Part shown: positions 1 to 64,000 of the stretch, in pieces
How positions within the stretch are numbered: the first letter of the stretch is position 1
How the letters are laid out: each line of letters opens with the position of its first letter
Source: Spirochaetia bacterium
Lineage (GTDB): Bacteria; Spirochaetota; Spirochaetia; UBA9216
Length of the DNA: 64,000 nt
Direction of reading: 5' to 3'
Assembly: GCA_963677925.2 (NCBI GenBank)
Contig: CAXXYH010000003.1
Coordinates: 1,248,001-1,312,000 of the forward strand
Notes under the pieces: generated by a model
The model's input: the letters and a program-made list of their open reading frames with translations, nothing else
Databases searched by the model: none
What the model was told of the DNA's origin: nothing
Translations under genes and position numbers: made by a program

Positions 1-1556
1 GCAATTGAATTTTTACCTGAATTTTTTACCTTGTACATTGCTGTATCAGCTTCATTGAGTATCCGATCAAGATTTTCATGATTACCGCCTTCAACAAGGC
101 TTACACCGATACTTGCTCCAATATTTATCTCATGTCCTTTGATTATGAGTTTCTCATCTATTGCAGTTAGAATTTTTTTTATTACGATATCACACTCTTT
201 TTCACCGGACACACGGGGAAGAAGCACTATAAATTCATCGCCTCCATACCGTCCTACCGTATCAGAACTGCGAAGGACCGACCTCATTTTATGCCCGATA
301 TTCTGAAGAAGCAGATCACCTACATCATGGCCAAACTGATCATTGACATTCTTGAATCCGTCAAGATCAATGAAGCAGACGGCAATTTTATAATGATATC
401 GGTCAGCAAGCTCCAGCTGCCTTGTAATTCTGTCGAAAATCAGATTTCGATTCGGCAAATCTGTCAGGTTGTCATAGAGGGCGGCATGTTCCATTGATTT
501 ACGGTATTTATTCCGCTGTATTATTATCCTGGATATAAGCAGAGTCCCGACAATATCAAACAATAAAATAATCAGAGCAAGAATGGTATACCGGTATTGA
601 AAATCTTGGGGTCCCATTCCGAATTCCTCTGCTCTTATAAAGTGAATAAGAAACCAGGAATTTTCTGAGTTATCAATAAAATCAAGCTCCTCATAGGGGT
701 TTATCTTTAAAGCTGAAACCAGAACCCTATTTTTATAAACCTGATAAAAATCATTATTCTGCATAGACTCCCAGACTTGAGGACATTCAAGGCTGAAAGA
801 AACTGCCTCCCGATCTGGGAACATGAACCCCCATTCTTTTTCAGGATCATTACGGTAAAGCCAGTCGCCGTTTTCATTAGCCAGAAAAAAACTTCCCGGA
901 TTATTCAGGGTCAGGTTTTCAAAAATATCAATCAAATTATGCCCCAGAAAATTCAGTACAACAGCGCCCTTCAGTTCACCGTTATGATAGACAGGACTTC
1001 CTATCCGAATCATTGGCTTTAAAGGTTTTTCAATCCTTCCGTTCTCTATATTCAAATCAAACAGTGAGATGTAAACCTGGCCTTCATGAAGTTTAACTGT
1101 CTCTGTAAAATAATACCTGCTATATTTATCCTGCAGCTGTTCTTCTGAAACAAGTACAGGCTTTCCATCAACCAGATTAACACGAACAATTTCCATTCCG
1201 GTTTCATCAATATATCGAACCTGATCAAAGACTCTCTTATTTTCGCTGAAATTAAGCAGATCCTGCTGCAGTTTATTTTTTTCGAGACCTGTTTCAATCA
1301 GGCTGTGCAGTGATGATAAAACAGTCAGAAATTTCACATCGTAGACAAGTTCCTTATAATAATCTGAAACAATTTCTGACTGAGCCTGAAGCAGCCGTTC
1401 AGAATCACGACCTTGCGTATTTATATGTTCTGATCTATGAGAGAGGACAGAGATAGTATATATACCGAAACTTAATACTATTACTGCTGAAAGTGTTTTG
1501 GCGACGATACTTCCTGACGCTAAAGCTTCTTTTAAAATCTTTTTATATTTATGCAT
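1..1556 (-). CDS. Membrane-anchored sensor diguanylate cyclase (GGDEF); 3' end runs off the window start
   Basis: Absent from the ORF track because no stop codon lies in the window. Hand translation from ATG 1556 gives MHKYKKILKEALASGSIVAKTLSAVIVLSFGIYTISVLS (TM helix). The same frame gives VGRYGGDEF at about 231-257. Confidence 0.85.
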   Translation of the reverse strand, partial: MHKYKKILKEALASGSIVAKTLSAVIVLSFGIYTISVLSHRSEHINTQGRDSERLLQAQSEIVSDYYKELVYDVKFLTVLSSLHSLIETGLEKNKLQQDLLNFSENKRVFDQVRYIDETGMEIVRVNLVDGKPVLVSEEQLQDKYSRYYFTETVKLHEGQVYISLFDLNIENGRIEKPLKPMIRIGSPVYHNGELKGAVVLNFLGHNLIDIFENLTLNNPGSFFLANENGDWLYRNDPEKEWGFMFPDREAVSFSLECPQVWESMQNNDFYQVYKNRVLVSALKINPYEELDFIDNSENSWFLIHFIRAEEFGMGPQDFQYRYTILALIILLFDIVGTLLISRIIIQRNKYRKSMEHAALYDNLTDLPNRNLIFDRITRQLELADRYHYKIAVCFIDLDGFKNVNDQFGHDVGDLLLQNIGHKMRSVLRSSDTVGRYGGDEFIVLLPRVSGEKECDIVIKKILTAIDEKLIIKGHEINIGASIGVSLVEGGNHENLDRILNEADTAMYKVKNSGKNSI

Positions 1557-1618
1557 TTCATTCTAATGATATAGATTTATCCGTATATTTGCAAATTACA
1601 GTCTTATCGTTAACCTAT

Positions 1619-1653
1619 GAAAAAGGCTGTCCGGAGATTACTCACGGACAGCC
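1619..1653 (-). terminator. Rho-independent terminator of the decarboxylase operon
   Basis: Minus strand AGGCTGTCCG-loop-CGGACAGCCT followed by a T run, about 20 nt after the mmdB stop. Confidence 0.8.
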
Positions 1654-1674
1654 TGAATTGAAACCGTTTTTAAA

Positions 1675-2844
1675 CTAATTAAGCGACAACAGAACACCCG
1701 CAGCAATTGCAGAGCCTATAACTCCGGCTACGTTGGGGCCCATTGCGTTCATAAGCAGGAAGTTGCCCGGATCTTCTTTCTGGCCGACCTTCTGTACTAC
1801 CCGCGCAGCCATCGGTACAGCAGATACTCCTGCGGCTCCGATCATCGGATTGATCTTTCCGCCGCTTATCTTGCTCATCAGCTTTCCAAGCATAACTCCG
1901 CCGCCGGTTCCTACTCCGAATGCTATACATCCGAGTACTATAATGAATATCGTCTCAAATGTAAGGAAGTGGTCGGCTGACATCTTTGAACCTACTGATA
2001 TTCCAAGGAATATCGTTACTATGTTGATAAGCTCGTTCTGGGCTGTCTTTGAAAGCCTGTCTACAACTCCGCATTCCTTGAACAGGTTTCCAAGCATAAG
2101 CATTCCGATAAGCGGTGCTGATGCCGGAATAAGCAGGGCTGTAACTATTGTTGTGATTATCGGGAAAAGAATCTTGGTCCGTTTTGAAACAGGCTTCGGA
2201 TCCTCCATCCTGATAAGTCTTTCCTTCTTGGTTGTAAGAGCCTTGATAATAGGCGGCTGTATAATCGGTACAAGCGCCATATACGTATAGGCTGCTACTG
2301 CAATAGGTCCAAGCAGATGCGGTGCAAGCTTAGATGTGAGATATATAGCTGTAGGACCGTCAGCCCCTCCGATTATTGCGATGGAAGAGGCCTCTGCAAA
2401 GTTGAAGCCCAGATCATGCGCAGCAAGAAAGGGGATTGCTCCAAGAGCCTTGGCTCCAAGCAGGGTTATAAATATACCAAGCTGGGCAGCTGCTCCCAGA
2501 AGAAAGGTCTGCGGCTTGCCCAGAAGCGGTCCGAAGTCCGTCATCGCTCCGATTCCCATGAAGATAATCGGCGGGAACAGTCCAAGCTGAACACCCTGAT
2601 AAAAGTAATATATAAGTCCGCCGGCCTGGTCTCCGATTGGTCCTTCCAAAAGCCCTGTAAGCGGAAGGTTTACCAGTATTGCTCCGAATCCTATCGGGAT
2701 AAGCAGCAGCGGCTCATAACCCTTTGCTATTGCAAGGTAAACAAGCAGACAGCCGATTGCAATCATTACCAGGTTCTGCCAGGTGATTGCCGTGAAGGCG
2801 GTGCTGCTTAGAAATCTTAATATTAGATCTACGAAATTCACCAA
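1675..2844 (-). CDS. mmdB: Na+-translocating decarboxylase beta subunit (OadB/MmdB/GcdB family)
   Basis: Motifs [42 protein letters not shown] and [12 protein letters not shown]; highly hydrophobic. Confidence 0.95.
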
Positions 2845-2853
2845 ATCCCTCCG

Positions 2854-3330
2854 TTAGCCGATGTCTACAAGCGGCTGTCCTTCGGTTACGTTTGTACCCG
2901 GAGTTACATGGATGGCGTTTACTGTACCGGCGTTGCTTGCAAATACTTCAATGTCCATCTTCATTGCTTCCATTATCAGAAGAAGATCTCCCTTGGCTAC
3001 GCTTGCGCCCTGGGCTACCTTGATTTCCTTGATTGTTCCTGTTATTGCAGCCTTCTCGGTTCCGGCTCCGGCTGCTACAGGGGCGGCGGCTGGTGCCGGC
3101 GCGGCGGCTGCGGGAGAGGGTGCTACAGCTGCCGGTGCAGGCGCTGCCGGTGCAGCAGGAGCTGCAGGCGCAGCGGGCGCTGCTACAGGAGCTGCTGTTG
3201 CTCCTGCAGGGGTTGCAAGGCTTACAAGGTAACTATCGCCTTCATGCTCAATTGTAAGGACATTTCCGTTTCTTGTTACGTTTATGTCGTAAAGGGTTCC
3301 TTCATATTCAAACTTAATATTCTTGCTCAT
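2854..3330 (-). CDS. mmdC: Biotin carboxyl carrier (gamma) subunit
   Basis: EAMKM biotinylation motif near the C-terminus; Ala/Pro-rich linker. Confidence 0.93.
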   Translation of the reverse strand: MSKNIKFEYEGTLYDINVTRNGNVLTIEHEGDSYLVSLATPAGATAAPVAAPAAPAAPAAPAAPAPAAVAPSPAAAAPAPAAAPVAAGAGTEKAAITGTIKEIKVAQGASVAKGDLLLIMEAMKMDIEVFASNAGTVNAIHVTPGTNVTEGQPLVDIG

Positions 3331-3335
3331 AACTC

Positions 3336-3722
3336 TTATACTCCTGGTGCTTTTCTTGTGATTTTATTGTTTGCGACCCACGGGTCATACTTTGCTGCTC
3401 CCGCTGAACTCCATCCTGAAGCCTTTGGGGCATTCTGCTCATCTTCCTCAGCTGCCAGAAACGCTGATACCGCAGCCGAAAGCCATTTCGCGTTATCGGC
3501 CATTGTAGCAGTTGCTGCTGCAACTATTACTGGCAGGGGCAGGCCGCCGCTCTTCTTTGCTGAAGATGTCCCGGCAGATTTCGGCGCTTTGCTTTTGGCT
3601 GTATCACCGTCTGCAAATTTCTTTATCAGAACCATCAGCAGACTCAGAAGGACCAACAGTGTAAACACTATCAGTATTCCAAGTATTGATGTCATAACAC
3701 TGTAAATAAATTCTTCCTGCAT
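3336..3722 (-). CDS. mmdD: OadG/MmdD-family membrane anchor (delta) subunit
   Basis: Single N-terminal TM helix (ILGILIVFTLLVLLSLL), an 'IVAAA' segment and a C-terminal W-containing motif; lies between the alpha and biotin-carrier genes. Confidence 0.8.
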   Translation of the reverse strand: MQEEFIYSVMTSILGILIVFTLLVLLSLLMVLIKKFADGDTAKSKAPKSAGTSSAKKSGGLPLPVIVAAATATMADNAKWLSAAVSAFLAAEEDEQNAPKASGWSSAGAAKYDPWVANNKITRKAPGV

Positions 3723-3737
3723 AAAACTCTCCGCCTC

Positions 3738-5288
3738 CTACAGTGGTATATTGCCGTGTTTCTTGGCAGGTCTGTCTTCACGCTTTTTGATGTTGATTTC
3801 AAGCGCTCTGATGAGTTCTGCACGGGTGTATTCGGGGTCGATTATGTCATCTACAAGACCTAGGCCTGCGGCTACGTAGGGGTTCATGAACTCTGTCTGG
3901 AACTCTGCTATCTTTTCCTGTCTCTTTGCTTCAGGATCCGATGCTGAGTTGATGTCCTTTCTGAATATGATGTTTGCTGCGCCCTCTGCTCCCATTACTG
4001 CTATTTCTGCTGTCGGGTATGCAAGGACTCTGTCATATCCAAGAGACTTGGATGACATTGCTATCATTGAACCGCCGTAGGACTTTCTCATAATCAGTGA
4101 AATCTTGGGCACTGTCGCCTCTGCTATTGCGTAGAGGATCTTTGCTCCGTGTCTGATGATTCCGCCGTGCTCCTGGGCAACGCCGGGAAGGTAGCCGGGG
4201 ACATCAACAAGTGTGATTACCGGAATATTGAAAGCATCACAGAAGCGGATGAACCTTGCTCCCTTATCTGATGAGTTGATATCAAGTGAGGCAGCCATGA
4301 ACTTGGGCTGGTTTGCAAAGATACCTACAGTGCGGCCGTTGAGTTTTGCAAAACCTACTACTACGCTTTTTGCGAAGTCTTCCTGTACTTCAAGAAATGA
4401 ACCTGCGTCAAAGGCGCTTCCGATTATGTCGCGTACATCGTAGGGCTTTCTTGCCTCTTCGGGGATGATCGACATGATTTCGGGTGTGGTTCTTTCAAGT
4501 GAATCTGTACAGGCACTTACCGGCGGCTGCTCTGTGTTGTTTGAAGGCAGGTAGTCCATAAGTCTTCTGATGAAATCAAAACATTCCTGCTCGGATGAAA
4601 AACGGAAGTGGGCGACTCCGCTTTTTGCACAGTGAGCTGATGCTCCGCCGAGGTCTTCGTGGCTGATTACCTCACCGGTTACTGTCTTTATTACATCCGG
4701 ACCGGTGATGTACATGTGACTTGAACCGTCTACCATGAATATGAAGTCGGTGATGGCCGGTGAGTAAACTGCACCTCCGGCACAGGGACCGAGTATTACT
4801 GAAAACTGGGGGATAACTCCTGATGAAAGGGTGTTATTCCTGAAAATTTTGGCGTATCCGTTGAGTGAGAGTATTCCCTCCTGGATTCTTGCTCCGCCTG
4901 AATCGTTGACCTGGATAAACGGTGAACCGTTTTTTAGTGCAAGGCTCTGGGCCTCTGCAATCTTTTCGGCATGCATTTCTCCAAGTGAACCGCCGAGAAC
5001 GGTAAAATCCTGGGCTGACAGGAATACCTGCTTGCCGTTCATCTTGCCTGTTCCGGTTACGACTCCGTCGCCGGCAAACTTGTTTTTATCCATGCCGAAC
5101 TGACTGGTGCGGGTCTGGATGTATGCCTGGCTTTCAACGAAACTTCCCTCATCCAGAAGTCCGGTGATCCTTTCTCTGGCGGTAAATTTCCCTTTATCAT
5201 GCTGGGCTTTGATTCTGGCGTCGCCGCCGCCCTTCTGCATTTTTGCTCTGAAGTCTTTAAACTCCTGAAGCCGCTCATTGTTATTCAT
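3738..5288 (-). CDS. mmdA: Acyl-CoA carboxyltransferase, (methyl)malonyl-CoA decarboxylase alpha subunit
   Basis: Motifs QDFTVLGGSLG, DSGGARIQEG, GPCAGGAVYSPA, DVPGYLPGVAQEHGGIIRHGAK and C-terminal KKHGNIPL. Confidence 0.93.
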   Translation of the reverse strand: MNNNERLQEFKDFRAKMQKGGGDARIKAQHDKGKFTARERITGLLDEGSFVESQAYIQTRTSQFGMDKNKFAGDGVVTGTGKMNGKQVFLSAQDFTVLGGSLGEMHAEKIAEAQSLALKNGSPFIQVNDSGGARIQEGILSLNGYAKIFRNNTLSSGVIPQFSVILGPCAGGAVYSPAITDFIFMVDGSSHMYITGPDVIKTVTGEVISHEDLGGASAHCAKSGVAHFRFSSEQECFDFIRRLMDYLPSNNTEQPPVSACTDSLERTTPEIMSIIPEEARKPYDVRDIIGSAFDAGSFLEVQEDFAKSVVVGFAKLNGRTVGIFANQPKFMAASLDINSSDKGARFIRFCDAFNIPVITLVDVPGYLPGVAQEHGGIIRHGAKILYAIAEATVPKISLIMRKSYGGSMIAMSSKSLGYDRVLAYPTAEIAVMGAEGAANIIFRKDINSASDPEAKRQEKIAEFQTEFMNPYVAAGLGLVDDIIDPEYTRAELIRALEINIKKREDRPAKKHGNIPL

Positions 5289-5350
5289 TCTAAGCTCCTG
5301 AATTTCCCAAAAAATTGTGAAAGAATGTAATTTAATTCTTAATACTCAAA

Positions 5351-5376
5351 TTATCCGTAATATAGATTACGGATAA
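5351..5376. other. Intercistronic hairpin between madM and mmdA
   Basis: TTATCCGTAAT-atag-ATTACGGATAA, an 11-bp perfect inverted repeat without a clear U-tract; possible mRNA stabiliser or processing site. Confidence 0.5.
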
Positions 5377-5404
5377 TCAGATTTCCATTTATATACTAAA
5401 CTTA

Positions 5405-6166
5405 CTAGAAAATAGCGTTAACTATCAGATACCCTACTGAAGGACAAAGAAGTGTTCCAAGTCCTGTATAGAAAGTTGCAGTCATTGCACCGTAGGGAAC
5501 AAGCTTGATATCGGTAGCCGCAAGTCCGCCTGCAACACCGCTGGTTGTTCCGATAATTCCGCCGTATACCATTGCTGTAGTCGGGTTATCAAGACCGATC
5601 TTCTTGGCAATGAGCGGTGTCATAATCATTGTAAGAACAGACTTAACAACACCTGCTGCAACAGACAGGGCAACAACCGAAGAACTGACGCCCAGGGCAT
5701 CACCTGTAACAGGACCTACAATGAAGGTAACTGTACCTGCACCGATTGTTGTGAGTTCTTTAGGATCAACAAAGCCGAGTATACGGGCAATTATGACTCC
5801 TACTACGAATGAGAATATTACTCCTATAAAGAGCGATACAACGCCTGCCAATCCTGCTTTTTTAAGATTCTCCATCTTAACACCATATGCTGTTGATACA
5901 ATGGTGTAGTCTCTGAGGGCACTTCCTCCAAGTATGAGAAAACCTGCAAAAAGAGGCAGATCAGCAAGACCTTTTTTTCCGCCGGTGAATTTACCGGCAA
6001 CATATGCAAGAATAAGGGCAAGTATGATTGCAAAAGCAGATCCCATCTTTCCCTGTTTGATCATTTTTGCTACATAGTAAGCAAGAAGCATCGCAAGAGC
6101 GACAAAACCGAAAGCGAGGACAAGGTGATCACGTCCCATGATACTGTTCATTATTTTTGCAATCAT
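5405..6166 (-). CDS. madM: Malonate transporter subunit MadM
   Basis: Motifs GSAFAIILAL, GGKKGLAD, GGSALRD, GTVTFIVGPVTG, GTTSGVAGGLAATD and LVPYGAMTATFYTG. Confidence 0.92.
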   Translation of the reverse strand: MIAKIMNSIMGRDHLVLAFGFVALAMLLAYYVAKMIKQGKMGSAFAIILALILAYVAGKFTGGKKGLADLPLFAGFLILGGSALRDYTIVSTAYGVKMENLKKAGLAGVVSLFIGVIFSFVVGVIIARILGFVDPKELTTIGAGTVTFIVGPVTGDALGVSSSVVALSVAAGVVKSVLTMIMTPLIAKKIGLDNPTTAMVYGGIIGTTSGVAGGLAATDIKLVPYGAMTATFYTGLGTLLCPSVGYLIVNAIF

Positions 6167-6540
6167 ACTTCTTCTCCTTTATCTTTACCAAGTTTGGCTA
6201 CTAATGGTACAAGAAACAGTGAAGCTATAGTTGCAATGCCTCCGGCCAGAAATGCAACCGCACCGCCGTCAACTGCAGCTACAACATTCTGGGATGCTGC
6301 CATAGCAACAACAACCGGAATGTAGATAGAACTCAGAAAAAGTATTCCGTTTTCAGTTTTTGGACTGAAACCGCCCTTTTTTGATTTTTGAACTCTTGCA
6401 GTAACAATAACCAGAAGAAGCATTGCTATACCTACACCGCCGACATTACCCCCGATGCCGATTACCGCACCAAGAATTCTGCCGATGAAATTTCCGACAA
6501 AGTAACAGGCTGCTACTATTCCAAGGCCGTATATTTCCAT
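6163..6540 (-). CDS. madL: Malonate transporter subunit MadL
   Basis: MEIYG start, NVGGVGIAMLLL and YIPVVVAMAASQNV; 4-nt overlap with madM. Confidence 0.92.
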   Translation of the reverse strand: MEIYGLGIVAACYFVGNFIGRILGAVIGIGGNVGGVGIAMLLLVIVTARVQKSKKGGFSPKTENGILFLSSIYIPVVVAMAASQNVVAAVDGGAVAFLAGGIATIASLFLVPLVAKLGKDKGEEV

Positions 6541-6579
6541 ATCCTTTTCTCCTTAAACTTAAATTTGGTTTTAATAGTT

Positions 6580-7803
6580 TTATTTTTTGTCGAAGACAAC
6601 TCCGCTGTTCAGCAGTTCTTCAACTTTTTCTTTTGAATATCCGAGTTCATTCTGCAGATATTCAATTGTGTGCTCCCCAAGTCCGGGAGCCGGTGTTCTG
6701 ACTGTACCGGGAGTTTCCGTCATTTTAAACGGAGATCCGGCCATAGTTACTTTACCAACTCCGGGCTGTTCAACATCAACTATCATTTCGCGGTAAAGCA
6801 GGTTCGGGTCTTTTACAACCTTATCAATTGTGTTCAATGGTGAATACGGCAGGCCGTTTTCATCAAGAAGCTTGATCCATTCTTCGGATGTCTTCTTTTT
6901 CATTTCAACATCCAGAATTCTGACCAGTTCATCTCGGTTCTGTGTTCTGAGAGGATTAGTTTTGAAAAGTTCATGATCAGTCAGATCTTCTCTTTCAATA
7001 AGTGTACAGAATTTCTTCCAGAGAGAATCATTACCGATAGGTGTTATAACCCAGCTGCCGTCACTTGTTTCAAATGCCTGAAACGGAGTTATGGTCGGGT
7101 GAGCACTTCCGAGAGGTACGGGAATTTCACCTTTGGCAGTGTATCTGACAATTGCATTCTCAAGAATGTACACAAGACCGTCTACCATGGAAATATCTAT
7201 ATGCTGTCCTTCGCCGGTTCGGTTTTTATGCTGCAGAGCTGCAAGAATGCCGATCGCACCCTGATGCCCTGCAACTACATCACCTACAGACGAGCCTACA
7301 CGTACCGGAGCTCCGCCGAGGGGTCCTGTGATACTCATCAAACCGCTGAATCCCTGTGCAACCATGTCGTATGCCGGACGGGTTGCATACTCGGGAAGAG
7401 CATCATGTCCGAATCCGCAGATTGAGCAATAAATAATTCCGGGATTTATTTTTTTTAATTCTTCAAATGAGAAACCAAGTTTTCTCATGGTTGTCGGACG
7501 GTAGTTTTCAACTACGATATCCGCATCCTTAATCATGTCCGTCAGCAGAGCCTTACCTTCATCTTTTTTAAGATCAACACAAATACTCTTTTTATTTCTG
7601 TTAATACTGATGAAGTAGCCGCTCTGCTTACCGTCGCCTTCCTGTTCATCGATAAAGGGTCCGAAAGCCCTTGAATCATCACCGATAGGGGGTTCAACTT
7701 TTACAACATCAGCCCCCATATCTGCCAGAATCATCGTGCAGAACGGAGCAGCAAGTACATGACTAAGATCGACTATTTTAATTCCTTCCAATGCCTTTTT
7801 CAT
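6580..7803 (-). CDS. Family III (CaiB/BaiF/Frc) CoA transferase, candidate acetyl-CoA:malonate CoA transferase
   Basis: Motifs LEGIKIVDLSHVLAAP, LADMGADVVKVE, NRNKKSI, VENYRP, GD (catalytic Asp region) and APGLGEHT; SD AGGAGG. Confidence 0.92.
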   Translation of the reverse strand: MKKALEGIKIVDLSHVLAAPFCTMILADMGADVVKVEPPIGDDSRAFGPFIDEQEGDGKQSGYFISINRNKKSICVDLKKDEGKALLTDMIKDADIVVENYRPTTMRKLGFSFEELKKINPGIIYCSICGFGHDALPEYATRPAYDMVAQGFSGLMSITGPLGGAPVRVGSSVGDVVAGHQGAIGILAALQHKNRTGEGQHIDISMVDGLVYILENAIVRYTAKGEIPVPLGSAHPTITPFQAFETSDGSWVITPIGNDSLWKKFCTLIEREDLTDHELFKTNPLRTQNRDELVRILDVEMKKKTSEEWIKLLDENGLPYSPLNTIDKVVKDPNLLYREMIVDVEQPGVGKVTMAGSPFKMTETPGTVRTPAPGLGEHTIEYLQNELGYSKEKVEELLNSGVVFDKK

Positions 7804-7924
7804 AAAGGCCTCCTGTGATTTTTGTTTTCACAAAATCACTTGATCACTAATAAATTGAATTAAACACACTCTTTCACAATGTTATTTTCTTGAAACCTCC
7901 AGGGGCTCTCTTTTTTTTATGAGC

Positions 7925-7959
7925 AAAAAAAAAGAGAAGTATTCTGACACTACTTCTCT
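7925..7959 (-). terminator. Intrinsic terminator/attenuator between hutP and the catabolic genes
   Basis: mRNA reads AGAGAAGUA-GUGUCAGAA-UACUUCUCU-UUUUUUUU (9-bp stem plus U-tract); two UAG triplets overlap its 5' arm. Confidence 0.85.
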
Positions 7960-8029
7960 AATACACGCGTTAATAAAATTTCACTACAGGGACTGAACAC
8001 TAATACACACTAAATTTTTTCAGTCCTGT
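7950..8029 (-). promoter_or_regulatory. Putative HutP-binding UAG-repeat leader
   Basis: Five UAG triplets (plus-strand CTA at 8010, 8000, 7984, 7958, 7950), four of them UAGUG. Two lie in the loop of hairpin ACAGGACUGAA/UUCAGUCCCUGU (7986-8029). Confidence 0.65.
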
Positions 8030-8046
8030 TTATACACAAATAAATA

Positions 8047-8469
8047 TTATTTTAAATGCATAACCCCAAGCGCACACCGCTCATGGTTTGTTATTGGATA
8101 GAAGGCGGAATCACCGTAAATCGCAACAGCAACCCATTCCTCATTGGTAACAATGCCCACCTTAAGTTTCAGGCTGGCCTCTGCCGGAACACTGCTGATA
8201 ACACCGTTAAGCGCTTCAAGGGCAGCATGAAGAACAGCATGAACCTGCGTTCCGGTTTTTTTGATCAATCCATTCTGAAGTGAACAACCGACGATTGATT
8301 TTACAAAACTCTTCTTGATATCGGAGGTCAGACCGGTAATAAAAGTCACCGCAAGTTTTTCCTTTCCGATAGTGTTATTGACTTCGGCCTTAATCTGGCG
8401 CTCTTCTTCTTCATCAGACATAGCAGCAAGAAGTGCCATTTTTCCAATACGATCCGTATTCAACTTCAT
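8047..8469 (-). CDS. hutP: HutP-family RNA-binding antiterminator
   Basis: 140 aa; RIGKMALL, HAVLHAALEALNGV, EWVAVAIYG and HERCALGVMHL parallel Bacillus HutP (RIGRLSVL, HALYHATMEALHGV, DWIAVSLYG, HETFGVGINHI, recalled from memory). Confidence 0.88.
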   Translation of the reverse strand: MKLNTDRIGKMALLAAMSDEEEERQIKAEVNNTIGKEKLAVTFITGLTSDIKKSFVKSIVGCSLQNGLIKKTGTQVHAVLHAALEALNGVISSVPAEASLKLKVGIVTNEEWVAVAIYGDSAFYPITNHERCALGVMHLK

Positions 8470-8477
8470 GTTTAGTC

Positions 8478-8507
8478 ATACTACACTCGGAAATGCACAA
8501 TTGTCAA
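8478..8507 (-). promoter_or_regulatory. Sigma70 promoter of the hutP operon
   Basis: TTGACA (8507-8502), 18-nt spacer, TAGTAT (8483-8478); 8 nt upstream of the hutP ATG. Confidence 0.7.
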
Positions 8508-8554
8508 TAAAAAAACTAAAGCTATCGGGGAATTTTTATCTATATATACAGAGA

Positions 8555-10765
8555 TCAACCATCAAAATTTCTATATTCACGGCTGAACCTGCCGGGTATT
8601 GCAATACAGAACGATGTTCCCTGCTTAGGTTTTGAATCAACAGTAATACTGCCGTCCAGGGCATCAACAATATTTTTCACAATGGCAAGACCAAGGCCCA
8701 TACCGCGGTGTATTTTTGTATAAATATTTTCAAGCTGCTGAAAGGGCTCAAAAATCAGAGGTAAGTCTTCCTTTTTAATTCCTGGTCCTTCATCTGAAAT
8801 TTTAAGGATGAGTTCATCCGCCAATTCAGTAATAGTACATATGATATCACCCTTATCAGAATATTTTATTGCGTTAGTAATAAGATTGTTAACAACCTGG
8901 GCAATACGGGTCTCATCTCCGTAAAAATATCCCGACTCATATTTTTTAAAAACTGACAGTTCAAGGTCCTTCATTTCCATAGAATCTCTGAAAATTTCGG
9001 AGGCAAGCATTGCCAGATTATCAATTCTGAAAAACTGCTTATTAATGGAAATTTTCCCGATACTGAACTGAGTGAAGTTCAGAAGATCCTCTATTATTGT
9101 CTTCAGGTTTTCAGAGGAAACGAGGGCAAGTTTATACCACTCACGTTCTTTATCGGTGAAAGAAGCTCCGGAGATCAGGGTGAGCATTCCGAAAACCCCG
9201 TTAAGAGGTGTCCGGAGTTCATGGCTGATATTTGCAAGAAAATCATTTTTTACTCTAAGAGCTGTTTCCGCCTTAATTCTTGCATGCTCCATCTGTTCGG
9301 ATATTTTTATTTTTTCAGTTACATCGTGTATGATCGCATATAGATATTCATGATTGCCTGTGCTAAGCCGTCCGCTGAATATCTCGACATGACGTGTGTC
9401 TTTCTTTGCAAGCTTTATTCTCATAGTCCTGCCGGATAATTCATCAAACTTGAAAGAACCTTCTTCAACATTCTCTTCATCGGCAAGCAGATTGTAAAGC
9501 GACAGATTTTTCAGAGCTTTTTCAGGATATCCAAGATAATCCATTGCAGCCTGATTCAAATCGATAATTCTGCTTGTAACCGGTTCGAACAGAATGATGA
9601 TTGATGTATTGTCATAAAAGAGACTTCTGTATTTCATTTCACTCTGACGAAGAGCTGACTCAGCCTTTTTCCTGATATTAATATTTATGAGTGAAAATAG
9701 AAGTAAAACTGCCATTATACTGAAAATGCTTACCGAACTTAGCACCAGAACCTTATTTTCCCTGAGAAAACTGTAAGGTCTGTTTATGATTTCAGAGTCG
9801 TTTGGCAGTTTTCTCAAACTGACTCCGAATCGCTTAAGTTCCTGAAAATCAAATATATAATGATTTTCAGCATCGCTCCGTATTGGCATTGAAGCCGAAG
9901 ATTCGCCGTTCAGGATTTTAAGGGCAGTTTCTGCGGCACTGATGGCCTGCTCATAATGACTAATCACCCTGCCTCCGAAAACACCGTCGCCAAAACCATG
10001 ATACCAGAGATGAAAGAGCGGGATTTTCAAATTCTCATAGATTATATTGAGGCTCTCATTGAAGAGCATGTTATTACCTTCACTATCAGTATAAGCAGAC
10101 AGGAGCAGTATACTTGTATCTCTTCCCAGACCGGAAAGAACCGCTGCAAATTCCTGCCATGAATAATCTTTAAGAGATATCGTTCTGAACTTATATGAAG
10201 GATACTCGCCCTGAAGCTCATTGAAAGCTCTTTCATCAGCAGTTCCGCTGGTAGTTGCATCTGAAATTGCTGCAATGGTTTCAGTTGAAGGGAAAAGAGA
10301 AATCATCAGCTCAATAGTATCCTTCATTGAGACGGCTTCAATGAACCCTGTAACCAGCGGATCATCATTATAACTCAGCGCCTGAGCGATATCATTAACC
10401 CCGAAAAACACTATCGGAACATCTTCAAAAAACTCATCCCGCATACTCATGCAGAAAGCAAGCGCATTATCATCAGCGGTGATTACCAAATCATATTTTG
10501 GAACATGCTGAAACTTATAGGTAATAAAATCTTTCCTGAGATTGATGACCTGTCCTGTATTAAAACGCTTTGAATCCAGGAATTCCATATCCAGAAGTAC
10601 ATGCTGCTTATCCAGTACAGAACGCAATCCGTCAATCTGATGATTGAAGGTTGGAAATGAGGGATTATATGAACTAATAAATAGGATTCTTTTAAAATGA
10701 TCATGAGCAGAGGCCGGCAGACATAACGTCAGCATAATCAGAATCAGGACACACTTCTTAAGCAT
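8555..10765 (-). CDS. Sensor histidine kinase (periplasmic SBP-like sensor, TM, PAS, HisKA/HATPase)
   Basis: FLANISHELRTPLN H-box, NLITNAIKY, DEGPGI and GMGLGLAI; signal peptide. Alternative start 10795. Confidence 0.92.
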   Translation of the reverse strand: MLKKCVLILIMLTLCLPASAHDHFKRILFISSYNPSFPTFNHQIDGLRSVLDKQHVLLDMEFLDSKRFNTGQVINLRKDFITYKFQHVPKYDLVITADDNALAFCMSMRDEFFEDVPIVFFGVNDIAQALSYNDDPLVTGFIEAVSMKDTIELMISLFPSTETIAAISDATTSGTADERAFNELQGEYPSYKFRTISLKDYSWQEFAAVLSGLGRDTSILLLSAYTDSEGNNMLFNESLNIIYENLKIPLFHLWYHGFGDGVFGGRVISHYEQAISAAETALKILNGESSASMPIRSDAENHYIFDFQELKRFGVSLRKLPNDSEIINRPYSFLRENKVLVLSSVSIFSIMAVLLLFSLININIRKKAESALRQSEMKYRSLFYDNTSIIILFEPVTSRIIDLNQAAMDYLGYPEKALKNLSLYNLLADEENVEEGSFKFDELSGRTMRIKLAKKDTRHVEIFSGRLSTGNHEYLYAIIHDVTEKIKISEQMEHARIKAETALRVKNDFLANISHELRTPLNGVFGMLTLISGASFTDKEREWYKLALVSSENLKTIIEDLLNFTQFSIGKISINKQFFRIDNLAMLASEIFRDSMEMKDLELSVFKKYESGYFYGDETRIAQVVNNLITNAIKYSDKGDIICTITELADELILKISDEGPGIKKEDLPLIFEPFQQLENIYTKIHRGMGLGLAIVKNIVDALDGSITVDSKPKQGTSFCIAIPGRFSREYRNFDG

Positions 10766-10863
10766 ATTTAAATTATATGAAAGATGAAAGCGCAATGCAA
10801 TTATTATTTCATTTCTTCCGGCGACCCTTGAATTCCATTAAAAATAATCTGGTTTAAATTAAT

Positions 10864-12339
10864 ATGCCCGGAGACTATTTTTCTAATGATCCAGTTCAGC
10901 GAACTGCCGCGGAGAGTTTCGATCTGAAATTTCTTTATCCGTATCAAAGGCTTGTAATTGCAAACATTCTTGAAACCGCAGGCTTTTATGGAGCTGAGAA
11001 GAATAATGAAGAAAATGAGAAGACAGATTATCGCTCCAGGCAGATAGTAATTCTCCCGACCGGTGCAGGTAAAAGTCTCTGTTTCATGCTTCCCTCTCTC
11101 CTGCTGTCAGGCCCCACACTTATAATCTTCCCTCTTCTATCACTTATAGCCGATCAAAAACGCCGCTGTGATGATGCCGGAATCAGTTCCGCAGCCCTCA
11201 CCGGAGGACAAAGCAGGAAGGAAAGGGATGAAATATTCAGAAGTATTGTAAACGGCAGCCTGCGTATAATACTGTCTAATCCGGAAACAGCTCTATCTCC
11301 GCCGGTATTCAGGCGTTTGTCGGAGGCCGGAATATCTCATTTGGTTTTTGATGAGGTGCATACGGTATCTGAGTGGGGAGACAGTTTCCGCCCCGTATAC
11401 CTGGAGTGCCGGAAGCTGATCGCTGAAATGAATATTCCTGTGGTAACAGCATTCACCGCTACGGCATCTGAAACCGTGTTGTCCAGGATTATCGAGATAC
11501 TTTTTCCAGGCGAATCACCTCATATAATTTCAGCAAATCCTGACCGTCCTAATATTTCATACAGCGTTCATCCCTGCCTGTCTAAAATCCATGAACTTGA
11601 AATACAGATAAAAACAGCCTGCAGACCTATCCTGGTCTTCTGCGGAAAGAGAAAGACTGCAGAAAGAACAGCTGTGCTTCTGAGGCTGCGGCTCCGTGAA
11701 AAGCAGGTATTCTTCTACCACGCAGGCCTTACTAAAGCGGAAAAAAAGAAGATTGAAAACTGGTACTTCAATTCCGCCGACGGGATTCTGCTGGCAACGA
11801 CTGCATACGGAATGGGTGTTGATAAGCCGAATATTCGAACTGTAATACACTATGATCTTTCACCATCTGTTGAGGCATATCTGCAGGAATCCGGACGTGC
11901 GGGACGTGATCGTGAACCCGCTGCAGCAATCCTGCTTTTGAAAAAAACAGATTATCTGCGCCATACCGTCATTTCACGCGATTCTTTACCGGAAAGGTTT
12001 CAAAAGCTGCTGGGATTTGCACTTAACACCGCCAAATGCAGGCGTGAATCACTGATGGAGCTGCTCGGAGCGGAACCTGAAGCCTGTTTCGGATGTGATG
12101 TTTGCAGCGGCAGCGCTGTTACGGCCGATAAATGGGAACAGAGAATTATCAGTTTTATAAGAAGAAATCCATTGTGCTATACACCTGCAGGTGCCGCAGA
12201 AAAGCTCAACAGCCTTTCGAATGAAATTGAGAAGGATGATGCGGAGGAGATGATAGAAGACCTGCTGCTAACAGGAAAACTTTCTTTATCAAAGAAAGGG
12301 TTTCTTAAAAAAAAGAGAAGGACCGAAGCCCTTCTCTAA
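10864..12339 (+). CDS. recQ: RecQ-family ATP-dependent DNA helicase
   Basis: LPTGAGKS, DEVH, SEWGDSFRP, TATA, QESGRAGRD and Zn site CRR..CFGCDVC; no obvious HRDC domain. Confidence 0.9.
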   Translation: MPGDYFSNDPVQRTAAESFDLKFLYPYQRLVIANILETAGFYGAEKNNEENEKTDYRSRQIVILPTGAGKSLCFMLPSLLLSGPTLIIFPLLSLIADQKRRCDDAGISSAALTGGQSRKERDEIFRSIVNGSLRIILSNPETALSPPVFRRLSEAGISHLVFDEVHTVSEWGDSFRPVYLECRKLIAEMNIPVVTAFTATASETVLSRIIEILFPGESPHIISANPDRPNISYSVHPCLSKIHELEIQIKTACRPILVFCGKRKTAERTAVLLRLRLREKQVFFYHAGLTKAEKKKIENWYFNSADGILLATTAYGMGVDKPNIRTVIHYDLSPSVEAYLQESGRAGRDREPAAAILLLKKTDYLRHTVISRDSLPERFQKLLGFALNTAKCRRESLMELLGAEPEACFGCDVCSGSAVTADKWEQRIISFIRRNPLCYTPAGAAEKLNSLSNEIEKDDAEEMIEDLLLTGKLSLSKKGFLKKKRRTEALL

Positions 12340-12366
12340 TTTCATGTTCAATTTAACTGTTCAATA

Positions 12367-12975
12367 CTAGAGCCCTGCAAGATAAAGTTCATTTACCCTC
12401 TTCCAGTTGATTACATTGAAAAAATTCTCAATATATTCCGGGCGCCTGTTCTGATATTTAAGATAATAGGCATGCTCCCAGACATCCAGTCCAAGAACAG
12501 GAGTCAGTCCTTCGGAGAGCGGGCTGTCCTGGTTGGCAGTGCTGATTACACCTACCTTGCCGCTGTTTTCCGAAACAAGCCAGGCCCAGCCGCTCCCGAA
12601 TCTTGAGGCGGCAGCATTGGAAAAAGCCGAAACAAAATCGGAAAAACCGCCGATATCTCTTTGAATAGCATCGGCAACTGCACCTTCCGGCATCCCTCCA
12701 GCTGACGGTGACATAATCTCCCAGAACAGACTGTGATTATAATGTCCTCCCCCGTTATTCTGCACTGCTGTTCTAATATCAGATGGAAGCTGATCAAGCT
12801 CCTTCAGAAGTTTATCAACAGGCCAGCTGCTGTATTCTGTTCCATCAACTGCAGCATTAAGTTTTGAAGTGTAACCAGTATGATGTTTATCATGGTGAAT
12901 CTGCATTGTAGCCTTATCAATATAGGGCTCAAGTGCATCGTATGCATATGGTAAATCTGGTGTTGTAAAAGACAT
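12367..12975 (-). CDS. sodA: Fe/Mn superoxide dismutase (Mn-type signature)
   Basis: [32 protein letters not shown] and DVWEHAYY. Confidence 0.95.
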
Positions 12976-13107
12976 TTATGTCCTCCTTACTTTTTATTAT
13001 TACTAATTTACTCATATATCATAATAAAGTAAAATTTTCCCGGCATTAACCATACTTTATGTATACAGACTGTTCATAATAGTTTTAACAGGGTATTATC
13101 ATGACTA

Positions 13108-13875
13108 ATGGAAATAACTGTACTTGGGTCAGGCACGTCCTGCGGTGTTCCAACCATCAACTGCAGCTGTGATGTCTGCAGTTCCAAAGATCCCCATGAC
13201 AACAGAACCAGAGCTTCAATCTGGATACAGTCAGAGGAACTCTCAATTATCATTGATACTTCAACAGACCTCAGATTCCAGGCATTGCGGGAAAAAATTA
13301 CTGCCCTTGACTGCATTCTTATTACACATGGACATGCTGATCATATTCACGGAATGGATGATATACGCCCATTCTCTTCAAAAAGACCGATTCCGGTATA
13401 TGGAAATGAAATTACCATAAAAGAGGTTGAAGAACGTTTCAGCTATATATTCAAACTTACCCAAAGAGGCGGCGGAAAGCCCAGAATAAAGCTGAATGAA
13501 ATTAAGCCGGAAGAATATAACCTGGGCTTTAAAGTCGGTTCATTAAGAATTCTTCCAGTCCCGATGCTGCATGGTAACCTGGAGACTACCGGATACCGAA
13601 TAGGTGATTTTGCCTATCTCTCAGACTGCAGCAGTATTCCCGAAGCCAGCTTCAAAAAACTTGAGGGCGTAAAATATCTGATTATTGACGGACTCAGGTA
13701 TCGTGAACATCCGACACATTTTACCATTCCCGAAGCCATGGAAGCTGCGAAAAGGATCGGTGCAGAGAAAACCTGGTTTACCCATCTTTGCCATGATTTC
13801 AGTCATAAACAGTTAAAGCAGAAGCTGCCTGACGGCTTTGCTCCTGCTTTTGACGGGTTAAAAATATATATATGA
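13108..13875 (+). CDS. MBL-fold metallo-hydrolase (PhnP-like)
   Basis: LGSGTSCGVP..CSCDVC, THGHADHIHG and THLCH. Confidence 0.9.
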   Translation: MEITVLGSGTSCGVPTINCSCDVCSSKDPHDNRTRASIWIQSEELSIIIDTSTDLRFQALREKITALDCILITHGHADHIHGMDDIRPFSSKRPIPVYGNEITIKEVEERFSYIFKLTQRGGGKPRIKLNEIKPEEYNLGFKVGSLRILPVPMLHGNLETTGYRIGDFAYLSDCSSIPEASFKKLEGVKYLIIDGLRYREHPTHFTIPEAMEAAKRIGAEKTWFTHLCHDFSHKQLKQKLPDGFAPAFDGLKIYI

Positions 13876-13892
13876 TTAATAGATATGCTGGA

Positions 13893-14084
13893 TTAGACTG
13901 CTTTCTGAACTTTACCGGATCTGAGGCAACTTGTACAAATTTTTACTTTCTGCTTTTTGCCGCCGATCAGGGCCTGGATCTTAACCAGATTAGGTTTCCA
14001 GACTCTTCTGGTTTTGTTATGTGCATGGCTGACATTATTGCCGCTTACAGTTCCTTTTCCACATATATCACATTTACGGGCCAT
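13893..14084 (-). CDS. rpmB: 50S ribosomal protein L28
   Basis: [36 protein letters not shown]. Confidence 0.97.
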
Positions 14085-14152
14085 TATATTCCTACCTTTG
14101 CTTGTATACTGGGTCTGTAATCTACCAGAATTTCAATTTTATGTAAAGGCAT

Positions 14153-14785
14153 ATGAACAATAGAATAGAAAAGATTTACCAAATACTGAACAGGCTTGCA
14201 CCGGAACAAATCGTTTTCCTGCAAGCAGATACTACCTATAAATTGCTTATAGGCGTCATCCTCTCGGCACAGACTACCGATAATCAGGTAAACATAGTGC
14301 TTCCGGAGCTCTTCAGACACTACCCTACTCCCGAGGCCCTGGGAAGAGCTTTCAGACCGGATGTCGAAGAAATTATACGGTCTACCGGTTTTTACTCTGT
14401 AAAAGCCGCCAATATCATCGCAACCGGTAAAATGCTGGCTGAAGAGTTCGGCTCGGAAGTTCCTGGTAAAATGGAAGAACTTTTGAAACTTCCTGGAGTT
14501 GGAAGAAAAACAGCAAATGTTATACTGGGAGCCTGCTTTGACAAACCGGCAATTATTGTTGATACACATTTTTCAAGAACTGTAAGGCGGCTTGGATTCA
14601 CAGATGAAAAAACTCCTGAAAAGATTGAATCGGATCTCAGGGGAAAAATTGATCCTGAAATACAATACCGTTTTTCTATGCTGTTTAATAAATTAGGAAG
14701 AGATTTCTGTAAATCAAGAAAACCCGAATGTATGAACTGTCCGATTAATGAATACTGTGATTCAGCAGATAAAACTGCATTCTGA
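14153..14785 (+). CDS. nth: Endonuclease III
   Basis: LSAQTTD, HhH motif LPGVGRKTAN, VDTH and the C-x6-C-x2-C-x5-C 4Fe-4S motif. Confidence 0.95.
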   Translation: MNNRIEKIYQILNRLAPEQIVFLQADTTYKLLIGVILSAQTTDNQVNIVLPELFRHYPTPEALGRAFRPDVEEIIRSTGFYSVKAANIIATGKMLAEEFGSEVPGKMEELLKLPGVGRKTANVILGACFDKPAIIVDTHFSRTVRRLGFTDEKTPEKIESDLRGKIDPEIQYRFSMLFNKLGRDFCKSRKPECMNCPINEYCDSADKTAF

Positions 14786-14789
14786 TTTT

Positions 14790-15233
14790 TCAGCTGTTGA
14801 TATTTTTTTCCCAGTTTGCCCGGGATACAGGCTCGCCCTTATCAAGGATACCTGTTATATAGGTACTGCAGTTTTTAAACCGTTCCGCGGTTTCTGAATC
14901 GATGACATGCTCAATATTACAGGCCTGCTCAACGGCTCTGGAATGCGGAAGCAGCAGAATCTTTTCAAGAAACTCTACAAGAACTGAATGTTTGTTAAAG
15001 ATATCTTCAGCAGCTGTCTTTCCTTCATCAGTCAGGCTGATAAAAGAGTTTTTTTCGTAATTTACCAGCCCCTTCTCACGAAGGTTTTTCAATGCCCCAG
15101 TTACCGAAGGCATTTGCACATTTAAATGGGCTGCAATGTCTCTTACCCGGGCTACACGATGCCGGTTTTCAAGGATAAGTATCGCTTCGAGATAATCTTC
15201 AAGACTTGGTGAAAGAGATTTACATTCAGCCAT
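14790..15233 (-). CDS. DtxR/MntR-family metal-dependent regulator
   Basis: SLEDYLEAI, HTH ARVRDIAAHLNVQMPSVT and ACNIEH. Confidence 0.9.
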   Translation of the reverse strand: MAECKSLSPSLEDYLEAILILENRHRVARVRDIAAHLNVQMPSVTGALKNLREKGLVNYEKNSFISLTDEGKTAAEDIFNKHSVLVEFLEKILLLPHSRAVEQACNIEHVIDSETAERFKNCSTYITGILDKGEPVSRANWEKNINS

Positions 15234-15277
15234 AATGATAATAATATATAGGATAAAAGAGAGAGAATAAAGTCTTT

Positions 15278-16927
15278 ATGAAAGGAATATCTGAAAAAAC
15301 CAGTAAAAAGCTTAATGAACTGCGGCAAGGTTACTTTTCTAAGCTGCCCCGAAGATTCAACGAGATAAAAACACTGTCTTCCCAGGCTGTTGCAGCCCAG
15401 TCGGATTACGAAGTAATGGCCGGCCTGAAAATGGCGCTTCACAAGATTGCAGGTTCTGCAGCGACCTTCGGTATCAATCGACTGACCGAAACAGCAGGTA
15501 AATTTGAAATACTGATAGAAACAATTATCGGTTCAAGCGCCAATATTGACCAGGCTGCGACAAAACTGATTCATCAGTATCTGCTGGAAATGAGGGAAAT
15601 CTGTGCTGATCCTGAAAAATACTCTGAAAATACCGGACTGGATGAGGACGGAGATAACACAGGAAGCGGAACAGAAAAAAAGATAGTCTTTGTACTTGGA
15701 GAGAAAGACTCTGTTGCAAAGGATCTTTCTGAACAGCTCGGCTACTTCGGTTACCATGTAGAGATACTGAAGAGCTTCTCGGCTCTCAAGGAACATATGG
15801 AAGCGGCTGACAATGAACTTCTTATTCTTAACTCTTCGATAATAGAAAACAATCCGAAAACTGCAGATGTTGTTAAAAATATAAAATACGATTACAAACG
15901 CCAGCTTGGAATTATCTTTTTCTCCTATAAAGATAATTTTGACATCCGGCTTGACTGTGTAAAAGCCGGAGGCGATGATTTCTTTACGGTTCCGCTGGAT
16001 GTCAGCAGGCTGATAGACAGGGTTGATTCACTTACAAAGGATGAAAACACCAACCCCTTTCATATTCTGATAATCGATGACGATCCCGAACAGGTATCCT
16101 ACTATGCACTTCTGCTGCAGCAGGCCGGAATGATTACTTCAGTTGCATCAGATCCTAGAAAAGTTCTGGACATTATGGCGGAATCAAAGCCTGATCTTAT
16201 TCTAATGGATATGTATATGCCCGGATGCGACGGTCCGGAGCTTGCCTCAATAATCAGGCAGCAGGAAGCATTTCTCAGTATCCCTATTGTGTATCTCAGC
16301 TATGAATCCAATAAAGAGATACAGCTTGAAGCAATGAGAACCGGAGGCGACGACTTCCTCACAAAACCAATAAAGGCTCATCATCTTATAACCTCGGTTA
16401 TGGCAAAAGCCGAAAGAACCAGAAGCCTTCGATATTTCATGGAGCGCGATTCACTTACCGGTCTGTTAAACCACACAAATACAAAAGAATCGCTTGCTAA
16501 TGAAGTGTTAAGGGCTGAACGTTCCGAGGGAAATATGTGTTTTGCGATGATTGATATTGATCATTTTAAAAAGGTCAACGATGAGCATGGACATATGACC
16601 GGAGACAGAGTCCTCAAAAGTCTTTCACGGCTGCTTCAGGATCGACTGCGCAGAACTGATATTATCGGACGCTACGGGGGTGAAGAATTTGCTGTAATTC
16701 TGATAAACACCGATATAACTAATGCCTCACGTATAATGGATAAGATAAGGCAGAACTTCAGTCAGATACGGCAAATTTCAGCCGAAGGTGATTTCTATGT
16801 AACTTTCAGCTGCGGAATTGCCTCATTCCCGTCCTACCGCGGGGCTTCGGAGCTAAATAGCGCGGCGGACCAGGCCTTATACAAGGCGAAGGATAAAGGA
16901 CGTAACCAAATAGTTACCGCCGGCTGA
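15278..16927 (+). CDS. Hpt-REC-REC-GGDEF diguanylate cyclase
   Basis: Hpt HKIAGSAATFG, receiver DDD..DMYMP..KP, RRTD I-site and GRYGGEEF. Confidence 0.92.
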   Translation: MKGISEKTSKKLNELRQGYFSKLPRRFNEIKTLSSQAVAAQSDYEVMAGLKMALHKIAGSAATFGINRLTETAGKFEILIETIIGSSANIDQAATKLIHQYLLEMREICADPEKYSENTGLDEDGDNTGSGTEKKIVFVLGEKDSVAKDLSEQLGYFGYHVEILKSFSALKEHMEAADNELLILNSSIIENNPKTADVVKNIKYDYKRQLGIIFFSYKDNFDIRLDCVKAGGDDFFTVPLDVSRLIDRVDSLTKDENTNPFHILIIDDDPEQVSYYALLLQQAGMITSVASDPRKVLDIMAESKPDLILMDMYMPGCDGPELASIIRQQEAFLSIPIVYLSYESNKEIQLEAMRTGGDDFLTKPIKAHHLITSVMAKAERTRSLRYFMERDSLTGLLNHTNTKESLANEVLRAERSEGNMCFAMIDIDHFKKVNDEHGHMTGDRVLKSLSRLLQDRLRRTDIIGRYGGEEFAVILINTDITNASRIMDKIRQNFSQIRQISAEGDFYVTFSCGIASFPSYRGASELNSAADQALYKAKDKGRNQIVTAG

Positions 16928-17459
16928 CGGACTTGATGTAACGCTCATCAAGATATTCAACAACTACATCTTCCCACCATTTAGACGTATCAACAGTCAG
17001 CTTTAAAATGGACAAGCGGCAGCTTTTCCATTTTTTAATATTATCAGGAAGAGCCTCGATACGGGCTTTCAGGATCGGCAGCACACTTCCCGCACCGCTC
17101 TCATTCAAATCAGCCATATAGAGTCCTTCGCAGGAGCCTAAAACAGAATTATCAGGATTACCATCTGCAATCTGAGCAGCAATCCCCGAGAAAAAGCCGT
17201 AATCGTTCTCCCAGCCAATCGACAGCCGATTCTGCTTCTCATTAATTTGATTAAAAACAATACCGGATGAAGGAAAGCCTGAGATTTCAAGTTTTCCCAA
17301 ATTTACTGCGGTGTCAGCTGGTGCTACAGGAACCATCGGAGTTAGCGCCCAGGCAGAAATAACACCCGTGGTATAGAAGAGCTCTTTCTTTAAGCGCAGA
17401 ATTTCCATCTCGATATGATTCTGAGGTACTGCTGCAAGTAAAAATAATTCTTTTTTCAT
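16914..17459 (-). CDS. Hypothetical protein
   Basis: About 180-aa ORF filling the gap; no motif recognised. Confidence 0.6.
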   Translation of the reverse strand: MKKELFLLAAVPQNHIEMEILRLKKELFYTTGVISAWALTPMVPVAPADTAVNLGKLEISGFPSSGIVFNQINEKQNRLSIGWENDYGFFSGIAAQIADGNPDNSVLGSCEGLYMADLNESGAGSVLPILKARIEALPDNIKKWKSCRLSILKLTVDTSKWWEDVVVEYLDERYIKSVSRR

Positions 17460-17509
17460 AATTCTGTATTTGCTATGAATCATACCCTGTTTATGTTAGA
17501 ATATACAAT

Positions 17510-18283
17510 ATGAGACAAAGAGTTCAGAAAATTTCAGCTACCCTTTCCGAGCGTCTATCCGGATGGAAAGAAGTAGACTCAATAACCGCAATGAAGGCTG
17601 CCGATGAAGATCTTACAAGTCCGTATTTTTTCATCAGCCTTGATGTTTATTACAGGGGTGATATTCCACCAGCCGAAACAAGGCAGAAGCTTTTTTCTGA
17701 TGCGGGCGCATTTGAATCTTCCAGCCACGGAAAGAAGGACCGCTTTTTCATGGACGAAATTCCGGTGCGAATAGAATTCAAGGACATGGAACGAATAAAC
17801 CATATACTGAATATTAATCCTGACAATTTCTGGACCTTCAGAGCCACCGGAACTTATATGTTTTACCGCATCATGAACGGACGGGTACTCTTTCAGAAAA
17901 GTCCCTGGCTTAACCAGGTAAGGGAAAAACTGGCGGAGATTCCCGAGCATTTCTGGACACTACTGATCAACTCATGCCTGACAACAATGGAACACTATCT
18001 TGTGGATGTGAAGTCATCGGCAGTACTTGGAGATCAGCTGTTTTATACACTGTCGCTTAGCGGCTTTCTTAAGAGTTTTATAAGCCTGATGTTTGCCATC
18101 AATCATACCTTTGAACCTTCATCAAGGAATCTGAAGTCTCAGATGGACTCGCTTTCACTCACCCCCGAGCATTTTAAGAGCCGGTTCGGCATCCTGTTTT
18201 CAGACCAGGAAGAGATGTCCCCGGAACGTAAAGCCGAGATTTGCGAACTTCTGGCAAGAAGCGTAATTCCCTTTATAAAATAG
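17510..18283 (+). CDS. DUF4037-like / nucleotidyltransferase-fold protein
   Basis: Pol-beta-like N-terminal domain (degenerate, SLDVYY) followed by a helical domain (LMFAINHTFEPS). Confidence 0.6.
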   Translation: MRQRVQKISATLSERLSGWKEVDSITAMKAADEDLTSPYFFISLDVYYRGDIPPAETRQKLFSDAGAFESSSHGKKDRFFMDEIPVRIEFKDMERINHILNINPDNFWTFRATGTYMFYRIMNGRVLFQKSPWLNQVREKLAEIPEHFWTLLINSCLTTMEHYLVDVKSSAVLGDQLFYTLSLSGFLKSFISLMFAINHTFEPSSRNLKSQMDSLSLTPEHFKSRFGILFSDQEEMSPERKAEICELLARSVIPFIK

Positions 18284-18326
18284 ACTTATGAGCTGATTAT
18301 TAGATTAAAATATTGCCGCTTAAGAC

Positions 18327-18355
18327 TTGACTCATGTCTGCAAAATTCTTATACT
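18327..18355 (+). promoter_or_regulatory. Sigma70 promoter of the tRNA pair
   Basis: TTGACT, 17-nt spacer, TATACT; about 20 nt upstream of tRNA-Pro. Confidence 0.75.
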
Positions 18356-18375
18356 TTGCAGACTTCATGAGAAAC

Positions 18376-18448
18376 CGGGATGTAGCCTAGTGGCTAAGGC
18401 GCCTGCTTTGGGAGCAGGAGATCGCGAGTTCGAGTCCCGCCATCCCGA
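18376..18448 (+). tRNA. tRNA-Pro(TGG)
   Basis: Acceptor stem CGGGATG/CATCCCG, anticodon arm CCTGC-TTTGGGA-GCAGG, T-loop GTTCGAG; no encoded CCA. Confidence 0.95.
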
Positions 18449-18468
18449 TAGCGGAAATATCTGCACGA

Positions 18469-18542
18469 GCGTCCATAGCTCAGCTGGATAGAGCAACGGC
18501 CTTCTAAGCCGTAGGTCAGAGGTTCGAATCCTCTTGGACGTA
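18469..18542 (+). tRNA. tRNA-Arg(TCT)
   Basis: Acceptor stem GCGTCCA/TGGACGT, anticodon arm ACGGC-CTTCTAA-GCCGT, GGTTCGAATCC; no encoded CCA. Confidence 0.95.
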
Positions 18543-18546
18543 AATG

Positions 18547-18581
18547 AAACGAGTTCACCTTTAGGTGGGCTCGTTTTTTTT
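18547..18581 (+). terminator. tRNA operon terminator
   Basis: AAACGAGTTCACCT-tt-AGGTGGGCTCG followed by T8. Confidence 0.85.
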
Positions 18582-18590
18582 GTACAAATT

Positions 18591-18713
18591 GGGAAGATTC
18601 GAACCGAGTGCGCGCGCGAAGCGGAAGCGAGGCACGATGCCGAGCGCCAGCGAACGAGGCGGCTTGGCCGAGCCTGCCGGATGCAGGCTACAAACAAGCG
18701 AATCCTCTTGGAC
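18591..18713. repeat. GC-rich tRNA-derived mini-element
   Basis: Left end GGGAAGATTCGAACC is antisense to the tRNA-Arg T-arm. Right end CGAATCCTCTTGGAC (18699-18713) is an exact 15-bp copy of 18525-18539. Confidence 0.7.
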
Positions 18714-18855
18714 TGCGTTATGCTATATAGTCTCTCCCTGAAAGCAGCACAGAGACGAAGTCGAGGTACCGTAAAAAATACCGAAGTGACCGTAAGGTTG
18801 CCGTGAGAACTGCTTTTAGTTATTCAGAGCTTTAAACAAGAAAGTTCCGCTTTAT

Positions 18856-19842
18856 TTATTCTCTTGCTATAATGGTATAGTTTATCAGATTCTCAGTCAT
18901 CAGAGTTTCTTTAGCTTCTATTGATAATCCACGTGCAATAAAGCCCTGTGATATTTCTCCTATGTCGACAAATGCAGTTTCAATACCATCATACTGACTT
19001 GTTGAAGCTATTACTTTTATAAATTCTGTCCCATAGGGAGCTTCCAGTTCAAAGTTAAAAGGATATGAACCATCCGGTATTTTGTAGATTGTTTCAGAAG
19101 ATATATAATTATTTTCAAAGTACTCATTAGGAAAAATAAGCTGATACTGACCTTCCACATCAATATGATATATTTTTACATAGCAGTTTTTATTGGCTAT
19201 TAAGTTAACAATAAGATTCTCTCCCTCGAAATATACTCCGCCATCCCCCCTGCTTGTCCAACCTTTTAGAACTAATTCATCATCATGCTTTAAAATTCCT
19301 GATATCTCTTTAATTACATTCTTTGCTTTATTATAGTTATCAGGATATAAGGCTATTTTACCTGGAATAACACCCTTAGGGATACTGATTTTAACAGTAT
19401 TTAAAGTAACAGCTGTCCTTATAGAAAGTAAATCCAGATATAACTCAATGTTTTCATCGAAAACATAATACTTCCCGGTTATAAGCGTATCTACACCCTT
19501 CAGTTCTCCAGCTGTAAGTCCAGCTTCATCATCAAACAATCCTGATAATTCAAGGGTTATCTCATCAATGATCTGCTCCATATTATTACGGTTAACGACA
19601 TTAACCGCTGATTCTTCAGTTAAAACAAGTTCAATCCGCTCAGATACATAGGAACTGAATTCAGATCCTATATTTTTATCAGATAGCACAATATTTCCAA
19701 TACCGATTGTTAAATTTTCTTCAACCGGATTGATCAATTTTATTAAAGGGGGATACAGGATTGAATCCATAGAATCTGAAAAAACCAACCCTCCAATAAA
19801 AACAAGATAAATCACTGTCAAAACTTTCTTAGCTAAGCTCAT
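18856..19842 (-). CDS. Exported protein with a CsgG/FlgO-like N-domain and a C-terminal DUF4384 domain
   Basis: Signal peptide; VVNRNNMEQIIDEITLELSGL..GELKGVDTLITG (CsgG/TolB-N-like); YFEGE..CYVKIYHID..LIFPN..PYGTEFIKVIAS (DUF4384). Confidence 0.75.
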   Translation of the reverse strand: MSLAKKVLTVIYLVFIGGLVFSDSMDSILYPPLIKLINPVEENLTIGIGNIVLSDKNIGSEFSSYVSERIELVLTEESAVNVVNRNNMEQIIDEITLELSGLFDDEAGLTAGELKGVDTLITGKYYVFDENIELYLDLLSIRTAVTLNTVKISIPKGVIPGKIALYPDNYNKAKNVIKEISGILKHDDELVLKGWTSRGDGGVYFEGENLIVNLIANKNCYVKIYHIDVEGQYQLIFPNEYFENNYISSETIYKIPDGSYPFNFELEAPYGTEFIKVIASTSQYDGIETAFVDIGEISQGFIARGLSIEAKETLMTENLINYTIIARE

Positions 19843-20000
19843 ACTTCCTTCCATAACTATTTAAAATTCCTCTAACTGATTCACTATACCATGACTGACA
19901 GGTATATCAAAAGTCTTTCTTGACGGCTCCTCGAAGATCAAATACCATATTAAAAATTAAAAAATGCTTTTTATTCTTCCAAAGAAGAATGGGGACAGTA

Positions 20001-23000
20001 ATGAAAAAACTAATAATAATTCTTGTAATCATAATATCTGCATGTAGCTGTTCAACACAGAGTGAATTTCAAAATATCGAATACAAAACAACAACTTCAC
20101 AATATTCAGTAATAAACAGACCGGAAAATCCTCCTTCAGATTTTAATCCTGTGATAGAAATTGATCCCGGCGGACATACCAGTGCTGTAAAAAGTATAAC
20201 AGCTTCAAAATCTGGTATCACTATATTTACCGCAGGGCAGGATAGAGCTATCAGACTTTTTGACAAAGAAACAGGCATGCAGCTTAGCAAATTTATATTT
20301 GAACTCAATTCAACTGGAGGGAAAGCTTTTTTAAATTCTATTTCATTATCACCTGATGAAAATTATATTGCGGCCGGAGGCACAACAGCAGGAATCAGAA
20401 TCTTTGATGTCAACTCAGGTAAAATGGTAAAAATAATTTACGGTCCAATGAGCATTATCCATGACTTGAAATACAGTCCGGACGGTAAATATATCGCGGC
20501 TGGTTTTACAGATGGTAACGGAGGCGGGATAGCTGTTTTTTCTGTTTTAGATAATTATCAGAATATTTTTGAAATTAGAACCGATGATAATTACCCTATG
20601 GATATTGAATTTTTTAATAAAAAGAATGAAGTCTTTTTAACTGCAGGATATGTAAGAAAAGGAAGAATTGATCTCATTTCAGTCACTCTTGAAAAAGTCA
20701 TAAAAACGGTCACAACAACCTCAGTAGTACGTGATATAGCAGTAAATGATAATAGCATTGCAGCAGCCTTTCAGGAAAACAGCGTGATCATTTTTTATGA
20801 TTTAAGTTTGAATAAAGTACGGGAATTAAGAAGTGAAATTAAAAATCCATATAAAATACTTTTTACGCCTGATAATAGGTATGTAGTAATTGGTGCTGGT
20901 TCCGGACTTCCCTTTAAGTGCATAAGCTATGAATTGAAAACTCTACAAAAAGTCTCTGAGTTTACCATGCATGAAGGCTCGGTATTATCAATGGCATCAC
21001 TCCCGGATAATACAATATTAAGTGGCGGTGTCGAAGGAAAAATCTTCAATTGGAATCCTGAAACAGGGACTCTGGTTATGGAATTGGGAAAACAGGAACA
21101 ACCAATCAGACGTATATGTACTGACGGTCAGAAAATCTTCTTTGCTTATAACTGGACACGAAACAATTCTGAAATTTCCGAATTTAATTTTTCCGGTTAT
21201 ATAAAACCAGAGAATTTCAATTTTGAAATGGGCGATTTCAGTATACCTCAGGGTTCTTTTCTAAACACGGAAAAGGATGGTCTGAAAATACAAGCAGTTA
21301 ATTCTGCCGAGATTGAACTAACACTTGATAACGGTGAAAAGAAGATTATTTCTCCTGGATACGGATCCCGGGGCTTGGGTATCACAAAAGACAGGTTATT
21401 TGTGATCGGCAGCTGGGAAGGCACGATATCAATCTTTGATTCTGAAGGTAATTTCAGAGCAAAACTCACAGGGCATGATGGTGTAGTATCCGGATTTACA
21501 GAATATAAAGACTACCTTGTCTCCTGCGGTGATGACAGAACTATACGATTCTGGGATCTTGGCATAATTGATGATCTCTCAGCTCTCCCTATGAGTTTTA
21601 TTATAAAAGAAGTTTTTCCCGGAGGCCCGGCAGATAAATCCGGACTTGATGCAGGGGATATAATAATTGCTGTCAATGGTAGAAAATTCAATGATACTAC
21701 TTCGTTTGTAGATTATGTCCGCAACACCAATCAATGCAGTTTTGAAATAAGAAGGGAGAATAGGAATATCACAATTGATGCAGCGAAGGAAGAAAATGAG
21801 ATGTATGCATTCTCACTTGGAACAAATGAATCATCTCTAAAACCTTCAATATCCTTTTATATATCACAGAAAGAAGGAATTGTTGCCTGGACACCTGATG
21901 GAGCATTTGATGGTTCCATGGGAGCCGGCGAAAATATTGGGTTTCATATCAACCAGGGATTGACATATGAATCGGATTGGCTGCCCTTAAGGCAACTGGC
22001 TGATATCTACTATAAACCGGGACTTGTAACGGATTTTTTTAACGGAAATCAAATAACCCCACCGCCATCGATAAAATCACTTAAACTTCCACCTATACTT
22101 ACTGTTCTGAACATTGTAAAAAAAGATGATCTTGCGTTAATCAAGTTAAGATGTGAAGATCGCGGAGGTGATGCAGTAAATATCAAACTCTATAGAAATA
22201 ACAGAATTGTTGAGACTTCAATTGAGACCACCTATTCTGAAAAAATGGTTAAAGAGTTTGAACTGACATCTGAAATGACAGATGGAAAAAATGTATTTCT
22301 TATTTCGGCTGAATCAACAGATACACTAACCTCATTCTCAAATAAAGTTGAATTTATCAACCCCACAACTAATGAGACTAAACCCGAATTATACATATTA
22401 TCTGCCGGAGTAAACACATACTCAGATATTAATTTAAATACCGAAAAACGGGGATTGACCATAAATAAAACCGCGAACAGCCAGGACTCAAATAATGAAA
22501 AAGTAACAAACTACAATTATTTCCCAAGTCTGAACTATTCAGTAAAAGATGCTGAAGATTTTACTGCTGCCTACATGGGTGGGGGGCCGAACAAGTTTTC
22601 CAACACTGCAGTAACTACGCTGATTGATGACAATGCAACAAAAGAAAATATTATTAATAATCTCAATGAACTCTCACAAAAAACGGACTCAAATGACCGT
22701 GTAGTACTGTTTTTTGCGGGACATGGTATAACAGTGGAAAAACAGTATTACTTTGTACCCTATGGAGTAAACACTCTCGAAGAGGTTAAGGAATTCGGAA
22801 TATCCGCTGAAGAAATAACAAACTGCATTGAAAAAATACAGGCTGATGAAATCTTTCTTATTCTTGACACGTGTCAAAGCGGTGCAACCAATGATGAACT
22901 CTCTAAAAGCATTTTCGGATCGTTGCTCCTGTTAGGAGAAAAGACCGGGATTTGGGTTATGGCTTCTTCTACGGAATCAGAAGCTAGCCTTGAAAGCAGT

Positions 23001-23204
23001 CAACTTGAAAATGGTCTATTTACTTACTGCTTAACTGATGTAATCAAGTCAGCCAAAGATCTTCCTTATGGAATTTATTTTCAGGAGGCGGCATTAAAAA
23101 CAAATAAACTCATCAAGGAAAAACTAAAAATTTTCAGTACAAATTCTACGCTTAATCAGACAATCATGTTTACACATGAGATGGATACAATATTTGCTCA
23201 ATGA
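20001..23204 (+). CDS. Lipoprotein with WD40 repeats, a PDZ domain and a C-terminal caspase-like (peptidase C14) domain
   Basis: Lipobox-like IISACSC; WD repeats (GHTSAVKS, GHDGVV..TIRFWD); PDZ (VFPGGPADKSGLDAGDIIIAVNG); catalytic dyad FFAGHG and LDTCQSG. Confidence 0.88.
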   Translation: MKKLIIILVIIISACSCSTQSEFQNIEYKTTTSQYSVINRPENPPSDFNPVIEIDPGGHTSAVKSITASKSGITIFTAGQDRAIRLFDKETGMQLSKFIFELNSTGGKAFLNSISLSPDENYIAAGGTTAGIRIFDVNSGKMVKIIYGPMSIIHDLKYSPDGKYIAAGFTDGNGGGIAVFSVLDNYQNIFEIRTDDNYPMDIEFFNKKNEVFLTAGYVRKGRIDLISVTLEKVIKTVTTTSVVRDIAVNDNSIAAAFQENSVIIFYDLSLNKVRELRSEIKNPYKILFTPDNRYVVIGAGSGLPFKCISYELKTLQKVSEFTMHEGSVLSMASLPDNTILSGGVEGKIFNWNPETGTLVMELGKQEQPIRRICTDGQKIFFAYNWTRNNSEISEFNFSGYIKPENFNFEMGDFSIPQGSFLNTEKDGLKIQAVNSAEIELTLDNGEKKIISPGYGSRGLGITKDRLFVIGSWEGTISIFDSEGNFRAKLTGHDGVVSGFTEYKDYLVSCGDDRTIRFWDLGIIDDLSALPMSFIIKEVFPGGPADKSGLDAGDIIIAVNGRKFNDTTSFVDYVRNTNQCSFEIRRENRNITIDAAKEENEMYAFSLGTNESSLKPSISFYISQKEGIVAWTPDGAFDGSMGAGENIGFHINQGLTYESDWLPLRQLADIYYKPGLVTDFFNGNQITPPPSIKSLKLPPILTVLNIVKKDDLALIKLRCEDRGGDAVNIKLYRNNRIVETSIETTYSEKMVKEFELTSEMTDGKNVFLISAESTDTLTSFSNKVEFINPTTNETKPELYILSAGVNTYSDINLNTEKRGLTINKTANSQDSNNEKVTNYNYFPSLNYSVKDAEDFTAAYMGGGPNKFSNTAVTTLIDDNATKENIINNLNELSQKTDSNDRVVLFFAGHGITVEKQYYFVPYGVNTLEEVKEFGISAEEITNCIEKIQADEIFLILDTCQSGATNDELSKSIFGSLLLLGEKTGIWVMASSTESEASLESSQLENGLFTYCLTDVIKSAKDLPYGIYFQEAALKTNKLIKEKLKIFSTNSTLNQTIMFTHEMDTIFAQ

Positions 23205-23338
23205 ACCTTTCATAAATAAGCACCGGCACTAAGTAGAAGTTCAGTACTCCCCATTACCTATCGCTTTTCTCCTTAAATTGAATCGGCAGAAACTTTTTCG
23301 GGGTTTTAACAGGCAAACCATCAAACAAGGAGAAAAAT

Positions 23339-24196
23339 ATGAAATCAGTAAAAGTATTAAGCATCATCAGTCTTATTCTTATCACAATAGTTGTGATAAG
23401 CGGATGCGGAGGAGCGCCGGATTCACCGGCAAAAGCAACCGGAGTAATTAACATCACAATCGGCTCTTCGGCCGGACAGGCGGCAAGAAATCTGGACCCG
23501 CTTGACTCCGCAATTGCAAGTGCAAACAGCGACCTCTTTGAGGTTCTTATTTACAACGACAGCACCCTGCTCTCCGCTATCCCGGGGGATGCTGCTGAAA
23601 CAATCAGTCTTTCTGTTAATCCCGGAACCTACACAGTAATGGTAATAGCGGGAACGGGTGCTGAATCAAACGCGCTTTATCTGGGTTCAGGGTATCAGGA
23701 TGCGGTTGAGGTAATAGAAGATACTATTACTGATGTAACAATCACCCTCATGCCGGCAGGGCATGAACTTGTTATCCCTGAAACAGTTAACTGCTCAGAC
23801 ACTTATATCGTCAGTTTCAGCGGCGATACAAACTCAGACCTGCTGGGGATATCCTGGGGAGGCACCGCTATGACAAACAGACCCTACATTGAACTTGGTA
23901 CTGATGCTACAAATATCTACCTCGCATGCAGTGAATCCGGCTCTTCACTATCCGGTTCTGTAGAGCTGACAGCACCGACCGCCGAAGGCTCACTGGAAAT
24001 AAGATTCTACGGCAGCAGAATAAGACTGACTGATGCCGCATACCTGATTGAGAGCGATCTGGTTGATTTCGGAAGCATCAACTGGATGTGGGTGGGTGAA
24101 ACCGTTGTTCCGGACAGTCTTGCAGCTGAGGCAGCAGGAACAGTTGATTTTGTCTCAACAGGTTCCGGCGTCGGAGTAACTGTAAACTGGTATTAA
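23339..24196 (+). CDS. Hypothetical lipoprotein
   Basis: Lipobox VISGC, SD AGGAG; acidic and beta-rich. Confidence 0.8.
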   Translation: MKSVKVLSIISLILITIVVISGCGGAPDSPAKATGVINITIGSSAGQAARNLDPLDSAIASANSDLFEVLIYNDSTLLSAIPGDAAETISLSVNPGTYTVMVIAGTGAESNALYLGSGYQDAVEVIEDTITDVTITLMPAGHELVIPETVNCSDTYIVSFSGDTNSDLLGISWGGTAMTNRPYIELGTDATNIYLACSESGSSLSGSVELTAPTAEGSLEIRFYGSRIRLTDAAYLIESDLVDFGSINWMWVGETVVPDSLAAEAAGTVDFVSTGSGVGVTVNWY

Positions 24197-24384
24197 ACTA
24201 AATCCTCCCGGGATAAGCCTGGCAGAGTTTATCCCGGAGTTTTTTATCCAATAATTGAATAAGAATTGAGATTTCTGTCATTACAAAAGAATAAAAAAAA
24301 CACCGTTCATCTTTTTTTAATTTCTAAAATAGATAAACTCCTGCTTATGACAAAAGAATTTAAACTTTTCCGATGCAAAAAACA

Positions 24385-24975
24385 CTAATCATCCAGCGGT
24401 TCCAGCTCTTCAATCAGCGCATCACCGTTATCAATTTCATTCATAAACCACTCTTTCATCTCACGGAAGCGGATTTCACGCAGCTGGTCATTTTTTGATG
24501 AAAGGCTGCATCCAAGCAGTTCATCAAAGTATTTTACAAGACCCGGATGCGGTCCTGCCTCGGGCCGTATCCGCCTAAGCTCGTCCACGGCCTTCTGCTC
24601 ATCATTATGGATAAGATACAGGTAGCCAAGGGCTATAGCCGCCGATCTGGAGACTCCACGCCAGCAGTGAATTACGTAGCCGCTTGCGCTGTCCTTTGTT
24701 TTATTGAAATATCTGATTGCCCTTCTTGCATCACGCTTCTGAGGTATCCGCTTTGGCCGCATAGTACCCAGATGTTCTTTTTTCAGAACATCAAAGAACT
24801 CAAGTCTGAGTATTGATTTGAAAGTCTTTTTGAATATCTCAGGTACTATAGTGTCCACACTATGCCGGAAAAATTTTCCCGGATTACCTATTGAGACAAG
24901 ATGGGTTTCAAGAGGCTCTCCCTTTTCGATCAGCTCAATAAGCTCTGTCTGTCCGTAAATCTGTATCTTCATCAT
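24385..24975 (-). CDS. Protein-tyrosine/dual-specificity phosphatase-like protein
   Basis: CX5R P-loop IHCWRGVSRS, LRLEFFD acid loop and RPEAGPH. Confidence 0.85.
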   Translation of the reverse strand: MMKIQIYGQTELIELIEKGEPLETHLVSIGNPGKFFRHSVDTIVPEIFKKTFKSILRLEFFDVLKKEHLGTMRPKRIPQKRDARRAIRYFNKTKDSASGYVIHCWRGVSRSAAIALGYLYLIHNDEQKAVDELRRIRPEAGPHPGLVKYFDELLGCSLSSKNDQLREIRFREMKEWFMNEIDNGDALIEELEPLDD

Positions 24976-25037
24976 TTATCACTATTATAGCCCTGGAGAC
25001 GATGAATTACATGCAGGTTTTTCTTTCCGCCCTAAAA

Positions 25038-25361
25038 TCAGGATTTTCTGTAAACAAGTAATGAGGCTGTGCCTGTACCCTTAGTGAATACTATTGTGAA
25101 ACTGTATACGGGTAATGTTTTCTCTGTGAAATCAAGCTCATCTATTTCTACCGCTTCATCAGCAATTGTAACCCTTGCACTCACGGGAACTGCTTCCTCT
25201 GCAGGTTTAATCACCGTTTCAGGAAAATTAGCAGCAATTTCAAGAGACATTCCCTCAACTTCAGTTCTGTAAAGATCTCCGGTTATAAGTTTATCTTCAA
25301 TAACCGAAACAGCCTCGTCATATCCTGTCAGGACGTATTCGTTTTCTTTTTCCATTCCCAT
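25038..25361 (-). CDS. Small acidic hypothetical protein
   Basis: 107-aa ORF co-oriented with the phosphatase gene; a TATAAT box lies just upstream. Confidence 0.6.
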   Translation of the reverse strand: MGMEKENEYVLTGYDEAVSVIEDKLITGDLYRTEVEGMSLEIAANFPETVIKPAEEAVPVSARVTIADEAVEIDELDFTEKTLPVYSFTIVFTKGTGTASLLVYRKS

Positions 25362-25488
25362 AAGCTTAATTATAATTATTTTTTATTCTGAATCAAAAAA
25401 TCTTGATATTTTCCATCTTAGTGTTACAATTACACATATAGATAGTGTTTATTCAACACTAATATTTAGGTAATTAAGGAAACAGCTG

Positions 25489-27417
25489 ATGATTGGAGCA
25501 GTAATAGGTTCACCCTATGAGGTTAAATCAACCAAAGATAAGAGCTTTCCCCTGATAACTATTTTTTCGAATATTACTGATGATACAGTTATGACCTGCG
25601 CCGCGGCCCTGACACTCCTGAACAGGGGACTTGATGCTGAGGCTGATGATTTTGCTGATTCGTTCCGTAAACTCGGTAATAAGTATCCCGGTGCCGGTTA
25701 TGGGGGTAATTTCAGGCGATGGCTGCAGAAACCCGATGCTCCTGCGTATAATTCATGGGGCAACGGTTCCGCTATGAGGGTCAGCCCTATCGGATGGATT
25801 GGGGAGGATGAAAAAACGGTTCTGATACTTGCCGAAGCCTCTGCAGCCTGTACTCATAACCATCCTGACGGAATAAAAGGCGCTCAGGCTTCAGCCCTGG
25901 CCGTTTTTATGGCCAGAAAAGGAAAATCAAAGGCAGAAATCAGGGGTCGTCTCACAGAACTTTTCGGATATGACCTGAATAGAAAAACAGATGACATAAG
26001 AGAAAATTATACTTTCCAGGTCAGCTGCATGGAATCAGTACCGGAAGCTATCATTGCATTTCTTGATTCAGACAGCTTTGAAGATGCCCTGCGTAATGCT
26101 GTTTCGCTTGGAGGCGATTCCGATACCCAGGCGGCAATCTGCTGCTCGATCGCCGAAGCCTTCTACGGGGAAATCCCTGAAAAAATATTAGCAATGGTTC
26201 TTCCCCGCATTCCGCATGATCTGCTCTCTATTGTTCACAGCTTCTCGCAGAGCTGTCTTCCTGAATCATCTGTAAAGGCTGTTAGAAATGAAATGAAATA
26301 CAGATCAGGAAATAACATGGATGGAATCTTTAAGCAGCCCGGCCGCTACAGCATTCTGCTTCACTCAAAAACGCAGAATAATCTACAGGACTACATGGAT
26401 TCATTAAAAGACGGAACCGCTGCTCCCGGAAGACGGCTGCAGCAACAGCTTGAAGGGTTTCAGGTCGCAAAAGAAAAATGGGAGTTTATGCTTCAGTGCC
26501 TGTTGAACAGCAAGCAGCCGCGTATTTACGCAGAAAGCGAACTCAGAGGCGACGGCAGCGACTGGAATAATGAGGAACTTAAAATACTCGGCGGTATATC
26601 TGTTGCCGTTCCCGTAAGCGTTTTTGACGATGGCAGACACTATGCACCTGAAATCCATACAGAACCCTTTGAAGCCTGTCTTATTTATACTCCGGGAGTA
26701 CTGCGAAGAAACGACACCGGCGATCCCCCCGTAGACCGGGACATTATATCTGACGGCAGTATAAATCAGGATTTATTCACCGAACTCTATGAAATAAAGC
26801 TGCTCCCGGCATTTAAATACGCCAGTGCAGTTTCCCTGAAAAAGAACAAAAAGGCCATAGTAACAGTGCCGGGAATAGGCTGCGGGCAGTTCGCCGGCCG
26901 GTATAAACACAATGCCCCCTACTATCTCAAAACCGCACTTGAAAGCATCCTTGAGAAACATTGTGAAAGTCTCAGGGGAATAGCCCTTGTATATTATCAT
27001 CCCTACAGTGAATGCTCTGATGATGAAAAAACATTCGGCAGTCTTACAATGAAGACCCGTCCGCTAAGAAAAACCTCGCGCCCGCTTTCCCAGCTATTCA
27101 GACCACAAGCCTACGCCGAGAACGGGGATGATTATTCAGGACATGAACTTTACAGCATAGTAGCCTGGGATCATGTCTCATGGCCCGGGAATGATTTTTA
27201 TACAGGAAACAGGGCAACAGACGACGGGGTGAAGGCTGCGGCAACCGATTCAATGTTCAGAATTACCGGGATACGGGGTTTTTATGATTCTGATACAAAC
27301 AGATACCTGCCCCCGAAAGGATATGAAAACTGGGAAAGCGCGGTGCTTCAGAACCGTCTGGAACTCAGGGCATCGGGGAATGTTATTCTTACCGGAGATG
27401 ATACGCTGTGGAAGTGA
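25489..27417 (+). CDS. ADP-ribosylglycohydrolase (DraG/ARH) fused to a MavL-like macrodomain
   Basis: N-half: TDDT, GNGSAMR, THNH and GGDSDT. C-half: PRIYAESE..GDGSDW, PGIGCGQFAG and AWDHVSWPGNDFY..RATDDGVKAAAT. Confidence 0.85.
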   Translation: MIGAVIGSPYEVKSTKDKSFPLITIFSNITDDTVMTCAAALTLLNRGLDAEADDFADSFRKLGNKYPGAGYGGNFRRWLQKPDAPAYNSWGNGSAMRVSPIGWIGEDEKTVLILAEASAACTHNHPDGIKGAQASALAVFMARKGKSKAEIRGRLTELFGYDLNRKTDDIRENYTFQVSCMESVPEAIIAFLDSDSFEDALRNAVSLGGDSDTQAAICCSIAEAFYGEIPEKILAMVLPRIPHDLLSIVHSFSQSCLPESSVKAVRNEMKYRSGNNMDGIFKQPGRYSILLHSKTQNNLQDYMDSLKDGTAAPGRRLQQQLEGFQVAKEKWEFMLQCLLNSKQPRIYAESELRGDGSDWNNEELKILGGISVAVPVSVFDDGRHYAPEIHTEPFEACLIYTPGVLRRNDTGDPPVDRDIISDGSINQDLFTELYEIKLLPAFKYASAVSLKKNKKAIVTVPGIGCGQFAGRYKHNAPYYLKTALESILEKHCESLRGIALVYYHPYSECSDDEKTFGSLTMKTRPLRKTSRPLSQLFRPQAYAENGDDYSGHELYSIVAWDHVSWPGNDFYTGNRATDDGVKAAATDSMFRITGIRGFYDSDTNRYLPPKGYENWESAVLQNRLELRASGNVILTGDDTLWK

Positions 27418-27424
27418 GTAAATA

Positions 27425-28147
27425 ATGAATAGTCTAAGAGTAATAGATAATGCTGCCGTCTATCGTGGGGATCTCCAGGATAATTCAGTACACAGCCATC
27501 ACGCCATGCAGATCATCATTTCGCCTGAGGGTGAAGCAGAACTTCTGATAAACAATCGTTTAATCAAATATGAATCAATTATAATAAATCATGATATTCC
27601 GCATGCCGTTAAGAATACATCAAAAAATCTTGTTATCATTTTGTTTGAACCGCTTCTCGATAGTTTATTTAAACTTTCTCTGGATGCTGACTATGAAATA
27701 CTCAATCAGAACTTACAGGCAACATTGCTGGATGTTATTTCAGGAAGAATTGATAAAAATATCATTAAACTTGTTTTCAAAGAAAAAAGCAGGATTAAAT
27801 TAGACCCGCGAATCCAATTTATAATCAATCATGTAGAGAGAGAGGAAAACTGCATTCATGATCTCACCTACTACGAAGATAAACTTAGCCTGTCAAAAAG
27901 CAGAATCTCGCACCTCTTCACCGGAGAAATCGGCATACCTCTAAAACAGTACATTTTATGGAAAAAGCTTCTCTTTGCCATTGACTCAATCCGTTCAGTC
28001 TCAGATTTAAGCCAAATTGCGATTGACTGCGGATTTTCTGATCTGTCTCATTTAAGCCGTACCTTTAAAAAGATGTTCGGCCACACAACCTCGTCAATAT
28101 TTAAAAACAGCAGTTCCGTTCAAGTCAATTTTTCAGATTCCCTGTAA
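27425..28147 (+). CDS. AraC-family transcriptional regulator
   Basis: N-terminal cupin HSHHAMQI; C-terminal LSKSRISHLF..CGFSDLSHLSRTFKKMFG. Confidence 0.9.
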   Translation: MNSLRVIDNAAVYRGDLQDNSVHSHHAMQIIISPEGEAELLINNRLIKYESIIINHDIPHAVKNTSKNLVIILFEPLLDSLFKLSLDADYEILNQNLQATLLDVISGRIDKNIIKLVFKEKSRIKLDPRIQFIINHVEREENCIHDLTYYEDKLSLSKSRISHLFTGEIGIPLKQYILWKKLLFAIDSIRSVSDLSQIAIDCGFSDLSHLSRTFKKMFGHTTSSIFKNSSSVQVNFSDSL

Positions 28148-28170
28148 TTTATATTTCATAGGAGAACATT

Positions 28171-28878
28171 ATGAAAGAATATTTACAGGAAACTGAGTTA
28201 TTAAATTTTACTAATCCATCAATAACTGAACTTTCATTAAAAATGGGGTGGAAAAATCTATCTGAGACAGAAAAAATAAGAAGTATCTATGATTATGTAC
28301 GTGATGATATAAAATTCGGCTATAACATAGATGACAAAATTCCCGCCAGTCAGGTTCTAAGCGACGGATACGGTCAATGCAATACAAAAGCGATTTTATT
28401 TATGACGTTGCTCCGGAAAGAAGGAATTCCGTGCAGATTTCACGGCTTTACTATCAATAAAGCACTGCAGAAAGGAGCGATTACCGGTATATGGTACAAG
28501 CTTAGTCCAAAGTCCATTGTTCATAGCTGGGTCGAAATTTATCACGATGGTGTTTGGTATGATATAGAAGGATTTATAATTGACATTGAATATTTGACGA
28601 CAATACAGATGCTGAATCCGGATTCTAAAAACTTCTGCGGATACGGGATCGCCACAAAAGACCTGATGAATCCTGAGGTTAAATGGAACAGAAACAATAC
28701 CTACATACAGAAAGAAGGGATCAATAATGATTTTGGAATTTACAGCGATCCTGATTCATTTTTCGGTGAACACAGTCAAAAACTTGGACACCTGAAGCGA
28801 ACTGTATACAGACATCTCACAAGACATATAATGAACAGAAATGTAAAAAGAATCAGAACTTATCAAATCAAAGAATAA
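28171..28878 (+). CDS. Transglutaminase-like protein
   Basis: Cys-His-Asp triad region GYGQCNTK, HSWVE and WYDIEG. Confidence 0.85.
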   Translation: MKEYLQETELLNFTNPSITELSLKMGWKNLSETEKIRSIYDYVRDDIKFGYNIDDKIPASQVLSDGYGQCNTKAILFMTLLRKEGIPCRFHGFTINKALQKGAITGIWYKLSPKSIVHSWVEIYHDGVWYDIEGFIIDIEYLTTIQMLNPDSKNFCGYGIATKDLMNPEVKWNRNNTYIQKEGINNDFGIYSDPDSFFGEHSQKLGHLKRTVYRHLTRHIMNRNVKRIRTYQIKE

Positions 28879-28956
28879 AGTTTACAAAAAAGGTTCATTA
28901 AATTTTTTGTTTTAATTATAGTTAATCCAGTTTCAACAAGTTTGAGGAGGTTAAAT

Positions 28957-29445
28957 ATGGAAGCAAAAAAAATCGGTGACAGTGCTCTGACAATGATTCA
29001 GCTCATGGAAAGGGCGGACGCGAACCTGGCAGGCAACGTTCATGGCGGTGTTATCATGAAACTGGTGGATAATGCCGCCGGTATAGTATGCGCAAGGCAC
29101 AGCGGACGGAATGCGGTTACCGCCTCAATTGACAGGCTTGATTTTCACTCCCCTGTATTTATCGGGGATCTTATCAGGATTCACGCAAGTATAAACTACG
29201 TTGGAAAAACCTCAATGGAGGTCGGTGTAAGGGTTGAGGCTGAAGATGTGATCACGAGTGAAATCAGACACACAGGTTCGGCCTACCTGACATATGTATC
29301 ACTTGATGATAAGCTTCGGCCGGTTGAACTTCCTCCCCTGATTGTCGAGACTGAGGCGGAAAAACGAAGACACGCCGCAGCCATTGAGCGAAAGGCCAGC
29401 AGAATGAAAGAAAGAAAAGCGGAGAAAGAATCCGGAGATATTTAA
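28957..29445 (+). CDS. Hotdog-fold acyl-CoA thioesterase (YciA-like)
   Basis: DANLAGNVHGG, VTASID and GKTSMEVGV; SD GAGGAGG. Confidence 0.92.
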   Translation: MEAKKIGDSALTMIQLMERADANLAGNVHGGVIMKLVDNAAGIVCARHSGRNAVTASIDRLDFHSPVFIGDLIRIHASINYVGKTSMEVGVRVEAEDVITSEIRHTGSAYLTYVSLDDKLRPVELPPLIVETEAEKRRHAAAIERKASRMKERKAEKESGDI

Positions 29446-29484
29446 AATAAAAGGGAAGCAATTGCGAAAACCAGCTTCCCTTTT

Positions 29485-30117
29485 TTATATATTGTTAAGC
29501 AGATCGCTGACTGAGCTTAAAATAAAATCAGCCTTTCCGTAATTTACTGCGTCCCCGATTGCAGCCGATCTGAATCCTCCGGCTATTGCGGCATCTATGC
29601 CGGAATATGCATCTTCCACAACCAGACATTCTGCGGGCTCAAGGCCGAGGAACTCTGCAGCTTTAAGAAATACTTCAGGGTCGGGTTTGCTGTTTTTAAT
29701 GTTGGTTCCGTCTGAGACAGCATCAAAAAGTTCCGTTATACCCGTCTTCTCAAGAATAAATTTGGCATTCCGGCTTGAACTTCCAATAGCGGTTTTAATG
29801 CCCCGCCTTCTGAGTTCATTCAGTGTATCCAGCACTCCGCTATCAAGAGATTCAGGAGACATTTCATTCAATGATTCCTTGTATACTTCATTTTTTTCTG
29901 TTGTGTATTGGAGCTTTTCATTCTCATCCATACTCCGGCTGTTATGTTCAAGAATAATCTCAAAACTTTCCATTCTTGACACACCCCGGAGCCGGTTATT
30001 GATCTGTTCGTCAAACTCAAGCCCCAGGCGGTCTGCAACAACTTTCCAGGCTTTATAATGATAGTCATCGGTATGAACCAGAACTCCGTCGAGATCGAAT
30101 ATAATTCCCTTTATCAT
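29485..30117 (-). CDS. pgmB: Beta-phosphoglucomutase
   Basis: FDLDGVLVHTDDYHYKAW, LRGVSRMES, SKPDPEVF and VVEDA. Confidence 0.9.
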   Translation of the reverse strand: MIKGIIFDLDGVLVHTDDYHYKAWKVVADRLGLEFDEQINNRLRGVSRMESFEIILEHNSRSMDENEKLQYTTEKNEVYKESLNEMSPESLDSGVLDTLNELRRRGIKTAIGSSSRNAKFILEKTGITELFDAVSDGTNIKNSKPDPEVFLKAAEFLGLEPAECLVVEDAYSGIDAAIAGGFRSAAIGDAVNYGKADFILSSVSDLLNNI

Positions 30118-30127
30118 TTTGAACTCC

Positions 30128-31834
30128 TTACAGTCTTGTATCCCATTTTCCGCAGAAAGGATCAACAGGACTAATACCTTTGAATGGGGATCTGCCCATC
30201 AGTTTGTCGATAAGTTTCTCAAGTGTGACATCGTTGGAGCTGTATGTATTGATATAGGTTTTAACACGTGGAACATCAAGCAGATGGTAGGGATTCTCAA
30301 GCGAGATAAACACCGTGGGCACTGAAGTCATATAGATTGGAACATTTGCTCCCATCGGCATAGCCCACTCTATTCTTACAACTGTCTGATTGCTTTTTGT
30401 ATCAAGACTTGCAAGATAGAGAATCAGATCATAATTATCAGTTATTTCAGTGGACGCCTGCATAAGGCCTTCCATTCCCTTTGAAGGATCAAAACGATCC
30501 ACTTTGAAACCCTCGGCTTCAAGCATTTCCATAAATGTCCGATAGACAGGTTTTTTCTCTCCGTGAAAGAATCCTCCTTCATCCTGGATATCATAGAGAA
30601 GTACTCTTTTATATTTTTCGGGAGAAAGAGGCAGAATATCCTCGAGATTTTTAACGAGTGTTATAGATTCATCAGCGCATTCTTCTGCCCAGTTTTTATA
30701 TTTATGAGATCCCAACGCCGACTTAAGTGCGCCAAGTTCAGGGACGGTTTCTCCGCTCTTGTGCTTTTGATGAAGCTTCAGCGCAGCCTTTAAAGCGAGT
30801 ATCCTTGTTACTGCCTCATCAAGCCGCTGCGCGGTAATTGTTCCGTCAGCGACACCGGCCTTCATGAATGCAAAGTCCTCTTCCATATTTCTTGTAAAAA
30901 GAAACATATCACAGCCCGCAGCAATAGCAGCCGGAACAGCCTTTGCTCTCGGCATGGGAATGGCCATCCCGGCCATCGCTGTAGCATCGGAGATTACAAG
31001 ACCGTTGAACCCGAGCTCCTTCCGAAGAAGACCTTCTATAAGTTCCGGAGACAGGGTTGCAGGAAGAATTTCATCGTCACTCAGTTCAGGGTTGAGCTTA
31101 CGGCTCCAGGAAGGAAGCATGATATGCCCGGCCATCACCGTCAGCACTCCGGCATCAATACAGTCCCGGAATATCTTTCCGTATGTTCTGTCCCAGTCTT
31201 CACAGCTCAGGTCATTAACAGTGGAAACCAGATGCTGATCCCTTTCATCAACCCCGTCACCGGGAAAGTGCTTCGCAGTGGCAGCCATGCCTTCCTTCTG
31301 TACAGCTTTTATAAATTCGGTCCCCATGGAGGATACAGTCTGCGGATCGGAACCGAAGGTACGCAGATTGGTAATGGGATTGCGGAAATTCATATCAATA
31401 TCAACAATAGGAGCGAAGGTCCAGTTTGCTCCGCAGGCAAGTCCCTCAACAGCACAGATCTCTCCAAGCCGGCGTGCAGTTTCAGTTTTACCCGTAGCAG
31501 CGGTCTGCATGGGAGAGCCCAGCGAGGTGCCGCCGTTTACCAGTCCGTTGCCGCCTCTTTCAAGATTTGCTGAGATAAGCATCGGAATTTCTGTGTTCTT
31601 CTGCAGAGTGCCGATAGTTTTAACAAGCTCTTCAGGCTCCATTGCACGGCACATCAGACCTCCCGGTTTTATATCCTTCGCCATGTGCATCAGAAAACCT
31701 TCATCCGGCGCATAGGCAATGAGACAGAACAGCTGGGCAATTTTTTCATCTTCAGAGAGGTCGGCAAGTGAAGAGTTAACCCATTTAATATCATCATCAC
31801 AGAGGTTAAATGGTTTAGCTTTAAGATCTATCAT
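30128..31834 (-). CDS. GH3 glycoside hydrolase/phosphorylase (Nag3/BglP-like)
   Basis: NPITNLRTFG, KHFPGDGVDERDQH and nucleophile region ISDATAM; no signal peptide. Confidence 0.9.
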   Translation of the reverse strand: MIDLKAKPFNLCDDDIKWVNSSLADLSEDEKIAQLFCLIAYAPDEGFLMHMAKDIKPGGLMCRAMEPEELVKTIGTLQKNTEIPMLISANLERGGNGLVNGGTSLGSPMQTAATGKTETARRLGEICAVEGLACGANWTFAPIVDIDMNFRNPITNLRTFGSDPQTVSSMGTEFIKAVQKEGMAATAKHFPGDGVDERDQHLVSTVNDLSCEDWDRTYGKIFRDCIDAGVLTVMAGHIMLPSWSRKLNPELSDDEILPATLSPELIEGLLRKELGFNGLVISDATAMAGMAIPMPRAKAVPAAIAAGCDMFLFTRNMEEDFAFMKAGVADGTITAQRLDEAVTRILALKAALKLHQKHKSGETVPELGALKSALGSHKYKNWAEECADESITLVKNLEDILPLSPEKYKRVLLYDIQDEGGFFHGEKKPVYRTFMEMLEAEGFKVDRFDPSKGMEGLMQASTEITDNYDLILYLASLDTKSNQTVVRIEWAMPMGANVPIYMTSVPTVFISLENPYHLLDVPRVKTYINTYSSNDVTLEKLIDKLMGRSPFKGISPVDPFCGKWDTRL

Positions 31835-31856
31835 ATAGAATTTCTCCTGTTGTTTT

Positions 31857-34667
31857 TTATTCTCCGGCAAAGGCGGCATTCACCGTTTCAATTGCGGTAT
31901 CCGGGTTCGGAAGCATCTGCAGGGCACTTCGCAGCGTCACAAGTTTTTCAGTAAAAATAACCGCCTTAAGAAATCCCGGCGCGTCGAGTTCATCAAGGGT
32001 TTTCATGAGGATTCCGAGTGCCCGGGGATCTGCAAGAATTTCACCGTTGATATCGTCGACAGTATATGGTCCCCGGAGATCAGGATCTGTATAATTACAG
32101 TACCAGGACCAGGAACCTGAACCGGTATTTATCGGCGCCTGTGTACCGGGAAGCATTATTTCTGCTGTGCAGTTTGCAGGAATTTCAGCATCAAGATAAA
32201 ACTTCCCGCCTTCTATCTTCCATGAAACGTTGATCTTTCCATAAGGGGAGATGTGAGTTGCACTGCAATGCGCTATTCCCCCGCCCGGTCTTGGGGCTAT
32301 TCTTACATGCCTGTAGCCGGGTTCAGCAGATTCAATACCTGCTATGGTCCGGTGCATCCAGTCGGCCACAGCTCCAAGAGCGTAATGATTAAATGAGGTC
32401 ATCTCTCCGGGATTAATACTGCCGTCGGGCAGCATTGAATCCCAGCGTTCCCAGACAGTGGTTGCGCCCATTGTAACGGGATACAGCCAGGACGGGCTGT
32501 CCGTCTGCTTAAGCAGGCGGTAGGCTTCACGGTAATGTCCGCTCGAGCAGAGAGCGTCGCATATTATGGGTGTGCCGACAAAGCCGGTGCGGATATGATA
32601 CCCGCCTTCCATGACAAGTTCCGCCAGACGATCTCCGGCTTTCTGCCTCTGCTTTTCATCCCTGAACAGGTCAAAAACTAAGGCAACTGAATATGCAGTT
32701 TCTGCGTCATTCATCATTCGGCCGGAGCTTGTAACATACTCATTATAAAATGCATCAGCCGCAGAATCAGCAAGTTCCCGGTATTTTTGCTCATCTGCAG
32801 TCCTGCCTAGCATGGCTGCAGTATCAGCGGTAATTTTTGCTGAACGGGCAAAGTAGGCTGTTGCCACTAATTCTGTGGATGTTCTGGCGTTCCAGGGCTG
32901 ATCGGGAGGTGCCGTAGGATCAAGCCAGTCGCCGAACTGGAAGCCTCTGTTCCATAAAAAATCATCTCCGGCCGATGCTGCTATAAAATCGACCCAGTTC
33001 TTCATACTTTCAAACTGAGCTTCCGGGATTCCGGCATCGCCGAATCGGTCATATAAAACCCTGGGAACAACAGCCGCTGCATCACCCCAGGCCGCGGCGC
33101 CGAATGCTTCTCCAAGGGCATTGGGAACAACAGGAGGAACTGCGCCCCCTATTTTCTTCTGCTCAGAGGAGAGGTCGCGGAGCCATGACTGGAGAAAGGA
33201 TGAAACATCATAAAGGAAAGAAGCTGTTGGTGAAAAAACCTGAAGGTCGCCTGTCCACCCGAGCCGCTCATCCCGCTGCGGGCAGTCGGTAGGGACTGAG
33301 AGAAAATTACCCTTCAGCCCCCAGCGGATATTTTCATGCAGCCTGTTCAGAAGTTTATCCGAGGTCTCTAACCAGCCGGTCCTTTCCATATCGGAATGTA
33401 TTACCCTTGCTTCGAAAAACTCAGGCTTTATCTCGCCCGGCCACCCTGAAACCTCGGCATACCTGAAACCGTGAAAGGTGAAGACAGGTTCAAAGATTTC
33501 TTCGGCTTCACCTTTCAGAATATAACGGTCTGTTGCTTCTGCCATTCTTAGCGGCCTGACACCAAGTTCTCCGTTTTCAAGTACTTCTGCATGACGGATG
33601 ATAAGCTCCTGCCCGGCTTTACCGGAAACTCTTATGCGAAGACTTCCCACAAGGTTCTGGCCGAAGTCAAGAATTGTTTTTCCTGATGGACTGGTGATTA
33701 CTTCCTTTATTTTGAGGGTTTCGATTTCCCTGACCGGCGGACTCAGCATCGGCTGAAGAATGGATACAGGCGTATCAAGGAGCTCGACATAACGCCATAT
33801 GCTGTCATCAAAGCGGGGGCTGCTCCATCCTTCAGGTTCCTGCCGGGCATCAACCCTTTCACCGTCATAAATGCTGCTTGAAAGAATTGAGCCTGAGGAC
33901 CATTTCCAGCTTCCATCGCTGACTACAGTTTCCCGACTCCCGTCGGAATAGAAGAGTTCAATCTGGGTGATAAAACCTAGCCTGTTTCCCCAGATATCAC
34001 GTTTCCCGCCTTCGAACCCGATTCTGCCCTTATACCAGCCCTCGGCAAGAACTGCGCCTACCGTGTTTACTCCTTCATTCAGCAGAGCGGTAATATCAAA
34101 AGTCTGGTAGTTGAGTATGGTATCATAGGAGGTCCATCCCGGAGTAAAAAGCTGATCTCCGGCTTTGACCCCATTGAGACGGCACTCATAAAGACCCAGG
34201 GCGCTCGAATACATTCTTGCCTTAACAAGTCCAGGTGCAACCTTGAACTCCTTCCGAAGATACGGTGAGGCCGCGGTGACTCCGGGAACTTCCTCCCTGG
34301 AGGGACTTATGAAATAAGCACTCCAGTCTGATTCATCCAGCAGTCCCGCCTCAATATGCAGAGGCTCACTCCACGTAGAGGCATCATCAGAACTGCTGCC
34401 CCAGACTCTTACGCTCACGGTTAGAGCCTGCCTCGAAATTAACGGCGGAAACGGCCACCCGGCGTAGATTGATTCACTGCTTTCAACCGGACCTGAGGTC
34501 TGTTCAGATCCGGAAGCCGGATCGATTATTTTTATTTCATACCGGCTTTGCCGCCAGTTTCTTTCATTCGTCTGAATCTTCCAGGAAATCCTGGGGATTC
34601 GGCTTCCGATACCGAACGTTTCCCTGTAATTTTCAGCGCGCAGGCTGTAAACCCAAAAATTATTCAA
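31857..34667 (-). CDS. Alpha-L-rhamnosidase (GH78)
   Basis: PTDCPQRDERLGWTGD, FTFHGFRY, FGDWL, GATTVWERWDS and MTSFNHY; TTG start after SD AGGAG. Confidence 0.93.
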   Translation of the reverse strand: MNNFWVYSLRAENYRETFGIGSRIPRISWKIQTNERNWRQSRYEIKIIDPASGSEQTSGPVESSESIYAGWPFPPLISRQALTVSVRVWGSSSDDASTWSEPLHIEAGLLDESDWSAYFISPSREEVPGVTAASPYLRKEFKVAPGLVKARMYSSALGLYECRLNGVKAGDQLFTPGWTSYDTILNYQTFDITALLNEGVNTVGAVLAEGWYKGRIGFEGGKRDIWGNRLGFITQIELFYSDGSRETVVSDGSWKWSSGSILSSSIYDGERVDARQEPEGWSSPRFDDSIWRYVELLDTPVSILQPMLSPPVREIETLKIKEVITSPSGKTILDFGQNLVGSLRIRVSGKAGQELIIRHAEVLENGELGVRPLRMAEATDRYILKGEAEEIFEPVFTFHGFRYAEVSGWPGEIKPEFFEARVIHSDMERTGWLETSDKLLNRLHENIRWGLKGNFLSVPTDCPQRDERLGWTGDLQVFSPTASFLYDVSSFLQSWLRDLSSEQKKIGGAVPPVVPNALGEAFGAAAWGDAAAVVPRVLYDRFGDAGIPEAQFESMKNWVDFIAASAGDDFLWNRGFQFGDWLDPTAPPDQPWNARTSTELVATAYFARSAKITADTAAMLGRTADEQKYRELADSAADAFYNEYVTSSGRMMNDAETAYSVALVFDLFRDEKQRQKAGDRLAELVMEGGYHIRTGFVGTPIICDALCSSGHYREAYRLLKQTDSPSWLYPVTMGATTVWERWDSMLPDGSINPGEMTSFNHYALGAVADWMHRTIAGIESAEPGYRHVRIAPRPGGGIAHCSATHISPYGKINVSWKIEGGKFYLDAEIPANCTAEIMLPGTQAPINTGSGSWSWYCNYTDPDLRGPYTVDDINGEILADPRALGILMKTLDELDAPGFLKAVIFTEKLVTLRSALQMLPNPDTAIETVNAAFAGE

Positions 34668-34692
34668 TTATTATCTCCTTCAGTCCATATTT

Positions 34693-35340
34693 TCAGCTGT
34701 GCAGACCCTTAAGAAACAGTTCTGCAATCTGGATAAATATGTCACGGCTGGGAATGCTGAACTCCTCATCTAACTTAGGTCCCAGTTCACCTATCCTGTT
34801 CATAAGGCCTGAGTTCAGATTAAAAATCGAGGCTATGATCATATCAATGCTGATATCAACCCTGATGCTTCCGTCAGCCTGACCGGATTCCACAGCCTTT
34901 CTGAGATTAAGCTCCCCTTCCCCCAAAGCTCCTCGAATTATTTCCAGAGCCTGCTCACCGGCCCAATGCTTTGCGTAAAGATAGTTGAACTCTGCAATAA
35001 AAGAGGCTTCCCTGATATTGTCAAACATTCTATTTATATGCCTCATTATGAATTTCTCAACAGTTTCATACCCCGAGGCCATGTGGCTCCAGACTTTTAC
35101 CCTGTCATCCTCTGCCCATCCGGCAGTTACAGTCTTGAATATTTCAATGGCCATATCTTCTTTACATGAAAAATATTTATACAAAGTAGGCCTTGTAATG
35201 TTTGCGGTCTGTGCGATATCGATTATGGTCACAGCCTCAATGCCTTTTTTTATAAAAAGATCTTCAGCTGTATTTAATAACTGCTCACGCTGACTTTCCC
35301 GATGCCTTGTATACTGACCTTTTGCCACAATGCTCTCCAT
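34693..35340 (-). CDS. TetR/AcrR-family regulator
   Basis: HTH VTIIDIAQTANITRPTLYKYFSCKE. Confidence 0.9.
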   Translation of the reverse strand: MESIVAKGQYTRHRESQREQLLNTAEDLFIKKGIEAVTIIDIAQTANITRPTLYKYFSCKEDMAIEIFKTVTAGWAEDDRVKVWSHMASGYETVEKFIMRHINRMFDNIREASFIAEFNYLYAKHWAGEQALEIIRGALGEGELNLRKAVESGQADGSIRVDISIDMIIASIFNLNSGLMNRIGELGPKLDEEFSIPSRDIFIQIAELFLKGLHS

Positions 35341-35358
35341 TTATTTCATTTTTATATA

Positions 35359-35392
35359 TTTACAGTATGTTTAAATTTTTACATAGTGTTTA
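35359..35392. promoter_or_regulatory. Tandem candidate TetR operators
   Basis: TTTACAgtaTGTTTA (35359-35373) and TTTACAtagTGTTTA (35378-35392), directly upstream of the tetR start. Confidence 0.5.
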
Positions 35393-35491
35393 TTTTATAA
35401 TAGAATATATCTTTTCCACTGTCAAATTAAGAATTGATTAAATATACTCAGTTGTCTGGATCATATTTTCACGTATGTATACTATCTGAGG

Positions 35492-36403
35492 ATGGGTATA
35501 ATAGAAGTAAACAGGCTGAATAAGCGCTACGGAACCGTTGAAGCAGTAAACAATATCAGCTTTTCGGTAGAAGAGAATTCATTCTTTGCCCTGCTCGGCC
35601 CCAACGGAGCAGGAAAAAGTACGACAATCAATATTCTATCAAGTCTGCTGGATTTTAATACCGGCGAAGTTAATATTGGCGGGCATAAACTTGGTCAGGA
35701 AGATAATGAGATAAGGAAAATTATCGGTGTTGTCTTCCAGGGTTCGATGCTTGACAACCTTCTTACTGTTAAGGAAAACCTTCATGTACGGGCAGCTTTT
35801 TATGGTATCAGCTCACATGAAACTGACAAACGGGTTGAACAGATAAATGAACTTCTTGAAATAAAACCATTCTATACTATGAAATACGGCAACCTCTCCG
35901 GCGGACAGAAAAGGAAAGCCGACATTGCAAGAGCTCTGCTAAACTGGCCGAGGATACTGATTCTGGACGAACCGACAACCGGACTTGATCCTAAAAGCAG
36001 ACGTGATATATGGGAACTGATCCATCGGCTCCGTCTTGAAAAAAACATTACTATATTCCTGACAACCCACTACATGCAGGAAGTTCAGGACGCGAACAGG
36101 GTTGTAATTATAGACAAAGGAAGCATAGTAGCTGAAGGTTCAAGCGATGAACTAAGATCGAAATATTCCCATGACAGATTGAAGGTTGCAATGAACAGCG
36201 ACCTTGAGAATCTTCTGAAAATAGAAAACAGAAAATATTACCTGATGAATGATACCATCAATATTGTTCTGGAAGATTCCTTTGAAGGGATTAATCTCGT
36301 GAATAAATACCGGGAATATATAAGCAGTTTTGAAATCCTGAAAGGAAATATGGATGATGTATTCCTAAATATAACCGGCAGGGAACTGGAGCTCAGGCAA
36401 TGA
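35492..36403 (+). CDS. ABC-2 type transporter ATP-binding protein
   Basis: GPNGAGKST, LSGGQ, ILDEPTTGLD and TTH. Confidence 0.93.
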   Translation: MGIIEVNRLNKRYGTVEAVNNISFSVEENSFFALLGPNGAGKSTTINILSSLLDFNTGEVNIGGHKLGQEDNEIRKIIGVVFQGSMLDNLLTVKENLHVRAAFYGISSHETDKRVEQINELLEIKPFYTMKYGNLSGGQKRKADIARALLNWPRILILDEPTTGLDPKSRRDIWELIHRLRLEKNITIFLTTHYMQEVQDANRVVIIDKGSIVAEGSSDELRSKYSHDRLKVAMNSDLENLLKIENRKYYLMNDTINIVLEDSFEGINLVNKYREYISSFEILKGNMDDVFLNITGRELELRQ

Positions 36404-37275
36404 GAACATTAGCACAACTTGTGAAGCGGAATACTTTACTCTATTTAAGAGACAGGGCCTCGGTCTTTTTCTCCTTTCTTTCAGTAATTATTATTATTGC
36501 CATGTATATTCTCTTTCTGGGAAAAATGCAGGGAAATGATCTTTCAGATGCATTAGGAACAATTCCAGGAATAAACTGGCTTACCAGCAGCTGGATTATG
36601 GCCGGAATACTTACGGTTTCTACTGTTACAGTACCTCTGGCATCGCTTGGGACCCTTATCAGAGATAGGGAAAGCGGCAAAATCGCCGATTTCTACACAT
36701 CTCCAATCAGCAGACGGATACTGGCGCTCAGCTATATGCTCAGTTCATGGGTTATATCTTTCATCATGGTGGGGCTGAATCTTATAATAGGTCAGATATA
36801 CGTATTATCAAACGGCGGGGAATTCTTTCCATTACTGACCCTCTTTAAAATCATAGGTCTGTATACCCTGTCAATAATTTCATTCAGCAGCCTGTTCTTC
36901 TACATCAGCCTTTTTATGAAAAGTCTTAATGCCTTCAGCCTTCTCAGTACCCTGGTAGGTACTTTTGTGGGGTTTCTCGGAGGGATATATATACCGGTTG
37001 GAGTTCTCAGTGAAAATATTCAGAGAGTTATGAACCTGTTACCTACTGCACATAGTGTTACTCTTATAAGAAAAATCTACATGGAAGGTGCAGTAAACAA
37101 AGTTTTTGAAAATGCGCCCGAGCAGGCCTATACAAGCTATGCGCAAATGTACGGACTGTCAATCAAAATTGGTGACATGGAACTTTCAAATTCACTGATG
37201 CTTCTTAGTCTGGCTGTATTCGCCATAGTTTTCTATTTATTGAGTGTTTTAAAACTATCAAGATCCAAACTTTAA
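36400..37275 (+). CDS. ABC-2 type transporter permease
   Basis: Six hydrophobic segments and GFLGGIYIP; overlaps the ATPase stop codon. Confidence 0.9.
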   Translation: MRTLAQLVKRNTLLYLRDRASVFFSFLSVIIIIAMYILFLGKMQGNDLSDALGTIPGINWLTSSWIMAGILTVSTVTVPLASLGTLIRDRESGKIADFYTSPISRRILALSYMLSSWVISFIMVGLNLIIGQIYVLSNGGEFFPLLTLFKIIGLYTLSIISFSSLFFYISLFMKSLNAFSLLSTLVGTFVGFLGGIYIPVGVLSENIQRVMNLLPTAHSVTLIRKIYMEGAVNKVFENAPEQAYTSYAQMYGLSIKIGDMELSNSLMLLSLAVFAIVFYLLSVLKLSRSKL

Positions 37276-38640
37276 TCAGAAAAATACTGATACCGAAATC
37301 CCGGCGTAAAATCCTGAAAAATCGAGGGTCCATTCGCCCCCGCCGGGCATATTAATCGGATCAAAGCCGAAATACTTTTCTACAGCCTGGGAACTGTAAT
37401 TGCTTTCAACTGCATCGGCATAGTATTCCCAGTCACCTTCGGATGCAAATACGGATCTGAGCACAGCCGGCGGGATATACATATATCCGGCCACTCCGGT
37501 AACCGCTATTCTATTGGTAATAAAAACCTCAGGGCATAGCTCTATCTTTCCTCCTACTGTTGACTCAAAAACGTAGGTCATCGGCATGGTATCCTTCTGT
37601 GCAGTGACCGCACCCTCTGCGCCTGTGTCATCATACTCCTGATTGTTAAAAAAGAGATCCCCGTGGCTCCCGTACCGGACTTCCATTTCGGGATTAATAT
37701 AGCCGACTACCCCTGCATTAATTCCGATATTGAATGAGGGACTGAAATTGATCGTATACTGAAAATCAAGATGAGGGATGACTGTTGATGTAAGCTGTCC
37801 GGTAATCTGACCGACTGCGTCACCGCCGGTGTTGAATGTGTCCGGAAGATCGGGCTGTATATCGGAATACAGGATCTCCTGCTGATCAGTGTACATCGAG
37901 GGATCCCAGCGGTAATTCTCTCCCGTACCGACAAGATTCGTAATGACTCCTCCGGATATCATCCAGTCCCTGCTCAGTCTGTATTTTGCTGTTATATCAA
38001 CATAGACAGGATTCCATTTATTGAAAGTTTCAGCACCGTAGATGTATGAAAGCATTTTCGCAGTCAGACCGATTCCGTTTGCAGCAACGTAGCTGTATTT
38101 AAGCTCGGTTGACGCCTCAATGAGATCTGACTGGGGAAGAGAAAACCTGTGAACTGTGAGGATTTCACCTGATTCAATTTCGGAAAGTCTCAGAAGAACC
38201 TGAAAATTACTGCCCTCCTCTGCGACACTTCCGCTTACCAGCACGGATGTCCCGGTAATCTCTCCAATCTGAACAGCAGTGTCATCACTTACCATACCGG
38301 CCGCGGAAAATTTGATTTCATCAAGTATCCTGTCCAGATTAGTCCTGTCGGTAAGGACAAAGATCATGCTGCGGGTGACAGCCTCCTCAAGGTAAGCCCG
38401 GATAAGTTCTCCGATTTTTGCCCTGGCTGCGTTTTCTGAATCATTTTCTATGGTCATAACCGCCAGTCCCTGCATTGAGACCAGATCAGGGTGTTTTGCA
38501 ATATATGCCCTTGAGAATTCTTCCATTGATTCAGCTATACTTATTTTCAAACCGATGTCGGATTCGGCCTGTGCCGTCAGAAAGGCTGATGAAACAACGA
38601 ACAGTAATGCAAAAAGAAAATGCTTTTTCATATCTACCAT
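37276..38640 (-). CDS. Exported CsgG/TolB-N-like domain protein with a probable C-terminal beta-barrel
   Basis: Signal peptide; DRTNLDRILDEIKFSAAGMV..AVQIGEITG; amphipathic beta strands ending FYAGISVSVFF. Confidence 0.7.
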   Translation of the reverse strand: MVDMKKHFLFALLFVVSSAFLTAQAESDIGLKISIAESMEEFSRAYIAKHPDLVSMQGLAVMTIENDSENAARAKIGELIRAYLEEAVTRSMIFVLTDRTNLDRILDEIKFSAAGMVSDDTAVQIGEITGTSVLVSGSVAEEGSNFQVLLRLSEIESGEILTVHRFSLPQSDLIEASTELKYSYVAANGIGLTAKMLSYIYGAETFNKWNPVYVDITAKYRLSRDWMISGGVITNLVGTGENYRWDPSMYTDQQEILYSDIQPDLPDTFNTGGDAVGQITGQLTSTVIPHLDFQYTINFSPSFNIGINAGVVGYINPEMEVRYGSHGDLFFNNQEYDDTGAEGAVTAQKDTMPMTYVFESTVGGKIELCPEVFITNRIAVTGVAGYMYIPPAVLRSVFASEGDWEYYADAVESNYSSQAVEKYFGFDPINMPGGGEWTLDFSGFYAGISVSVFF

Positions 38641-38812
38641 CCAGTTTCTTTATTTATCAGGATTTAATTATAATACATTCGGGTCCAATTTGGAAATTGT
38701 CCCTTGAATTGATGAATTTTAACTGAATGCATTCAATAAAACACTTGACGGCACAACATAGCGATATTAGACTTTACCAATGTACTCATATTATTCCTTA
38801 AGGAGGTTGAAT

Positions 38813-39328
38813 ATGGCAGATTTAAAAGAAGCATTGGAAAATCTCGATATTGCGGAAGCATACGGCCTTGCAATCAAGGTTGAAGAAGACGGTTTTGCTT
38901 TTTATGACAAGGCAAGCCAGTTAGCAGAAGACAAAAAAACCAAAGAGGATTTGGCTTTTCTCCGTGATCAGGAAAAGGGGCATAAGCTATATTTTGAAAA
39001 GCTTTTAAAGGAAACCGGAAAGGACTACAAGGAAGATACAAGTTCTGCCCTGCATGCATGGGTTAATAAGCAGCTGGTTGAGCCGGTTAAAAAGGCACTC
39101 GAGCAGAATCCTCCGAAAACAAGTGATGAAGCTGTTCAGATAGGAATCAGACTGGAAACAAACAGCGTCCTGCTTTATAAAAGCATAAGGAAGGCTACTG
39201 ATTCAAAAGACATAAAAAAGGCTATCAAGAAAATCATCAGGGAAGAACAAAGCCACAGAGAGTTTCTTAAAGCCATACTGAAATATTCCTCATTAAGAGA
39301 AATTATCATGGATGGACTTGAATCCTGA
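38813..39328 (+). CDS. Rubrerythrin/ferritin-like di-iron protein
   Basis: AIKVEEDGFAFY, EKGH, LETNSVLLY and EEQSH (two ExxH motifs); SD AGGAGG. Confidence 0.85.
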   Translation: MADLKEALENLDIAEAYGLAIKVEEDGFAFYDKASQLAEDKKTKEDLAFLRDQEKGHKLYFEKLLKETGKDYKEDTSSALHAWVNKQLVEPVKKALEQNPPKTSDEAVQIGIRLETNSVLLYKSIRKATDSKDIKKAIKKIIREEQSHREFLKAILKYSSLREIIMDGLES

Positions 39329-39355
39329 GAAGGATTTTTTAGTTTATCTCATCAG

Positions 39356-39390
39356 GAGGCTGACAGATTATAAGTCAGCCTCTTTTTTTT
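39356..39390 (+). terminator. Terminator between convergent genes
   Basis: GAGGCTGAC-loop-GTCAGCCTC followed by T8. Confidence 0.8.
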
Positions 39391-39391
39391 A

Positions 39392-40588
39392 TTATTCAAA
39401 TAAGTCTTTCTTTTTTACTGTAAAAAGGTAGCAGACAAATGCAAGAAACGCTACCAGCGCAGAACCGGTAAAGACATTCCCGAGACCGAGAAAATCACCG
39501 ATTACCCCCCAGGCAAGAGACCCGATGCCGATTCCGGCATCCATTGCGAGATAAAAGGTAGCGTTGGCAGCAGCCCGCTCTTTTTTGGTGGTCTTCACTA
39601 CAGCCCCTACATTCAGCAGCAGTGATGAAAATCCATAGCCAAGGCCGTAGATTAATGCAACCGGAATCAGCAGATACACAGATCTTACAAATATAATTCC
39701 AACAGTCCCTGCAAAAACCGCCAAAAGGCCGGCAGCAAGAACTGTATATTCGGAAAAACGGCCTGAAACTTTACCTGCAAAAAGCCTGGAAAATCCTACA
39801 CCGGCGGCTCTTACAGTAAAGTAGAGGGCAATGCTTTCTATCCCCACAAGTTTTGCATAGGGAACAAGAAAAGTAGAAACAGCGGCACTGAGCAGAGCTA
39901 AAATTCCCATAAAAAGTGATGCATAAGCCGCCTTGGGTTCTATTATTCTACTGATAAAGCTGACTGCCTTTTCACCGGGCTCCTTACATACTTCAACTGT
40001 CTCACAGGCAGATTTGAAGGAACGGCTCTCATATCTGACAAAAACAGCGGCTATAGCCGATGCCGCAGCAATTATCCCGGTAATCACAAACCCGGCGCTG
40101 TAACCGGTTATATCTATCAGCATCAGAGCCGCTGCAGGACCGGCAGCCTGAGCAAGTGTTGCAGTCAAACCGTAATATCCCAGCCCTTCAACCAGCCGTT
40201 TCTGAGGAACTATATCAGTTACCATTGTGGTGCTGGCAACTGACTGGAAAGAGAAGCCTACTCCGCACAGGGCCTGAAAAATAAAAAGCATCGGAAGATT
40301 ATATATAAAACCGAATGGTATGGTTGTTACTGCAAATAGCAGAGTACCGATGGTGAACATTGACTTCCGCCCGTATTTATCAATTATATTTCCGGAAAAT
40401 GGACGCAAAACTATTGAAGCTACCGTAAATACCGTCATTGCAGCCCCGGCTATTGTTTTTGAGGAGAAAAGATCAAGCAGATATAGAGGCTGCAGCGTCA
40501 TCTTTATAAACATAGCAAGACGAACCAGCAGTCCGATTATAGAAACAAGATAAAAATCAAGAGTAAAAAGCTTTTCAGTTTTTTCCAT
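39392..40588 (-). CDS. MFS transporter
   Basis: About 12 TM segments; motif A RPFSGNIIDKYGRK. Confidence 0.92.
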   Translation of the reverse strand: MEKTEKLFTLDFYLVSIIGLLVRLAMFIKMTLQPLYLLDLFSSKTIAGAAMTVFTVASIVLRPFSGNIIDKYGRKSMFTIGTLLFAVTTIPFGFIYNLPMLFIFQALCGVGFSFQSVASTTMVTDIVPQKRLVEGLGYYGLTATLAQAAGPAAALMLIDITGYSAGFVITGIIAAASAIAAVFVRYESRSFKSACETVEVCKEPGEKAVSFISRIIEPKAAYASLFMGILALLSAAVSTFLVPYAKLVGIESIALYFTVRAAGVGFSRLFAGKVSGRFSEYTVLAAGLLAVFAGTVGIIFVRSVYLLIPVALIYGLGYGFSSLLLNVGAVVKTTKKERAAANATFYLAMDAGIGIGSLAWGVIGDFLGLGNVFTGSALVAFLAFVCYLFTVKKKDLFE

Positions 40589-40898
40589 TAGCGCCGCCGT
40601 TTCCTGTAGTTGTATAATCAGTTGGTTTATTCTGCCCTATGCCAGCTTGGGAAGGTCAAGGATTTTTTTAATATTAATAGTTTTTTTGCACAATTGTTAA
40701 TTTTGTAAATTATTTTGATTTTCCTTGAAATAAGCAATACAGGGCAGTAATTTATAGTTACGTTTCGTCGAACATAAATTCTTTTTAAATCACGACAGCG
40801 AAGTGATTCACAGGTTTTCAATTTCCTGTCCGGTATAATAATTTGAGACTTCCTTATTTGACACAACCTTACCGGGCTGTCGGTTTTATTTCATCCGC

Positions 40899-41480
40899 TT
40901 AGATATCATTTAATTTAAGATAACTCTTCATCGAATGATACATAGTCCCGGCAAGAAATTCTGCGAACTGGTCTTCAGGCATCGGAGATTCAGAAGACAG
41001 CCAGTCGCCAATAACAAAAAGAAATCCGTAGCTGTTAAAATCAATAAACAGCTGCTGATGTTCGAGTTCTTTTCCTTCAGCATTATTAAGAGAATCAACT
41101 ATCCTCTTCTTTGTATTGATCCGTATACTGTCAAAAACAAAACGGTAATCGCCGCTGCAGAAAAGACGTCGATGCAGAGCTTTATTTTTTAATATAATCC
41201 CTAAAAAACCCGTCACAAAACGGTTGTAATGCTCAAGTTCAAGCGGAAGGCTGCTGAAATCCTGAAGCCCTGAGAGATCTTCCATTATTTCCTGCTGCAG
41301 TTCTTCGAGAATACTGTACTGAGACTGATAATGACGGTAAAAGGTTTTACGGTTTATATCGGCCCTCCTGGCTATTTCACTCACGGTAATATCTCTGTAA
41401 TCCATTTCAAGAATAAGCTCTTTGAAGATATTTCTGATCTGAGCATGAGTTTTAATATACCTTTTATCCGTCCTTTCCAA
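40899..41480 (-). CDS. TetR/AcrR-family regulator
   Basis: DKRYIKT..ITVSEIARRADINRKTFYRHY; TTG start at 41480 after SD GGAGG. Confidence 0.88.
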   Translation of the reverse strand: MERTDKRYIKTHAQIRNIFKELILEMDYRDITVSEIARRADINRKTFYRHYQSQYSILEELQQEIMEDLSGLQDFSSLPLELEHYNRFVTGFLGIILKNKALHRRLFCSGDYRFVFDSIRINTKKRIVDSLNNAEGKELEHQQLFIDFNSYGFLFVIGDWLSSESPMPEDQFAEFLAGTMYHSMKSYLKLNDI

Positions 41481-41496
41481 TAAAACCTCCCTTCTA

Positions 41497-41519
41497 CCAC
41501 AGTATTTGAAAATCTGTGG
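41497..41519. promoter_or_regulatory. Candidate TetR operator
   Basis: CCACAG-N11-CTGTGG palindrome between the divergent tetR and esterase genes. Confidence 0.45.
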
Positions 41520-41624
41520 CATAAACCACTCTTGGTAAAAGATCGCCCCTTGATTTATCATAGATCAGGATTATCATATTATAAAGCTTTTAAGCGACAC
41601 CTGTGGCAGAAAAAGGAGTTACTG

Positions 41625-43103
41625 ATGCACGGAATTTCAGTTTTAACAAAATACGGAAAAATTGAAGGCTTCGAAGAAGGAAGAATTATCAAATGGCATG
41701 GAATACCTTATGCACAGCCGCCTGTTGGAAGACTGAGATTTAAAAGGCCGGATCTGTGCAAACCCTGGAATGGAACACTTTCGGCCAGACAATTCGGTCC
41801 GCGTCCATTTCAGTTTATCGACAGAAAGGCCGTCAGAAAGATGGAAATGAGTGAAGACTGTCTGCATGTTAACATCTGGGCGCCTGCGGAAAGAAACCGC
41901 TGTCCTGTTTTTGTATATTACTACGGCGGAGCGAATACCAGCGGTGAAAGCTCTGACCCCATGTATGACGGAACCTCCTTTGCCGAAAACGGAATAATCT
42001 ATGTCTGCTTCAATTACAGACTGGGTCCTCTCGGATTTTATGATTTTTCCATTTTTGACAGTTCCTTCGACTCCAACTGCGGTTTTGCCGATCAGATAGC
42101 AGGTCTTAAATGGGTTAAAGAGAATATTGAATCATTCGGGGGAGATCCCGAAAATATCACAATCTGCGGAGAATCAGCAGGAGGTACGGCTGTATATGAC
42201 CTTCTTGCAGCACCCTCAGCCAGGGGGCTTTTCAGAAGGGCTATAGCAATGAGCGGTCTGGCGGACGATGCAGTATCTGCAAGACAGAACAGGCTTAATA
42301 TGGAACTGTTTCTTGATAAAATGAACCTTAAGCCCGAAAATATATCTCAACTGAAAACAATGGATCCGTCAAAAATGATAAGTGCTGCCGGCTGGATGTT
42401 CAGCAGTAATAATACAGTCTACCCCGGAATATTTGTACCGGGTCCGGTAATTGATGATCTTCTGCCGCAGAAACCATGGAAGGCTATGACACAGGGGTCC
42501 GCAGAAGGCATTGACTGCATATTCGGAACATGCAGGGATGAGGCTACTCTTTTCTTTCTGATGAAAATGCTTCCGGGAACCTGGAATGAAGTAAGCAGAA
42601 TGCTTGAACTCAATGACAGTATGGATAAGCTGGAAGATTTAAAAAGAGTCTACACGGATAATAAAGACAAGACAGCTCTGCAGAAATTATTCAGGGACAG
42701 GCTGTTCTGGGCACATTCGGTAATGTGTGCCGATGCACAGAGTCAGAACGGGAATGTCTACGCATACAGAAATGACTTTGAATACAATTTTCTGAAATTT
42801 GCCGGGCTTGGAGCGATGCACGGTTCAGATGTAGGTATGGCGTTAAATACCAAAGGCGGTACTCTTGATAAGGCTTCAATCGGAACGCCGAAAGCCCGAA
42901 AGGCTCTCATGAAAAAGTTTGTACATGGCTCATGGCTGAACTTTACAAAAACCGGCGACCCCAACGGGGAGCTGCCGCTTGCATGGGAACTCTACAATGC
43001 TCAGCAGCGGGCTACATTTATTTTCAATGACACATGCAGCATAGAGAATAACCCTAACGCTGAAGCATTTGAAGTCTGGAAAACTCTTAAACTATACGAA
43101 TAA
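41625..43103 (+). CDS. Type-B carboxylesterase (PnbA-like)
   Basis: GIPYAQPPVGRLRF, SEDCL, GESAGG nucleophile and HGSD; SD AGGAG. Confidence 0.92.
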   Translation: MHGISVLTKYGKIEGFEEGRIIKWHGIPYAQPPVGRLRFKRPDLCKPWNGTLSARQFGPRPFQFIDRKAVRKMEMSEDCLHVNIWAPAERNRCPVFVYYYGGANTSGESSDPMYDGTSFAENGIIYVCFNYRLGPLGFYDFSIFDSSFDSNCGFADQIAGLKWVKENIESFGGDPENITICGESAGGTAVYDLLAAPSARGLFRRAIAMSGLADDAVSARQNRLNMELFLDKMNLKPENISQLKTMDPSKMISAAGWMFSSNNTVYPGIFVPGPVIDDLLPQKPWKAMTQGSAEGIDCIFGTCRDEATLFFLMKMLPGTWNEVSRMLELNDSMDKLEDLKRVYTDNKDKTALQKLFRDRLFWAHSVMCADAQSQNGNVYAYRNDFEYNFLKFAGLGAMHGSDVGMALNTKGGTLDKASIGTPKARKALMKKFVHGSWLNFTKTGDPNGELPLAWELYNAQQRATFIFNDTCSIENNPNAEAFEVWKTLKLYE

Positions 43104-43136
43104 ATCCGAAGAGCAATAAGCAGGCAGCTGAATAAT

Positions 43137-44213
43137 TCAGCTGCTGAATTTTATCCTGGACAGCCTGTACAATTCCTCTCTGAATACCGGCGGCAGTACC
43201 GAATTGGCCATATGATTCAAAACTACGGGTTTTTCAGGATTACAGTATCTATCGACAAACACAGCAGCCTCTGTCCTGAGCCTTGTATCATCTGCATCTT
43301 CAGGATATTCCTCGGGGGCAACACCAAGGATAAGCTGATCTCCATAATTTTCGTACATACTGAATGTATTATTTATAGTCTGAGGCGACCAGAGGTCCCA
43401 CCCAGCCTTTATAATTGACGGTACTCTTGACTCGAGCAGACCGCAGCTGTGGAGTTCTGCAATCAGCCCTTTGCTGTGGATATGGCCGGTTAAACGCTGC
43501 ATTGCCGGAACAATCATCTCTTCAGCAGTTTCTTCTGAAAAAAGAGGCCCGCGCATAGCACCCCAGTCATCATGAACAAGAACACCGTCAATATCAAAAT
43601 ATTCAATAAACTTGTCAATAATTCCTGAATAAAGATCTGTCAGCCTGTCAAAAAGAGCCTTGACAGCCTCTTTCTGTGAATCGTCAATTAAAGCAATTGA
43701 TGCATTTCCGAAATCCATGAATGATATCAGTCTCTCAAAATATCCTGAAAAAATTGTTGTAAAGACAGCTCTTCCACTTTTTAGATAATTCTGATTCCTT
43801 TCACAGGCACCGGACCAGTCCCAGCTGTCAATATCAGGCCAGACAAGTTTGGAGGTCCATTCATTTGCATCGGTAAAGATATGATTCATGGGGTCAACAG
43901 CCGACCCCCTGTTATCCAGATCATACTTCCATTCAACACCGAACATATCCTTGCCGCCATAGTTTTCCACAGGAATATTTGTCTCCTGACTTACAGCTCC
44001 GCGTGCAAGATTATCCGGTATTATATCCGGAGTAAAATTTAGCTTTTCAACACCTGTAATCTGCCATACAGGTTTTCCTTTAAAAAAACTCTGATACCCC
44101 TCACGCGGAGGAAGGGGGAAATTATATAAAGGAAGCACAGGACGTTCAGGACGCCCCGGCTTGATCTCATCTACAACTGTAAGTTCATCTTCGGAAAAAG
44201 CAATTTTTGTCAT
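43137..44213 (-). CDS. Uroporphyrinogen decarboxylase-family (MtaA/CmuA-like) methyltransferase
   Basis: DMFGVEW, HDDWG..GPLFS and ELHSCG (Zn-binding HxC). Confidence 0.8.
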   Translation of the reverse strand: MTKIAFSEDELTVVDEIKPGRPERPVLPLYNFPLPPREGYQSFFKGKPVWQITGVEKLNFTPDIIPDNLARGAVSQETNIPVENYGGKDMFGVEWKYDLDNRGSAVDPMNHIFTDANEWTSKLVWPDIDSWDWSGACERNQNYLKSGRAVFTTIFSGYFERLISFMDFGNASIALIDDSQKEAVKALFDRLTDLYSGIIDKFIEYFDIDGVLVHDDWGAMRGPLFSEETAEEMIVPAMQRLTGHIHSKGLIAELHSCGLLESRVPSIIKAGWDLWSPQTINNTFSMYENYGDQLILGVAPEEYPEDADDTRLRTEAAVFVDRYCNPEKPVVLNHMANSVLPPVFREELYRLSRIKFSS

Positions 44214-44215
44214 AT

Positions 44216-44359
44216 TCAGATTACACCTTCATTCTTCAATGTTTGTATTTCCCCGTCGCTCATACCCATAAAAGTATTATAGATCTTGTCGTTGTGCTGA
44301 CCTGGATCAGGCACAGCTTTCACAGGAACATTTGTATCAGACATTCTGTATTCAGGAAA
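44216..44359 (-). pseudogene. C-terminal remnant of a family III CoA transferase
   Basis: Hand translation FPEYRMSDTNVPVKAVPDPGQHNDKIYNTFMGMSDGEIQTLKNEGVI* fits the CaiB/Frc C-terminus pattern (cf. APGLGEHT..LGYSKEKVEELLNSGVV in 6580-7803). An in-frame stop lies immediately upstream. Confidence 0.7.
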
Positions 44360-44658
44360 TTATCTTATCACACACTTCGGCCTTGTCAAGCACAGAGATC
44401 CACTTATTACTTCAGACAAGCCCTTCGGACCCAATGATTATGTACACATTCAAATTTCAAAAGCATCCGGGAAGCAAGAAAAAGGACTAAATATAAAGCC
44501 ATGGATATTCTTGCAGAAGCCGGCGCAACCTTTCTTTTAAGCCTGCAAAAAACCTCATTTATCAAATATTTCTGACATAGTTCTGACAAAAATCAAATTT
44601 TAACGCTTTAATATTGCAAACAAACAAAATTCATGTAGTATTTTCTTCAGGAGTATAC

Positions 44659-46431
44659 ATGAATAAAAATATTATAAAACCGGCCGAGCTGGTGATAAGA
44701 AATGCTGTTGTATATACAGTTGATAAAAATAAAACCAAGGCGGAGGCCATTGCTGTAAGCGGCGGAAGAATAGAAGCAGTCGGTTCTGAAGATGAAATAC
44801 AGAAATACATCGGAAACGATACAGAGCTGATTGATCTCGATGGAAAACTGATTCTCCCGGCCTTCGTAGACTCTCACATGCATCCGGCAGGCAGTGCAGT
44901 CGTTTATGTATTTCAGATCAAACTTCATGATCTTTTTACAAAAGAAGAATACCTTGAAAGAATCGATGATTTTGTTAAATCACATCCTGAAATGCAGGCT
45001 TACCAGGGTAAGGGTTTCTACCGTGCAATATTTGATGAAGTCGGCCCAAGAAAAGAGGACCTTGATATAATAAGCCCTGATAAACCGCTTGCCGTGCAGT
45101 CTGTCGACGGGCACTCGATCTGGGCCAATTCAAAAGCGCTTGAGATGGCAGGCATTACAGCCGAAACACCGGATCCTCCCGGGGGAGTAATCAAGCACGA
45201 TCCTGAAACAGGCGAACCTTCCGGACTGCTTTCTGAATCGGCAATGGGCCCGATCCTGGAATTGTTTCCGGCGCCAACGAAGGCTGAATACAAGGAAGCA
45301 CTCCTCTGGCTTCAGCAATGGTTTAACTCGGTCGGGCTTACAACATGCCATGACGCTATTACCCCCTTTGAGCCTGACTATTACGAGGCCTTTGAGGAAC
45401 TGGCCGAGGAAGGAAAACTTACAGTACGTTACAGAGGTTCCTGGAGTATGTATCCTGAACTGACCGGCGGAGGCGAGGGTCAGAGCGAAGACTTCAAACC
45501 TGAAATGAGCCTTGATGACGCAATCAGCCATGCTCAGAAACTCTCCGCATCCTTTAAAACTCCATATTGGAAAGTTGAATCATTCAAGTTCTTTGCTGAC
45601 CAGGTTATTGAAGAAGAAACAGGACTAATGAAGACCCCCTATCAAAACAGGGACGACAACTGGCATGGGATAAAGGTATGGGATCAGGAGTTTCTGAAAG
45701 AGGCTTTCCAAAAGATTGATGCAATAGGTTATAATATCCATACACACCAGATCGGTGACGGTGCTGCAGAGCTGGGACTTGATGCACTTGAGTACGCAAG
45801 AGAAAAAAACGGACCAAGAGACTCAAGGCATACTTTTGCCCATGTTCAGGTGATTGAGCCGAAAGACATAGAAAGAATGGCTGCAATGGGAATGAATGCA
45901 GTCATTGCACCATACTGGTCAATAGTCGATGATTACTACTGGGAACTCTATGTCCCCTACCTTGGTGAAGAAAAAGCCTACAATGCACAATACCCTGCAG
46001 CAAGCCTGATGGAAGCAGGAGTTAACACTTCTTTTCACTGCGATTTTTCTGTAACCGAGCCTGACTACGGATGGGCAATTTACAGTGCCATGACAAGGAC
46101 ACAGCCCGAGAAAGTATTCAGAAAAGAAAAGGGTGAGCGTGCCGACAGGTATCTTCGTACAACCGATTATTCTGTGAAGCCCGAACACGGAATGGCCTGT
46201 CCCCTCGGAAAGGCCGAAGAAAGGCTTAACCTCGAGCAGGCTATTGAAGCCGCCACAATAAACGGAGCAAGAGCCGATTTTCTTGAAAACGAAATTGGCT
46301 CAATTGAACCCGGTAAACTTGCGGATTTGGTAGTTCTTGACAGGAATCTGTTTGAAATTGATGTAGAGGATATTGCAGAGCTGAAAGTACTTATGACCTT
46401 CTTTGAGGGACACAGAGTATATTCAGCCTAA
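44659..46431 (+). CDS. Amidohydrolase family 3 (YtcJ-like)
   Basis: PAFVDSHMH, HSIWANSKAL, HQIGD and GSIEPGKLADLVVL. Confidence 0.92.
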   Translation: MNKNIIKPAELVIRNAVVYTVDKNKTKAEAIAVSGGRIEAVGSEDEIQKYIGNDTELIDLDGKLILPAFVDSHMHPAGSAVVYVFQIKLHDLFTKEEYLERIDDFVKSHPEMQAYQGKGFYRAIFDEVGPRKEDLDIISPDKPLAVQSVDGHSIWANSKALEMAGITAETPDPPGGVIKHDPETGEPSGLLSESAMGPILELFPAPTKAEYKEALLWLQQWFNSVGLTTCHDAITPFEPDYYEAFEELAEEGKLTVRYRGSWSMYPELTGGGEGQSEDFKPEMSLDDAISHAQKLSASFKTPYWKVESFKFFADQVIEEETGLMKTPYQNRDDNWHGIKVWDQEFLKEAFQKIDAIGYNIHTHQIGDGAAELGLDALEYAREKNGPRDSRHTFAHVQVIEPKDIERMAAMGMNAVIAPYWSIVDDYYWELYVPYLGEEKAYNAQYPAASLMEAGVNTSFHCDFSVTEPDYGWAIYSAMTRTQPEKVFRKEKGERADRYLRTTDYSVKPEHGMACPLGKAEERLNLEQAIEAATINGARADFLENEIGSIEPGKLADLVVLDRNLFEIDVEDIAELKVLMTFFEGHRVYSA

Positions 46432-46583
46432 GACTATAATTGTTTGAACGGTCATACAAAAATGTAGCCTGTACTATCCTTTCATACATTTATGTAAGAA
46501 CCTGAATTAAAACAGTGGGCATCAATTACTGTTTTAACAAAAATGGCGGTGTATATTTTATGTAAAACAAAAAATATACACCT

Positions 46584-46599
46584 TGGCATATATTTTGCA
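46584..46599 (+). promoter_or_regulatory. Sigma54 (-24/-12) promoter
   Basis: TGGCAT-ATATT-TTGCA, with GG (46585) and GC (46597) 12 nt apart; 32 nt before the SBP ATG. Confidence 0.7.
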
Positions 46600-46631
46600 T
46601 TAGAATATTAAATTTTTTAAAGGGGATTTGG

Positions 46632-48275
46632 ATGAAAAATAACACAAGACCTTTCAGGAGCGTAGTAATAATCGCTCTTCTCGTGCTGTTTTCGGCCGGA
46701 CTTGTTTTTGCCGGCGGCTCACAGGAAAAAGTGGAAAAAACAAGACTTAATGTAGGCTGGACAGCCGGACAGAGTCTTGAATCAACTATAGTAGATGAAA
46801 ACTGGCAGTACCTTGAAATGGGCTGTATTCTCTGGCAGCTCACCTATGACCAGGTATTCATTATGGGTGATGCGGAAAGCGGATACGAACCTCAGCCGAT
46901 GATTGCAAAAAGCTGGGATGTTTCAGAAGATAAAAAGACATGGACATTCTACCTTAGAGATGACATCAAGTTTACCGACGGTGTTCCTTTAACTGCAGAA
47001 GACCTTGCTTTTACACTTGAATATCTTCCGGCATCAGATCCTGCATGGGAAATGGTAGACTTTGACTATGAAAGCTTTGAAGTCATTGATGACTATACAT
47101 TCCAGGTTACAATGAACCTTACCTTCGGTATGCCCTACCCGCCGCTGTTCTGGATGCCTATACTTCCGAAACACGTATGGGAAGAATACAAGGACGATAT
47201 GAAATCCTATGACAATGCGCAGATGCTCGGTTCAGGTCCTTACAAACTGAAAGAGTTCAAAACCGGACAGTATATCTGGCTTGAAGCAAACGAGGATTAC
47301 TGGGGCGGAAAACCCGGTGTTGATGAAATTGTATTCAAGATTTACGGAACAGAAGACGCCAGAAACATGGCTATGCAGACAGGCGATATCGACATGATCG
47401 GTTATCTTGGAGTTAATCCGCTCACAATCAAGGATTTTGAAAAAGTTGACGGTCTTGAAATAATTGAAGCTCCGGATATCAACCTTTACTGGATCAACTT
47501 CAACCTTCATCAGGAAAACGGTATACAGGATGTCGAGGTAAGAAAGGCTATTATGCATGCCATTGATGTTAACAGAATAATTGACATGGCTCTTATCGGA
47601 TACGGAACTCCGGTAGACAGTTTTGTTTACCCCGAACTCGAGTGGTACAACAAGGATGTTAACAAGTATCCCTACGATCCGGCAAAAGCAAACGATATTC
47701 TTGATGCTGCCGGATACAAGGACACCGACGGCGACGGCATTAGAAATGAAAAGAACGGCGACAACATGGTTTACGAACTCATGGTCGGATCCGATTACTC
47801 TGATGAGATAAAAGCTTCAACAATTGTTAAGGAACTTCTCTCAAAAGTAGGAATCAAGATTGAGCAGAAGATCGTTGACCTCGATACCTACTACACCTTC
47901 CTCTATGCACCTGATGAAGACCAGTTCGACCTTTCATTCTCAACTGAGGGCCCCGGTCCCAACGGTGAATGGTTCTGGGATTTCTGCCGAGGATGGGATA
48001 ACGGCGGTGCAGGATGGAATACAGCCTACTACAGCAGCGATGCTTTCGACACTGCGATGGACAATATGCTTGCTGCAGAAACTTTCGAAGAAAAGAATAT
48101 GTACAGAATGGAAATGCAGAAGATTATTTCTGAAGACCTTCCCTACGGACTTCTTTATAGAAAGACACTCGTATGCCCGGTAAACACAGCTGATTTCACA
48201 GGATTTACAGCAACAATGGGTGGAACAGCAACATGGATCAACCCCTGGTCATACTACAGAGCTACTGCAAAATAA
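46632..48275 (+). CDS. ABC transporter substrate-binding protein, family 5 (peptide/nickel)
   Basis: AKSWDVSEDKKTWTFYLRDDIKFTDG, GSGPYKL and VRKAIMHAID. Confidence 0.92.
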   Translation: MKNNTRPFRSVVIIALLVLFSAGLVFAGGSQEKVEKTRLNVGWTAGQSLESTIVDENWQYLEMGCILWQLTYDQVFIMGDAESGYEPQPMIAKSWDVSEDKKTWTFYLRDDIKFTDGVPLTAEDLAFTLEYLPASDPAWEMVDFDYESFEVIDDYTFQVTMNLTFGMPYPPLFWMPILPKHVWEEYKDDMKSYDNAQMLGSGPYKLKEFKTGQYIWLEANEDYWGGKPGVDEIVFKIYGTEDARNMAMQTGDIDMIGYLGVNPLTIKDFEKVDGLEIIEAPDINLYWINFNLHQENGIQDVEVRKAIMHAIDVNRIIDMALIGYGTPVDSFVYPELEWYNKDVNKYPYDPAKANDILDAAGYKDTDGDGIRNEKNGDNMVYELMVGSDYSDEIKASTIVKELLSKVGIKIEQKIVDLDTYYTFLYAPDEDQFDLSFSTEGPGPNGEWFWDFCRGWDNGGAGWNTAYYSSDAFDTAMDNMLAAETFEEKNMYRMEMQKIISEDLPYGLLYRKTLVCPVNTADFTGFTATMGGTATWINPWSYYRATAK

Positions 48276-48300
48276 TTTCAGGCACTGAACAATAAACAGC

Positions 48301-48335
48301 AAAGGCTGATCGGTTTTCCGATCAGCCTTTTTTTT
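48301..48335 (+). terminator. Rho-independent terminator
   Basis: AAAGGCTGATCGG-TTTT-CCGATCAGCCTTT followed by a T run. Confidence 0.88.
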
Positions 48336-48368
48336 GCAGCTGTTAACTGATTGTCCGGAACATAAACT

Positions 48369-49310
48369 CTATTCAGCAGCTCCTGATATAAATTCCTTCA
48401 TCTTGATAATGCGGTAGAGTGTTCTGTTCACCGGCACATCAATACCAAGTTCATCAGCAATTTCAATAAGTTTTCCGCTGAAAGAATCGACTTCGGTACG
48501 TCTTCCCGCCTCCATATCCTGAAGCATAGACGTTTTATTATCCGGCCCCAGTGTATTAAGAATTGAATACCAGCCGCTTATATCATCTTCGTGCAGATTA
48601 ACACCGGACGCAATGGCAACATTAACTGTTTCCCTCATGGCAGCTTCCATCAGCAGCTGAATTTCGCGTTCACTGTGAAATATGCCGTATTTAGCTCCTG
48701 TCACAGCAGAAACCTGATTAACACCAATATTAATCATCCACTTCCACCAGAGTGAGCGCAGAATATCATCCTGTATTTCAGTTACAATCCCGCAGGAATT
48801 AAGGAATTCTGCTGCAGAACTCAGGACCGAAGATCTGCGGCTGTGTTCCGGCATTCCAATTAAAAGTTTTCCGGGCGTAGTATAATTCAGCTTTAATCCG
48901 CTTTTAACTGCATCCATCCCTACAGCTACAGTTCTGATAACCGAAGCTTCAGGTAGTTCTTTTTCAATAATTTCTTCGCTGTCGATACCGTTTAATACTG
49001 ATAGAACTGCAGTCCCTTCCTTAACAGCTGCCTTCAGTATTGGGAGAATCTGATTCAGACTGTAATTTTTAACGGCAACTATGATTAAATCCGGCTTTAC
49101 AGCACGGCCGCCATTCAGCTCATCGGGAATTACAGCCTTAAACCGGCATTCCGAATCATTCACAAAGAACTGACTTTTATTTATACCCTCAGCCCGCTCA
49201 GGTCCGGCAAGAAAAAAGCATTTTTCACTTATGGAGCTATGTATCCTGTCGGCGTAAAGGAGTCCGAGAGCTCCCGCTCCAATGACTGCTGCAGATTCAA
49301 TAGTTTTCAT
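48369..49310 (-). CDS. panE: 2-dehydropantoate 2-reductase (ketopantoate reductase family)
   Basis: IGAGALG, VKNY, LNGI, WWKWMIN and TSMLQDMEAGRRTEVD. Confidence 0.88.
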   Translation of the reverse strand: MKTIESAAVIGAGALGLLYADRIHSSISEKCFFLAGPERAEGINKSQFFVNDSECRFKAVIPDELNGGRAVKPDLIIVAVKNYSLNQILPILKAAVKEGTAVLSVLNGIDSEEIIEKELPEASVIRTVAVGMDAVKSGLKLNYTTPGKLLIGMPEHSRRSSVLSSAAEFLNSCGIVTEIQDDILRSLWWKWMINIGVNQVSAVTGAKYGIFHSEREIQLLMEAAMRETVNVAIASGVNLHEDDISGWYSILNTLGPDNKTSMLQDMEAGRRTEVDSFSGKLIEIADELGIDVPVNRTLYRIIKMKEFISGAAE

Positions 49311-49353
49311 ACTTCAATACTACCCTGCGTTACAGCCGTCAATCAAGCATTTC

Positions 49354-51417
49354 TCAGACTGTAAAGACCGCAACTTCAGAAGCCATCTGCTCAACACCGG
49401 CATTCATTTCCTGAGTTGCGTTGTTCACATTTTGTATAGCCTCATTAATCATCCTGGTGCCCTGAACCATCTCATTCATACTTGCATGCATTTCAAAAGT
49501 GAGTTTTTTAAGCTGCTCCATTGTACCCGATACATTTCGGCAGCCCTCAATCATAACATCCGATCCGGTCTTAACTTCCTGGGAGATATTGTTCATCATT
49601 TGAACAGACTCTAGAATAACCGAACTGCCCTCATCCTGCTCCTGCATTGAGCATTTGATTTCGTATTCCTGATTCCGGACTGATTCAAGCAGCCTGCTTA
49701 TATCGTCAAACTGTCGATCAGACATTGTGGACAGTGAAGCAATCGTTGAAATCTCTTCTTTAAGTTTTTTAAGAGCTTCAGAAATAGACTTCCCCTCAGT
49801 AGATGAATCCTCGGCCAGTTTTCTGATCTCCTCTGCAACTACGGCAAAGCCCTTTCCGGCATCACCCGCATGAGCGGCTTCAATGGCTGCATTCATTGAA
49901 AGAAGATTGGTCTGACTTGCAATATTCTGAATGACATCTATAGTCTCCAGAAGGCTGCTCGAGTTATTTTCAATACCTCCTGCAATCTCACTTAGTTTTG
50001 CAATGCCCTCTTTTCCGGATTCAGAAGCCTTTACAAGTTCGTCTATTGAATCTGAATTATTGTTAAGTATTTTTGAAACAGATTTTATATTCGATAAAAG
50101 TTCCTCAACGGCAGCAGATGTTTCGGTAACCACCGATGACTGTTCATTAACCATATCACTCAGACTGACTGCCCGGGACTGCATCTCTGAAATTACCCTG
50201 TCCGTCTCAGTTATTGATGCGGAATGTACATCACACTGCCCGTTAAGTCGGTTAATATTTGAACTAATCTGATTCATAGAAGCAGCGGTTTCCATCATAT
50301 TCTGACCAAGTTCCTCTGAAATCAGACCCATCTGTTCTGAAGACTGCTTTGTTACAGAAAGCATATCCGAAAGCCTGTCCACTGCAGTATTATATGACTT
50401 ACTCATCTGCCCCATTTCATCTTTTGAAGTCACACTCATTCTCAGGGACAGGTTTCCGTCTGAAAGAGCATCTATAACAGGAATCATGTTATCAATTTTA
50501 CCGGTAATAGAGCGTGTAAACAGTACCGAGACAACAACACCAATTAGTATAAATACAGCACATGCAATTATTCCGATTATCCTCATATGGGTCAGACTTC
50601 CCAGGAATTCGCTTTTTTCAGCAGTTACTACCAGTTTCCAATCAGAATTATCTATGACAAAGAATTCAGCAAATATATCCCTTCCGTTAAATTCATACAT
50701 GCCTGTCCCATTGTCGGAAGAACTGAAATTTTCAAAAAAGGCTGCAAGCCCTGCCAGTTCCGGATTATCACCAAGCAGCTTCAGAGGGTTAAACTGATCA
50801 AGGACCATGCTTGCATCCGGATGAGCTATAACAGTTCCCTCACCATTCACAATGTAGGCATACCCCGATTCTCCGAATCCCATAGCATCAACATAGCTGC
50901 TTAAATCGGTCCCCCTGGCTCTGCCAAGAACAGCACCGACAACACTGCCCAGATGAAATATCGGCACACAGTACATGACAACAGGTTCTCCAGTCGCCCG
51001 GCTGATTAGAACATCAGAAACAGCAGGCTTTCCGGAAAGGGCTGTTTTTATATAACTTCTATCATGCAGATTGATAGATTCTTCATCTGAACCGTAATCT
51101 GCAATGCCCCTCATATCGACAAAGGCTATCTCCAGAAAATCCAGACCCTTTTTTTCTGTCGAGAGAAATGCTCTTCTCTCCTGAGCGGTGACAGGTAAAG
51201 CACCTAGAACCGCTGAAATAGCCTGCAATTTACTGATTTTGAGATCAATTTCCTGTCTCACAATTTCTCTTCCGGATCTGACCTGTGTATCCATAAGGAC
51301 AGCAGTGGTATCCATCAGTGCATTTGATGCTACCAGCGTCAGGACAATTGCAGTTCCGGCTGCAACTACGGCTATAAGAAAACCTATTGAAATAGAGAGC
51401 TTTTTTGATAGTGACAT
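49354..51417 (-). CDS. Methyl-accepting chemotaxis protein (dCache sensor)
   Basis: Two TM helices, HAMP domain and [37 protein letters not shown]. Confidence 0.95.
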
Positions 51418-51671
51418 GACTGATTATCCCCGTTTTTTAATACGATTTTTATAGTTATTTACGAAAATTTTCGGAACTCCGGGGGGAATTGTTTACCAAT
51501 GAAATAATGAAAACCTATGATTTTTGAAATTTTTTTGCAGTTTTTATATTTTTAAATATAAAAAAAGGGACTTACCTTTTTTCAGATAGTCCCTTAGCTA
51601 CTTCATTGAGAAGACTGGCGGCTCATTCTCATTTAATTCCATTTTGTATTTAGTCTTGAAAGCCTTCGGCA

Positions 51672-52106
51672 TTAGCCGATGGCTTCCAGTTCTTTTTTAA
51701 TACTTGCAGGAATAAGAAAACGTGAGAAAAATCTTGCCAGTCCTTCACCGTAATTATTAACAAAGCTTGCTGCAGCTTCTTCAAGTGTAATTGCAGTGTG
51801 TTTTTCCCTCAGGTAGTTCCAGTGGTCAGTGATTGCAAGAACAAGATCACCAAGTGTCTGATTGGGGAAAGCTGCTTTGATTTCCCATGTGTTTATTGCA
51901 ACTCTTAAGGGGTGAAGTACATTTTCATGCCATGAAAAAAGAGCTTCATGCCAGGCAATTACTGTACCGAGTTCTTTCTCAAGCTCTGCCTTGTGTTCTT
52001 CAGCCTGAGCACCAAGAGCATTCCATCGCTCTTCATTACTTACCTGTATACCTTCACTGAGAAGCATTCTCTTCAGATTCTCTACTACAGATTTCTTTTC
52101 TTCCAT
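51672..52106 (-). CDS. DUF4032-like helical protein
   Basis: EALFSWHENV..FPNQTLGDL..DHWNYL..LEEAAASF resembles DUF4032 repeats; SD AGGAG. Confidence 0.6.
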   Translation of the reverse strand: MEEKKSVVENLKRMLLSEGIQVSNEERWNALGAQAEEHKAELEKELGTVIAWHEALFSWHENVLHPLRVAINTWEIKAAFPNQTLGDLVLAITDHWNYLREKHTAITLEEAAASFVNNYGEGLARFFSRFLIPASIKKELEAIG

Positions 52107-52359
52107 ATTGTAACTCCTTACTAAGAAGATTTATTCTTATCGATAAAATACTACTTTTTTATAAAAGTATCAAGTATTTTTGAAAAAAATTACAAATTTT
52201 TTCTTGACAAATACTCTATTTCCCCCTCCCTTGATAAAATACCTCATTTGTTTAAAAAAATACAGTGTTTTTAGTGAAATTGCACAATTTTTCATACAAT
52301 TTTAATAAAAAACCTCAATAACATAAAGCTGTGTTATAATGACGCCGGAGTAAGACTTG

Positions 52360-53928
52360 ATGTATCGACTGATTCTTGTTGATGATGAGGCCATAATCAG
52401 AGAGGGAATTTCCAGCTGTGTTCCATGGGGAAGCAATGGTTTTGAGCTTGCCGGACTATTTGAACACGGGGAACAGGCCCTTGAATTCCTTGAACACAGC
52501 CATGCTGATATTGTAATTACTGATATTAACATGCCCCGAATGGACGGACTCCAGCTCAGCCGTATTATTTCAGAACGCTACCCTAAAATCATGGTACTGC
52601 TTCTTTCAGGGTACGATGATTTTGAATACGCGCAGGAAGCCCTGAAAAATCAGGTGCGTGATTTCCTGTTAAAACCCATAACAGCCGGAGAACTCAATGA
52701 GGTGCTTAAAAGAGTACAAGCCGAGCTCGATCTGAACAGGGAAAATGAACGTCAGCAGGAAATCATGCAGGAGCGGCTGGAAAAAAGCTTCCCGCTGCTG
52801 CGTGAAAGATTTCTTTACAGGCTGGTATCAGGCAGACTCAGCAGGGAAAACTTCCTCCGCAGAAAAGACTTCTTCCAGTGGAATGACAGCCAGGCCTACT
52901 ATCAGGTCTCAATAATCAGTATTCCGCAAAGCTGGGATGATATTGATACGCTTACACTCTCGGAATACCTTAAATCCAGAGCAAGAATAGAAGACGAAGT
53001 ATTTTCAAACCGTGAAGAGGATATAGTACTGCTGCTTCAGGACTCCGATGAAAAAGCATTAAGCAGCCGGGCAGTTGAAATTGCAGAGGAAGCATTCAGA
53101 TATACATCAAATCTTGAAAAGGATCAAATATCCGCTGGAATCGGCGAGGTTGTAAACTCGCCCTACATGCTTCATGCCTCATACAGAGGAGCAGGTTCCG
53201 CCCTTGACTACTCCAGAGTCCTTGGAGTTTCACAGATCATGTCCATTAACGATGTGAGGGATAAAAAGCATATATCACTCGAGGGTTTTAATACAATTGC
53301 GCGGGAACTGACAGCATCCCTGCGTACCGGCAGCGATGATTCAGCTGCAGGCATACTGAGTGACATCTTCAGTTTCTTTGAGACTCACTATCTCACTATG
53401 TCGGAGGCCTCAAGCTACCTTACAAGGCTCCACTACCTGCTGACGCAGTTTCTGGAAGAAATGGATATGCTTCCTGCGGCAAACAGTGAACCGCTTTTCA
53501 ACCCACCCGGAAGCTTCGGCTCACTTCAGCAGGCAAAAAGTTATTTTTTCAGGGTTCTCAGAAAAATCGAGGAAATCATTCAGGTAAGAAGACATGACGC
53601 TGTCCTTTCCAGAATAGACAGGGCAAGGCATATAATTGCTGAAAAATATAAAGATCCGCGCTTTTCACTCAAAGACATATGTGACGAGCTTTACCTCTCA
53701 ACCAGTCAGTTCAGTTTACTTTTCAAGGAAGGAACCGGACAGACCTTTGTTGAATTTCTGACCGCCTACCGGGTTGAACAGGCCAAAAAGCTTCTAAAGG
53801 CTACCGACTTGAAGGGCTATGAGGTTGCAGAGCAGACAGGATTCTCGGATCCCAGGTATTTCTCAATAGTATTTAAAAAACTCACCGGGCTTACAGCAAT
53901 GGAATACCGCAAGGGAGTTGATAAATGA
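52360..53928 (+). CDS. YesN-type response regulator (REC + AraC)
   Basis: LVDDE, TDINMP, SGYDDFEYA and C-terminal AraC GFSDPRYFS. Confidence 0.93.
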   Translation: MYRLILVDDEAIIREGISSCVPWGSNGFELAGLFEHGEQALEFLEHSHADIVITDINMPRMDGLQLSRIISERYPKIMVLLLSGYDDFEYAQEALKNQVRDFLLKPITAGELNEVLKRVQAELDLNRENERQQEIMQERLEKSFPLLRERFLYRLVSGRLSRENFLRRKDFFQWNDSQAYYQVSIISIPQSWDDIDTLTLSEYLKSRARIEDEVFSNREEDIVLLLQDSDEKALSSRAVEIAEEAFRYTSNLEKDQISAGIGEVVNSPYMLHASYRGAGSALDYSRVLGVSQIMSINDVRDKKHISLEGFNTIARELTASLRTGSDDSAAGILSDIFSFFETHYLTMSEASSYLTRLHYLLTQFLEEMDMLPAANSEPLFNPPGSFGSLQQAKSYFFRVLRKIEEIIQVRRHDAVLSRIDRARHIIAEKYKDPRFSLKDICDELYLSTSQFSLLFKEGTGQTFVEFLTAYRVEQAKKLLKATDLKGYEVAEQTGFSDPRYFSIVFKKLTGLTAMEYRKGVDK

Positions 53929-55709
53929 AAAAGCCCTGGGGCTTCGGTACCCTTCAGTCAAGGATCTATACAATATTCACAATCATCATTTTTTCGGCCG
54001 TTTTTATAATGCAGCTGGTGGCATTCCGTTTTACAGTTAATACTGTAAGAAACTCAGTACTCGATAATAATGAAGCCCTTCTTGAACAGCTTGTAACACA
54101 GATTGACTCATATATAGGAGATACCGAAAAACTTGCCCAGGTCATTATCGATGACGAGCAGATTCAAAGTTATTTGAAAACTGAACCGTCAGAATCAGAA
54201 GAAACCGCCAGGAGTCTGCAGAACCGTCTGGCCGACTACATCAGAGCAAGAGGCGATATTTCAGAAATACTGATAATAGGAAATAACGGACAGATACTCA
54301 GCGGAGAACCTGATGCTGAAATAAACCCCTGGGTTACTATAGAAGAACAAAGCTGGTACAAAGCGGCACTGGAACAGGAAGGACATACAGTTGTCTCGAC
54401 TTCCTATGTTCAGAACATAATTAAGCAGCGTTACACCTGGGTGGTATCACTTAGCCATACTATAAATTCATCAGAGACAGGTGAATTCCTTGGAGTCCTG
54501 CTGCTGGATCTGAAGTTCAACCGGATAGATGAATACTGCCGCTCCCTTGTAGTTGGAAGCAAGAGCTATGATTTTATACTGGATGCTGATGGAAACTATG
54601 TATTTCACCCGATGCAGCAGCTTGTCTACAGTGAAATCCGCTCGGAACCCATATCAGAGATAATTAAACTGTCGAAAGATCCGGACGACAAAATGTTCTT
54701 TGATGGAGAACATTATTTCACACTTGCAAGCTCTGAGCTGACAGGCTGGCATATAATCAATGTGACCTATCATAGCGATCTTACTACCGACTGGAGGAAT
54801 GTACAGCTTTCCTACTCGCTTATAGGCCTTGCCCTGTTTGTTCTCGGAGGACTTGCAACAAATAGAATATCATCAGGAATTTCCAAACCGGTACGAAAAC
54901 TGCAGAACATAATGAAAAGCGTCGATTCCGGCGATTTCCACCTTATCGGTAAAATTGAAGGTACCGATGAAATACGCGAACTGGCACGCGAATACGATAT
55001 TATGGTCAGCCGTATCCGGGAGCTTATGGCACAGAATACCAGAGAGCAGGATCAGAAGCGGAAAAGTGATCTGAAAGCTCTTCAGGCTCAGATTAACCCG
55101 CATTTTCTTTACAACACCCTCGATTCAATTATCTGGATGGGTGAAATGGGGCAGAACCGGGAGGTTGTTCAGATGACCTCTGCCCTGTCAAAACTATTCC
55201 GGATATCTATCAGCAAGGGCCGTGAAATTATCACGATTAATGAAGAAATTGCACATGTTCAGTCTTATCTTACTATTCAGGAAATGCGTTACAAGGATAA
55301 ATTCCGATACCTTATTGATATAGATCCGGCTATTCATGAACTGCTGATTCTGAAAATAACCCTTCAGCCGCTTGTAGAGAACGCCATTTATCACGGAATA
55401 AAGGAAGTAGACAGGCAGGGTTTTATCAGTATTACCGGACATGTCGAAGATGATTTAATTATACTGACAGTCACTGACAACGGTCGGGGTATGGATGAAA
55501 AAGAACTACAGGAACTTGTGAGAGGCATAGAGGCCGCCGGTGAAGAACCGGTTCAGCTTTCCAGGCAGGGAATGGGCGTGCGAAATGTGCATGAGAGGAT
55601 TAAGCTGTATTTCGGCGAAGATTACGGATTGTCATTCAGCAGCGAACCGGGGATGGGCACCAGCATAACAGTCAGGATTCCGGACCACATTGAGGAGTTT
55701 GATTTATGA
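53925..55709 (+). CDS. YesM/LytS-type sensor histidine kinase
   Basis: ALQAQINPHFLYNTL, LQPLVENAIYHG, dCache and HAMP domains. Confidence 0.93.
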   Translation: MKKPWGFGTLQSRIYTIFTIIIFSAVFIMQLVAFRFTVNTVRNSVLDNNEALLEQLVTQIDSYIGDTEKLAQVIIDDEQIQSYLKTEPSESEETARSLQNRLADYIRARGDISEILIIGNNGQILSGEPDAEINPWVTIEEQSWYKAALEQEGHTVVSTSYVQNIIKQRYTWVVSLSHTINSSETGEFLGVLLLDLKFNRIDEYCRSLVVGSKSYDFILDADGNYVFHPMQQLVYSEIRSEPISEIIKLSKDPDDKMFFDGEHYFTLASSELTGWHIINVTYHSDLTTDWRNVQLSYSLIGLALFVLGGLATNRISSGISKPVRKLQNIMKSVDSGDFHLIGKIEGTDEIRELAREYDIMVSRIRELMAQNTREQDQKRKSDLKALQAQINPHFLYNTLDSIIWMGEMGQNREVVQMTSALSKLFRISISKGREIITINEEIAHVQSYLTIQEMRYKDKFRYLIDIDPAIHELLILKITLQPLVENAIYHGIKEVDRQGFISITGHVEDDLIILTVTDNGRGMDEKELQELVRGIEAAGEEPVQLSRQGMGVRNVHERIKLYFGEDYGLSFSSEPGMGTSITVRIPDHIEEFDL

Positions 55710-56692
55710 AAAACTGGTTTATGCTGTTTATCAGTCTCATTGCTGGACTCATACTTTTCATCATCCTTTCAGTTTTTTATGTGAAAGCTGCGCCCGGTGA
55801 ACTATCTCTCGAAAAACCGGTTCAGATAATTATCAAATCAATTGAAGGCCAGCCAATGGACTTCTGGAATGTAGTAGAAAGGGGCATCAATCAGGCCGCC
55901 AGAGAATACGGTATTGATGTTGAAATATCCGGACCAAAGTATGAGAAGGATATAGATGTTCAGATAAGCATACTTAATGATGTGATCGACAAAGATCCGC
56001 CTATGATAATTCTGGCAGCAACAGATTATAAGAGATTCGTAGAACCTGTAACCAGGGCAAACAACCTGAATATTCCAGTCATTACACTGGATTCGGGAAT
56101 AGATTCAGGAATACCTGCATCATTCATTGCGACTGATAATCTCGAAGCCGGAAAGAAAGCCGGACGGGAAATAAAACGGCTTATTGCAGATAGTGAGAAT
56201 AAAGGGATCGCAATAGTCAGCCATATCCGGGAAACAGCGACCGCTATCGACAGGGAGGCCGGGGTCCGGTCTGCACTTGAAGGCCAGAAAATAATAGGAA
56301 CATGGTTCTGCGATGTCATGCAGGAAAAGGCCTACAGAATAACACTTGAGCTTTTAAAAAATGAGGAGCTCGGCGGCATAGTCGCCCTTAACGAAGTTGC
56401 CGCCCTCGGTGTAGCCAGAGCCATAGAAGAAACAGGAAGCAAGGACAGAGTTATAGTAGTAGGTTTTGACAATGCTATCAGGGAACTGTCATACCTTGAA
56501 GAAGGTGTCATAAAAGCAACTGTGGTTCAGCGCCCCTACAACATGGGCTACCTGTCGGTAAAGACCGCAGCCGAATACCTGCTTGGCAATCCCGTTCCTG
56601 ACTTTATAGACACCGGCTCTGTACTTATAACACGTGAGAACATGTTTCAGCGTGAATACCAGGAATTATTGTACCCTTTCAGCACCAGATAG
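55706..56692 (+). CDS. Sugar-binding protein (periplasmic binding fold), probable co-sensor of the kinase
   Basis: FWNVVERG, IPVITLDSG, IATDNLEAG, VGFD and QRPYNMGY; translationally coupled to the kinase. Confidence 0.88.
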   Translation: MKNWFMLFISLIAGLILFIILSVFYVKAAPGELSLEKPVQIIIKSIEGQPMDFWNVVERGINQAAREYGIDVEISGPKYEKDIDVQISILNDVIDKDPPMIILAATDYKRFVEPVTRANNLNIPVITLDSGIDSGIPASFIATDNLEAGKKAGREIKRLIADSENKGIAIVSHIRETATAIDREAGVRSALEGQKIIGTWFCDVMQEKAYRITLELLKNEELGGIVALNEVAALGVARAIEETGSKDRVIVVGFDNAIRELSYLEEGVIKATVVQRPYNMGYLSVKTAAEYLLGNPVPDFIDTGSVLITRENMFQREYQELLYPFSTR

Positions 56693-56786
56693 GAAAATCT
56701 TCAACAAAATCCGTAAATTTCTCGATTTCGCGATCCTTATTCTGCCCTGATAATTTAATTAACCAATAAATAAGGAGACGCTAGTC

Positions 56787-58292
56787 GTGAGAGAAACAGT
56801 ACTCTCCATGAAGAATATTGAGAAGCGTTTTACCGGTGTTCATGCCCTCAAGGGGGTAAACTTCGACCTGCGCGAAGGTGAGATTCATGCCCTTGTAGGG
56901 GAGAACGGAGCCGGAAAATCCACTCTCATGAAAGCACTGACCGGGATATTCCCCAAAGACTCAGGAGAAATCCATTACCTGGGAAAACTATACAACCCGG
57001 CAAGCCCCAAAGAAGCCCTTGAAAAAGGCATCGGCATCATCCATCAGGAACTTAATATGATGGAAGAGCTCACTGTAGCCCAGAACATCTTTATAGGAAG
57101 GGAATCAACCAGGGGCATCTTCCTCAGCGAAAAAAAACAGAATCAGAGAACCCTTGAATTATTCAACCGATTGAATATGGATATAGATCCTACAATTACC
57201 CTTGGCAGACTTACAGTAGGCAAGCAGCAGATGGTAGAGATTGCCAAGGCTGTATCGCATGATCTCAAGATTCTTATTCTTGATGAGCCGACCGCAGCGC
57301 TTACAGAAACAGAGATCAACGACCTTTTCACCATAATGAGAGATCTGGCTTCGAAAGGAGTTGCCATGATTTACATCTCACACAGAATGGATGAAATCGG
57401 TGTGATAACCGACCGTGTCACCGTAATGCGTGACGGTGAGTATGTCGGGACAAAGGATACTCCGGATGTAACTAAGGAAGAAATCATCAACATGATGGTA
57501 GGCCGTGTTATCTATGAGGATCCTAAGTCTGAAAGCAATGTACCTGAAGGTTCTCCGGTAGTTCTTGAGGTCAAGAACCTGAGCGCCGGCAGAATGGTCA
57601 AGGATGTTTCCTTTACATTGAAAAAAGGCGAGATACTCGGTTTTGCCGGCCTCATGGGAGCGGGAAGAACAGAGACAGCCCGTGCAATCTTCGGGGCAGA
57701 TCATATAGACAGCGGAAGTATTCTCATTAACGGCCGTCCGGCAAGAATAAAAACCCCGATGGATGCTGTCGGACACGGAATCGGCTACCTGAGCGAGGAC
57801 AGAAAACGCTACGGGCTCGCCGTCGGAATGAATGTGACAGACAATTCAATAATTGCATCATATGAAAAATACGAGCGAGGACTCTTCATCCACAAGAAAA
57901 AGGTTGAAGAAGTTGTCGGAGACTACGTATCAAAGCTGAAAGTTAAAACTCCAAGCCTTGATCAGCTGCTTAAAAACCTATCAGGCGGAAACCAGCAGAA
58001 AGTAGTTATTGCAAAATGGCTTATCAGAAACAGCGATATTCTGATATTCGATGAGCCTACCAGGGGAATTGATGTCGGTGCAAAAAGTGAAATATATACC
58101 CTTATTAATACCCTGGCCAAGGAAGGAAAATCGATCATCATGATCTCTTCCGAACTGACTGAAGTTCTTAGAATGAGCGACAGAATTATGGTCATGTGTG
58201 AGGGCAAAATTACAGGCGAGCTGGATATAGAAGATGCATCCCAGGAAAAAATCATGCACTACGCGACAATGAGAAATCAGGAGAGTAAATAA
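56787..58292 (+). CDS. Monosaccharide ABC transporter ATPase (RbsA/MglA type)
   Basis: GENGAGKST, tandem NBDs, LSGGNQQK and DEPTRGIDVGAK. Confidence 0.95.
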   Translation: MRETVLSMKNIEKRFTGVHALKGVNFDLREGEIHALVGENGAGKSTLMKALTGIFPKDSGEIHYLGKLYNPASPKEALEKGIGIIHQELNMMEELTVAQNIFIGRESTRGIFLSEKKQNQRTLELFNRLNMDIDPTITLGRLTVGKQQMVEIAKAVSHDLKILILDEPTAALTETEINDLFTIMRDLASKGVAMIYISHRMDEIGVITDRVTVMRDGEYVGTKDTPDVTKEEIINMMVGRVIYEDPKSESNVPEGSPVVLEVKNLSAGRMVKDVSFTLKKGEILGFAGLMGAGRTETARAIFGADHIDSGSILINGRPARIKTPMDAVGHGIGYLSEDRKRYGLAVGMNVTDNSIIASYEKYERGLFIHKKKVEEVVGDYVSKLKVKTPSLDQLLKNLSGGNQQKVVIAKWLIRNSDILIFDEPTRGIDVGAKSEIYTLINTLAKEGKSIIMISSELTEVLRMSDRIMVMCEGKITGELDIEDASQEKIMHYATMRNQESK

Positions 58293-59536
58293 TGGAATCA
58301 CTCGATAACAAAACAATGCTGGAGAGGATGAAAGAAGTCGGAATGCAGAAATTTCTGGCACCGGCAGCCCTTATAATTCTTTATGTCTTTTTCGGGCTCT
58401 TCGGTAGAAACTTCTTTTCATACACAACACTGGTAAACATCCTTGATTCATCCTATTACATTGGTTTCATTTCAATCGGTGTAACTTTTGTAATAATCAC
58501 CGGAGGAATAGACCTTTCCTGCGGAACTGTAATGATGTGTGCGGCAATTATCGGCGGAACTGCATATAAAACCTGGGGCTGGCCGATGTGGGCGGCTCTG
58601 ATTCTGATAATGATCATTGCAACGGGTTTCGGATTCTTCAACGGTTTCATGGTTTCAAGCCTGAATCTTCCGCCCTTTATTGCAACCCTTGGAACAATGA
58701 TGATTTCAATGGGTGTCGGTTCAATAGTGTCGAATGTTAGAAGTGCGACCTTCCCTACCCGTTCAAATGCTGACGGATGGTTCAAGAATCTGTTCAAGTA
58801 TATTACCGAAGACCGTTTTTCAATACCGACGGGAGCAATAATCCTGTTCGGTGTCGCGATACTGGCCTTTATTATTCTTTCCAAAACAAAGATGGGCAGG
58901 TACATCTTTGCCATAGGCAGCAACAAGGAAGCTGCCAGACTTTCCGGTGTAAACGTTAAGAAATGGGAAATGATGGCCTATGTTGTAAGCGGAGTAAGCG
59001 CGGGTATAGGCGGTATCGCATTCGCTGCTGTTTATACAACAGTTATGCCTGCACAGGGCCAGGGCTTTGAGCTCTACGCTATTGCCGGTGCGGTTATTGG
59101 CGGAACATCACTCTCCGGAGGAATCGGTTCAGTCTTCGGCACAATGATCGGTGTATATATTATGAGTGTACTCAGAGCTGGCCTTCCGTCAATGGATCTG
59201 CAGGCCCACTACCAGACCTTCTTTACCGGTGTTGTCGTAATCGGAGCTGTACTGCTTGATATCTACCGCAACAAGAAAGCTTCTGAGGTAAAGATCCTGA
59301 CTCCTGCCGATACATACAAGCTGCAGATGCAGGAAACAATTTCCGACCTGAAAAAACAGCTGTCATCAGCATCAGGAGCTCAGGCTGAAAAACTTAAAAA
59401 AGAAATAGCAGATGCAAAGACTCAGCTTAGTGCCAACTTTGCAAAAATGAAGGCTGAAGAGAAGGCTGAAAAAGCAAAACTTATAGCCGAAGAAAAAGCT
59501 GCTGAAAGAGAATTCCAGCAGCAGAAAGAACAGTGA
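58292..59536 (+). CDS. Monosaccharide ABC transporter permease with a C-terminal charged helical extension
   Basis: IITGGIDLS, PFIATLG, AIGSNKEAARLSG and AIAGAVIGGTSL. Confidence 0.93.
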   Translation: MESLDNKTMLERMKEVGMQKFLAPAALIILYVFFGLFGRNFFSYTTLVNILDSSYYIGFISIGVTFVIITGGIDLSCGTVMMCAAIIGGTAYKTWGWPMWAALILIMIIATGFGFFNGFMVSSLNLPPFIATLGTMMISMGVGSIVSNVRSATFPTRSNADGWFKNLFKYITEDRFSIPTGAIILFGVAILAFIILSKTKMGRYIFAIGSNKEAARLSGVNVKKWEMMAYVVSGVSAGIGGIAFAAVYTTVMPAQGQGFELYAIAGAVIGGTSLSGGIGSVFGTMIGVYIMSVLRAGLPSMDLQAHYQTFFTGVVVIGAVLLDIYRNKKASEVKILTPADTYKLQMQETISDLKKQLSSASGAQAEKLKKEIADAKTQLSANFAKMKAEEKAEKAKLIAEEKAAEREFQQQKEQ

Positions 59537-59613
59537 ATTATCCCGGATAACGGGATTCACCCGAGTATTCGGGGATAGACTCGCGTATGCGGGTTAATTA
59601 TAGGAGGACTTTT

Positions 59614-60738
59614 ATGAAAATTTTCAAAAGAGCTGGAATTCTGGTTCTACTGGCAGTAGTTCTTGCAGCTTTCTCCACAGTTTCCTGTAAAAAGGATGAC
59701 GGGGGCGGTGAAGCAAAGGCAGCCAAGGCTGAAACTCCGTACATAGCGGTCGTTTCAAAAGGTGAACAGCATGATTTCTGGCAGCAGGTTAAGAAGGGAG
59801 CAAATGCAGCTGCAGACAAGTACGGTGTTGATATTACTTTTGAAGGACCACCTTCAGAAAGCGATGTTCAGATCCAGGTAGAAATGCTCAATAACGCAAT
59901 GGCTAAGAATCCTGTAGCTATAGCCCTTGCCGCACTTGATACCACATCTGTAATGGACCAGCTTCAGCAGTGCAAGGATAACGGAATTCCTGTAATAGGT
60001 TTTGACTCCGGTGTTCCTAATGCTCCGGCAGGTGCTATTTATGCTAACGCTTCAACAGACAACTACAATGCAGCTGGAATGGCCGCAAAGAAGATGTTTG
60101 AAGTTATCGGCGACAAAATCAAGGCAGCAACCGATGCAAGTCCTGTAACTATCGTAGTTATGAACCAGGATGCAGCCGGTGAATCACTCCTCTCCAGAGG
60201 TAAGGGATTCAGAGATACCATGGTTGATCTCATTATCAACAATACAGATCTCACTGCAGACGACATTAAAGTTATGGGTAACCCCGCCTATGTTGATTCA
60301 AAGAATCCAACCAAGGGTAAAAAGGTTATGATAGATATGGTTGTTCCTGCTTCAGCAGCAGCAACTGATGCAGCAGCAGCTTCTACAGCAGTTCTGAACA
60401 AAGTAAAAGAAGCCAATATAGTTGGTGTATTCTGTTCAAACGAAGCTACTGTAAAGGGTATTCTTGCAGCAACAAACGATGGTGCAGATCTTCCTGCAAT
60501 GTATGAAGGTCTTGTGGTTATCGGCTTTGATGCCGGTGAAGGCCAGAAAAATGCAGTTAGAAACCAGTACTTCCTCGGTTCAATCACCCAGGATCCGTAC
60601 TCAATCGGCTACAAGGCAGTTGAACTTGCTTTCACAGCATACCAGGGCAAATCCGTATCTGATGTAGATACAGGGGCCAAGTTCTATACTAAGGACAATA
60701 TGGATGATGCTGATATTGAAGGTCTTCTTTACGACTGA
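59614..60738 (+). CDS. Monosaccharide ABC transporter substrate-binding lipoprotein
   Basis: Lipobox TVSC, SKGEQHDFW, PVIGFDSG and ITQDPYSIGY; SD AGGAGG. Confidence 0.93.
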   Translation: MKIFKRAGILVLLAVVLAAFSTVSCKKDDGGGEAKAAKAETPYIAVVSKGEQHDFWQQVKKGANAAADKYGVDITFEGPPSESDVQIQVEMLNNAMAKNPVAIALAALDTTSVMDQLQQCKDNGIPVIGFDSGVPNAPAGAIYANASTDNYNAAGMAAKKMFEVIGDKIKAATDASPVTIVVMNQDAAGESLLSRGKGFRDTMVDLIINNTDLTADDIKVMGNPAYVDSKNPTKGKKVMIDMVVPASAAATDAAAASTAVLNKVKEANIVGVFCSNEATVKGILAATNDGADLPAMYEGLVVIGFDAGEGQKNAVRNQYFLGSITQDPYSIGYKAVELAFTAYQGKSVSDVDTGAKFYTKDNMDDADIEGLLYD

Positions 60739-60782
60739 TTTTTCAGCAGCCCGGTTTATCTGATATAATCCGGAAGAATATA

Positions 60783-60822
60783 AATGGCTGGCCGGGAATA
60801 ACACCTGACCAGCCATTTTTTT
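60783..60822 (+). terminator. Terminator after the sugar ABC operon
   Basis: AATGGCTGG..CCAGCCATT followed by a T run. Confidence 0.7.
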
Positions 60823-60846
60823 GTATGAAAAACAGGATATAAAGCG

Positions 60847-61902
60847 CTACTCCGCTCTGTAAACATATACAGTTATAACGGCATCCGGGTTATCCGGATC
60901 TTCGGCATAAATATCTTCGAGCACTCCGCTCATAATAATCTTTGCTTCCCCGTCAACTGAACAGTCATCCAGAGTGTCAGCATGATCGGCCCAGGCTGAG
61001 GCACTTGCAGAACTTCTTATAACCTTGATTTCATCAGGCTCAACTTCAAATGAATAGTCCACTGAGGATGGAACAGTAATTGAAGTATCTCCTACCGATG
61101 CTGAGCCCGCAAATTCACCGTCGCTGGCGGATGTATCACCATCTACTCCATCGTTCACATCCATGCTTCTGCTTAACACCGCATGCCCTGCAACTTCATA
61201 TCCTGCCTCAGCGCCGTCCAGCTGCAGATATTCAACCCTTGATTCACCATAGGGGCCGAGATATGTATCCCAGACAGCAACTGAAAATCCGACCGAAGCA
61301 CCGGCCTGTGCGTCAAAGGCTTCATCACCCTCATTGCTGATGGTAAATTTTACAAAGCCGCTTATGCTTAGACTTCCGGAAAACTGTATACGGGTAGTCG
61401 CAGACTTGTTTGATACGGCTCTAATTATAAGATCGTTACGGGCATGTCCTGAATTACTGCAGTCAAAGTCGGAAGAGAGACCGCTTTTTGTAGATGATTC
61501 CTGAGAAGCATAGAGCGCCATAGCTCCGACGGCGTTAATTTCCGAAGTTGCCTTGATAATGCACGAATTATAGTTTACGTCCTCATAGTTAGAGCCGGAA
61601 GCAAGTGAATCTCCGCCGTCCGAAAGCGTAAGAGAGGTATCGTTCCAAATGGTGTCACTTGGTGAATAGCTTTTTGCGTAGATATAGGTATCATACGGAT
61701 TGTCCTTCCAGTTTTCATGGAGTTCACCGGTAAACACGACATTATATCCGCTGGTGTCCGTCGGACTTGTTGTCCCGGTACTGCTGCTGTCAGTATCAGC
61801 GCCGTCCGGTGAGGTGACGGCATTTGGGTCACAGCCTGTAATAACCGTCAGGCTGCCTGCTAAAAGAAGTAAACTTAAAATAAATGAAACCCGTTTTGTC
61901 AT
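60847..61902 (-). CDS. Hypothetical Ser/Asp-rich lipoprotein
   Basis: Lipobox VITGC and Ser/Thr linker; SD AGGAG. Confidence 0.8.
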   Translation of the reverse strand: MTKRVSFILSLLLLAGSLTVITGCDPNAVTSPDGADTDSSSTGTTSPTDTSGYNVVFTGELHENWKDNPYDTYIYAKSYSPSDTIWNDTSLTLSDGGDSLASGSNYEDVNYNSCIIKATSEINAVGAMALYASQESSTKSGLSSDFDCSNSGHARNDLIIRAVSNKSATTRIQFSGSLSISGFVKFTISNEGDEAFDAQAGASVGFSVAVWDTYLGPYGESRVEYLQLDGAEAGYEVAGHAVLSRSMDVNDGVDGDTSASDGEFAGSASVGDTSITVPSSVDYSFEVEPDEIKVIRSSASASAWADHADTLDDCSVDGEAKIIMSGVLEDIYAEDPDNPDAVITVYVYRAE

Positions 61903-62006
61903 AATTTTTCTCCTGTAACGGGTTAATTATAGTTCAGATAATATACATTCTATTATTTATAAGACGTTTCTGTACAAAAACGTACGGAAACGAGTTGTTG
62001 AGTATA

Positions 62007-63662
62007 TCAGGAATTACGTCTTTCCATTACATAGCAGCTTCCAACCTGTTTTTTGGCCAGTTTTTTCAGTTCTCCGCAGCGGTTTGAGACCTCGAGATAA
62101 TGCTTAAAACTGAATTTACTTAATTCAACACCTGCCATACTCAGACCGATAAGGGGAAAGCGCTGCATTACGCCCTCCCTGTTTTTTTCTTCTATATACC
62201 CCTGTTTAAGATGGTCGGCATTATAAAATTTTCTGATTCCCGAATCGAATTGTTCAGCTATCAGCGACGAGGTCTCTTCTGCATGAGTTTCCGGAATAAC
62301 ATAAATGAAATCATCGCCTCCGATATGGCCGCAGAATGAAAGCTTTGAAGGGAATCCGCCTATATAACTTTTTAAAAGATCTGCAGTGAATTTTATTACT
62401 TCATCTCCCATTGAAAAACCGTATAAATCATTATAGGCCTTGAAATTATCAAGGTCGGCATAGACAACTGTCACAGCCTGCCTTTTATCTATCAATGATT
62501 GTACACGGCTGTTAATTTCGGTATTACCCGGTAATTTCGTCAGAGGATTCGCATTAAGCGCACGCATTCTAAGCTTGTTTATCCATAAAATCAGGTAAAG
62601 AAAAACAATAAATGAGAGTATCAAAATAAGCAGAATTATCGATATAGTATATACATAGGGACTGAAGGCGGCCGAGGCATCAAGCTCCATTACAACTCCG
62701 GCATTCAGACTTTCCAGCCAGAATACTCCTCCTTCAACCCTTAAACCGGAATAATTTTTATACAAATGTCTATTACGGACAAGTTCTCCCGGGTGTTCTT
62801 CAATCAATTGCTTTACGAGTGATATATTGCTTTCTCCGTTTAGAGAGGATGACCAGGAAGGATTGTAGATTGGTATATCATGATAATTACTGCTTATTCC
62901 GGCTTCGGTCAGTCTCTTCTGATATTCCGCTGCATAGAGCAGTTTTGTGATTGGCCTTCCGTATTCATCTATAAAATAAAAATCAAGTTTTTTATATATC
63001 GTATAAAAACCTTCATTGCTCCCAGAATCTGAAAGCTCGGAATCCTGCATATTGAACCCGAGCATTTCAAGGTTAATTTCATTCACAAGATAACCCAGTA
63101 CTTCCTTCTCTGAATCAGTAACCTGCACAAAAATTACAGCAAAAGTGTTGTCCGGACCTCGTCCGAATGCAGGGGGCTGATGATTAACAACAATGAAAAG
63201 ACCGTCTGTATGCCCATCTGCAACCATTACCCTGATTTTATCAAACTCTGGGTAGCTAACCCGAGGGCCCTGGTCGACACCTGCAATCACAAAAAAACCG
63301 TCTCTTGAAATAAGCTTTATCGGGATAGGCATTTCTGAAAAAAATATTGGTTCTCCGCCCGAAGTCTCAACATAGTTTGCGTTTCTTTCAAAATCTTTAA
63401 AAAATTTATGTACCGGCTCAAATCCGGCAATAGTTTTCATACTGTTGATATTATCTTCTATAAACCTTTCCGAAGCATTTTTAGTGTGCAGATAGATATT
63501 GTTGAAATAAATATTCAGATTTTCATCACTATTCTTTTTTAGAATCAGGTAGGAGATAAACAGAAAAACAATAATTAATATAACTGAAAGAAGAATAAAT
63601 CTTAGAAGCAGCCTGAAGGGATGCAGATTTTCAAGTGTATCGGTTCGAGGAAATTTCTCCAT
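62007..63662 (-). CDS. Membrane sensor diguanylate cyclase-like protein (GGDDF)
   Basis: Two TM helices, ANPLTKLPGN, DLDNFKAYND and GHIGGDDF. Confidence 0.88.
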   Translation of the reverse strand: MEKFPRTDTLENLHPFRLLLRFILLSVILIIVFLFISYLILKKNSDENLNIYFNNIYLHTKNASERFIEDNINSMKTIAGFEPVHKFFKDFERNANYVETSGGEPIFFSEMPIPIKLISRDGFFVIAGVDQGPRVSYPEFDKIRVMVADGHTDGLFIVVNHQPPAFGRGPDNTFAVIFVQVTDSEKEVLGYLVNEINLEMLGFNMQDSELSDSGSNEGFYTIYKKLDFYFIDEYGRPITKLLYAAEYQKRLTEAGISSNYHDIPIYNPSWSSSLNGESNISLVKQLIEEHPGELVRNRHLYKNYSGLRVEGGVFWLESLNAGVVMELDASAAFSPYVYTISIILLILILSFIVFLYLILWINKLRMRALNANPLTKLPGNTEINSRVQSLIDKRQAVTVVYADLDNFKAYNDLYGFSMGDEVIKFTADLLKSYIGGFPSKLSFCGHIGGDDFIYVIPETHAEETSSLIAEQFDSGIRKFYNADHLKQGYIEEKNREGVMQRFPLIGLSMAGVELSKFSFKHYLEVSNRCGELKKLAKKQVGSCYVMERRNS

Positions 63663-63714
63663 ACAGGTCAATTCTAAGATCTATAAGCATTATTTGCAAA
63701 CCTAAGTTAGACTC

Positions 63715-64000
63715 TTAAGTATTAACTCCTGATTTTTTTTCACTGAAAATAACAGGGGACAGTTTCACATACCAGGAGGAAAGCTGTATCTGGATGATGT
63801 AGCCAAGTGCTATAATTAAAGCAATATCCGCCCCTTCCCTTCCGAAGGTTGTCATGGCTATTGCCAGGGCTATGGAGAGATTTCTGAGTACTGTACCGTA
63901 AACCAGAGCCAGACCGTCTTCCTTGTTAAAAAAGCGTTTTGCAGTAAATGTGCTGATAACCAGATTTATGAAATAGAGAATCAACAGCGGCGGTATAAGC
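63715..64000 (-). CDS. C-terminal part of an Acr3/bile acid:sodium symporter family protein (starts beyond the window)
   Basis: ALVYGTVLRNLSIALAIAM..IALIIALGYIIQIQ; the frame is open to the window edge. Confidence 0.8.
   Translation of the reverse strand, partial: LIPPLLILYFINLVISTFTAKRFFNKEDGLALVYGTVLRNLSIALAIAMTTFGREGADIALIIALGYIIQIQLSSWYVKLSPVIFSEKKSGVNT

Follow-up and report, generated by a model that had tools for sequence, protein, structure and literature searches.

A duplicated, predicted Na+-pumping decarboxylase cluster in a putative malonate fermentation operon of a Spirochaetia bacterium

Dehning and Schink reportedly described in 1994 that Sporomusa malonica activates malonate by CoA transfer from acetyl-CoA and has an avidin-sensitive malonyl-CoA decarboxylase. 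The methylmalonyl-CoA decarboxylase of Veillonella also takes malonyl-CoA. The rhizobial MatABC system consists of the carrier MatC, the malonyl-CoA synthetase MatB and the soluble decarboxylase MatA. The Mad pump of Malonomonas rubra (EC 7.2.4.4) combines MadLM uptake with a biotin carrier and an OAD_beta-type Na+ pump, as set out in an extract of PMC8085960. No gene assignment for CoA-dependent malonate decarboxylation was found in the literature searched; the operon described here would, if our reading is true, supply candidate genes for the CoA-transferase malonate route that is known from old enzyme assays.

The window, i.e. the whole stretch of DNA analysed, comprises 64,000 nucleotides from a Spirochaetia bacterium and holds an operon of eight genes, all on the minus strand, with the following features:

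8047 to 8469, minus strand: HutP-family protein, 140 aa, first operon gene (PF09021, 108.9 bits)
6580 to 7803, minus strand: family III CoA-transferase, 407 aa (CoA_transf_3 PF02515, 424.9 bits)
6163 to 6540, minus strand: MadL, malonate transporter subunit, 125 aa (TIGR00807 equivalog, 127.8 bits, cut-off 113.45)
5405 to 6166, minus strand: MadM, malonate/Na+ symporter subunit, 253 aa (TIGR00808 equivalog, 307.7 bits, cut-off 236.3)
5289 to 5404, minus strand: madM-mmdA spacer with a perfect 13-bp hairpin, without a U-run
3738 to 5288, minus strand: carboxyltransferase alpha subunit of MmdA / PCC-beta / 12S type, 516 aa (PF01039 Carboxyl_trans, 633 bits)
3336 to 3722, minus strand: small membrane-anchor subunit, delta/gamma type, 128 aa, OAD_gamma-like (PF04277, a weak 26 bits, cut-off 27)
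2854 to 3330, minus strand: biotin carrier, 158 aa, with Ala/Pro linker and motif EAMKM (PF00364, 59.6 bits)
1675 to 2844, minus strand: Na+-translocating carboxybiotin decarboxylase beta subunit, 389 aa (OAD_beta PF03977, 539 bits)
1654 to 1619, minus strand: intrinsic terminator at the operon end, hairpin plus U5, -23.8 kcal/mol

The first-pass annotation had proposed a terminator-closed operon of seven genes from the family III CoA transferase to mmdB, and every one of these genes lies on the minus strand where it had been placed. The gaps between the seven (7803..1675) range from -4 to 39 nt, including a 4-nt overlap of madL and madM, save for the 116 nt between madM and mmdA. The closing terminator has a fold z of -4.17, and none of 200 shuffles was as stable.

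The carboxyltransferase scores 780 against TIGR01117 (mmdA), under the cut-off of 998.8, and the PDB entries it matches best are 1vrg, 1x0u and the 12S structure 1on3. It is 55-57% identical to mutase-linked and transferase-linked Sporomusa paralogues alike, and nothing in this comparison of sequences favours malonyl-CoA rather than methylmalonyl-CoA as substrate. The small subunit reaches 31.4 bits against TIGR01195 (cut-off 36.05), and its translation shows a hydrophobic helix at the N-terminus. The beta subunit scores 520 bits against TIGR01109 (cut-off 190.6), 408 bits against Salmonella OadB (6iva) and 170 against the MadB model (cut-off 596.9); it is identical to OadB at the positions aligned with D203, Y229, N373, G377, S382 and R389, which we take to be Na+-site residues. 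That the enzyme is a glutaconyl-CoA decarboxylase serving the 2-hydroxyacyl-CoA dehydratase cluster of the same genome seems very improbable. This HgdAB-like cluster does include a second family III transferase, but it is unlinked, about 140 kb off, the alpha subunit is PCC-beta/MmdA-like, and none of the 44 PDB chains matching it at E <= 1e-30 is a glutaconyl-CoA decarboxylase.

Profile searches covered the whole genome (5.04 Mb in 4 contigs, 99.63% complete). They returned no MdcA/MadA (PF16957) over cut-off, no malonate-decarboxylase ACP (PF06857), no methylmalonyl-CoA mutase (MM_CoA_mutase PF01642) and no epimerase (TIGR03081) over cut-off, the top epimerase score being 44.9 bits against 114.95. 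The soluble MCD-family decarboxylase profile PF05292 had no match in the genome, its control being silent too. Since MdcA, ACP, mutase and epimerase are all missing above cut-off, the decarboxylase cannot serve an ACP route or a succinate-to-propionate route. The first-pass annotation had reported ACP-type genes, mutase and epimerase as absent from the window and had called for a genome-wide mdc/madA search; that search has now been run, and by profile cut-offs the absence extends to the whole genome. A classical methylmalonyl-CoA decarboxylase operon on the succinate-to-propionate route, as in Veillonella or Propionigenium, would agree with the subunit make-up and the family matches, but it is contradicted by the lack of a mutase and of an epimerase over cut-off in so complete a genome. 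Mutase-linked Mmd clusters in other genomes are separate paralogues, and we regard this reading as scarcely credible.

The genes for the decarboxylase were copied recently from a cluster resident in the genome. Positions 5267..1620 (3648 bp), spanning all four decarboxylase genes, are 99.0% identical in nucleotides to about 362.7-366.3 kb of G000:C3 (L002 8688..12335), 0.9 Mb away; the duplication, which the first reading overlooked, has its boundary at 5267, and the spacer 5289..5404 is the seam at which the HutP-transferase-MadLM module meets the duplicated decarboxylase genes. The first-pass annotation had called the proposed cycle minimal, a description to be amended in view of this copying and of the HutP-family regulator gene that heads the operon. 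At its second locus, the cluster is divergent from genes for a class-III aminotransferase and an aldehyde dehydrogenase, a gene order kept in 4 of 4 relatives fetched. The aldehyde dehydrogenase scores 553.6 bits against the model for the acylating sulfoacetaldehyde dehydrogenase SauS (cut-off 600); sulfoacetaldehyde corresponds to malonate semialdehyde with a sulfonate in place of the carboxylate group. The home-locus cluster is most likely fed with malonyl-CoA from beta-alanine via the aminotransferase and the SauS-like acylating dehydrogenase, and the upstream modules of both loci point to convergence on malonyl-CoA. An extract of PMC10413351 credits a sulfoacetate-CoA ligase with partial activity towards malonate.

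The family III transferase is a candidate acetyl-CoA:malonate CoA-transferase. Among solved structures it comes closest to human SUGCT (299 bits), then to YfdE of E. coli (273 bits), and it has the family III fold in common with both; its D175 aligns with the catalytic Asp173 of YfdE, and its G232-S-A-H235 with the YfdE GNxH loop, matching the carboxylate-facing His (YfdE His233). The transferase is under the cut-offs of all seven NCBIfam models listed, the top matches being succinyl-CoA:mesaconate (355/700, score/cut-off), succinate-glutarate (342/750) and CoA:oxalate (301/522) transferases. These matches, together with the name "CoA:oxalate CoA-transferase" given to homologues in several sources and the occurrence of homologues at 58% identity in mutase-Mmd clusters, would suit a transferase that acts on another dicarboxylate (oxalate, succinate, glutarate, mesaconate) or CoA donor, leaving no closed acetyl-CoA/malonyl-CoA cycle. 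We consider this quite unlikely: those models are all far under cut-off, the Asn of the GNxH loop of oxalate-using YfdE is replaced, the operon has no thiamine-dependent oxalyl-CoA decarboxylase, the mutase is absent from the genome, and acetyl-CoA, which the decarboxylase would itself release, would be the only donor to close the cycle without extra enzymes. The transferase orthogroup is not malonate-specific. In a tree of 89 placed homologues, 60 have no informative neighbour, MadLM-linked transferases do not form one clade, and 5 Syntrophaceae homologues lie beside methylmalonyl-CoA mutase, 4 of these also with Mmd genes; close unlinked homologues that were examined have unrelated gene contexts.

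The synteny survey that the first-pass annotation had suggested showed that transferase-MadLM and transferase-Mmd linkages recur in further lineages. The transferase adjoins MadL and MadM in 6 of 80 genome loci (two in Halanaerobium saccharolyticum and one each in Thermoanaerobacterium sp. and in a Peptococcaceae, a Peptostreptococcaceae and an unclassified MAG) and does likewise in 6 of 80 metagenome MadM loci; G005, of the same family and a different genus, has the order HutP-transferase-MadL-MadM-MmdA. Sporomusa rhizae has a gene for a MatC_N/CitMHS carrier after its transferase-Mmd cluster, and an Acidaminococcales MAG has one that separates mmdB from the transferase gene. Among 80 metagenome loci, MadLM has a MatB-like ligase as neighbour in 19 and MadA/MdcA in 4, so that the gene next to MadLM typically encodes the activating enzyme. 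MadM was found in just 3 of 41 relatives. No match to the MadM family came from 16 genomes belonging to the same genus as the S. rhizae genome, the control again being silent. To our knowledge, a single characterised system is behind the assignment of MadLM specificity. A MatC-like carrier also occurs in the unrelated 2-hydroxyacyl-CoA dehydratase cluster of the same genome.

Taken as a whole, the operon probably serves malonate fermentation by import, CoA transfer and Na+-pumping decarboxylation, a reading that we hold with reasonable confidence. MadLM would take up malonate with Na+, and the transferase would pass CoA from acetyl-CoA to malonate through a covalent site at Asp175 (malonate + acetyl-CoA -> malonyl-CoA + acetate). 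Malonyl-CoA would then be converted to acetyl-CoA and CO2 with Na+ export, the beta subunit presumably decarboxylating carboxybiotin and exporting Na+. Malonate would thus yield acetate and CO2 in net terms, with the Na+ gradient as the sole energy gain; uptake by MadLM draws on this gradient, which makes the net energy yield uncertain. Such a cycle had been proposed in the first-pass annotation and is supported, not proven, by gene context, with all comparative tests that were run agreeing with it: there is no ACP system, mutase or epimerase, the Na+-site residues are kept, the Asp and His of YfdE are aligned, the linkages recur, and there is the sister locus. The same system could instead work on methylmalonate or other substituted malonates, with import by MadLM, formation of methylmalonyl-CoA and a pump yielding propionyl-CoA, the sister locus using beta-aminoisobutyrate via methylmalonate semialdehyde. 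The best family of the alpha subunit is indeed mmdA, no sequence feature parts users of malonyl-CoA from those of methylmalonyl-CoA, and the logic of aminotransferase and acylating dehydrogenase suits both substrates. Against this stand MadL and MadM, which exceed curated malonate-transporter equivalog cut-offs, the MatC-type carriers of related clusters, which belong to the other known malonate carrier family, and the lack of an epimerase over cut-off, which may bear on stereochemistry. We judge this alternative unlikely, and the enzyme may well accept both malonyl and methylmalonyl substrates.

Expression of the putative malonate operon is probably controlled by antitermination. The first reading overlooked the HutP-like gene and the leader (8469..7804); this region and its 5' flank hold the following features:

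8478 to 8507, minus strand: promoter-like site TTGACA-18-TAGTAT ahead of the HutP-like gene, a consensus match alone
7804 to 8046, minus strand: leader RNA carrying six triplet motifs, UAGUG five times and UAGAG once
7924 to 7959, minus strand: leader terminator, 9-bp hairpin (7959..7933) plus U9 (7932..7924)
7815 to 7839, minus strand: hairpin directly 5' of the Shine-Dalgarno AGGAGG (7814..7809) of the transferase gene, near-invariant between G000 and G005

The promoter-like site has 10 of 12 matches, the top of 16 sites, and lies only 9 nt from the HutP-like ATG (8469), which casts doubt either on that start codon or on the promoter. The HutP-like protein scores 39.9 against the NCBIfam histidine-utilisation HutP equivalog (cut-off 155) and is presumed, from its family, to be an RNA-binding antiterminator; its gene also lies upstream of the transferase in G001 (99%) and G005 (74%), and a HutP-like gene followed by a terminator occurs in loci L103, L154 and L062. 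The leader motifs start at 8012, 8002, 7986, 7960, 7952 and 7849; five UAGUG stand against 0.09 expected at the window rate, and none of 20000 shuffles reached five. The terminator (fold z = -2.89; 0 of 200 shuffles as stable) overlaps two UAG motifs with its 5' arm. Its hairpin and U-run are kept in the diverged leader of G005, which has five UAGUG too, and the box CGTGTATTAG(A/T)GAAGTAGTGT is kept across genera. By binding the UAGUG repeats overlapping the 5' arm, the HutP-like protein would let RNA polymerase read through, with malonate, at a guess, as effector.

In hut mRNA the UAG repeats have a regular 4-nt spacing, whereas the spacing here is 5-23 nt. HutP of B. subtilis belongs to the same Pfam family, and the arrangement here is alike, with the regulator gene at the head and then UAG repeats ahead of a terminator; the HutP equivalog cut-off is missed, however, and the operon governed would be of malonate type. 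Mad-type clusters on metagenome contigs also hold HutP-like genes (confirmed by Pfam for L154, a Malonomonas-type mad cluster). YfdE uses acetyl-CoA as CoA donor to a dicarboxylate, oxalate, as stated in an extract of PMC3720670, while the transferase here has GSAH in place of the GNxH loop and malonate uptake genes as its context, not an oxalyl-CoA decarboxylase gene. The net reaction of the M. rubra Mad system equals that proposed here, but the genome studied has no MadA/MdcA and no ACP, its beta subunit is far under the MadB cut-off, its carboxyltransferase is a single PCC-beta-type protein instead of the split MadC/MadD of L154, and free CoA, delivered by the family III transferase, would be the thioester carrier. 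MmdABCDE of Veillonella parvula and Propionigenium modestum (EC 7.2.4.3) has the same set of alpha, beta, biotin carrier and small anchor subunits and an acyl-CoA substrate; here the alpha and gamma models reach 780/998.8 and 68/200 (score/cut-off), mutase and epimerase to supply methylmalonyl-CoA are missing above cut-off, and a CoA-transferase and a malonate transporter are encoded in the same operon. The chemistry reported for Sporomusa malonica is that proposed here, and S. rhizae has the transferase-Mmd-MatC cluster. MatABC also leads from malonate through free malonyl-CoA to acetyl-CoA, and its likeness extends to the MatB-like ligases beside MadLM in metagenome loci and the MatC-like carriers in transferase-Mmd clusters; in contrast to MatABC, the operon would activate malonate by a transferase without ATP cost and has a decarboxylase of the membrane biotin Na+ pump family instead of a soluble MCD-family enzyme.

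The first-pass annotation placed a malonate-fed, CoA-dependent and ACP-independent Na+ pump operon at 1675-7803. Its seven-gene unit on the minus strand was recovered with exact coordinates; its start must be moved, as a HutP-family gene lies further upstream.

Features of the operon and its front end
8469..8047, minus strand: HutP-family gene, 140 aa, 243 nt upstream of the transferase gene (PF09021 108.9, above 25)
7803..6580, minus strand: family III CoA-transferase (PF02515, 424.9 bits)
6540..6163, minus strand: malonate transporter subunit MadL (TIGR00807 127.8, above the equivalog cut-off of 113.45)
6166..5405, minus strand: malonate transporter subunit MadM (TIGR00808 307.7, above the equivalog cut-off of 236.3)
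5288..3738, minus strand: carboxyltransferase (alpha subunit), 516 aa (PF01039, 633 bits; mmdA model TIGR01117 780.1, short of the cut-off of 998.8)
3722..3336, minus strand: small subunit, 128 aa, with weak OAD_gamma similarity and a hydrophobic N-terminus
3330..2854, minus strand: biotin carrier, EAMKM motif close to the C-terminus, Ala/Pro linker (PF00364, 59.6 bits)
2844..1675, minus strand: OAD_beta subunit (PF03977, 539 bits; TIGR01109 520, above the cut-off of 190.6)
1654..1619, minus strand: terminator ending the operon, hairpin followed by U5 (z = -4.17)

The beta subunit matches Salmonella OadB (6iva) at 408 bits and has identical residues at D203, Y229, N373, G377, S382 and R389, which we take to be Na+-translocation residues. 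It is not of the MadB type (TIGR03136 170, cut-off 596.9). The small subunit scores just under the cut-offs of the gamma/delta anchor models (PF04277 26, cut-off 27; TIGR01195 31.4, cut-off 36.05) and shows an N-terminal hydrophobic helix. A glutaconyl-CoA decarboxylase was considered and rejected on family grounds. The genome also encodes one F-type and two V-type rotor-ring subunits (L191, L192 and L193 on contig C3, near 1058 kb, 134 kb and 200 kb); the c subunit of the F type has 76 aa, the V-type proteins 115 and 139 aa. The PLSQTLY and VES motifs of the 139-aa protein resemble what we take to be those of Na+-binding V-type K subunits.

Several observations concern the surroundings of these genes. 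The 116-nt madM-mmdA spacer (5289-5404), which ends a little upstream of the duplication boundary at 5267, holds a perfect hairpin of 13 bp that lacks a U-run, and a weak promoter-like site at 5387..5359. The next gene upstream of the operon (8555-10795) encodes a sensor histidine kinase whose periplasmic domain is ABC-substrate-binding-like, and the next one downstream (3-1556) a diguanylate cyclase of the Cache/GGDEF type. The kinase was rejected as a member of the system, as it is not kept beside the operon in G005, a genome of another genus in the family, or on four metagenome contigs (L103, L104, L121, L154). In another species of the same genus (G001, locus L088), the proteins encoded at 1675-8469 are mostly 99-100% identical (small subunit 96%, biotin carrier 84%), whereas identity is just 84-87% for three flanking proteins (the GGDEF protein, the sensor kinase and one of 491 aa). 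This contrast points to the operon having been exchanged recently, or to strongly uneven divergence.

The absence of ACP-type genes, mutase and epimerase, noted at first within the window, extends to the whole assembly (5.04 Mb, 4 contigs, 99.63% complete), in which the window occupies G000:C3:1248001-1312000. MdcA/MadA, the acetyl-ACP:malonate ACP transferase (PF16957), gave only one partial match of 19.8 bits, outside the operon, and the malonate-decarboxylase ACP (MadE/MdcC; PF06857) gave none, so that an ACP-type system elsewhere in the genome, which would have undercut the proposal, was rejected. Methylmalonyl-CoA mutase (PF01642) had no match in the genome, with the control positive in 8 of 14 genomes, and the best genome-wide score for the epimerase (TIGR03081) was 44.9 against a cut-off of 114.95. 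Because these four tests were negative, neither the ACP route nor the succinate-to-propionate route is supported in this organism, and a decarboxylase serving the latter was rejected for want of a mutase or epimerase. Soluble MCD-family decarboxylase (PF05292) likewise had no match in the genome, but its control was silent, which gives this result little weight.

Both Carboxyl_trans and OAD_beta are present in two copies in the genome. Window positions 5267..1620, which begin at codon 8 of the alpha gene and extend past the terminator, are 99.0% identical over 3648 bp to contig C3 at ~362.7-366.3 kb. This second copy belongs to a divergent locus outside the window (L002, G000:C3:354000-372000), in which mmdA-D-C-B come after the genes of an NCS2-family permease and of two small membrane proteins (126 and 146 aa) that belong to no known family. 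Facing them are a class-III aminotransferase (NF004718 530, over the cut-off of 472) and an aldehyde dehydrogenase of 469 aa that scores best on the model for SauS, a CoA-acylating sulfoacetaldehyde dehydrogenase (553.6, cut-off 600). All four relatives compared share the arrangement in synteny, their beta subunits being 73-88% identical (tblastn), and this locus is therefore taken as the resident one. The copy in the window was either grafted behind the HutP-transferase-MadLM genes or homogenised with the resident copy.

The gene content of the sister locus bears on the substrate of the decarboxylase. Sulfoacetaldehyde is the sulfonate analogue of malonate semialdehyde. A sulfoacetate-CoA ligase is described as partly active on malonate (PMC10413351). 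The sister locus is probably a route from beta-alanine (or beta-aminoisobutyrate) to malonyl-CoA that feeds the Na+ pump; in its simplest form, beta-alanine would be converted to malonate semialdehyde, then to malonyl-CoA, and finally to acetyl-CoA and CO2. Since two unrelated upstream modules share a decarboxylase at 99% identity, the same acyl-CoA is expected from both. Malonyl-CoA fits both modules, and methylmalonyl-CoA is the sole other candidate. No route from beta-alanine to a malonyl-CoA Na+ pump was found in the literature within reach, which excluded most subscription journals.

Within the carboxyltransferase itself, no sequence signal was seen that parts malonyl-CoA from methylmalonyl-CoA enzymes. 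The alpha subunit is 55-57% identical to all four paralogues of Sporomusa rhizae, and these are 80-87% identical to one another whether linked to a mutase or to a transferase, so that pairwise identities do not separate the two groups. Local recruitment of the decarboxylase seems likelier than a dedicated clade for malonyl-CoA.

The transferase has homologues at 58-80% identity in many anaerobes and falls far below the cut-off of all NCBIfam equivalogs. Its D175 aligns with Asp173 of E. coli YfdE, an acetyl-CoA:oxalate CoA-transferase (YfdE/UctC); this is chain residue 193 (native 173), the catalytic aspartate (PMC3720670). H235 aligns with YfdE His233 in a loop, G232-S-A-H235, that reads GSAH in place of GNxH; the His is kept and the Asn replaced. 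The GNxH loop of YfdE is absent, and the CoA:oxalate model scores 301 against a cut-off of 522. This active-site alignment fits an acetyl-CoA:dicarboxylate transferase that does not act on oxalate, and proves nothing about malonate. In a quick tree of 89 homologues with many open forks, the MadLM-linked transferases were scattered and a single clade was not seen. Sixty of the 89 have no informative neighbour, and five from Syntrophaceae lie with methylmalonyl-CoA mutase, four of them with Mmd genes too; the ten neighbouring genes scanned beside five close unlinked homologues were unrelated. As judged from these comparisons, the orthogroup is not malonate-specific. The genome's second family III CoA-transferase belongs to a 2-hydroxyacyl-CoA dehydratase cluster (L003, G000:C3:1390000-1406000) that also encodes two HGD-D subunits, an activator ATPase, a thiolase, a 3-hydroxyacyl-CoA dehydrogenase, an enoyl-CoA hydratase, an OYE-type reductase and a MatC_N/CitMHS carrier.

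Surveyed for synteny, the transferase-MadLM linkage recurs in other lineages. MadL and MadM adjoin the transferase in 6 of 80 genome-contig loci holding a transferase relative: Halanaerobium saccharolyticum (two), Thermoanaerobacterium sp. DL9XJH110, Peptococcaceae, Peptostreptococcaceae and one unclassified MAG. In Thermoanaerobacterium the locus extends into mmdA, the rest of which is found on a separate contig alongside the C and B genes. Besides MadLM, one further family of malonate carriers is known, MatC. In S. rhizae a MatC_N/CitMHS carrier comes after LytS/LytTR-transferase-MmdA-C-B, and in an Acidaminococcales MAG a MatC-like carrier lies between mmdB and the transferase. Full-length MdcA was found in none of five genomes with transferase-linked clusters, which gave partial matches only (positions 136-225 of 546); four of the five have a mutase, and the Halanaerobium genome has none. 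In H. saccharolyticum (G042; L094, L095, L096), two mmd cluster copies are each cut off within mmdA by the end of a contig, and the middle of mmdA is on a contig of 1 kb; here as well the decarboxylase appears to be duplicated, apart from the transferase-MadLM unit. Among 41 relatives, just 3 have MadM. Its family was found in 0 of 16 genomes of the genus of the S. rhizae genome, in a search without validation whose control was silent.

A metagenome search for MadM retained 80 loci. The neighbour was the transferase in six (two with HutP too), a MatB-like ligase in 19, and MadA/MdcA in four (three with a beta subunit, two with HutP); the remaining 51, many on short contigs, had none of these. 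MadLM therefore tends to adjoin whichever enzyme activates malonate. In L156 and 18 other metagenome loci, MadL-MadM are followed directly by the MatB-like AMP-binding ligase, a third pairing of MadLM with a malonate-activating enzyme.

A TTGACA-18-TAGTAT site precedes the HutP-family gene, and the leader between this gene and the transferase (8046..7804) holds a 9-bp hairpin followed by U9 (7959..7924). It carries five UAGUG motifs and one UAGAG, two of which overlap the 5' arm of the terminator; 0.09 UAGUG would be expected at the window's own rate, and none of 20000 shuffles reached five. G005 has the order HutP-leader-transferase-MadL-MadM-MmdA with protein identities of 74-85%. Its leader, though diverged, retains the terminator, five copies of UAGUG, the box CGTGTATTAG(A/T)GAAGTAGTGT and, immediately ahead of the ribosome-binding site, a hairpin. 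A regulator gene followed by a terminator that UAG triplets precede or overlap is found in the window, in G005, on metagenome contigs L103 and L154, and in L062 from Sporomusaceae. A HutP-like gene and terminator lie upstream of the transferase in Sporomusaceae (folded for L062, with further HutP-transferase pairs in L066, L068 and L072), upstream of a transferase-MadLM unit in L103 and L104 (folded for L103), and directly before madA in L154, a Malonomonas-type cluster confirmed by Pfam. The HutP-family gene occupies 2779-3225 of L154 and 1941-2399 of L121, both metagenome contigs with the mad order beta subunit, biotin ligase, HutP, MadA, ACP, MadC, MadD ... MadL, MadM. The window protein scores below the histidine-utilisation HutP equivalog (NF002838 39.9, cut-off 155). 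This front end reads as HutP-type antitermination with an effector other than that in histidine utilisation; malonate as this effector is a guess, and no link between HutP and malonate was found in the literature, most subscription journals being outside reach. Such control may be general among anaerobic malonate operons.

The interpretation given in the first pass is largely supported, and the sister pathway points independently to malonyl-CoA; this pathway, the HutP-type front end and the recent intragenomic copy of the decarboxylase are additions to it. We consider a transferase-fed malonyl-CoA Na+ pump a reasonably probable mechanism. A wider and more doubtful proposal, which we put forward tentatively, is that a membrane Na+-pumping malonyl-CoA decarboxylase forms a shared hub with interchangeable feeders (transferase with MadLM or MatC; aminotransferase with SauS-like dehydrogenase from beta-alanine), and that the HutP family has a hitherto unnoticed branch which responds to malonate and switches CoA- and ACP-type malonate operons. 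The case illustrates how an energy-conserving module is copied and re-plumbed inside one genome and points to a second physiological role for HutP-type antiterminators, and an ATP-free route from malonate to acetyl-CoA via malonyl-CoA would be of practical interest for engineering malonyl-CoA supply. Dehning and Schink reportedly described in 1994 a CoA transferase and an avidin-sensitive malonyl-CoA decarboxylase; the operon, if the mechanism is true, supplies genes for this reaction sequence, reported only enzymatically. No gene assignment for a malonate pathway of CoA-transferase, MadLM/MatC and Mmd was found in the literature, most subscription journals lying outside reach. The family III transferase is a candidate acetyl-CoA:malonate CoA-transferase and hence may encode the orphan EC 2.8.3.3, for which we know of no sequence-defined family. 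In the table of a 2021 review, this activity appears with "no function number in KEGG", i.e. no KEGG orthologue (PMC8307300), and the transferase is a concrete candidate for it.

Four Na+-pumping decarboxylases, for oxaloacetate, methylmalonyl-CoA, glutaconyl-CoA and malonate-ACP, are listed in a review, where the sole malonate system described is ACP-based (PMC8085960); a malonyl-CoA-dependent pump, if true, would add a further substrate type. With the Malonomonas-type Mad system the operon shares the transporter subunits MadL and MadM, but MadA/MdcA, a dedicated ACP and a MadB-type beta subunit are missing, and because these three defining features are absent it is not a member. The Mmd (MmdABCDE) definition applies only in part, as the alpha subunit lies below the mmdA cut-off and no mutase or epimerase supplies the substrate. 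The regulator shares with HutP antiterminators the family and the layout of terminator and UAG triplets, but is not orthologous to the HutP of histidine utilisation. With the Na+-translocating biotin decarboxylases (OAD/MMD/GCD/MAD) the operon shares an OAD_beta subunit with what we presume to be the Na+-site residues and a biotinyl-lysine carrier, and it would work like a Na+-translocating acyl-CoA decarboxylase.

Follow-up and report, generated by a model that had tools for sequence, protein, structure and literature searches.

A HutP-family protein and an eight-nucleotide GUG/GAG repeat at a malonate gene block of a Spirochaetia bacterium suggest a candidate antitermination system

A HutP-family gene heads a malonate gene block

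The window, by which we mean the whole 64,000-nt stretch of DNA analysed here, comes from a Spirochaetia bacterium (UBA9216; assembly GCA_963677925.2, contig CAXXYH010000003.1, positions 1,248,001 to 1,312,000), and all coordinates refer to it. A preliminary description of this DNA had placed a hutP homologue at the head of an operon without downstream hut genes, and both points are borne out: a HutP-family open reading frame of 140 codons opens a conserved block on the minus strand, and a CoA-transferase, MadL, MadM and decarboxylase subunits follow it instead of hut genes. The genes are the following:

8555-10795: sensor (histidine) kinase gene, directly upstream of the HutP-family gene
8047-8469, minus strand: HutP-family gene, 140 aa, first of the conserved block (Pfam, NCBIfam, AlphaFold 2 model, Foldseek)
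6580-7803, minus strand: family III CoA-transferase, candidate malonate:acetyl-CoA CoA-transferase (Pfam CoA_transf_3, 424.9 bits)
6163-6540, minus strand: MadL, malonate:Na+ symporter subunit (NCBIfam equivalog, 127.8 against a cut-off of 113.45)
5405-6166, minus strand: MadM, malonate:Na+ symporter subunit (NCBIfam equivalog, 307.7 against 236.3)
1675-5288, minus strand: biotin-dependent Na+-pumping acyl-CoA decarboxylase block (Pfam/NCBIfam), made up of the next four genes
3738-5288, minus strand: carboxyltransferase (MmdA subfamily, 780.1)
3336-3722, minus strand: decarboxylase small subunit
2854-3330, minus strand: biotin carrier
1675-2844, minus strand: beta subunit (OAD-beta Na+ pump)

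The CoA-transferase stays under all NCBIfam equivalog cut-offs. The carboxyltransferase scores below the cut-off of the methylmalonyl-CoA decarboxylase alpha model TIGR01117 (780.1 against 998.8), which fits a related enzyme with another acyl-CoA substrate, presumably malonyl-CoA. The available part of one study describes MadLM as a Na+-malonate symporter and Sporomusa malonica as growing via malonate decarboxylation (PMC8085960). Neither urocanase (HutU) nor histidine ammonia-lyase (HutH) was found in the bacterium's own genome (5.04 Mb, 99.63% complete), and the hutP-like gene was present in 4 of the 401 genomes searched within the same class, namely this one and three others.

We compared the locus with 61 related loci, whose hosts belong to Spirochaetota, Caldisericota, Rhodobacter and Negativicutes and include Sporomusa malonica and Rhodobacter capsulatus. 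Malonate genes adjoin the hutP-like gene in 34 of them and come in two kinds with no relationship to each other, either CoA-transferase/MadLM/Mmd or MadA/MadB/CitG. The two routes have in common their substrate and the biotin/Na+-pump module and activate the substrate in unrelated ways, one by CoA transfer and the other with an ACP-based enzyme. By content, 25 loci carry MadL/M, MadA, MadB-type or CitG genes, 9 the CoA-transferase only and 3 an Mmd/OAD-type decarboxylase, and the CoA-transferase comes immediately after the hutP-like gene in 20/61. Another 14 loci have the hutP-like gene directly before AllH/FdrA-type genes with spacers of 7-26 nt, 4 have V-ATPase genes only and 6 have none of the tested genes. 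The HutP-like family is thus not bound to malonate genes everywhere.

The protein has the HutP fold and is not an orthologue of the histidine-responsive HutP

The product of 8047-8469 is a genuine HutP-family protein. It matches Pfam PF09021 with 108.9 bits (gathering threshold 25), residues 8-137 aligning to positions 1-128 of the 128-position model, and its AlphaFold 2 model (pLDDT 88.2, pTM 0.85) retrieves HutP structures as all ten best Foldseek matches in the PDB (E 1.5e-8 to 1.3e-6, TM 0.66-0.74), model and matches agreeing on the alpha/beta HutP fold with its four-stranded antiparallel sheet. It is not an orthologue of the histidine HutP: identity to the Bacillus subtilis HutP structures is about 23-29%, and the HutP equivalog NCBIfam NF002838 gives 39.9 bits, below the cut-off of 155.

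The HMMER alignment to the B. subtilis chains puts H77, H81 and H129 in the columns of His73, His77 and His138, which we take to be the metal ligands, and a glutamate is conserved at the Glu81 column. The three histidines are invariant in 15 of 15 aligned sequences and across the three clades of the family (30/30, 10-11/11 and 10/10), whereas R7, K10, F43, C62 and K101 are specific to the main clade. The earlier proposal that the metal ligands are kept therefore stands for the HxxxH motif and the Glu, and needs amendment for the third histidine, which is H129 within an invariant PITNHER motif and not the C-terminal H138. The proposal that the histidine pocket is replaced agrees with the alignment, where T, L, S and L occupy the columns of Tyr69, Tyr76, Arg88 and Arg98 (T74, S92 and L102 at Tyr69, Arg88 and Arg98), residues that we take to line the L-His pocket; at such low identity one-residue register errors are possible in these columns.

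The leader combines repeats, hairpins and an intrinsic terminator

The leader RNA quoted in the preliminary description lies verbatim on the minus strand. Its 105-nt stretch contains five UAG triplets, and the sixth copy, UAUUAGUG, is found at 7847. Its hairpin with two UAGUG in the loop and its terminator after the hutP-like gene, a hairpin followed by a U-run, were also located (7986-8029 and 7925-7959). From 5' to 3' on the RNA, the elements are these:

8478-8507, minus strand: promoter-like TTGACA-18-TAGTAT (10 of 12 consensus matches)
7986-8029, minus strand: hairpin H (predicted fold), its loop showing a period-8 pair UGUG-N4-AGUG (GUG at 8006-8008 and 7998-8000)
7982-7986, minus strand: one UAGUG immediately after hairpin H, on its 3' side (sequence)
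7948-7966, minus strand: site T, a triple GUG-N5-GAG-N5-GUG of 8-nt period (sequence), units 2 and 3 on the terminator 5' arm and first loop bases
7925-7959, minus strand: intrinsic terminator (5' arm 7951-7959, 9-nt loop, 3' arm 7933-7941, U-run 7925-7932)
7867-7877, minus strand: pair P (sequence), GUG-N5-GUG, 3' of the terminator
7829-7848, minus strand: site R, a triple AGUG-N4-AGUG-N4-UGUG of 8-nt period (sequence), which contains the sixth UAUUAGUG
7815-7840, minus strand: hairpin R (predicted fold), 5' arm inside site R, 3' arm 7815-7824

The promoter-like site is weak on its own because shuffled sequences give such matches equally often (3 found in the scanned region, mean 2.6 in shuffles); the same layout is present at locus L003. 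It ends 8 nt ahead of the hutP-like ATG, and the mRNA may therefore be leaderless. The possibility of a further promoter separating the terminator from site R was rejected, as the scan of the minus strand showed none there.

The predicted terminator hairpin has 9 pairs followed by 8-9 U, is AU-rich and folds at -9.8 kcal/mol. A consensus terminator scan returned no terminators in 7700-8650, the tool accepting loops of 3-8 nt as against the 9-nt loop here. The fold of the whole leader is unremarkable (z = -1.5), and an Rfam search of 7500-8800 at E up to 10 gave four chance-level matches and no known RNA family. The check for stem covariation suggested earlier yielded little on the five alignable orthologues: in RNAalifold, 1 of 13 terminator pairs carries compensatory changes (GC/UA/AU), and none of the 10 predicted pairs of hairpin R covaries, so that this structure is not separable from sequence conservation.

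Individual elements recur in the relatives. Hairpins that resemble H in carrying GUG repeats in the loop, though their stems are not related, are present at L004, L032, L043 and L007 and not at L003 (5 of 6 folded), and the site T triple is found at the equivalent position in L003, L004, L032 and L043. A GUGAAAnAGUG motif resembling pair P is visible in the leaders of L004/L033, L032 and L043. Site R, kept in 5 of 5 close orthologues, lies just ahead of the place where ribosomes would bind for the CoA-transferase gene, and the 3' arm of hairpin R stops one base short of the Shine-Dalgarno AGGAGG (7809-7814).

The conserved unit is (A/U)GUG or GAG with a strict period of eight nucleotides

The preliminary description had taken UAG for the repeated unit, a choice that we reject, as UAG is not enriched over dinucleotide shuffles: its 6 copies compare with a mean of 4.86 in 2000 shuffles, and 34% of the shuffles reach 6. 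Against the same background of 2000 dinucleotide-preserving shuffles, the 243-nt leader of the window holds 5 UAGUG (0.55 expected), 13 GUG (5.25 expected), 6 pairs of G[A/U]G spaced 8 nt apart (0.30) and 2 period-8 triples of G[A/U]G (0.01), and 0 of 2000 shuffles reaches any of these values. Both strands of the whole 5.04-Mb genome contain 61 period-8 triples, the two leader triples being the only ones less than 300 nt from each other; no second cluster that would indicate a wider regulon was found in this genome.

The comparison was extended to 37 distinct, dereplicated leaders (9133 nt in total). The repeats are strongly strand-biased, with GTG outnumbering CAC 275 to 61 and AGTG outnumbering CACT 129 to 13, and two GTG stand at a distance of 8 nt 71 times, against 2.2 in shuffles. 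At least one such pair is present in 27 of the 37 leaders; the other 10 have no GTG pair, and the Sporomusa leaders among them carry GAG pairs or triples. The G[A/U]G unit was chosen post hoc, after inspection of the data, and an unbiased k-mer scan of 19 leaders, with arrays and near-copies left out, still recovers both unit and spacing: AGTG is the top 4-mer (78 against 21.7) and occurs in all 19 of these leaders, and no 3-mer has a stronger spacing than GTG at 8 nt (49, the next best being 20).

The period is strict, as in the main clade G[AT]G recurs at distance 8 in 83 cases and at distance 7 in 5, and the arrays range from one triple on the terminator up to about 20 units. The unit itself depends on the clade, being GUG in 127 of 137 cases in the main clade and GAG in 22 of 23 in the Negativicutes clade, and GAG-rich sites adjoin terminators at L028, L029, L057 and L059. 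Judged from the sequences, RNA unit and HutP clade appear to change together. In 16/37 leaders, period-8 units touch the 5' arm of a predicted terminator, and the terminator stems are without sequence kinship across the spirochaete, Caldisericota, Sporomusa and other Negativicutes loci. The genes of the AllH clade showed no repeat arrays in their spacers or upstream regions.

NAG units with a period of 6-7 were rejected, not being conserved; neither L003 nor L004 has, in the alignment, the window's sole short-spacer NAG triple, which is at the terminator. What the leaders conserve is (A/U)GUG, replaced by GAG in one clade, strictly every 8 nt and mostly in pairs or triples. The expectation that UAGUG and a terminator would both be conserved in homologous leaders held for the intrinsic terminators, which recur, and failed for UAG, which is not the conserved element. 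A model RNA that represents the repeat is (AGUGNNNN)3.

Comparison with HutP, TRAP and known malonate regulators

The closest described system is HutP of B. subtilis with the hutP-hutH terminator (hutPHUIGM; PDB 1VEA, 1WMQ, 1WPV, 3BOY), which has the same Pfam family and fold and shares the metal-site histidines. There too the regulator gene comes first, then an intrinsic terminator and the structural genes, an arrangement that recurs in the related loci, and the units likewise form clusters of three, one upstream and one on the terminator. According to the available part of a 2025 review, the B. subtilis RNA has two clusters of three NAG units with spacers of 2-4 nt, and a roughly 20-nt linker (PMC12591593). 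The present units differ in being (A/U)GUG or GAG with an 8-nt period, that is, with 5-nt spacers; in addition, the leader carries a further module next to the ribosome site, malonate genes take the place of hutHUIGM as the targets, and the hosts are not Bacillus. The earlier idea of a HutP attenuator re-purposed for a malonate operon thus survives in its hut-like layout and in the malonate genes of 34/61 loci, without its UAG code.

TRAP of Bacillus, which PMC2425495, in its available part, compares with HutP, is a ring protein that also reads many evenly spaced leader triplets of (G/U)AG type and controls both termination and translation. Its fold is unrelated and its binding promotes termination, whereas antitermination is indicated by the present units, as these are part of the terminator arm.

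For malonate decarboxylase and malonate-use operons, we take MdcR (LysR type) and MdcY/MatR (GntR type) to be the malonate-responsive regulators. These are DNA-binding transcription factors, in contrast with the HutP-like system, which would be RNA-binding and act as a switch at the terminator.

A proposed antitermination mechanism and its alternatives

From the features above we infer that the protein binds RNA and forms a hexamer, in which direction it acts, what its ligand is and what site R does. In the proposed scheme, transcription would start ahead of the hutP-like gene and stop by default at the terminator 90-120 nt downstream of it. The activated protein, which by homology and from the RNA pairs and triples may be a homohexamer with three RNA sites on each of two faces, would bind single-stranded (A/U)GUG or GAG units 8 nt apart. 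The pair in the loop of hairpin H would be its first contact and the site T triple its second, and with the protein on site T, whose units 2 and 3 form the terminator 5' arm, the terminator could not fold and RNA polymerase would enter the CoA-transferase, MadLM and decarboxylase genes. The second module (pair P and triple R), beside the ribosome-binding site, would probably act in addition on translation or on the structure of the mRNA. Malonate would most likely be the ligand that activates the protein, held with a divalent metal by the three conserved histidines, and the operon's own genes would serve to import malonate (MadLM), to turn it into malonyl-CoA by CoA transfer and to decarboxylate the product while pumping Na+.

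That the protein antiterminates through the period-8 repeats, whatever its ligand, we consider probable. The complete scheme of a ligand-gated HutP-fold antiterminator acting through these repeats with malonate as its ligand seems to us evenly balanced; malonate we infer solely from the gene neighbourhood.

The same RNA mechanism might answer to another ligand, such as malonyl-CoA, acetyl-CoA or acetate, to a divalent metal by itself, or to some signal tied to life by a Na+ cycle. Among the relatives that share the repeat, some stand ahead of V-type ATPase genes (L009-L011, L048) and one, at L045, ahead of an Mmd-type decarboxylase with no CoA-transferase in the available flank, and at L006 a V-ATPase lies just upstream of a hutP pair and malonate decarboxylase genes. 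Substrate induction, however, is the rule for catabolic operons, and the transporter under control is a malonate symporter. The activated intermediates also differ between the routes (malonyl-CoA, malonyl-ACP), which leaves free malonate as the obvious common small molecule. We regard a different ligand as a possible but rather unlikely outcome.

Control could also be negative, as in TRAP, with binding at site R or hairpin H blocking translation or favouring termination in the presence of the ligand. Site R and pair P do come after the terminator, 15 nt from the Shine-Dalgarno, and equal site T in conservation. The units on the terminator's own 5' arm in 16/37 leaders nevertheless argue against this, since binding there must disfavour the terminator, and the folds show no alternative antiterminator helix for binding to disrupt; negative control thus appears improbable.

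It is still less credible that the repeats are DNA operators of a separate DNA-binding regulator, for example a partner of the kinase, with the HutP-like protein uninvolved. A sensor kinase gene does lie directly upstream (8555-10795), and there is a short inverted repeat in the region of site R, but the repeats in question are direct, favour the coding strand (AGTG over CACT) and overlap RNA terminator arms. They also track the hutP-like gene in every context, while among the related loci the kinase accompanies it at L002 alone, a near-identical locus, and the switch from GUG to GAG accompanies the HutP clade. We give scarcely any credence to a classical histidine-responsive HutP next to malonate genes by chance, for which the Pfam match and the metal histidines speak, against the low equivalog score (39.9 against 155), the lack of HutU and HutH in a 99.63% complete genome, the replaced columns of the presumed L-His pocket, and RNA units and spacing unlike the described NAG sites.

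Implications for the HutP family and for malonate metabolism

In the literature HutP figures as a Bacillus antiterminator that is specific for histidine, and the available part of the 2025 review gives only Bacillus hut operons for it (PMC12591593). Our search of the literature on HutP homologues and antitermination found, by title or abstract, no non-hut HutP, and a search linking HutP with malonate returned nothing relevant. A role at malonate operons and a GUG RNA code thus appear to be undescribed so far for this family.

A wider reading, which we offer tentatively and with some doubt, is that the HutP fold serves generally as an RNA clamp gated by metabolites and that the present clade is a malonate sensor, in which malonate would take over from L-histidine in chelating the histidine-bound metal and would turn on binding to the (A/U)GUG units. 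The units would then be read in a fixed 8-nt register, with register and middle base co-evolving with the protein, arrays might load several hexamers, and the same protein would gate translation at the ribosome site. This would be the first RNA-level malonate switch, spread over at least four phyla with Na+-pumping malonate fermentation modules.

The finding also delimits a gene set for CoA-dependent malonate fermentation, consisting of the CoA-transferase, MadLM and the Mmd-like Na+ pump, which is likewise present in Sporomusa malonica, a culturable host. If the proposed mechanism is true, this would be the first regulator of malonate catabolism to act after initiation, and protein and RNA together would make a new, compact pair for use in synthetic control. 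The HutP fold would then be a reusable ligand-gated RNA switch, adaptable to another ligand, another RNA word and another register.

A HutP-family protein at the head of a malonate operon

All features of this finding lie on the minus strand. The first gene of the operon encodes a 140-residue protein that sequence and fold both assign to the HutP family. Pfam HutP matches it over its full length with 108.9 bits (gathering score 25), phmmer links it at E ~5e-5 to HutP chains of known structure from Bacillus and Geobacillus, and the best ten PDB matches of its AlphaFold2 model (mean pLDDT 88.2, built on 15 relatives) are all HutP, with TM values of 0.66-0.74. The 5.04-Mb genome (99.63% complete) has no second HutP-family gene. 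The preliminary description, which had placed a hutP homologue at the head of the operon with its metal ligands kept and its histidine-pocket residues apparently replaced, agrees with these results and with the alignment to HutP: the columns that we take to be metal ligands carry histidines invariant across all clades (H77, H81 and H129), and other residues occupy the columns that presumably line the histidine pocket. The protein falls outside the histidine-HutP orthologues in its score against the NCBI equivalog model (39.9 bits versus a cut-off of 155), in these pocket residues, in its targets, which are not hut genes, and in its RNA site, which is not of the NAG type with 2-4-nt spacing.

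Genes of the operon
8047-8469, minus strand: hutP-like gene
6580-7803, minus strand: family III CoA-transferase, downstream of the hutP-like gene
Downstream, same strand: MadL and MadM, both above NCBIfam equivalog cut-offs
Downstream, same strand: MmdA-like carboxyltransferase, below the MmdA cut-off
Downstream, same strand: small OadG-like subunit
Downstream, same strand: biotin carrier
Downstream, same strand: OAD-beta Na+ pump subunit

As had been stated, no hut genes follow: the downstream genes are malonate genes, and neither urocanase nor histidine ammonia-lyase was found in the genome. The operon can be read as a route that takes up malonate, transfers CoA to give malonyl-CoA and decarboxylates it while pumping Na+. 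With a family III CoA-transferase, MadLM and a biotin decarboxylase that scores below the MmdA cut-off, positions 1675-7803 look like the genes for a malonate fermentation that depends on CoA and pumps Na+. Upstream lies a sensor kinase that combines a PAS domain with an ABC-substrate-binding-like one (8555-10795, minus strand), and downstream a Cache-GGDEF protein (3-1556, minus strand).

A promoter-like TTGACA-18-TAGTAT (8469-8507, minus strand) ends 8 nt before the hutP-like ATG, at which no Shine-Dalgarno sequence is visible. The related locus L003 has TTGACA-17-TAAGAT at the same distance, and several further loci have a -10-like box 6-11 nt before an ATG; judged from these sequences, the hutP-like mRNA may be leaderless.

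The leader repeats G[A/U]G units every 8 nucleotides

The 243-nt leader, the spacer between the hutP-like and CoA-transferase genes, was compared with 2000 dinucleotide-preserving shuffles. The RNA quoted in the preliminary description is present as written, with five UAG triplets in a 105-nt piece. UAG as the repeated unit was rejected, since its 6 occurrences in the leader compare with a shuffle mean of 4.86 and 34% of shuffles reach 6; the longer word UAGUG, also proposed there, is enriched, whereas UAG alone stays at chance level.

Words and spacings in the 243-nt leader (observed; shuffle mean; shuffles reaching the observed count)
UAGUG: 5; 0.55; 0/2000
GUG: 13; 5.25; 0/2000
G[A/U]G pairs exactly 8 nt apart: 6; 0.30; 0/2000
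G[A/U]G triples at 8-nt spacing: 2; 0.01; 0/2000

Leader elements, 5' to 3' on the mRNA
7986-8029, minus strand: hairpin H, period-8 pair in its loop
7948-7966, minus strand: site T, triple GUG-N5-GAG-N5-GUG
7867-7877, minus strand: pair P, period-8 pair
7829-7848, minus strand: site R, triple AGUG-N4-AGUG-N4-UGUG

A hairpin of 9 pairs with a 9-nt loop (-9.8 kcal/mol) precedes a U-run, and its 5' arm and first loop bases are made up of units 2 and 3 of site T; a consensus terminator scan did not report this hairpin, whose loop is one base above the length allowed by the tool. Taken as a whole, the leader has an ordinary fold energy (z = -1.5). Period-8 G[A/U]G triples number 61 genome-wide on both strands, and the only ones within 300 nt of one another are the two in this leader. 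The terminator U-run can also pair with an A-run 6 nt downstream (CUCUUUUUUUUU-GCUCAU-AAAAAAAAGAGAG, 7906-7938), a pairing kept in the near-identical locus L002 and not in L003; Rfam gave only a chance microRNA match there.

The RNA word changes with the protein clade

A word-indexed search returned 49 relatives of the protein. HMMER, run exhaustively against 1.84 billion cluster representatives, returned 69 at E <= 1e-3, of which 48 reach E <= 1e-10, so few that the clade must be small; its distribution is patchy, as the gene was found in only 4 of the 401 genomes searched from the class to which the window belongs. Scanning JGI metagenomes and one genome for each species yielded 61 loci, annotated by tblastn with the window proteins and Pfam-checked proteins from the loci as queries. 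A quick maximum-likelihood tree of 52 distinct proteins contains a main group (30 proteins, window included), a Negativicutes group (11, with CoA-transferase and Mad contexts) and an AllH group (10).

We considered 37 dereplicated leaders (9133 nt), each running from the hutP-like gene to the gene that follows it, with spacers below 70 nt and all AllH-type spacers (7-26 nt) left out. GTG occurs 275 times versus 61 for CAC, and AGTG 129 times versus 13 for CACT. The GTG-GTG distance of 8 nt occurs 71 times versus 2.2 in shuffles, with further peaks at 16 nt (22 occurrences) and 28 nt (23). At least one such 8-nt pair is present in 27 of the 37 leaders and absent in 10 (L024, L056, L058, L059, L057, L029 and four from Sporomusa); the Sporomusa, L057 and L059 leaders have GAG units instead, with the 8-nt spacing retained, and three of the four Sporomusa leaders hold a GAG-N5-GAG-N5-GAG triple.

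As a control against post hoc motif choice, 19 of the 26 main-clade leaders were scanned, excluding three with tandem arrays and four near-copies. AGTG was the most over-represented of all 4-mers (78 versus 21.7, in 19/19 leaders), and GTG at distance 8 was the strongest single spacing among the 64 trimers (49; next best, 20). Across the relatives, the conserved element is (A/U)GUG or, in one clade, GAG, and not UAG. The main-clade unit consensus is uuA-G-U-G-w; because GUG makes up 127/137 units in this clade and GAG 22/23 in the Negativicutes, RNA word and protein clade change together. The main-clade-specific residues R7, K10, F43, C62 and K101 could, as no more than a lead, be correlates of this choice.

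Long tandem arrays of GUG-N5-GUG pairs ~17 nt apart (28-nt super-period) occupy three leaders (L006/L037, L038 and L042), each with its own promoter-like site after the hutP gene. The L006/L037 leader is ~450 nt long (~20 units in L037) and has a terminator at its end; in L038 and L042 the locus breaks off within the array. In L007 and L012, period-8 AGUG/UGUG units (a triple in L007) lie 110 nt upstream of the hutP-like gene, where the regulator may be autoregulated.

Units on the terminator arm recur across lineages

With a simple hairpin-next-to-U-run criterion, period-8 units touch the terminator 5' arm in 16 of the 37 leaders (window, L003, L004, L005, L006, L008, L025, L027, L029, L030, L031, L032, L035, L043, L044 and L057); L045 has a visible terminator that the criterion missed. 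The stems differ wholly between lineages, reading GAGAAGUA in the window, AGUGACC in L008 and GAGGGACAGAGUGGAAU in Sporomusa, and the arrangement is kept or reinvented across them. Among five alignable close orthologues, RNAalifold gave 13 terminator pairs, of which one is compensatory (G-C, U-A, A-U); this is the arm's only free spacer position, the remaining pairs being fixed by the repeat itself. Of six leaders folded, five show hairpin H; their stems are unrelated, and each loop holds 2-3 GUG units. Site R and its predicted hairpin are conserved in all five close orthologues without covariation, so that hairpin R remains a prediction alongside sequence conservation. The stem covariation named as a check in the preliminary description is seen at one terminator pair and not in hairpin R.

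A proposed model of antitermination

In B. subtilis, HutP is described as a hexamer activated by L-His and Mg2+ that binds three NAG units, 2-4 nt apart, on each of two faces; the hut RNA has two NAG clusters with a ~20-nt linker, and HutP binding destabilises the terminator (PMC12591593, PMC2425495). Layout and logic are the same here, whereas RNA word and register differ (GUG/GAG at 8-nt spacing). A literature search found no work that connects HutP with malonate or describes relatives of HutP outside hut operons, and in its passages on HutP a 2025 review treats only Bacillus hut operons (PMC12591593).

The best reading of the leader is antitermination, in which the HutP-like protein would occupy the terminator 5' arm at site T; hairpin H would be the first landing site, and pair P with site R, adjoining the ribosome site, a second module. 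We consider antitermination well supported and probable. The full model, with malonate as ligand, stands at about even chances, because the ligand is what we infer.

Neighbouring genes and the candidate ligand

Neighbours of the hutP-like gene (all 61 loci, no dereplication, stored flank only)
25/61: MadL/M, MadA, MadB-type or CitG
9/61: CoA-transferase as sole neighbour (several contigs end there; five Sporomusa loci included)
3/61: Mmd/OAD-type decarboxylase
4/61: V-type ATPase genes only
14/61: AllH/FdrA-type
6/61: none of the tested genes in the flank

From this tally, the hutP-like gene adjoins two biochemically different malonate systems, the CoA-transferase/MadLM/Mmd type of the window and an acyl-carrier-protein type (CitG-MadB-BirA-MadA) found in six Rhodobacter species, spirochaetes and Negativicutes. 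Sporomusa malonica and Rhodobacter capsulatus are among the named hosts; both reportedly degrade malonate via malonyl-CoA, according to a 1994 report. S. malonica is described as growing by malonate decarboxylation, and Malonomonas MadLM as a Na+-malonate symporter (PMC8085960). In S. malonica (L030), genes for PocR-MCP, CheW and a GGDEF-EAL protein lie on either side of the hutP/CoA-transferase pair (3493-5769, 7811-9799).

Other contexts accompany the same subfamily. AllH-clade genes (L019-L023, L047, L049-L055 and L062; Caldisericota and metagenome contigs) lie 7-26 nt before AllH/FdrA-like/cyclase/AllG-type genes (oxamate carbamoyltransferase-like); they have no leader, and no repeat array was found within 400 nt upstream. 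In the spirochaete locus L012 (7992-10537), a BKACE-family enzyme and an MFS transporter take the place of MadLM/Mmd after the hutP-like gene and CoA-transferase, and the substrate may differ. Tandem HutP-family genes (L005, L006, L037 and L039; 53-58% identical to the window protein) may form a mixed oligomer or provide two specificities.

V-type ATPase genes directly follow the hutP-like gene in L009-L011 and L048 (partial in L046), after an OAD-beta gene in L046 and L048. Immediately before the two tandem hutP genes and the malonate decarboxylase genes of L006 stands a V-type ATPase (3552-5560), which links the ATPase contexts to the same Na+-cycle module and suggests that decarboxylase and ATPase form one regulated module. 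Malonate is the likeliest candidate ligand, because it is the obvious small molecule common to both activation routes and a bidentate metal chelator.

Follow-up and report, generated by a model that had tools for sequence, protein, structure and literature searches.

Macrodomains of the MavL class are, to our knowledge, represented only by Legionella effectors and two fly proteins, and the Arg-specific removal of ADP-ribose in bacteria is otherwise credited to ARH enzymes (DraG, Tri1). ARH3 (ADPRHL2) is a hydrolase of Ser-ADP-ribose, poly-ADP-ribose and O-acetyl-ADP-ribose. For the MavL class, the material for comparison comprised MavL from Legionella pneumophila (lpg2526), the Pfam families PF24754 and PF16062, and the structures 8DMP, 8DMR, 6OMI, 8XEP and 8IPW from the PDB. 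In PMC10951314, the enzymes assayed on Arg, Ser, Thr, Cys, His-mimic and ssDNA-thymine conjugates were MavL, Larg1 and a pair of DUF4804 proteins from Drosophila, and all four cleaved the Arg-linked peptide alone. Mutation cripples MavL at F227, D315, D323 and D333, acts more weakly at N322 and T331, and has effects also at F105 and E107 (PMC10951314).

The second point of reference is provided by the ARG-centric systems (Iyer, Burroughs, Aravind and co-workers, Viruses 2022, 14:1977; PMC9503650, section 3.8), which have been predicted to counter viral ADP-ribosylation. They are defined without a genomically coupled ART or sirtuin, and their parts include a phosphatase of the rhodanese-phosphatase superfamily (~55%) and a Nudix-HTH or WYL regulator (~42%) (PMC9503650). 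The ARG-centric systems are themselves predictions only.

The fusion protein and its two domains

The window, i.e. the whole stretch of 64,000 nucleotides of Spirochaetia DNA analyzed here, contains an intact ORF (25489..27417, + strand, bounds confirmed exactly) for a protein of 642 aa, P0001, composed of a compact ARH, a helical linker and a MavL-class macrodomain. The initial annotation described it as an ARH fused to a MavL-like macrodomain, a double ADP-ribose eraser, and the profile searches bear out the fusion: PF03747 and PF24754 both score above their cut-offs in the single ORF. Two unrelated folds, each predicted to remove ADP-ribose, are thus joined in one polypeptide. A ribosome-binding site AAGGA (25476..25480, +), read from the sequence, lies 8 nt 5' of the ATG and fixes the N-terminus as the short MIGAVIGSPYE. 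This segment belongs to the ARH fold and no leader sequence was found there, which argues for a cytoplasmic location. A promoter-like site (TTGATA-16-TACAAT with TG, 25403..25430, +) is a consensus match only, and the number of such sites around the gene does not exceed the shuffled expectation. The AlphaFold2 model of P0001 has a pLDDT of 88.5 and a pTM of 0.87. Both domains are full-length, and in an alignment of 39 fusion proteins with identities of only 45-52%, the predicted catalytic and ligand-binding residues of both are kept under purifying selection.

The C-terminal half (residues 287-612; 26347..27324, +) is a true MavL-class (DUF4804-type) macrodomain as judged by sequence, motifs and predicted fold. 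The PF24754 profile is covered completely (positions 1-325 of 325) with 387.9 bits (cut-off 27; E 3.8e-116), i.e. far beyond chance, and the MavL chains in the PDB are matched with E-values from 3.5e-71 to 8.4e-69, with ~37% identity to MavL. Foldseek superimposed the model on the MavL crystal structures (E 4e-29; target-normalised TM 0.86-0.89; rmsd 2.0-2.6 A; ~359 columns), so the MavL-like character initially proposed for this half holds at the level of predicted structure as well. The diphosphate loop PGIGCGQF (residues 461-468; 26869..26892, +), extending as PGIGCGQFAG over residues 461-470, conforms to the motif [V/I/L]xGxGxGx[F/W/Y] (PMC10951314) as V460-P-G-I-G-C-G-Q-F468, with F468 equivalent to MavL F227. 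The catalytic loop WDHVSWPGNDFY (residues 560-571; 27166..27201, +) reads W560-D-H-V-S-W-P-G-N-D-F-Y571, in agreement with WDxx[S/A]xPGN[D/E][F/Y][F/W/Y] (PMC10951314), and T577-D578-D579 (27217..27225, +; ATDDG at 576-580) aligns with MavL T331-D332-D333. All motifs quoted in the initial annotation were recovered, with W560 at nt 27166 as noted, and the D-x6-N-D-x9-D spacing given there for MavL was confirmed by the HMMER alignment to 8dmp_A (MavL numbering = chain index + 36) and by PMC10951314. MavL F227/D315/N322/D323/T331/D333 correspond to F468/D561/N568/D569/T577/D579 in P0001, E107/H142/P264-Y265 to E349/H384/P505-Y506, and F105 to Y347. Among the 39 fusion proteins, conservation at the mapped positions is complete or reaches at least 90%; W560, D561, S564, G567, N568 and D569 are invariant in all 39.

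The ARH domain (residues ~1-256; 25489..26256, +) is matched by PF03747 (ADP_ribosyl_GH) over residues 29-228 with 122.6 bits against a cut-off of 26.2 (E 3e-35), the match being partial (profile positions 48-281 of 287). It belongs to a widespread subfamily of ~256-aa stand-alone ARHs, whose members are 49-56% identical to it and mostly 252-300 aa long. TDDT (30-33), GNGSAMR (91-97) and GGDSDT (208-213) were located. T30-D31-D32 (25576..25584, +) aligns with T76-D77-D78 of human ARH3, and D210/D212/T213 within GGDSDT (26110..26127, +) align with ARH3 D314/D316/T317 (ARH3 numbering = chain 2foz index + 16); both predicted metal-site elements are invariant in 39/39 fusion proteins. We take ARH3 T76-D77-D78 and D314-x-D316-T317 to be metal ligands, and the PDB titles among the structural matches include the ARH mutants D77A, D314A/E and E41A. 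The putative equivalent of E41, E11 in the P0001 segment G7-S-P-Y-E11, is likewise invariant among the 39. The best solved relative is ARH3 (E 1e-14; Foldseek E ~1e-11); DraG is matched with E 4e-7. The label 'DraG-like' given at first is therefore appropriate at the level of the ARH superfamily, but not for DraG specifically, as the NCBIfam DraG equivalog TIGR02662 yields 49.2 bits against a cut-off of 337.05 and ARH3 scores better.

Distribution and genomic contexts

The architecture, whose distribution the initial annotation suggested examining, proved rare. It was found in 44 of the best 120 protein clusters (all six named ones are from Spirochaetota), in 2 of the 401 Spirochaetota genomes sampled, and in one of ten other genomes of the same family, being missing from the remaining nine; the relatives are metagenome-assembled genomes of Spirochaetota from the environment. 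As stand-alone proteins both halves are common, and a metagenome scan with ARH-only patterns retrieved 80 stand-alone ARH loci and no fusions. In the ARH tree, all 39 fusion ARH parts fall on one side of a branch with SH-aLRT 98; in the MavL tree, the fusion parts group with 4 stand-alone rows in a clade of 43 rows (SH-aLRT 99). These topologies indicate a single origin, the two domains having travelled together since one fusion event. The PF24754-type family comprises 528 clusters at 50% identity, mostly stand-alone ~350-aa or long proteins, and the fusion is one derived clade within it; the ancestral role of MavL domains, raised initially, is not indicated by it. Other combinations exist, namely a DSP-PTPase-MavL fusion (P0078) and tandem ARH-ARH(+VWA) proteins (P0044, P0046, P0047). 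Despite the absence from nine of ten same-family genomes, recent horizontal transfer is supported neither by GC content (0.47, similar to the surroundings) nor by synteny, which is maintained in two species of the genus; the fusion in the same-genus genome G804 is 91% identical to P0001, as is the relative P0002.

Three fusion contexts could be read with their flanks: the window (together with G804), G110 and L002. As initially stated, the window shows no effector context: it consists of unremarkable chromosomal DNA with genes for metabolism, transport and signalling, and a Pfam scan of the 64 kb detected no toxin, secretion-system or mobile-element gene. Upstream of the fusion gene and oriented away from it lies a gene for a Cys-phosphatase of the DSP-PTPase type (P0122; 24385..24975, -) with the CX5R motif HCWRGVSRS, read directly; its Pfam support is weak (DSPc E 5.7e-5, below the cut-off). 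The genome has exactly two copies of this type, and the paralog (39% identity) is situated in another region, just 3' of NrtR-ARH in an NrtR-ARH-phosphatase cassette. The only copy in G110 adjoins the NrtR-Sir2-fusion operon of that genome and has lost the catalytic loop, and the gene is absent from G804; the phosphatase thus appears dispensable. We regard P0122 as a probable partner of the fusion gene. A 107-aa ORF between the two genes (25038..25361, -) has no family match; it is 93% conserved in G804 and was not found in G110.

Downstream on the same strand follow genes for an AraC-type regulator (27425-28147, +; 7 nt from the fusion gene) and, after a gap of 23 nt, a transglutaminase-like protein (28171-28878, +); a thioesterase gene is also among the downstream neighbours. 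No terminator-like site was found between the fusion, AraC and transglutaminase-like genes, and the latter two are probably co-transcribed with the first, with a doubtful functional link. We rejected them as core partners because of their lower GC content (0.35 versus 0.47), their faster divergence (70% and 77% identity to G804, respectively, versus 91% for the fusion) and their absence from beside the fusions in G110 and L002. No NrtR, Sir2 or NAD gene adjoins the fusion in the window.

The other two contexts are both NAD-homeostasis operons. In G110, the genes for NrtR, a CobB-like Sir2 and the fusion directly follow one another on a single strand, and in L002, NadR-like, PnuC and fusion genes are consecutive on one strand; in each case the fusion is the last gene. 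NrtR homologs were also found by tblastn near stand-alone compact ARHs at 7 loci. In our literature search, neither a MavL-class macrodomain nor this compact ARH has been described as part of an NrtR regulon. A conserved operon for the stand-alone ARHs was rejected, since their 125 close same-strand neighbours are heterogeneous: the commonest families, Lactamase_B_2 and PP2C/SpoIIE, occur only 6 times each, followed by PNP_UDP_1 (5), Fic (3) and NrtR (2), with several of the repeated families stemming from related contigs; NAMPT, PnuC, Macro, Nudix and cREC occur once each, and about half of the neighbours have no family. A Rosetta-stone analysis revealed no MavL-type gene near 74 stand-alone ARH loci (flanks up to 8 kb) and no ARH beside 3 stand-alone MavL loci, so the two families are not habitual neighbours. 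A stand-alone MavL gene in the same-class genome G817 ends an operon for an ABC transporter of the sugar type and an inosine-uridine nucleoside hydrolase. Altogether, genomic context speaks for a NAD/ADP-ribose network, not for defence islands or effectors. The search for ADP-ribosyltransferases (ART, DRAT and exotoxin-type; PF01129, PF07357, PF03496) found none in the genome, but it was a weak search, the control genomes being equally empty. If this result holds, the writer of the mark would be either foreign (from a phage or a competitor) or a sirtuin.

Predicted function and alternative readings

P0001 is most likely a cytoplasmic enzyme of repair or recycling rather than a pathogen effector. 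More specifically, we give an even chance to its being an (ADP-ribosyl)hydrolase with two heads that strips proteins of mono-ADP-ribose, setting ADP-ribose free. By analogy with every assayed family member, the MavL-class head would cleave the N-glycosidic bond of ADP-ribosyl-arginine without a metal. The ARH head, with ARH3 as its nearest solved relative, would employ a site with two metals, either for another linkage (O-linked, such as serine, or O-acetyl-ADP-ribose) or for arginine targets other than those of the macrodomain; in both cases, a single protein would deal with marks that are out of reach for each head on its own. The freed ADP-ribose would probably be degraded further by the phosphatase and Nudix enzymes, and in the relatives it could de-repress NrtR, an ADP-ribose-sensing repressor, which would couple repair to NAD salvage. 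The literature search found no assay of any member of the compact-ARH clade or of a bacterial non-effector MavL homolog.

We also speculate, as an unlikely extension of this two-headed hydrolase, that a self-inducing 'ADP-ribose damage' circuit has the fusion as its executing component. A foreign ADP-ribosyltransferase would mark host proteins, the two heads would strip the N-linked (Arg) and O-linked marks, and the freed ADP-ribose would lift NrtR repression, yielding more eraser together with NAD uptake and salvage (PnuC, NadR, CobB), whereby the NAD consumed by the attacker would be refilled.

A competing reading, doubtful in our opinion, dispenses with protein repair: the substrates would be mainly soluble ADP-ribose derivatives (O-acetyl-ADP-ribose from CobB-type sirtuins, free ADP-ribosyl-arginine, imported ribosyl compounds), and ADP-ribose would be returned to NAD salvage and the NrtR circuit. 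ARH3 and MacroD-type macrodomains do hydrolyse O-acetyl-ADP-ribose, and the two NAD-homeostasis operons, the 7 NrtR loci, the single NAMPT, PnuC, Nudix and Macro neighbours and the operon in G817 all speak for such a role. However, according to PMC10951314 four of four assayed MavL-class enzymes use Arg-ADP-ribosylated peptides or proteins, and O-acetyl-ADP-ribose has 0 occurrences in that paper; moreover, the neighbourhoods of stand-alone ARHs are mixed and the neighbours in the window are not NAD genes.

It appears quite unlikely that only one head of P0001 is catalytic and the other is an ADP-ribose reader that recruits or holds the substrate, be it the ARH half in this genus or either domain generally. 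Macrodomains and ARH-like proteins occur as non-catalytic binders, and P0001 and P0002 alone have the N-terminal 'GD' Asp replaced or deleted (MIGAIxGDVLGSxYE -> MIGAVIGSPYE; the ARH motif is otherwise Gx3GDxxGxxxE), at least 90% of the other fusions keeping it. The PF03747 match, too, begins only at profile position 48. HMMER alignments of P0001 to solved ARHs start at residue 28-30. Given the missing Asp, the ARH head may be weakened in the genus of the window. Nonetheless, the metal-site residues of the ARH and the catalytic residues of the macrodomain are invariant over 39 sequences at ~50% identity, which is not expected of a mere binder, and the short N-terminus is common to the entire stand-alone ~256-aa subfamily, its first 10 residues in P0001 being modelled at pLDDT 94.

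Certain ARH members serve as immunity proteins (NCBIfam NF041672, 'ADP-ribosylarginine hydrolase Tri1'), compact ARHs occur on plasmids and in phages (jumbo, Porphyromonas and Bacteroides phages, 37-48% identity), and the fusion is patchily distributed in its family; still, it is very unlikely that P0001 protects against a cognate Arg-ADP-ribosylating toxin (Tri1/Tre1-like) or is a mobile anti-phage defence gene. The Tri1 equivalog scores 26.7 bits against a cut-off of 490, none of the PADLOC-DB 2.0 families is matched by P0001 and its 5 neighbours, no defence island was detected, and the window lacks toxin, secretion and mobile genes, with stable synteny and GC like that of the surroundings. 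The role in defence against phages or other bacteria put forward at the outset thus gained little or no support; the closest published proposal, that of ARG-centric systems acting against viral ADP-ribosyltransferases, is itself a prediction, the MavL part has no match among the phage records listed, and the NrtR-CobB and NadR-PnuC contexts fit NAD/ADP-ribose housekeeping equally well. An effector acting on eukaryotic host ubiquitin, as Legionella MavL does, is hardly credible: against the 37% identity to MavL and the ankyrin repeats (4/59) and Legionella-type lpg1496_N domain (1/59) among long family representatives stand the absence of a leader, of ankyrin or effector-type domains and of nearby secretion genes, the environmental origin of the relatives and the housekeeping-type ARH partner.

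What is new is a fusion, real but rare, of two known and common bacterial protein types. As a natural weld of two eraser folds with both active sites under purifying selection, it suggests that the heads are not redundant in vivo and offers a clean system for asking what each removes; if both did the same job, the finding would be an annotation detail only. Through its NrtR, CobB, PnuC and phosphatase neighbours, the MavL class is connected with NAD/ADP-ribose homeostasis in bacteria and with ARG-centric systems, and the 2022 prediction becomes directly testable with one soluble protein. The self-inducing circuit, if true, would provide the first example of a pan-linkage eraser, would give the MavL class its first physiological role in bacteria themselves, and would imply cycles of Arg-ADP-ribosylation in Spirochaetota.

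Comparison with described systems

The C-terminal half of P0001 resembles MavL over its full length, in both motifs, in all catalytic and ADP-ribose-binding residues and in the predicted fold, and the chemistry expected by analogy is metal-independent hydrolysis of ADP-ribosyl-arginine. It differs from MavL in being fused behind an ARH, in having C465 and Q467 in place of T224 and C226 in the diphosphate loop and in the loss of K236, and in being part of a cytoplasmic protein of a free-living-type bacterium, with neither a ubiquitin substrate nor a SidE-type writer. The ARH half shares with ARH3/ADPRHL2 the fold and the two Asp/Thr metal motifs (TDD, DxDT), but it is only ~25% identical and, as a ~256-aa core that lacks the first helix, ~90 residues shorter; DraG, ARH1 and Tri1 are more distant. 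NrtR-regulated operons for NAD salvage and sirtuin-macrodomain operons (NrtR regulon, CobB, PnuC-NadR) are resembled by the contexts in G110 and L002, but not by the window.

For the ARG-centric systems, PMC9503650 mentions actinobacteria, planctomycetes and proteobacteria; Spirochaetota are not among the groups named. The window differs from these systems in having an AraC-type gene in place of the Nudix-HTH or WYL regulator. No peptide-binding chaperone of the ARG-centric kind (vWA, SseB, TY-Chap) gave a Pfam match among the neighbours, which include the 107-aa ORF without a family. In G110, the adjacent CobB-like sirtuin departs from the definition without a coupled writer. The likeness consists in the ARH core, in the lack of a coupled ART or sirtuin among the Pfam-scanned ORFs of the 64 kb, and in the CX5R phosphatase P0122 beside the ARH, with its paralog in the second cassette; elsewhere, it extends to NrtR in G110 and in that cassette, to vWA in the related ARH-ARH proteins and to occasional Macro partners. 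In P0001 this partner is a MavL-class macrodomain, fused to the ARH. Thus, the locus may represent a variant of the ARG-centric theme, with an ARH, a phosphatase of the rhodanese/PTP superfamily and, in the relatives, NrtR, in which the macrodomain is fused rather than adjacent.

Domain composition and predicted active sites

The fusion is encoded by a single ORF of 642 aa (25489-27417, plus strand), as seen from the ORF listing and translation, and contains all the motifs reported in the initial annotation, at the residues and nucleotide position claimed. An AAGGA sequence sits 8 nt 5' of the ATG, so the short N-terminus MIGAVIGSPYE, shared with the 91% identical fusion P0002, is the real start; it is without the Asp of the MIGAIxGDVLGSxYE form found in the relatives. 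The Pfam search identified ADP_ribosyl_GH in residues 29-228 (E-value 3.3e-35, 122.6 bits versus a cut-off of 26.2) and MavL in residues 287-612 (E-value 3.8e-116, the entire 325-position profile covered). The PDB sequence search reported six MavL chains as the best matches (E-values 3.5e-71 to 8.4e-69, query residues 269/286-613), followed by ARH3, Thermus ARH, MJ1187, DraG, Tri1 and ARH1. In an AlphaFold2 model built from 39 relatives (pLDDT 88.5, pTM 0.87), the C-terminal half aligns with the MavL crystal chains in Foldseek (target-normalised TM 0.86-0.89, rmsd 2.0-2.6 Å), and ARH3 chains come next (TM 0.54-0.60). The structural comparison with MavL that could have refuted the initial annotation thus came out in its favor. 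The proposed combination of an ARH with a MavL-type macrodomain is correct by Pfam, PDB search, motifs and model fold.

In the alignment to 8dmp_A (MavL numbering: chain index + 36, checked by F227 and D315 falling on the right letters), MavL F227, D315, N322, D323 and T331-D332-D333 correspond to F468, D561, N568, D569 and T577-D578-D579 of the fusion, E107 to E349, F105 to Y347, and the adenine-stacking H142 and P264-Y265 to H384 and P505-Y506. These MavL residues are described in PMC10951314 as required for activity or ligand binding. The same paper defines two motifs of the MavL-class family, [VIL]xGxGxGx[FWY] and WDxx[SA]xPGN[DE][FY][FWY], both matched by the macrodomain half, and reports that, of a substrate panel, solely the Arg-linked member was hydrolysed by MavL, by Larg1 and by two DUF4804 proteins from Drosophila.

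When residues 1-264 were compared alone with solved relatives, ARH3 was the best match (E-value 1e-14), followed in order by Thermus ARH, MJ1187, DraG (4e-7) and ARH1 (~8e-4). With ARH3 numbered as 2foz_A chain index + 16, T30-D31-D32 and D210/D212/T213 of the fusion align with T76-D77-D78 and D314/D316/T317, the Mg ligands of ARH3; the structure-search matches include ARH3 entries titled as D77A, D314A/E and E41A mutants. All mapped residues of both halves are invariant or at least 90% conserved in an alignment of 39 fusions, which share 45-52% identity with the window's protein except for one that reaches 91%. The label "DraG-like" given to this half is valid for the superfamily only, because the NCBIfam DraG and Tri1 models score far below their cut-offs.

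Distribution and descent of the fusion

Of the 79 best loci in contigs chosen as one genome per species, 74 encode stand-alone relatives of the ARH half (49-56% identity, many phyla, ORFs mostly of 252-300 aa), and only L002 and L005 carry fusions; the ARH half belongs to this compact subfamily. The subfamily also occurs on plasmids and in phages; in the 15 of 18 phage records listed, all matches fall within residues 1-272, with identities of up to 47.7%. In a Porphyromonas phage (L206 3989-5090, 43% identity) and a Bacteroides phage (L207 3989-5078, 38%), a hypothetical ORF of ~108 aa follows and overlaps the ARH copy, at the edge of the early or lysogeny module. Three further proteins (P0044, P0046 and P0047, 667-777 aa) contain two ARH domains in tandem, the first two with a weak VWA match; therefore, the compact ARH has repeatedly been joined to a second ADP-ribose hydrolase.

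The best 120 clusters for the whole protein comprise 44 with both Pfam domains, 73 with MavL only (~355 aa) and 3 with ARH only; the six named fusion clusters are all from Spirochaetota. In a sample of 401 genomes from the phylum, 2 have the full-length architecture and 58 others the ARH alone. The MavL family was found in 3 of 61 relatives, and one of 10 further genomes from the same taxonomic family has it. In the ARH tree (137 rows) a branch with SH-aLRT 98 has the ARH parts of every one of the 39 fusions on the same side, and in the MavL tree (112 rows) their MavL parts fall within a 43-row clade (SH-aLRT 99) together with four stand-alone proteins, one of which, P0050 (419 aa, on a 1346-base contig), is probably a fragment. 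The simplest reading is a single fusion event followed by joint descent of both domains. On the metagenome contig L115 (1069-3677), a compact ARH stands with NrtR and a NadR/PnuC hybrid ORF; its frame stops at 3568 and another stays open to the contig end. This is possibly a fusion that has suffered a frameshift or truncation.

The whole MavL family forms 528 clusters (50% identity, E <= 1e-3). Among 59 long representatives, four have ankyrin repeats, one has an lpg1496_N domain and none has an ARH domain; P0078 is a DSP-PTPase-MavL fusion. The data give no indication of the suggested ancestral role of MavL-type domains. No description of the ARH-MavL fusion was found in the papers searched, including PMC10951314 and PMC11668277; domain-architecture tables probably list the combination already, and public annotation already has both Pfam domains on fusion proteins.

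Genomic neighborhood

The window is ordinary chromosome, with malonate/oxaloacetate decarboxylase genes, sensors, ABC transporters and glycosidases. The idea of a defence function finds no support here, since no defence or mobile genes were found in the 64 kb and PADLOC gave no match for the fusion or five of its neighbors. The decarboxylase-type cluster (1675-7803, minus strand; MadL, MadM, CoA-transferase, carboxyltransferase, biotin carrier, OAD beta) looks ordinary. A 1094-aa protein with WD40 repeats, PDZ and a C-terminal caspase domain (Peptidase_C14; 19920-23204, plus strand) has a weak PADLOC "caspase" match; it adjoins a DUF4384 protein (18856-19854, minus strand), and both are 90-94% conserved in the same-genus genome G804.

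Two genes (27425-28878) come downstream of the fusion, one for an AraC-type regulator and the next for a transglutaminase-like protein, at spacings of 7 and 23 nt and with no terminator-like site between the three genes. We rejected them as partners: their GC content is 0.35 (versus 0.47 in the fusion and ~0.45 in the surroundings), their identity to G804 is 70% and 77% (versus 91% for the fusion, 98% for the next gene and 91-98% for the neighbors), and neither occurs at the other fusion loci.

The gene upstream (24385-24975) is on the other strand and is directed away from the fusion; it encodes a 196-aa protein that carries the Cys-phosphatase signature CX5R, as HCWRGVSRS, with weak Pfam matches to DSPc and Tc-R-P. 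The genome has a second copy of this family (39% identity), which immediately follows an ARH gene and a Nudix regulator of the NrtR type; this second cassette (G000:C3:893590-895900 = L212 4067-6341, minus strand) comprises the regulator, a 318-aa ARH and the phosphatase paralog back to back. Two species of the genus differ in carrying the phosphatase gene: it is absent from G804, with just ~60 nt between the flanking genes. The sole copy in G110, a relative with a 46% identical fusion, has lost the CX5R catalytic-loop segment through an internal deletion and lies, in divergent orientation, next to an operon made up of NrtR, a CobB-like Sir2 and the fusion. A third ARH (355 aa; L212 7839-11022, minus strand; G000:C3 ~897340-900520) lies between genes for a histone-deacetylase-family and a DUF1152 protein and could be a further eraser module without a writer.

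Predicted function and comparison with ARG-centric systems

With moderate confidence, we favor a two-headed cytoplasmic enzyme that erases mono-ADP-ribosylation from proteins, as part of an ARG-centric/NAD-ADP-ribose network. A less likely reading is salvage, with the fusion acting on small, soluble ADP-ribose derivatives; it is a serious rival because NrtR, CobB, PnuC and NadR (a NadR-like gene and PnuC precede the fusion in L002) are classical NAD-homeostasis genes, and because in the same-class genome G817 (L211 9119-14282) a stand-alone 363-aa MavL-family gene ends an operon with an ABC transporter (binding protein, two permeases) and an inosine-uridine nucleoside hydrolase. The other main rival, a form in which one head is a reader, seems improbable.

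A template for the eraser reading is given by the ARG-centric systems, host modules for ADP-ribose removal predicted by Iyer et al. 2022 (PMC9503650, section 3.8). Their core is an ARH to which no writer is coupled. More than 42% have a regulator of the Nudix-HTH or WYL type and more than 55% a phosphatase, which in most cases comes from the rhodanese-phosphatase superfamily; vWA and other peptide-binding chaperones also occur, and occasionally Macro or NADAR. The authors propose that these systems reverse the ADP-ribosylation carried out by viral enzymes and are induced by free ADP-ribose. The fusion loci differ in that the window has no Nudix regulator, the G110 fusion has an adjoining sirtuin and the phosphatase is dispensable. 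The NrtR-ARH-phosphatase cassette of the window's genome matches the template, and the fusion locus presents a variant of it, with a MavL-class Macro partner that is fused to the ARH.
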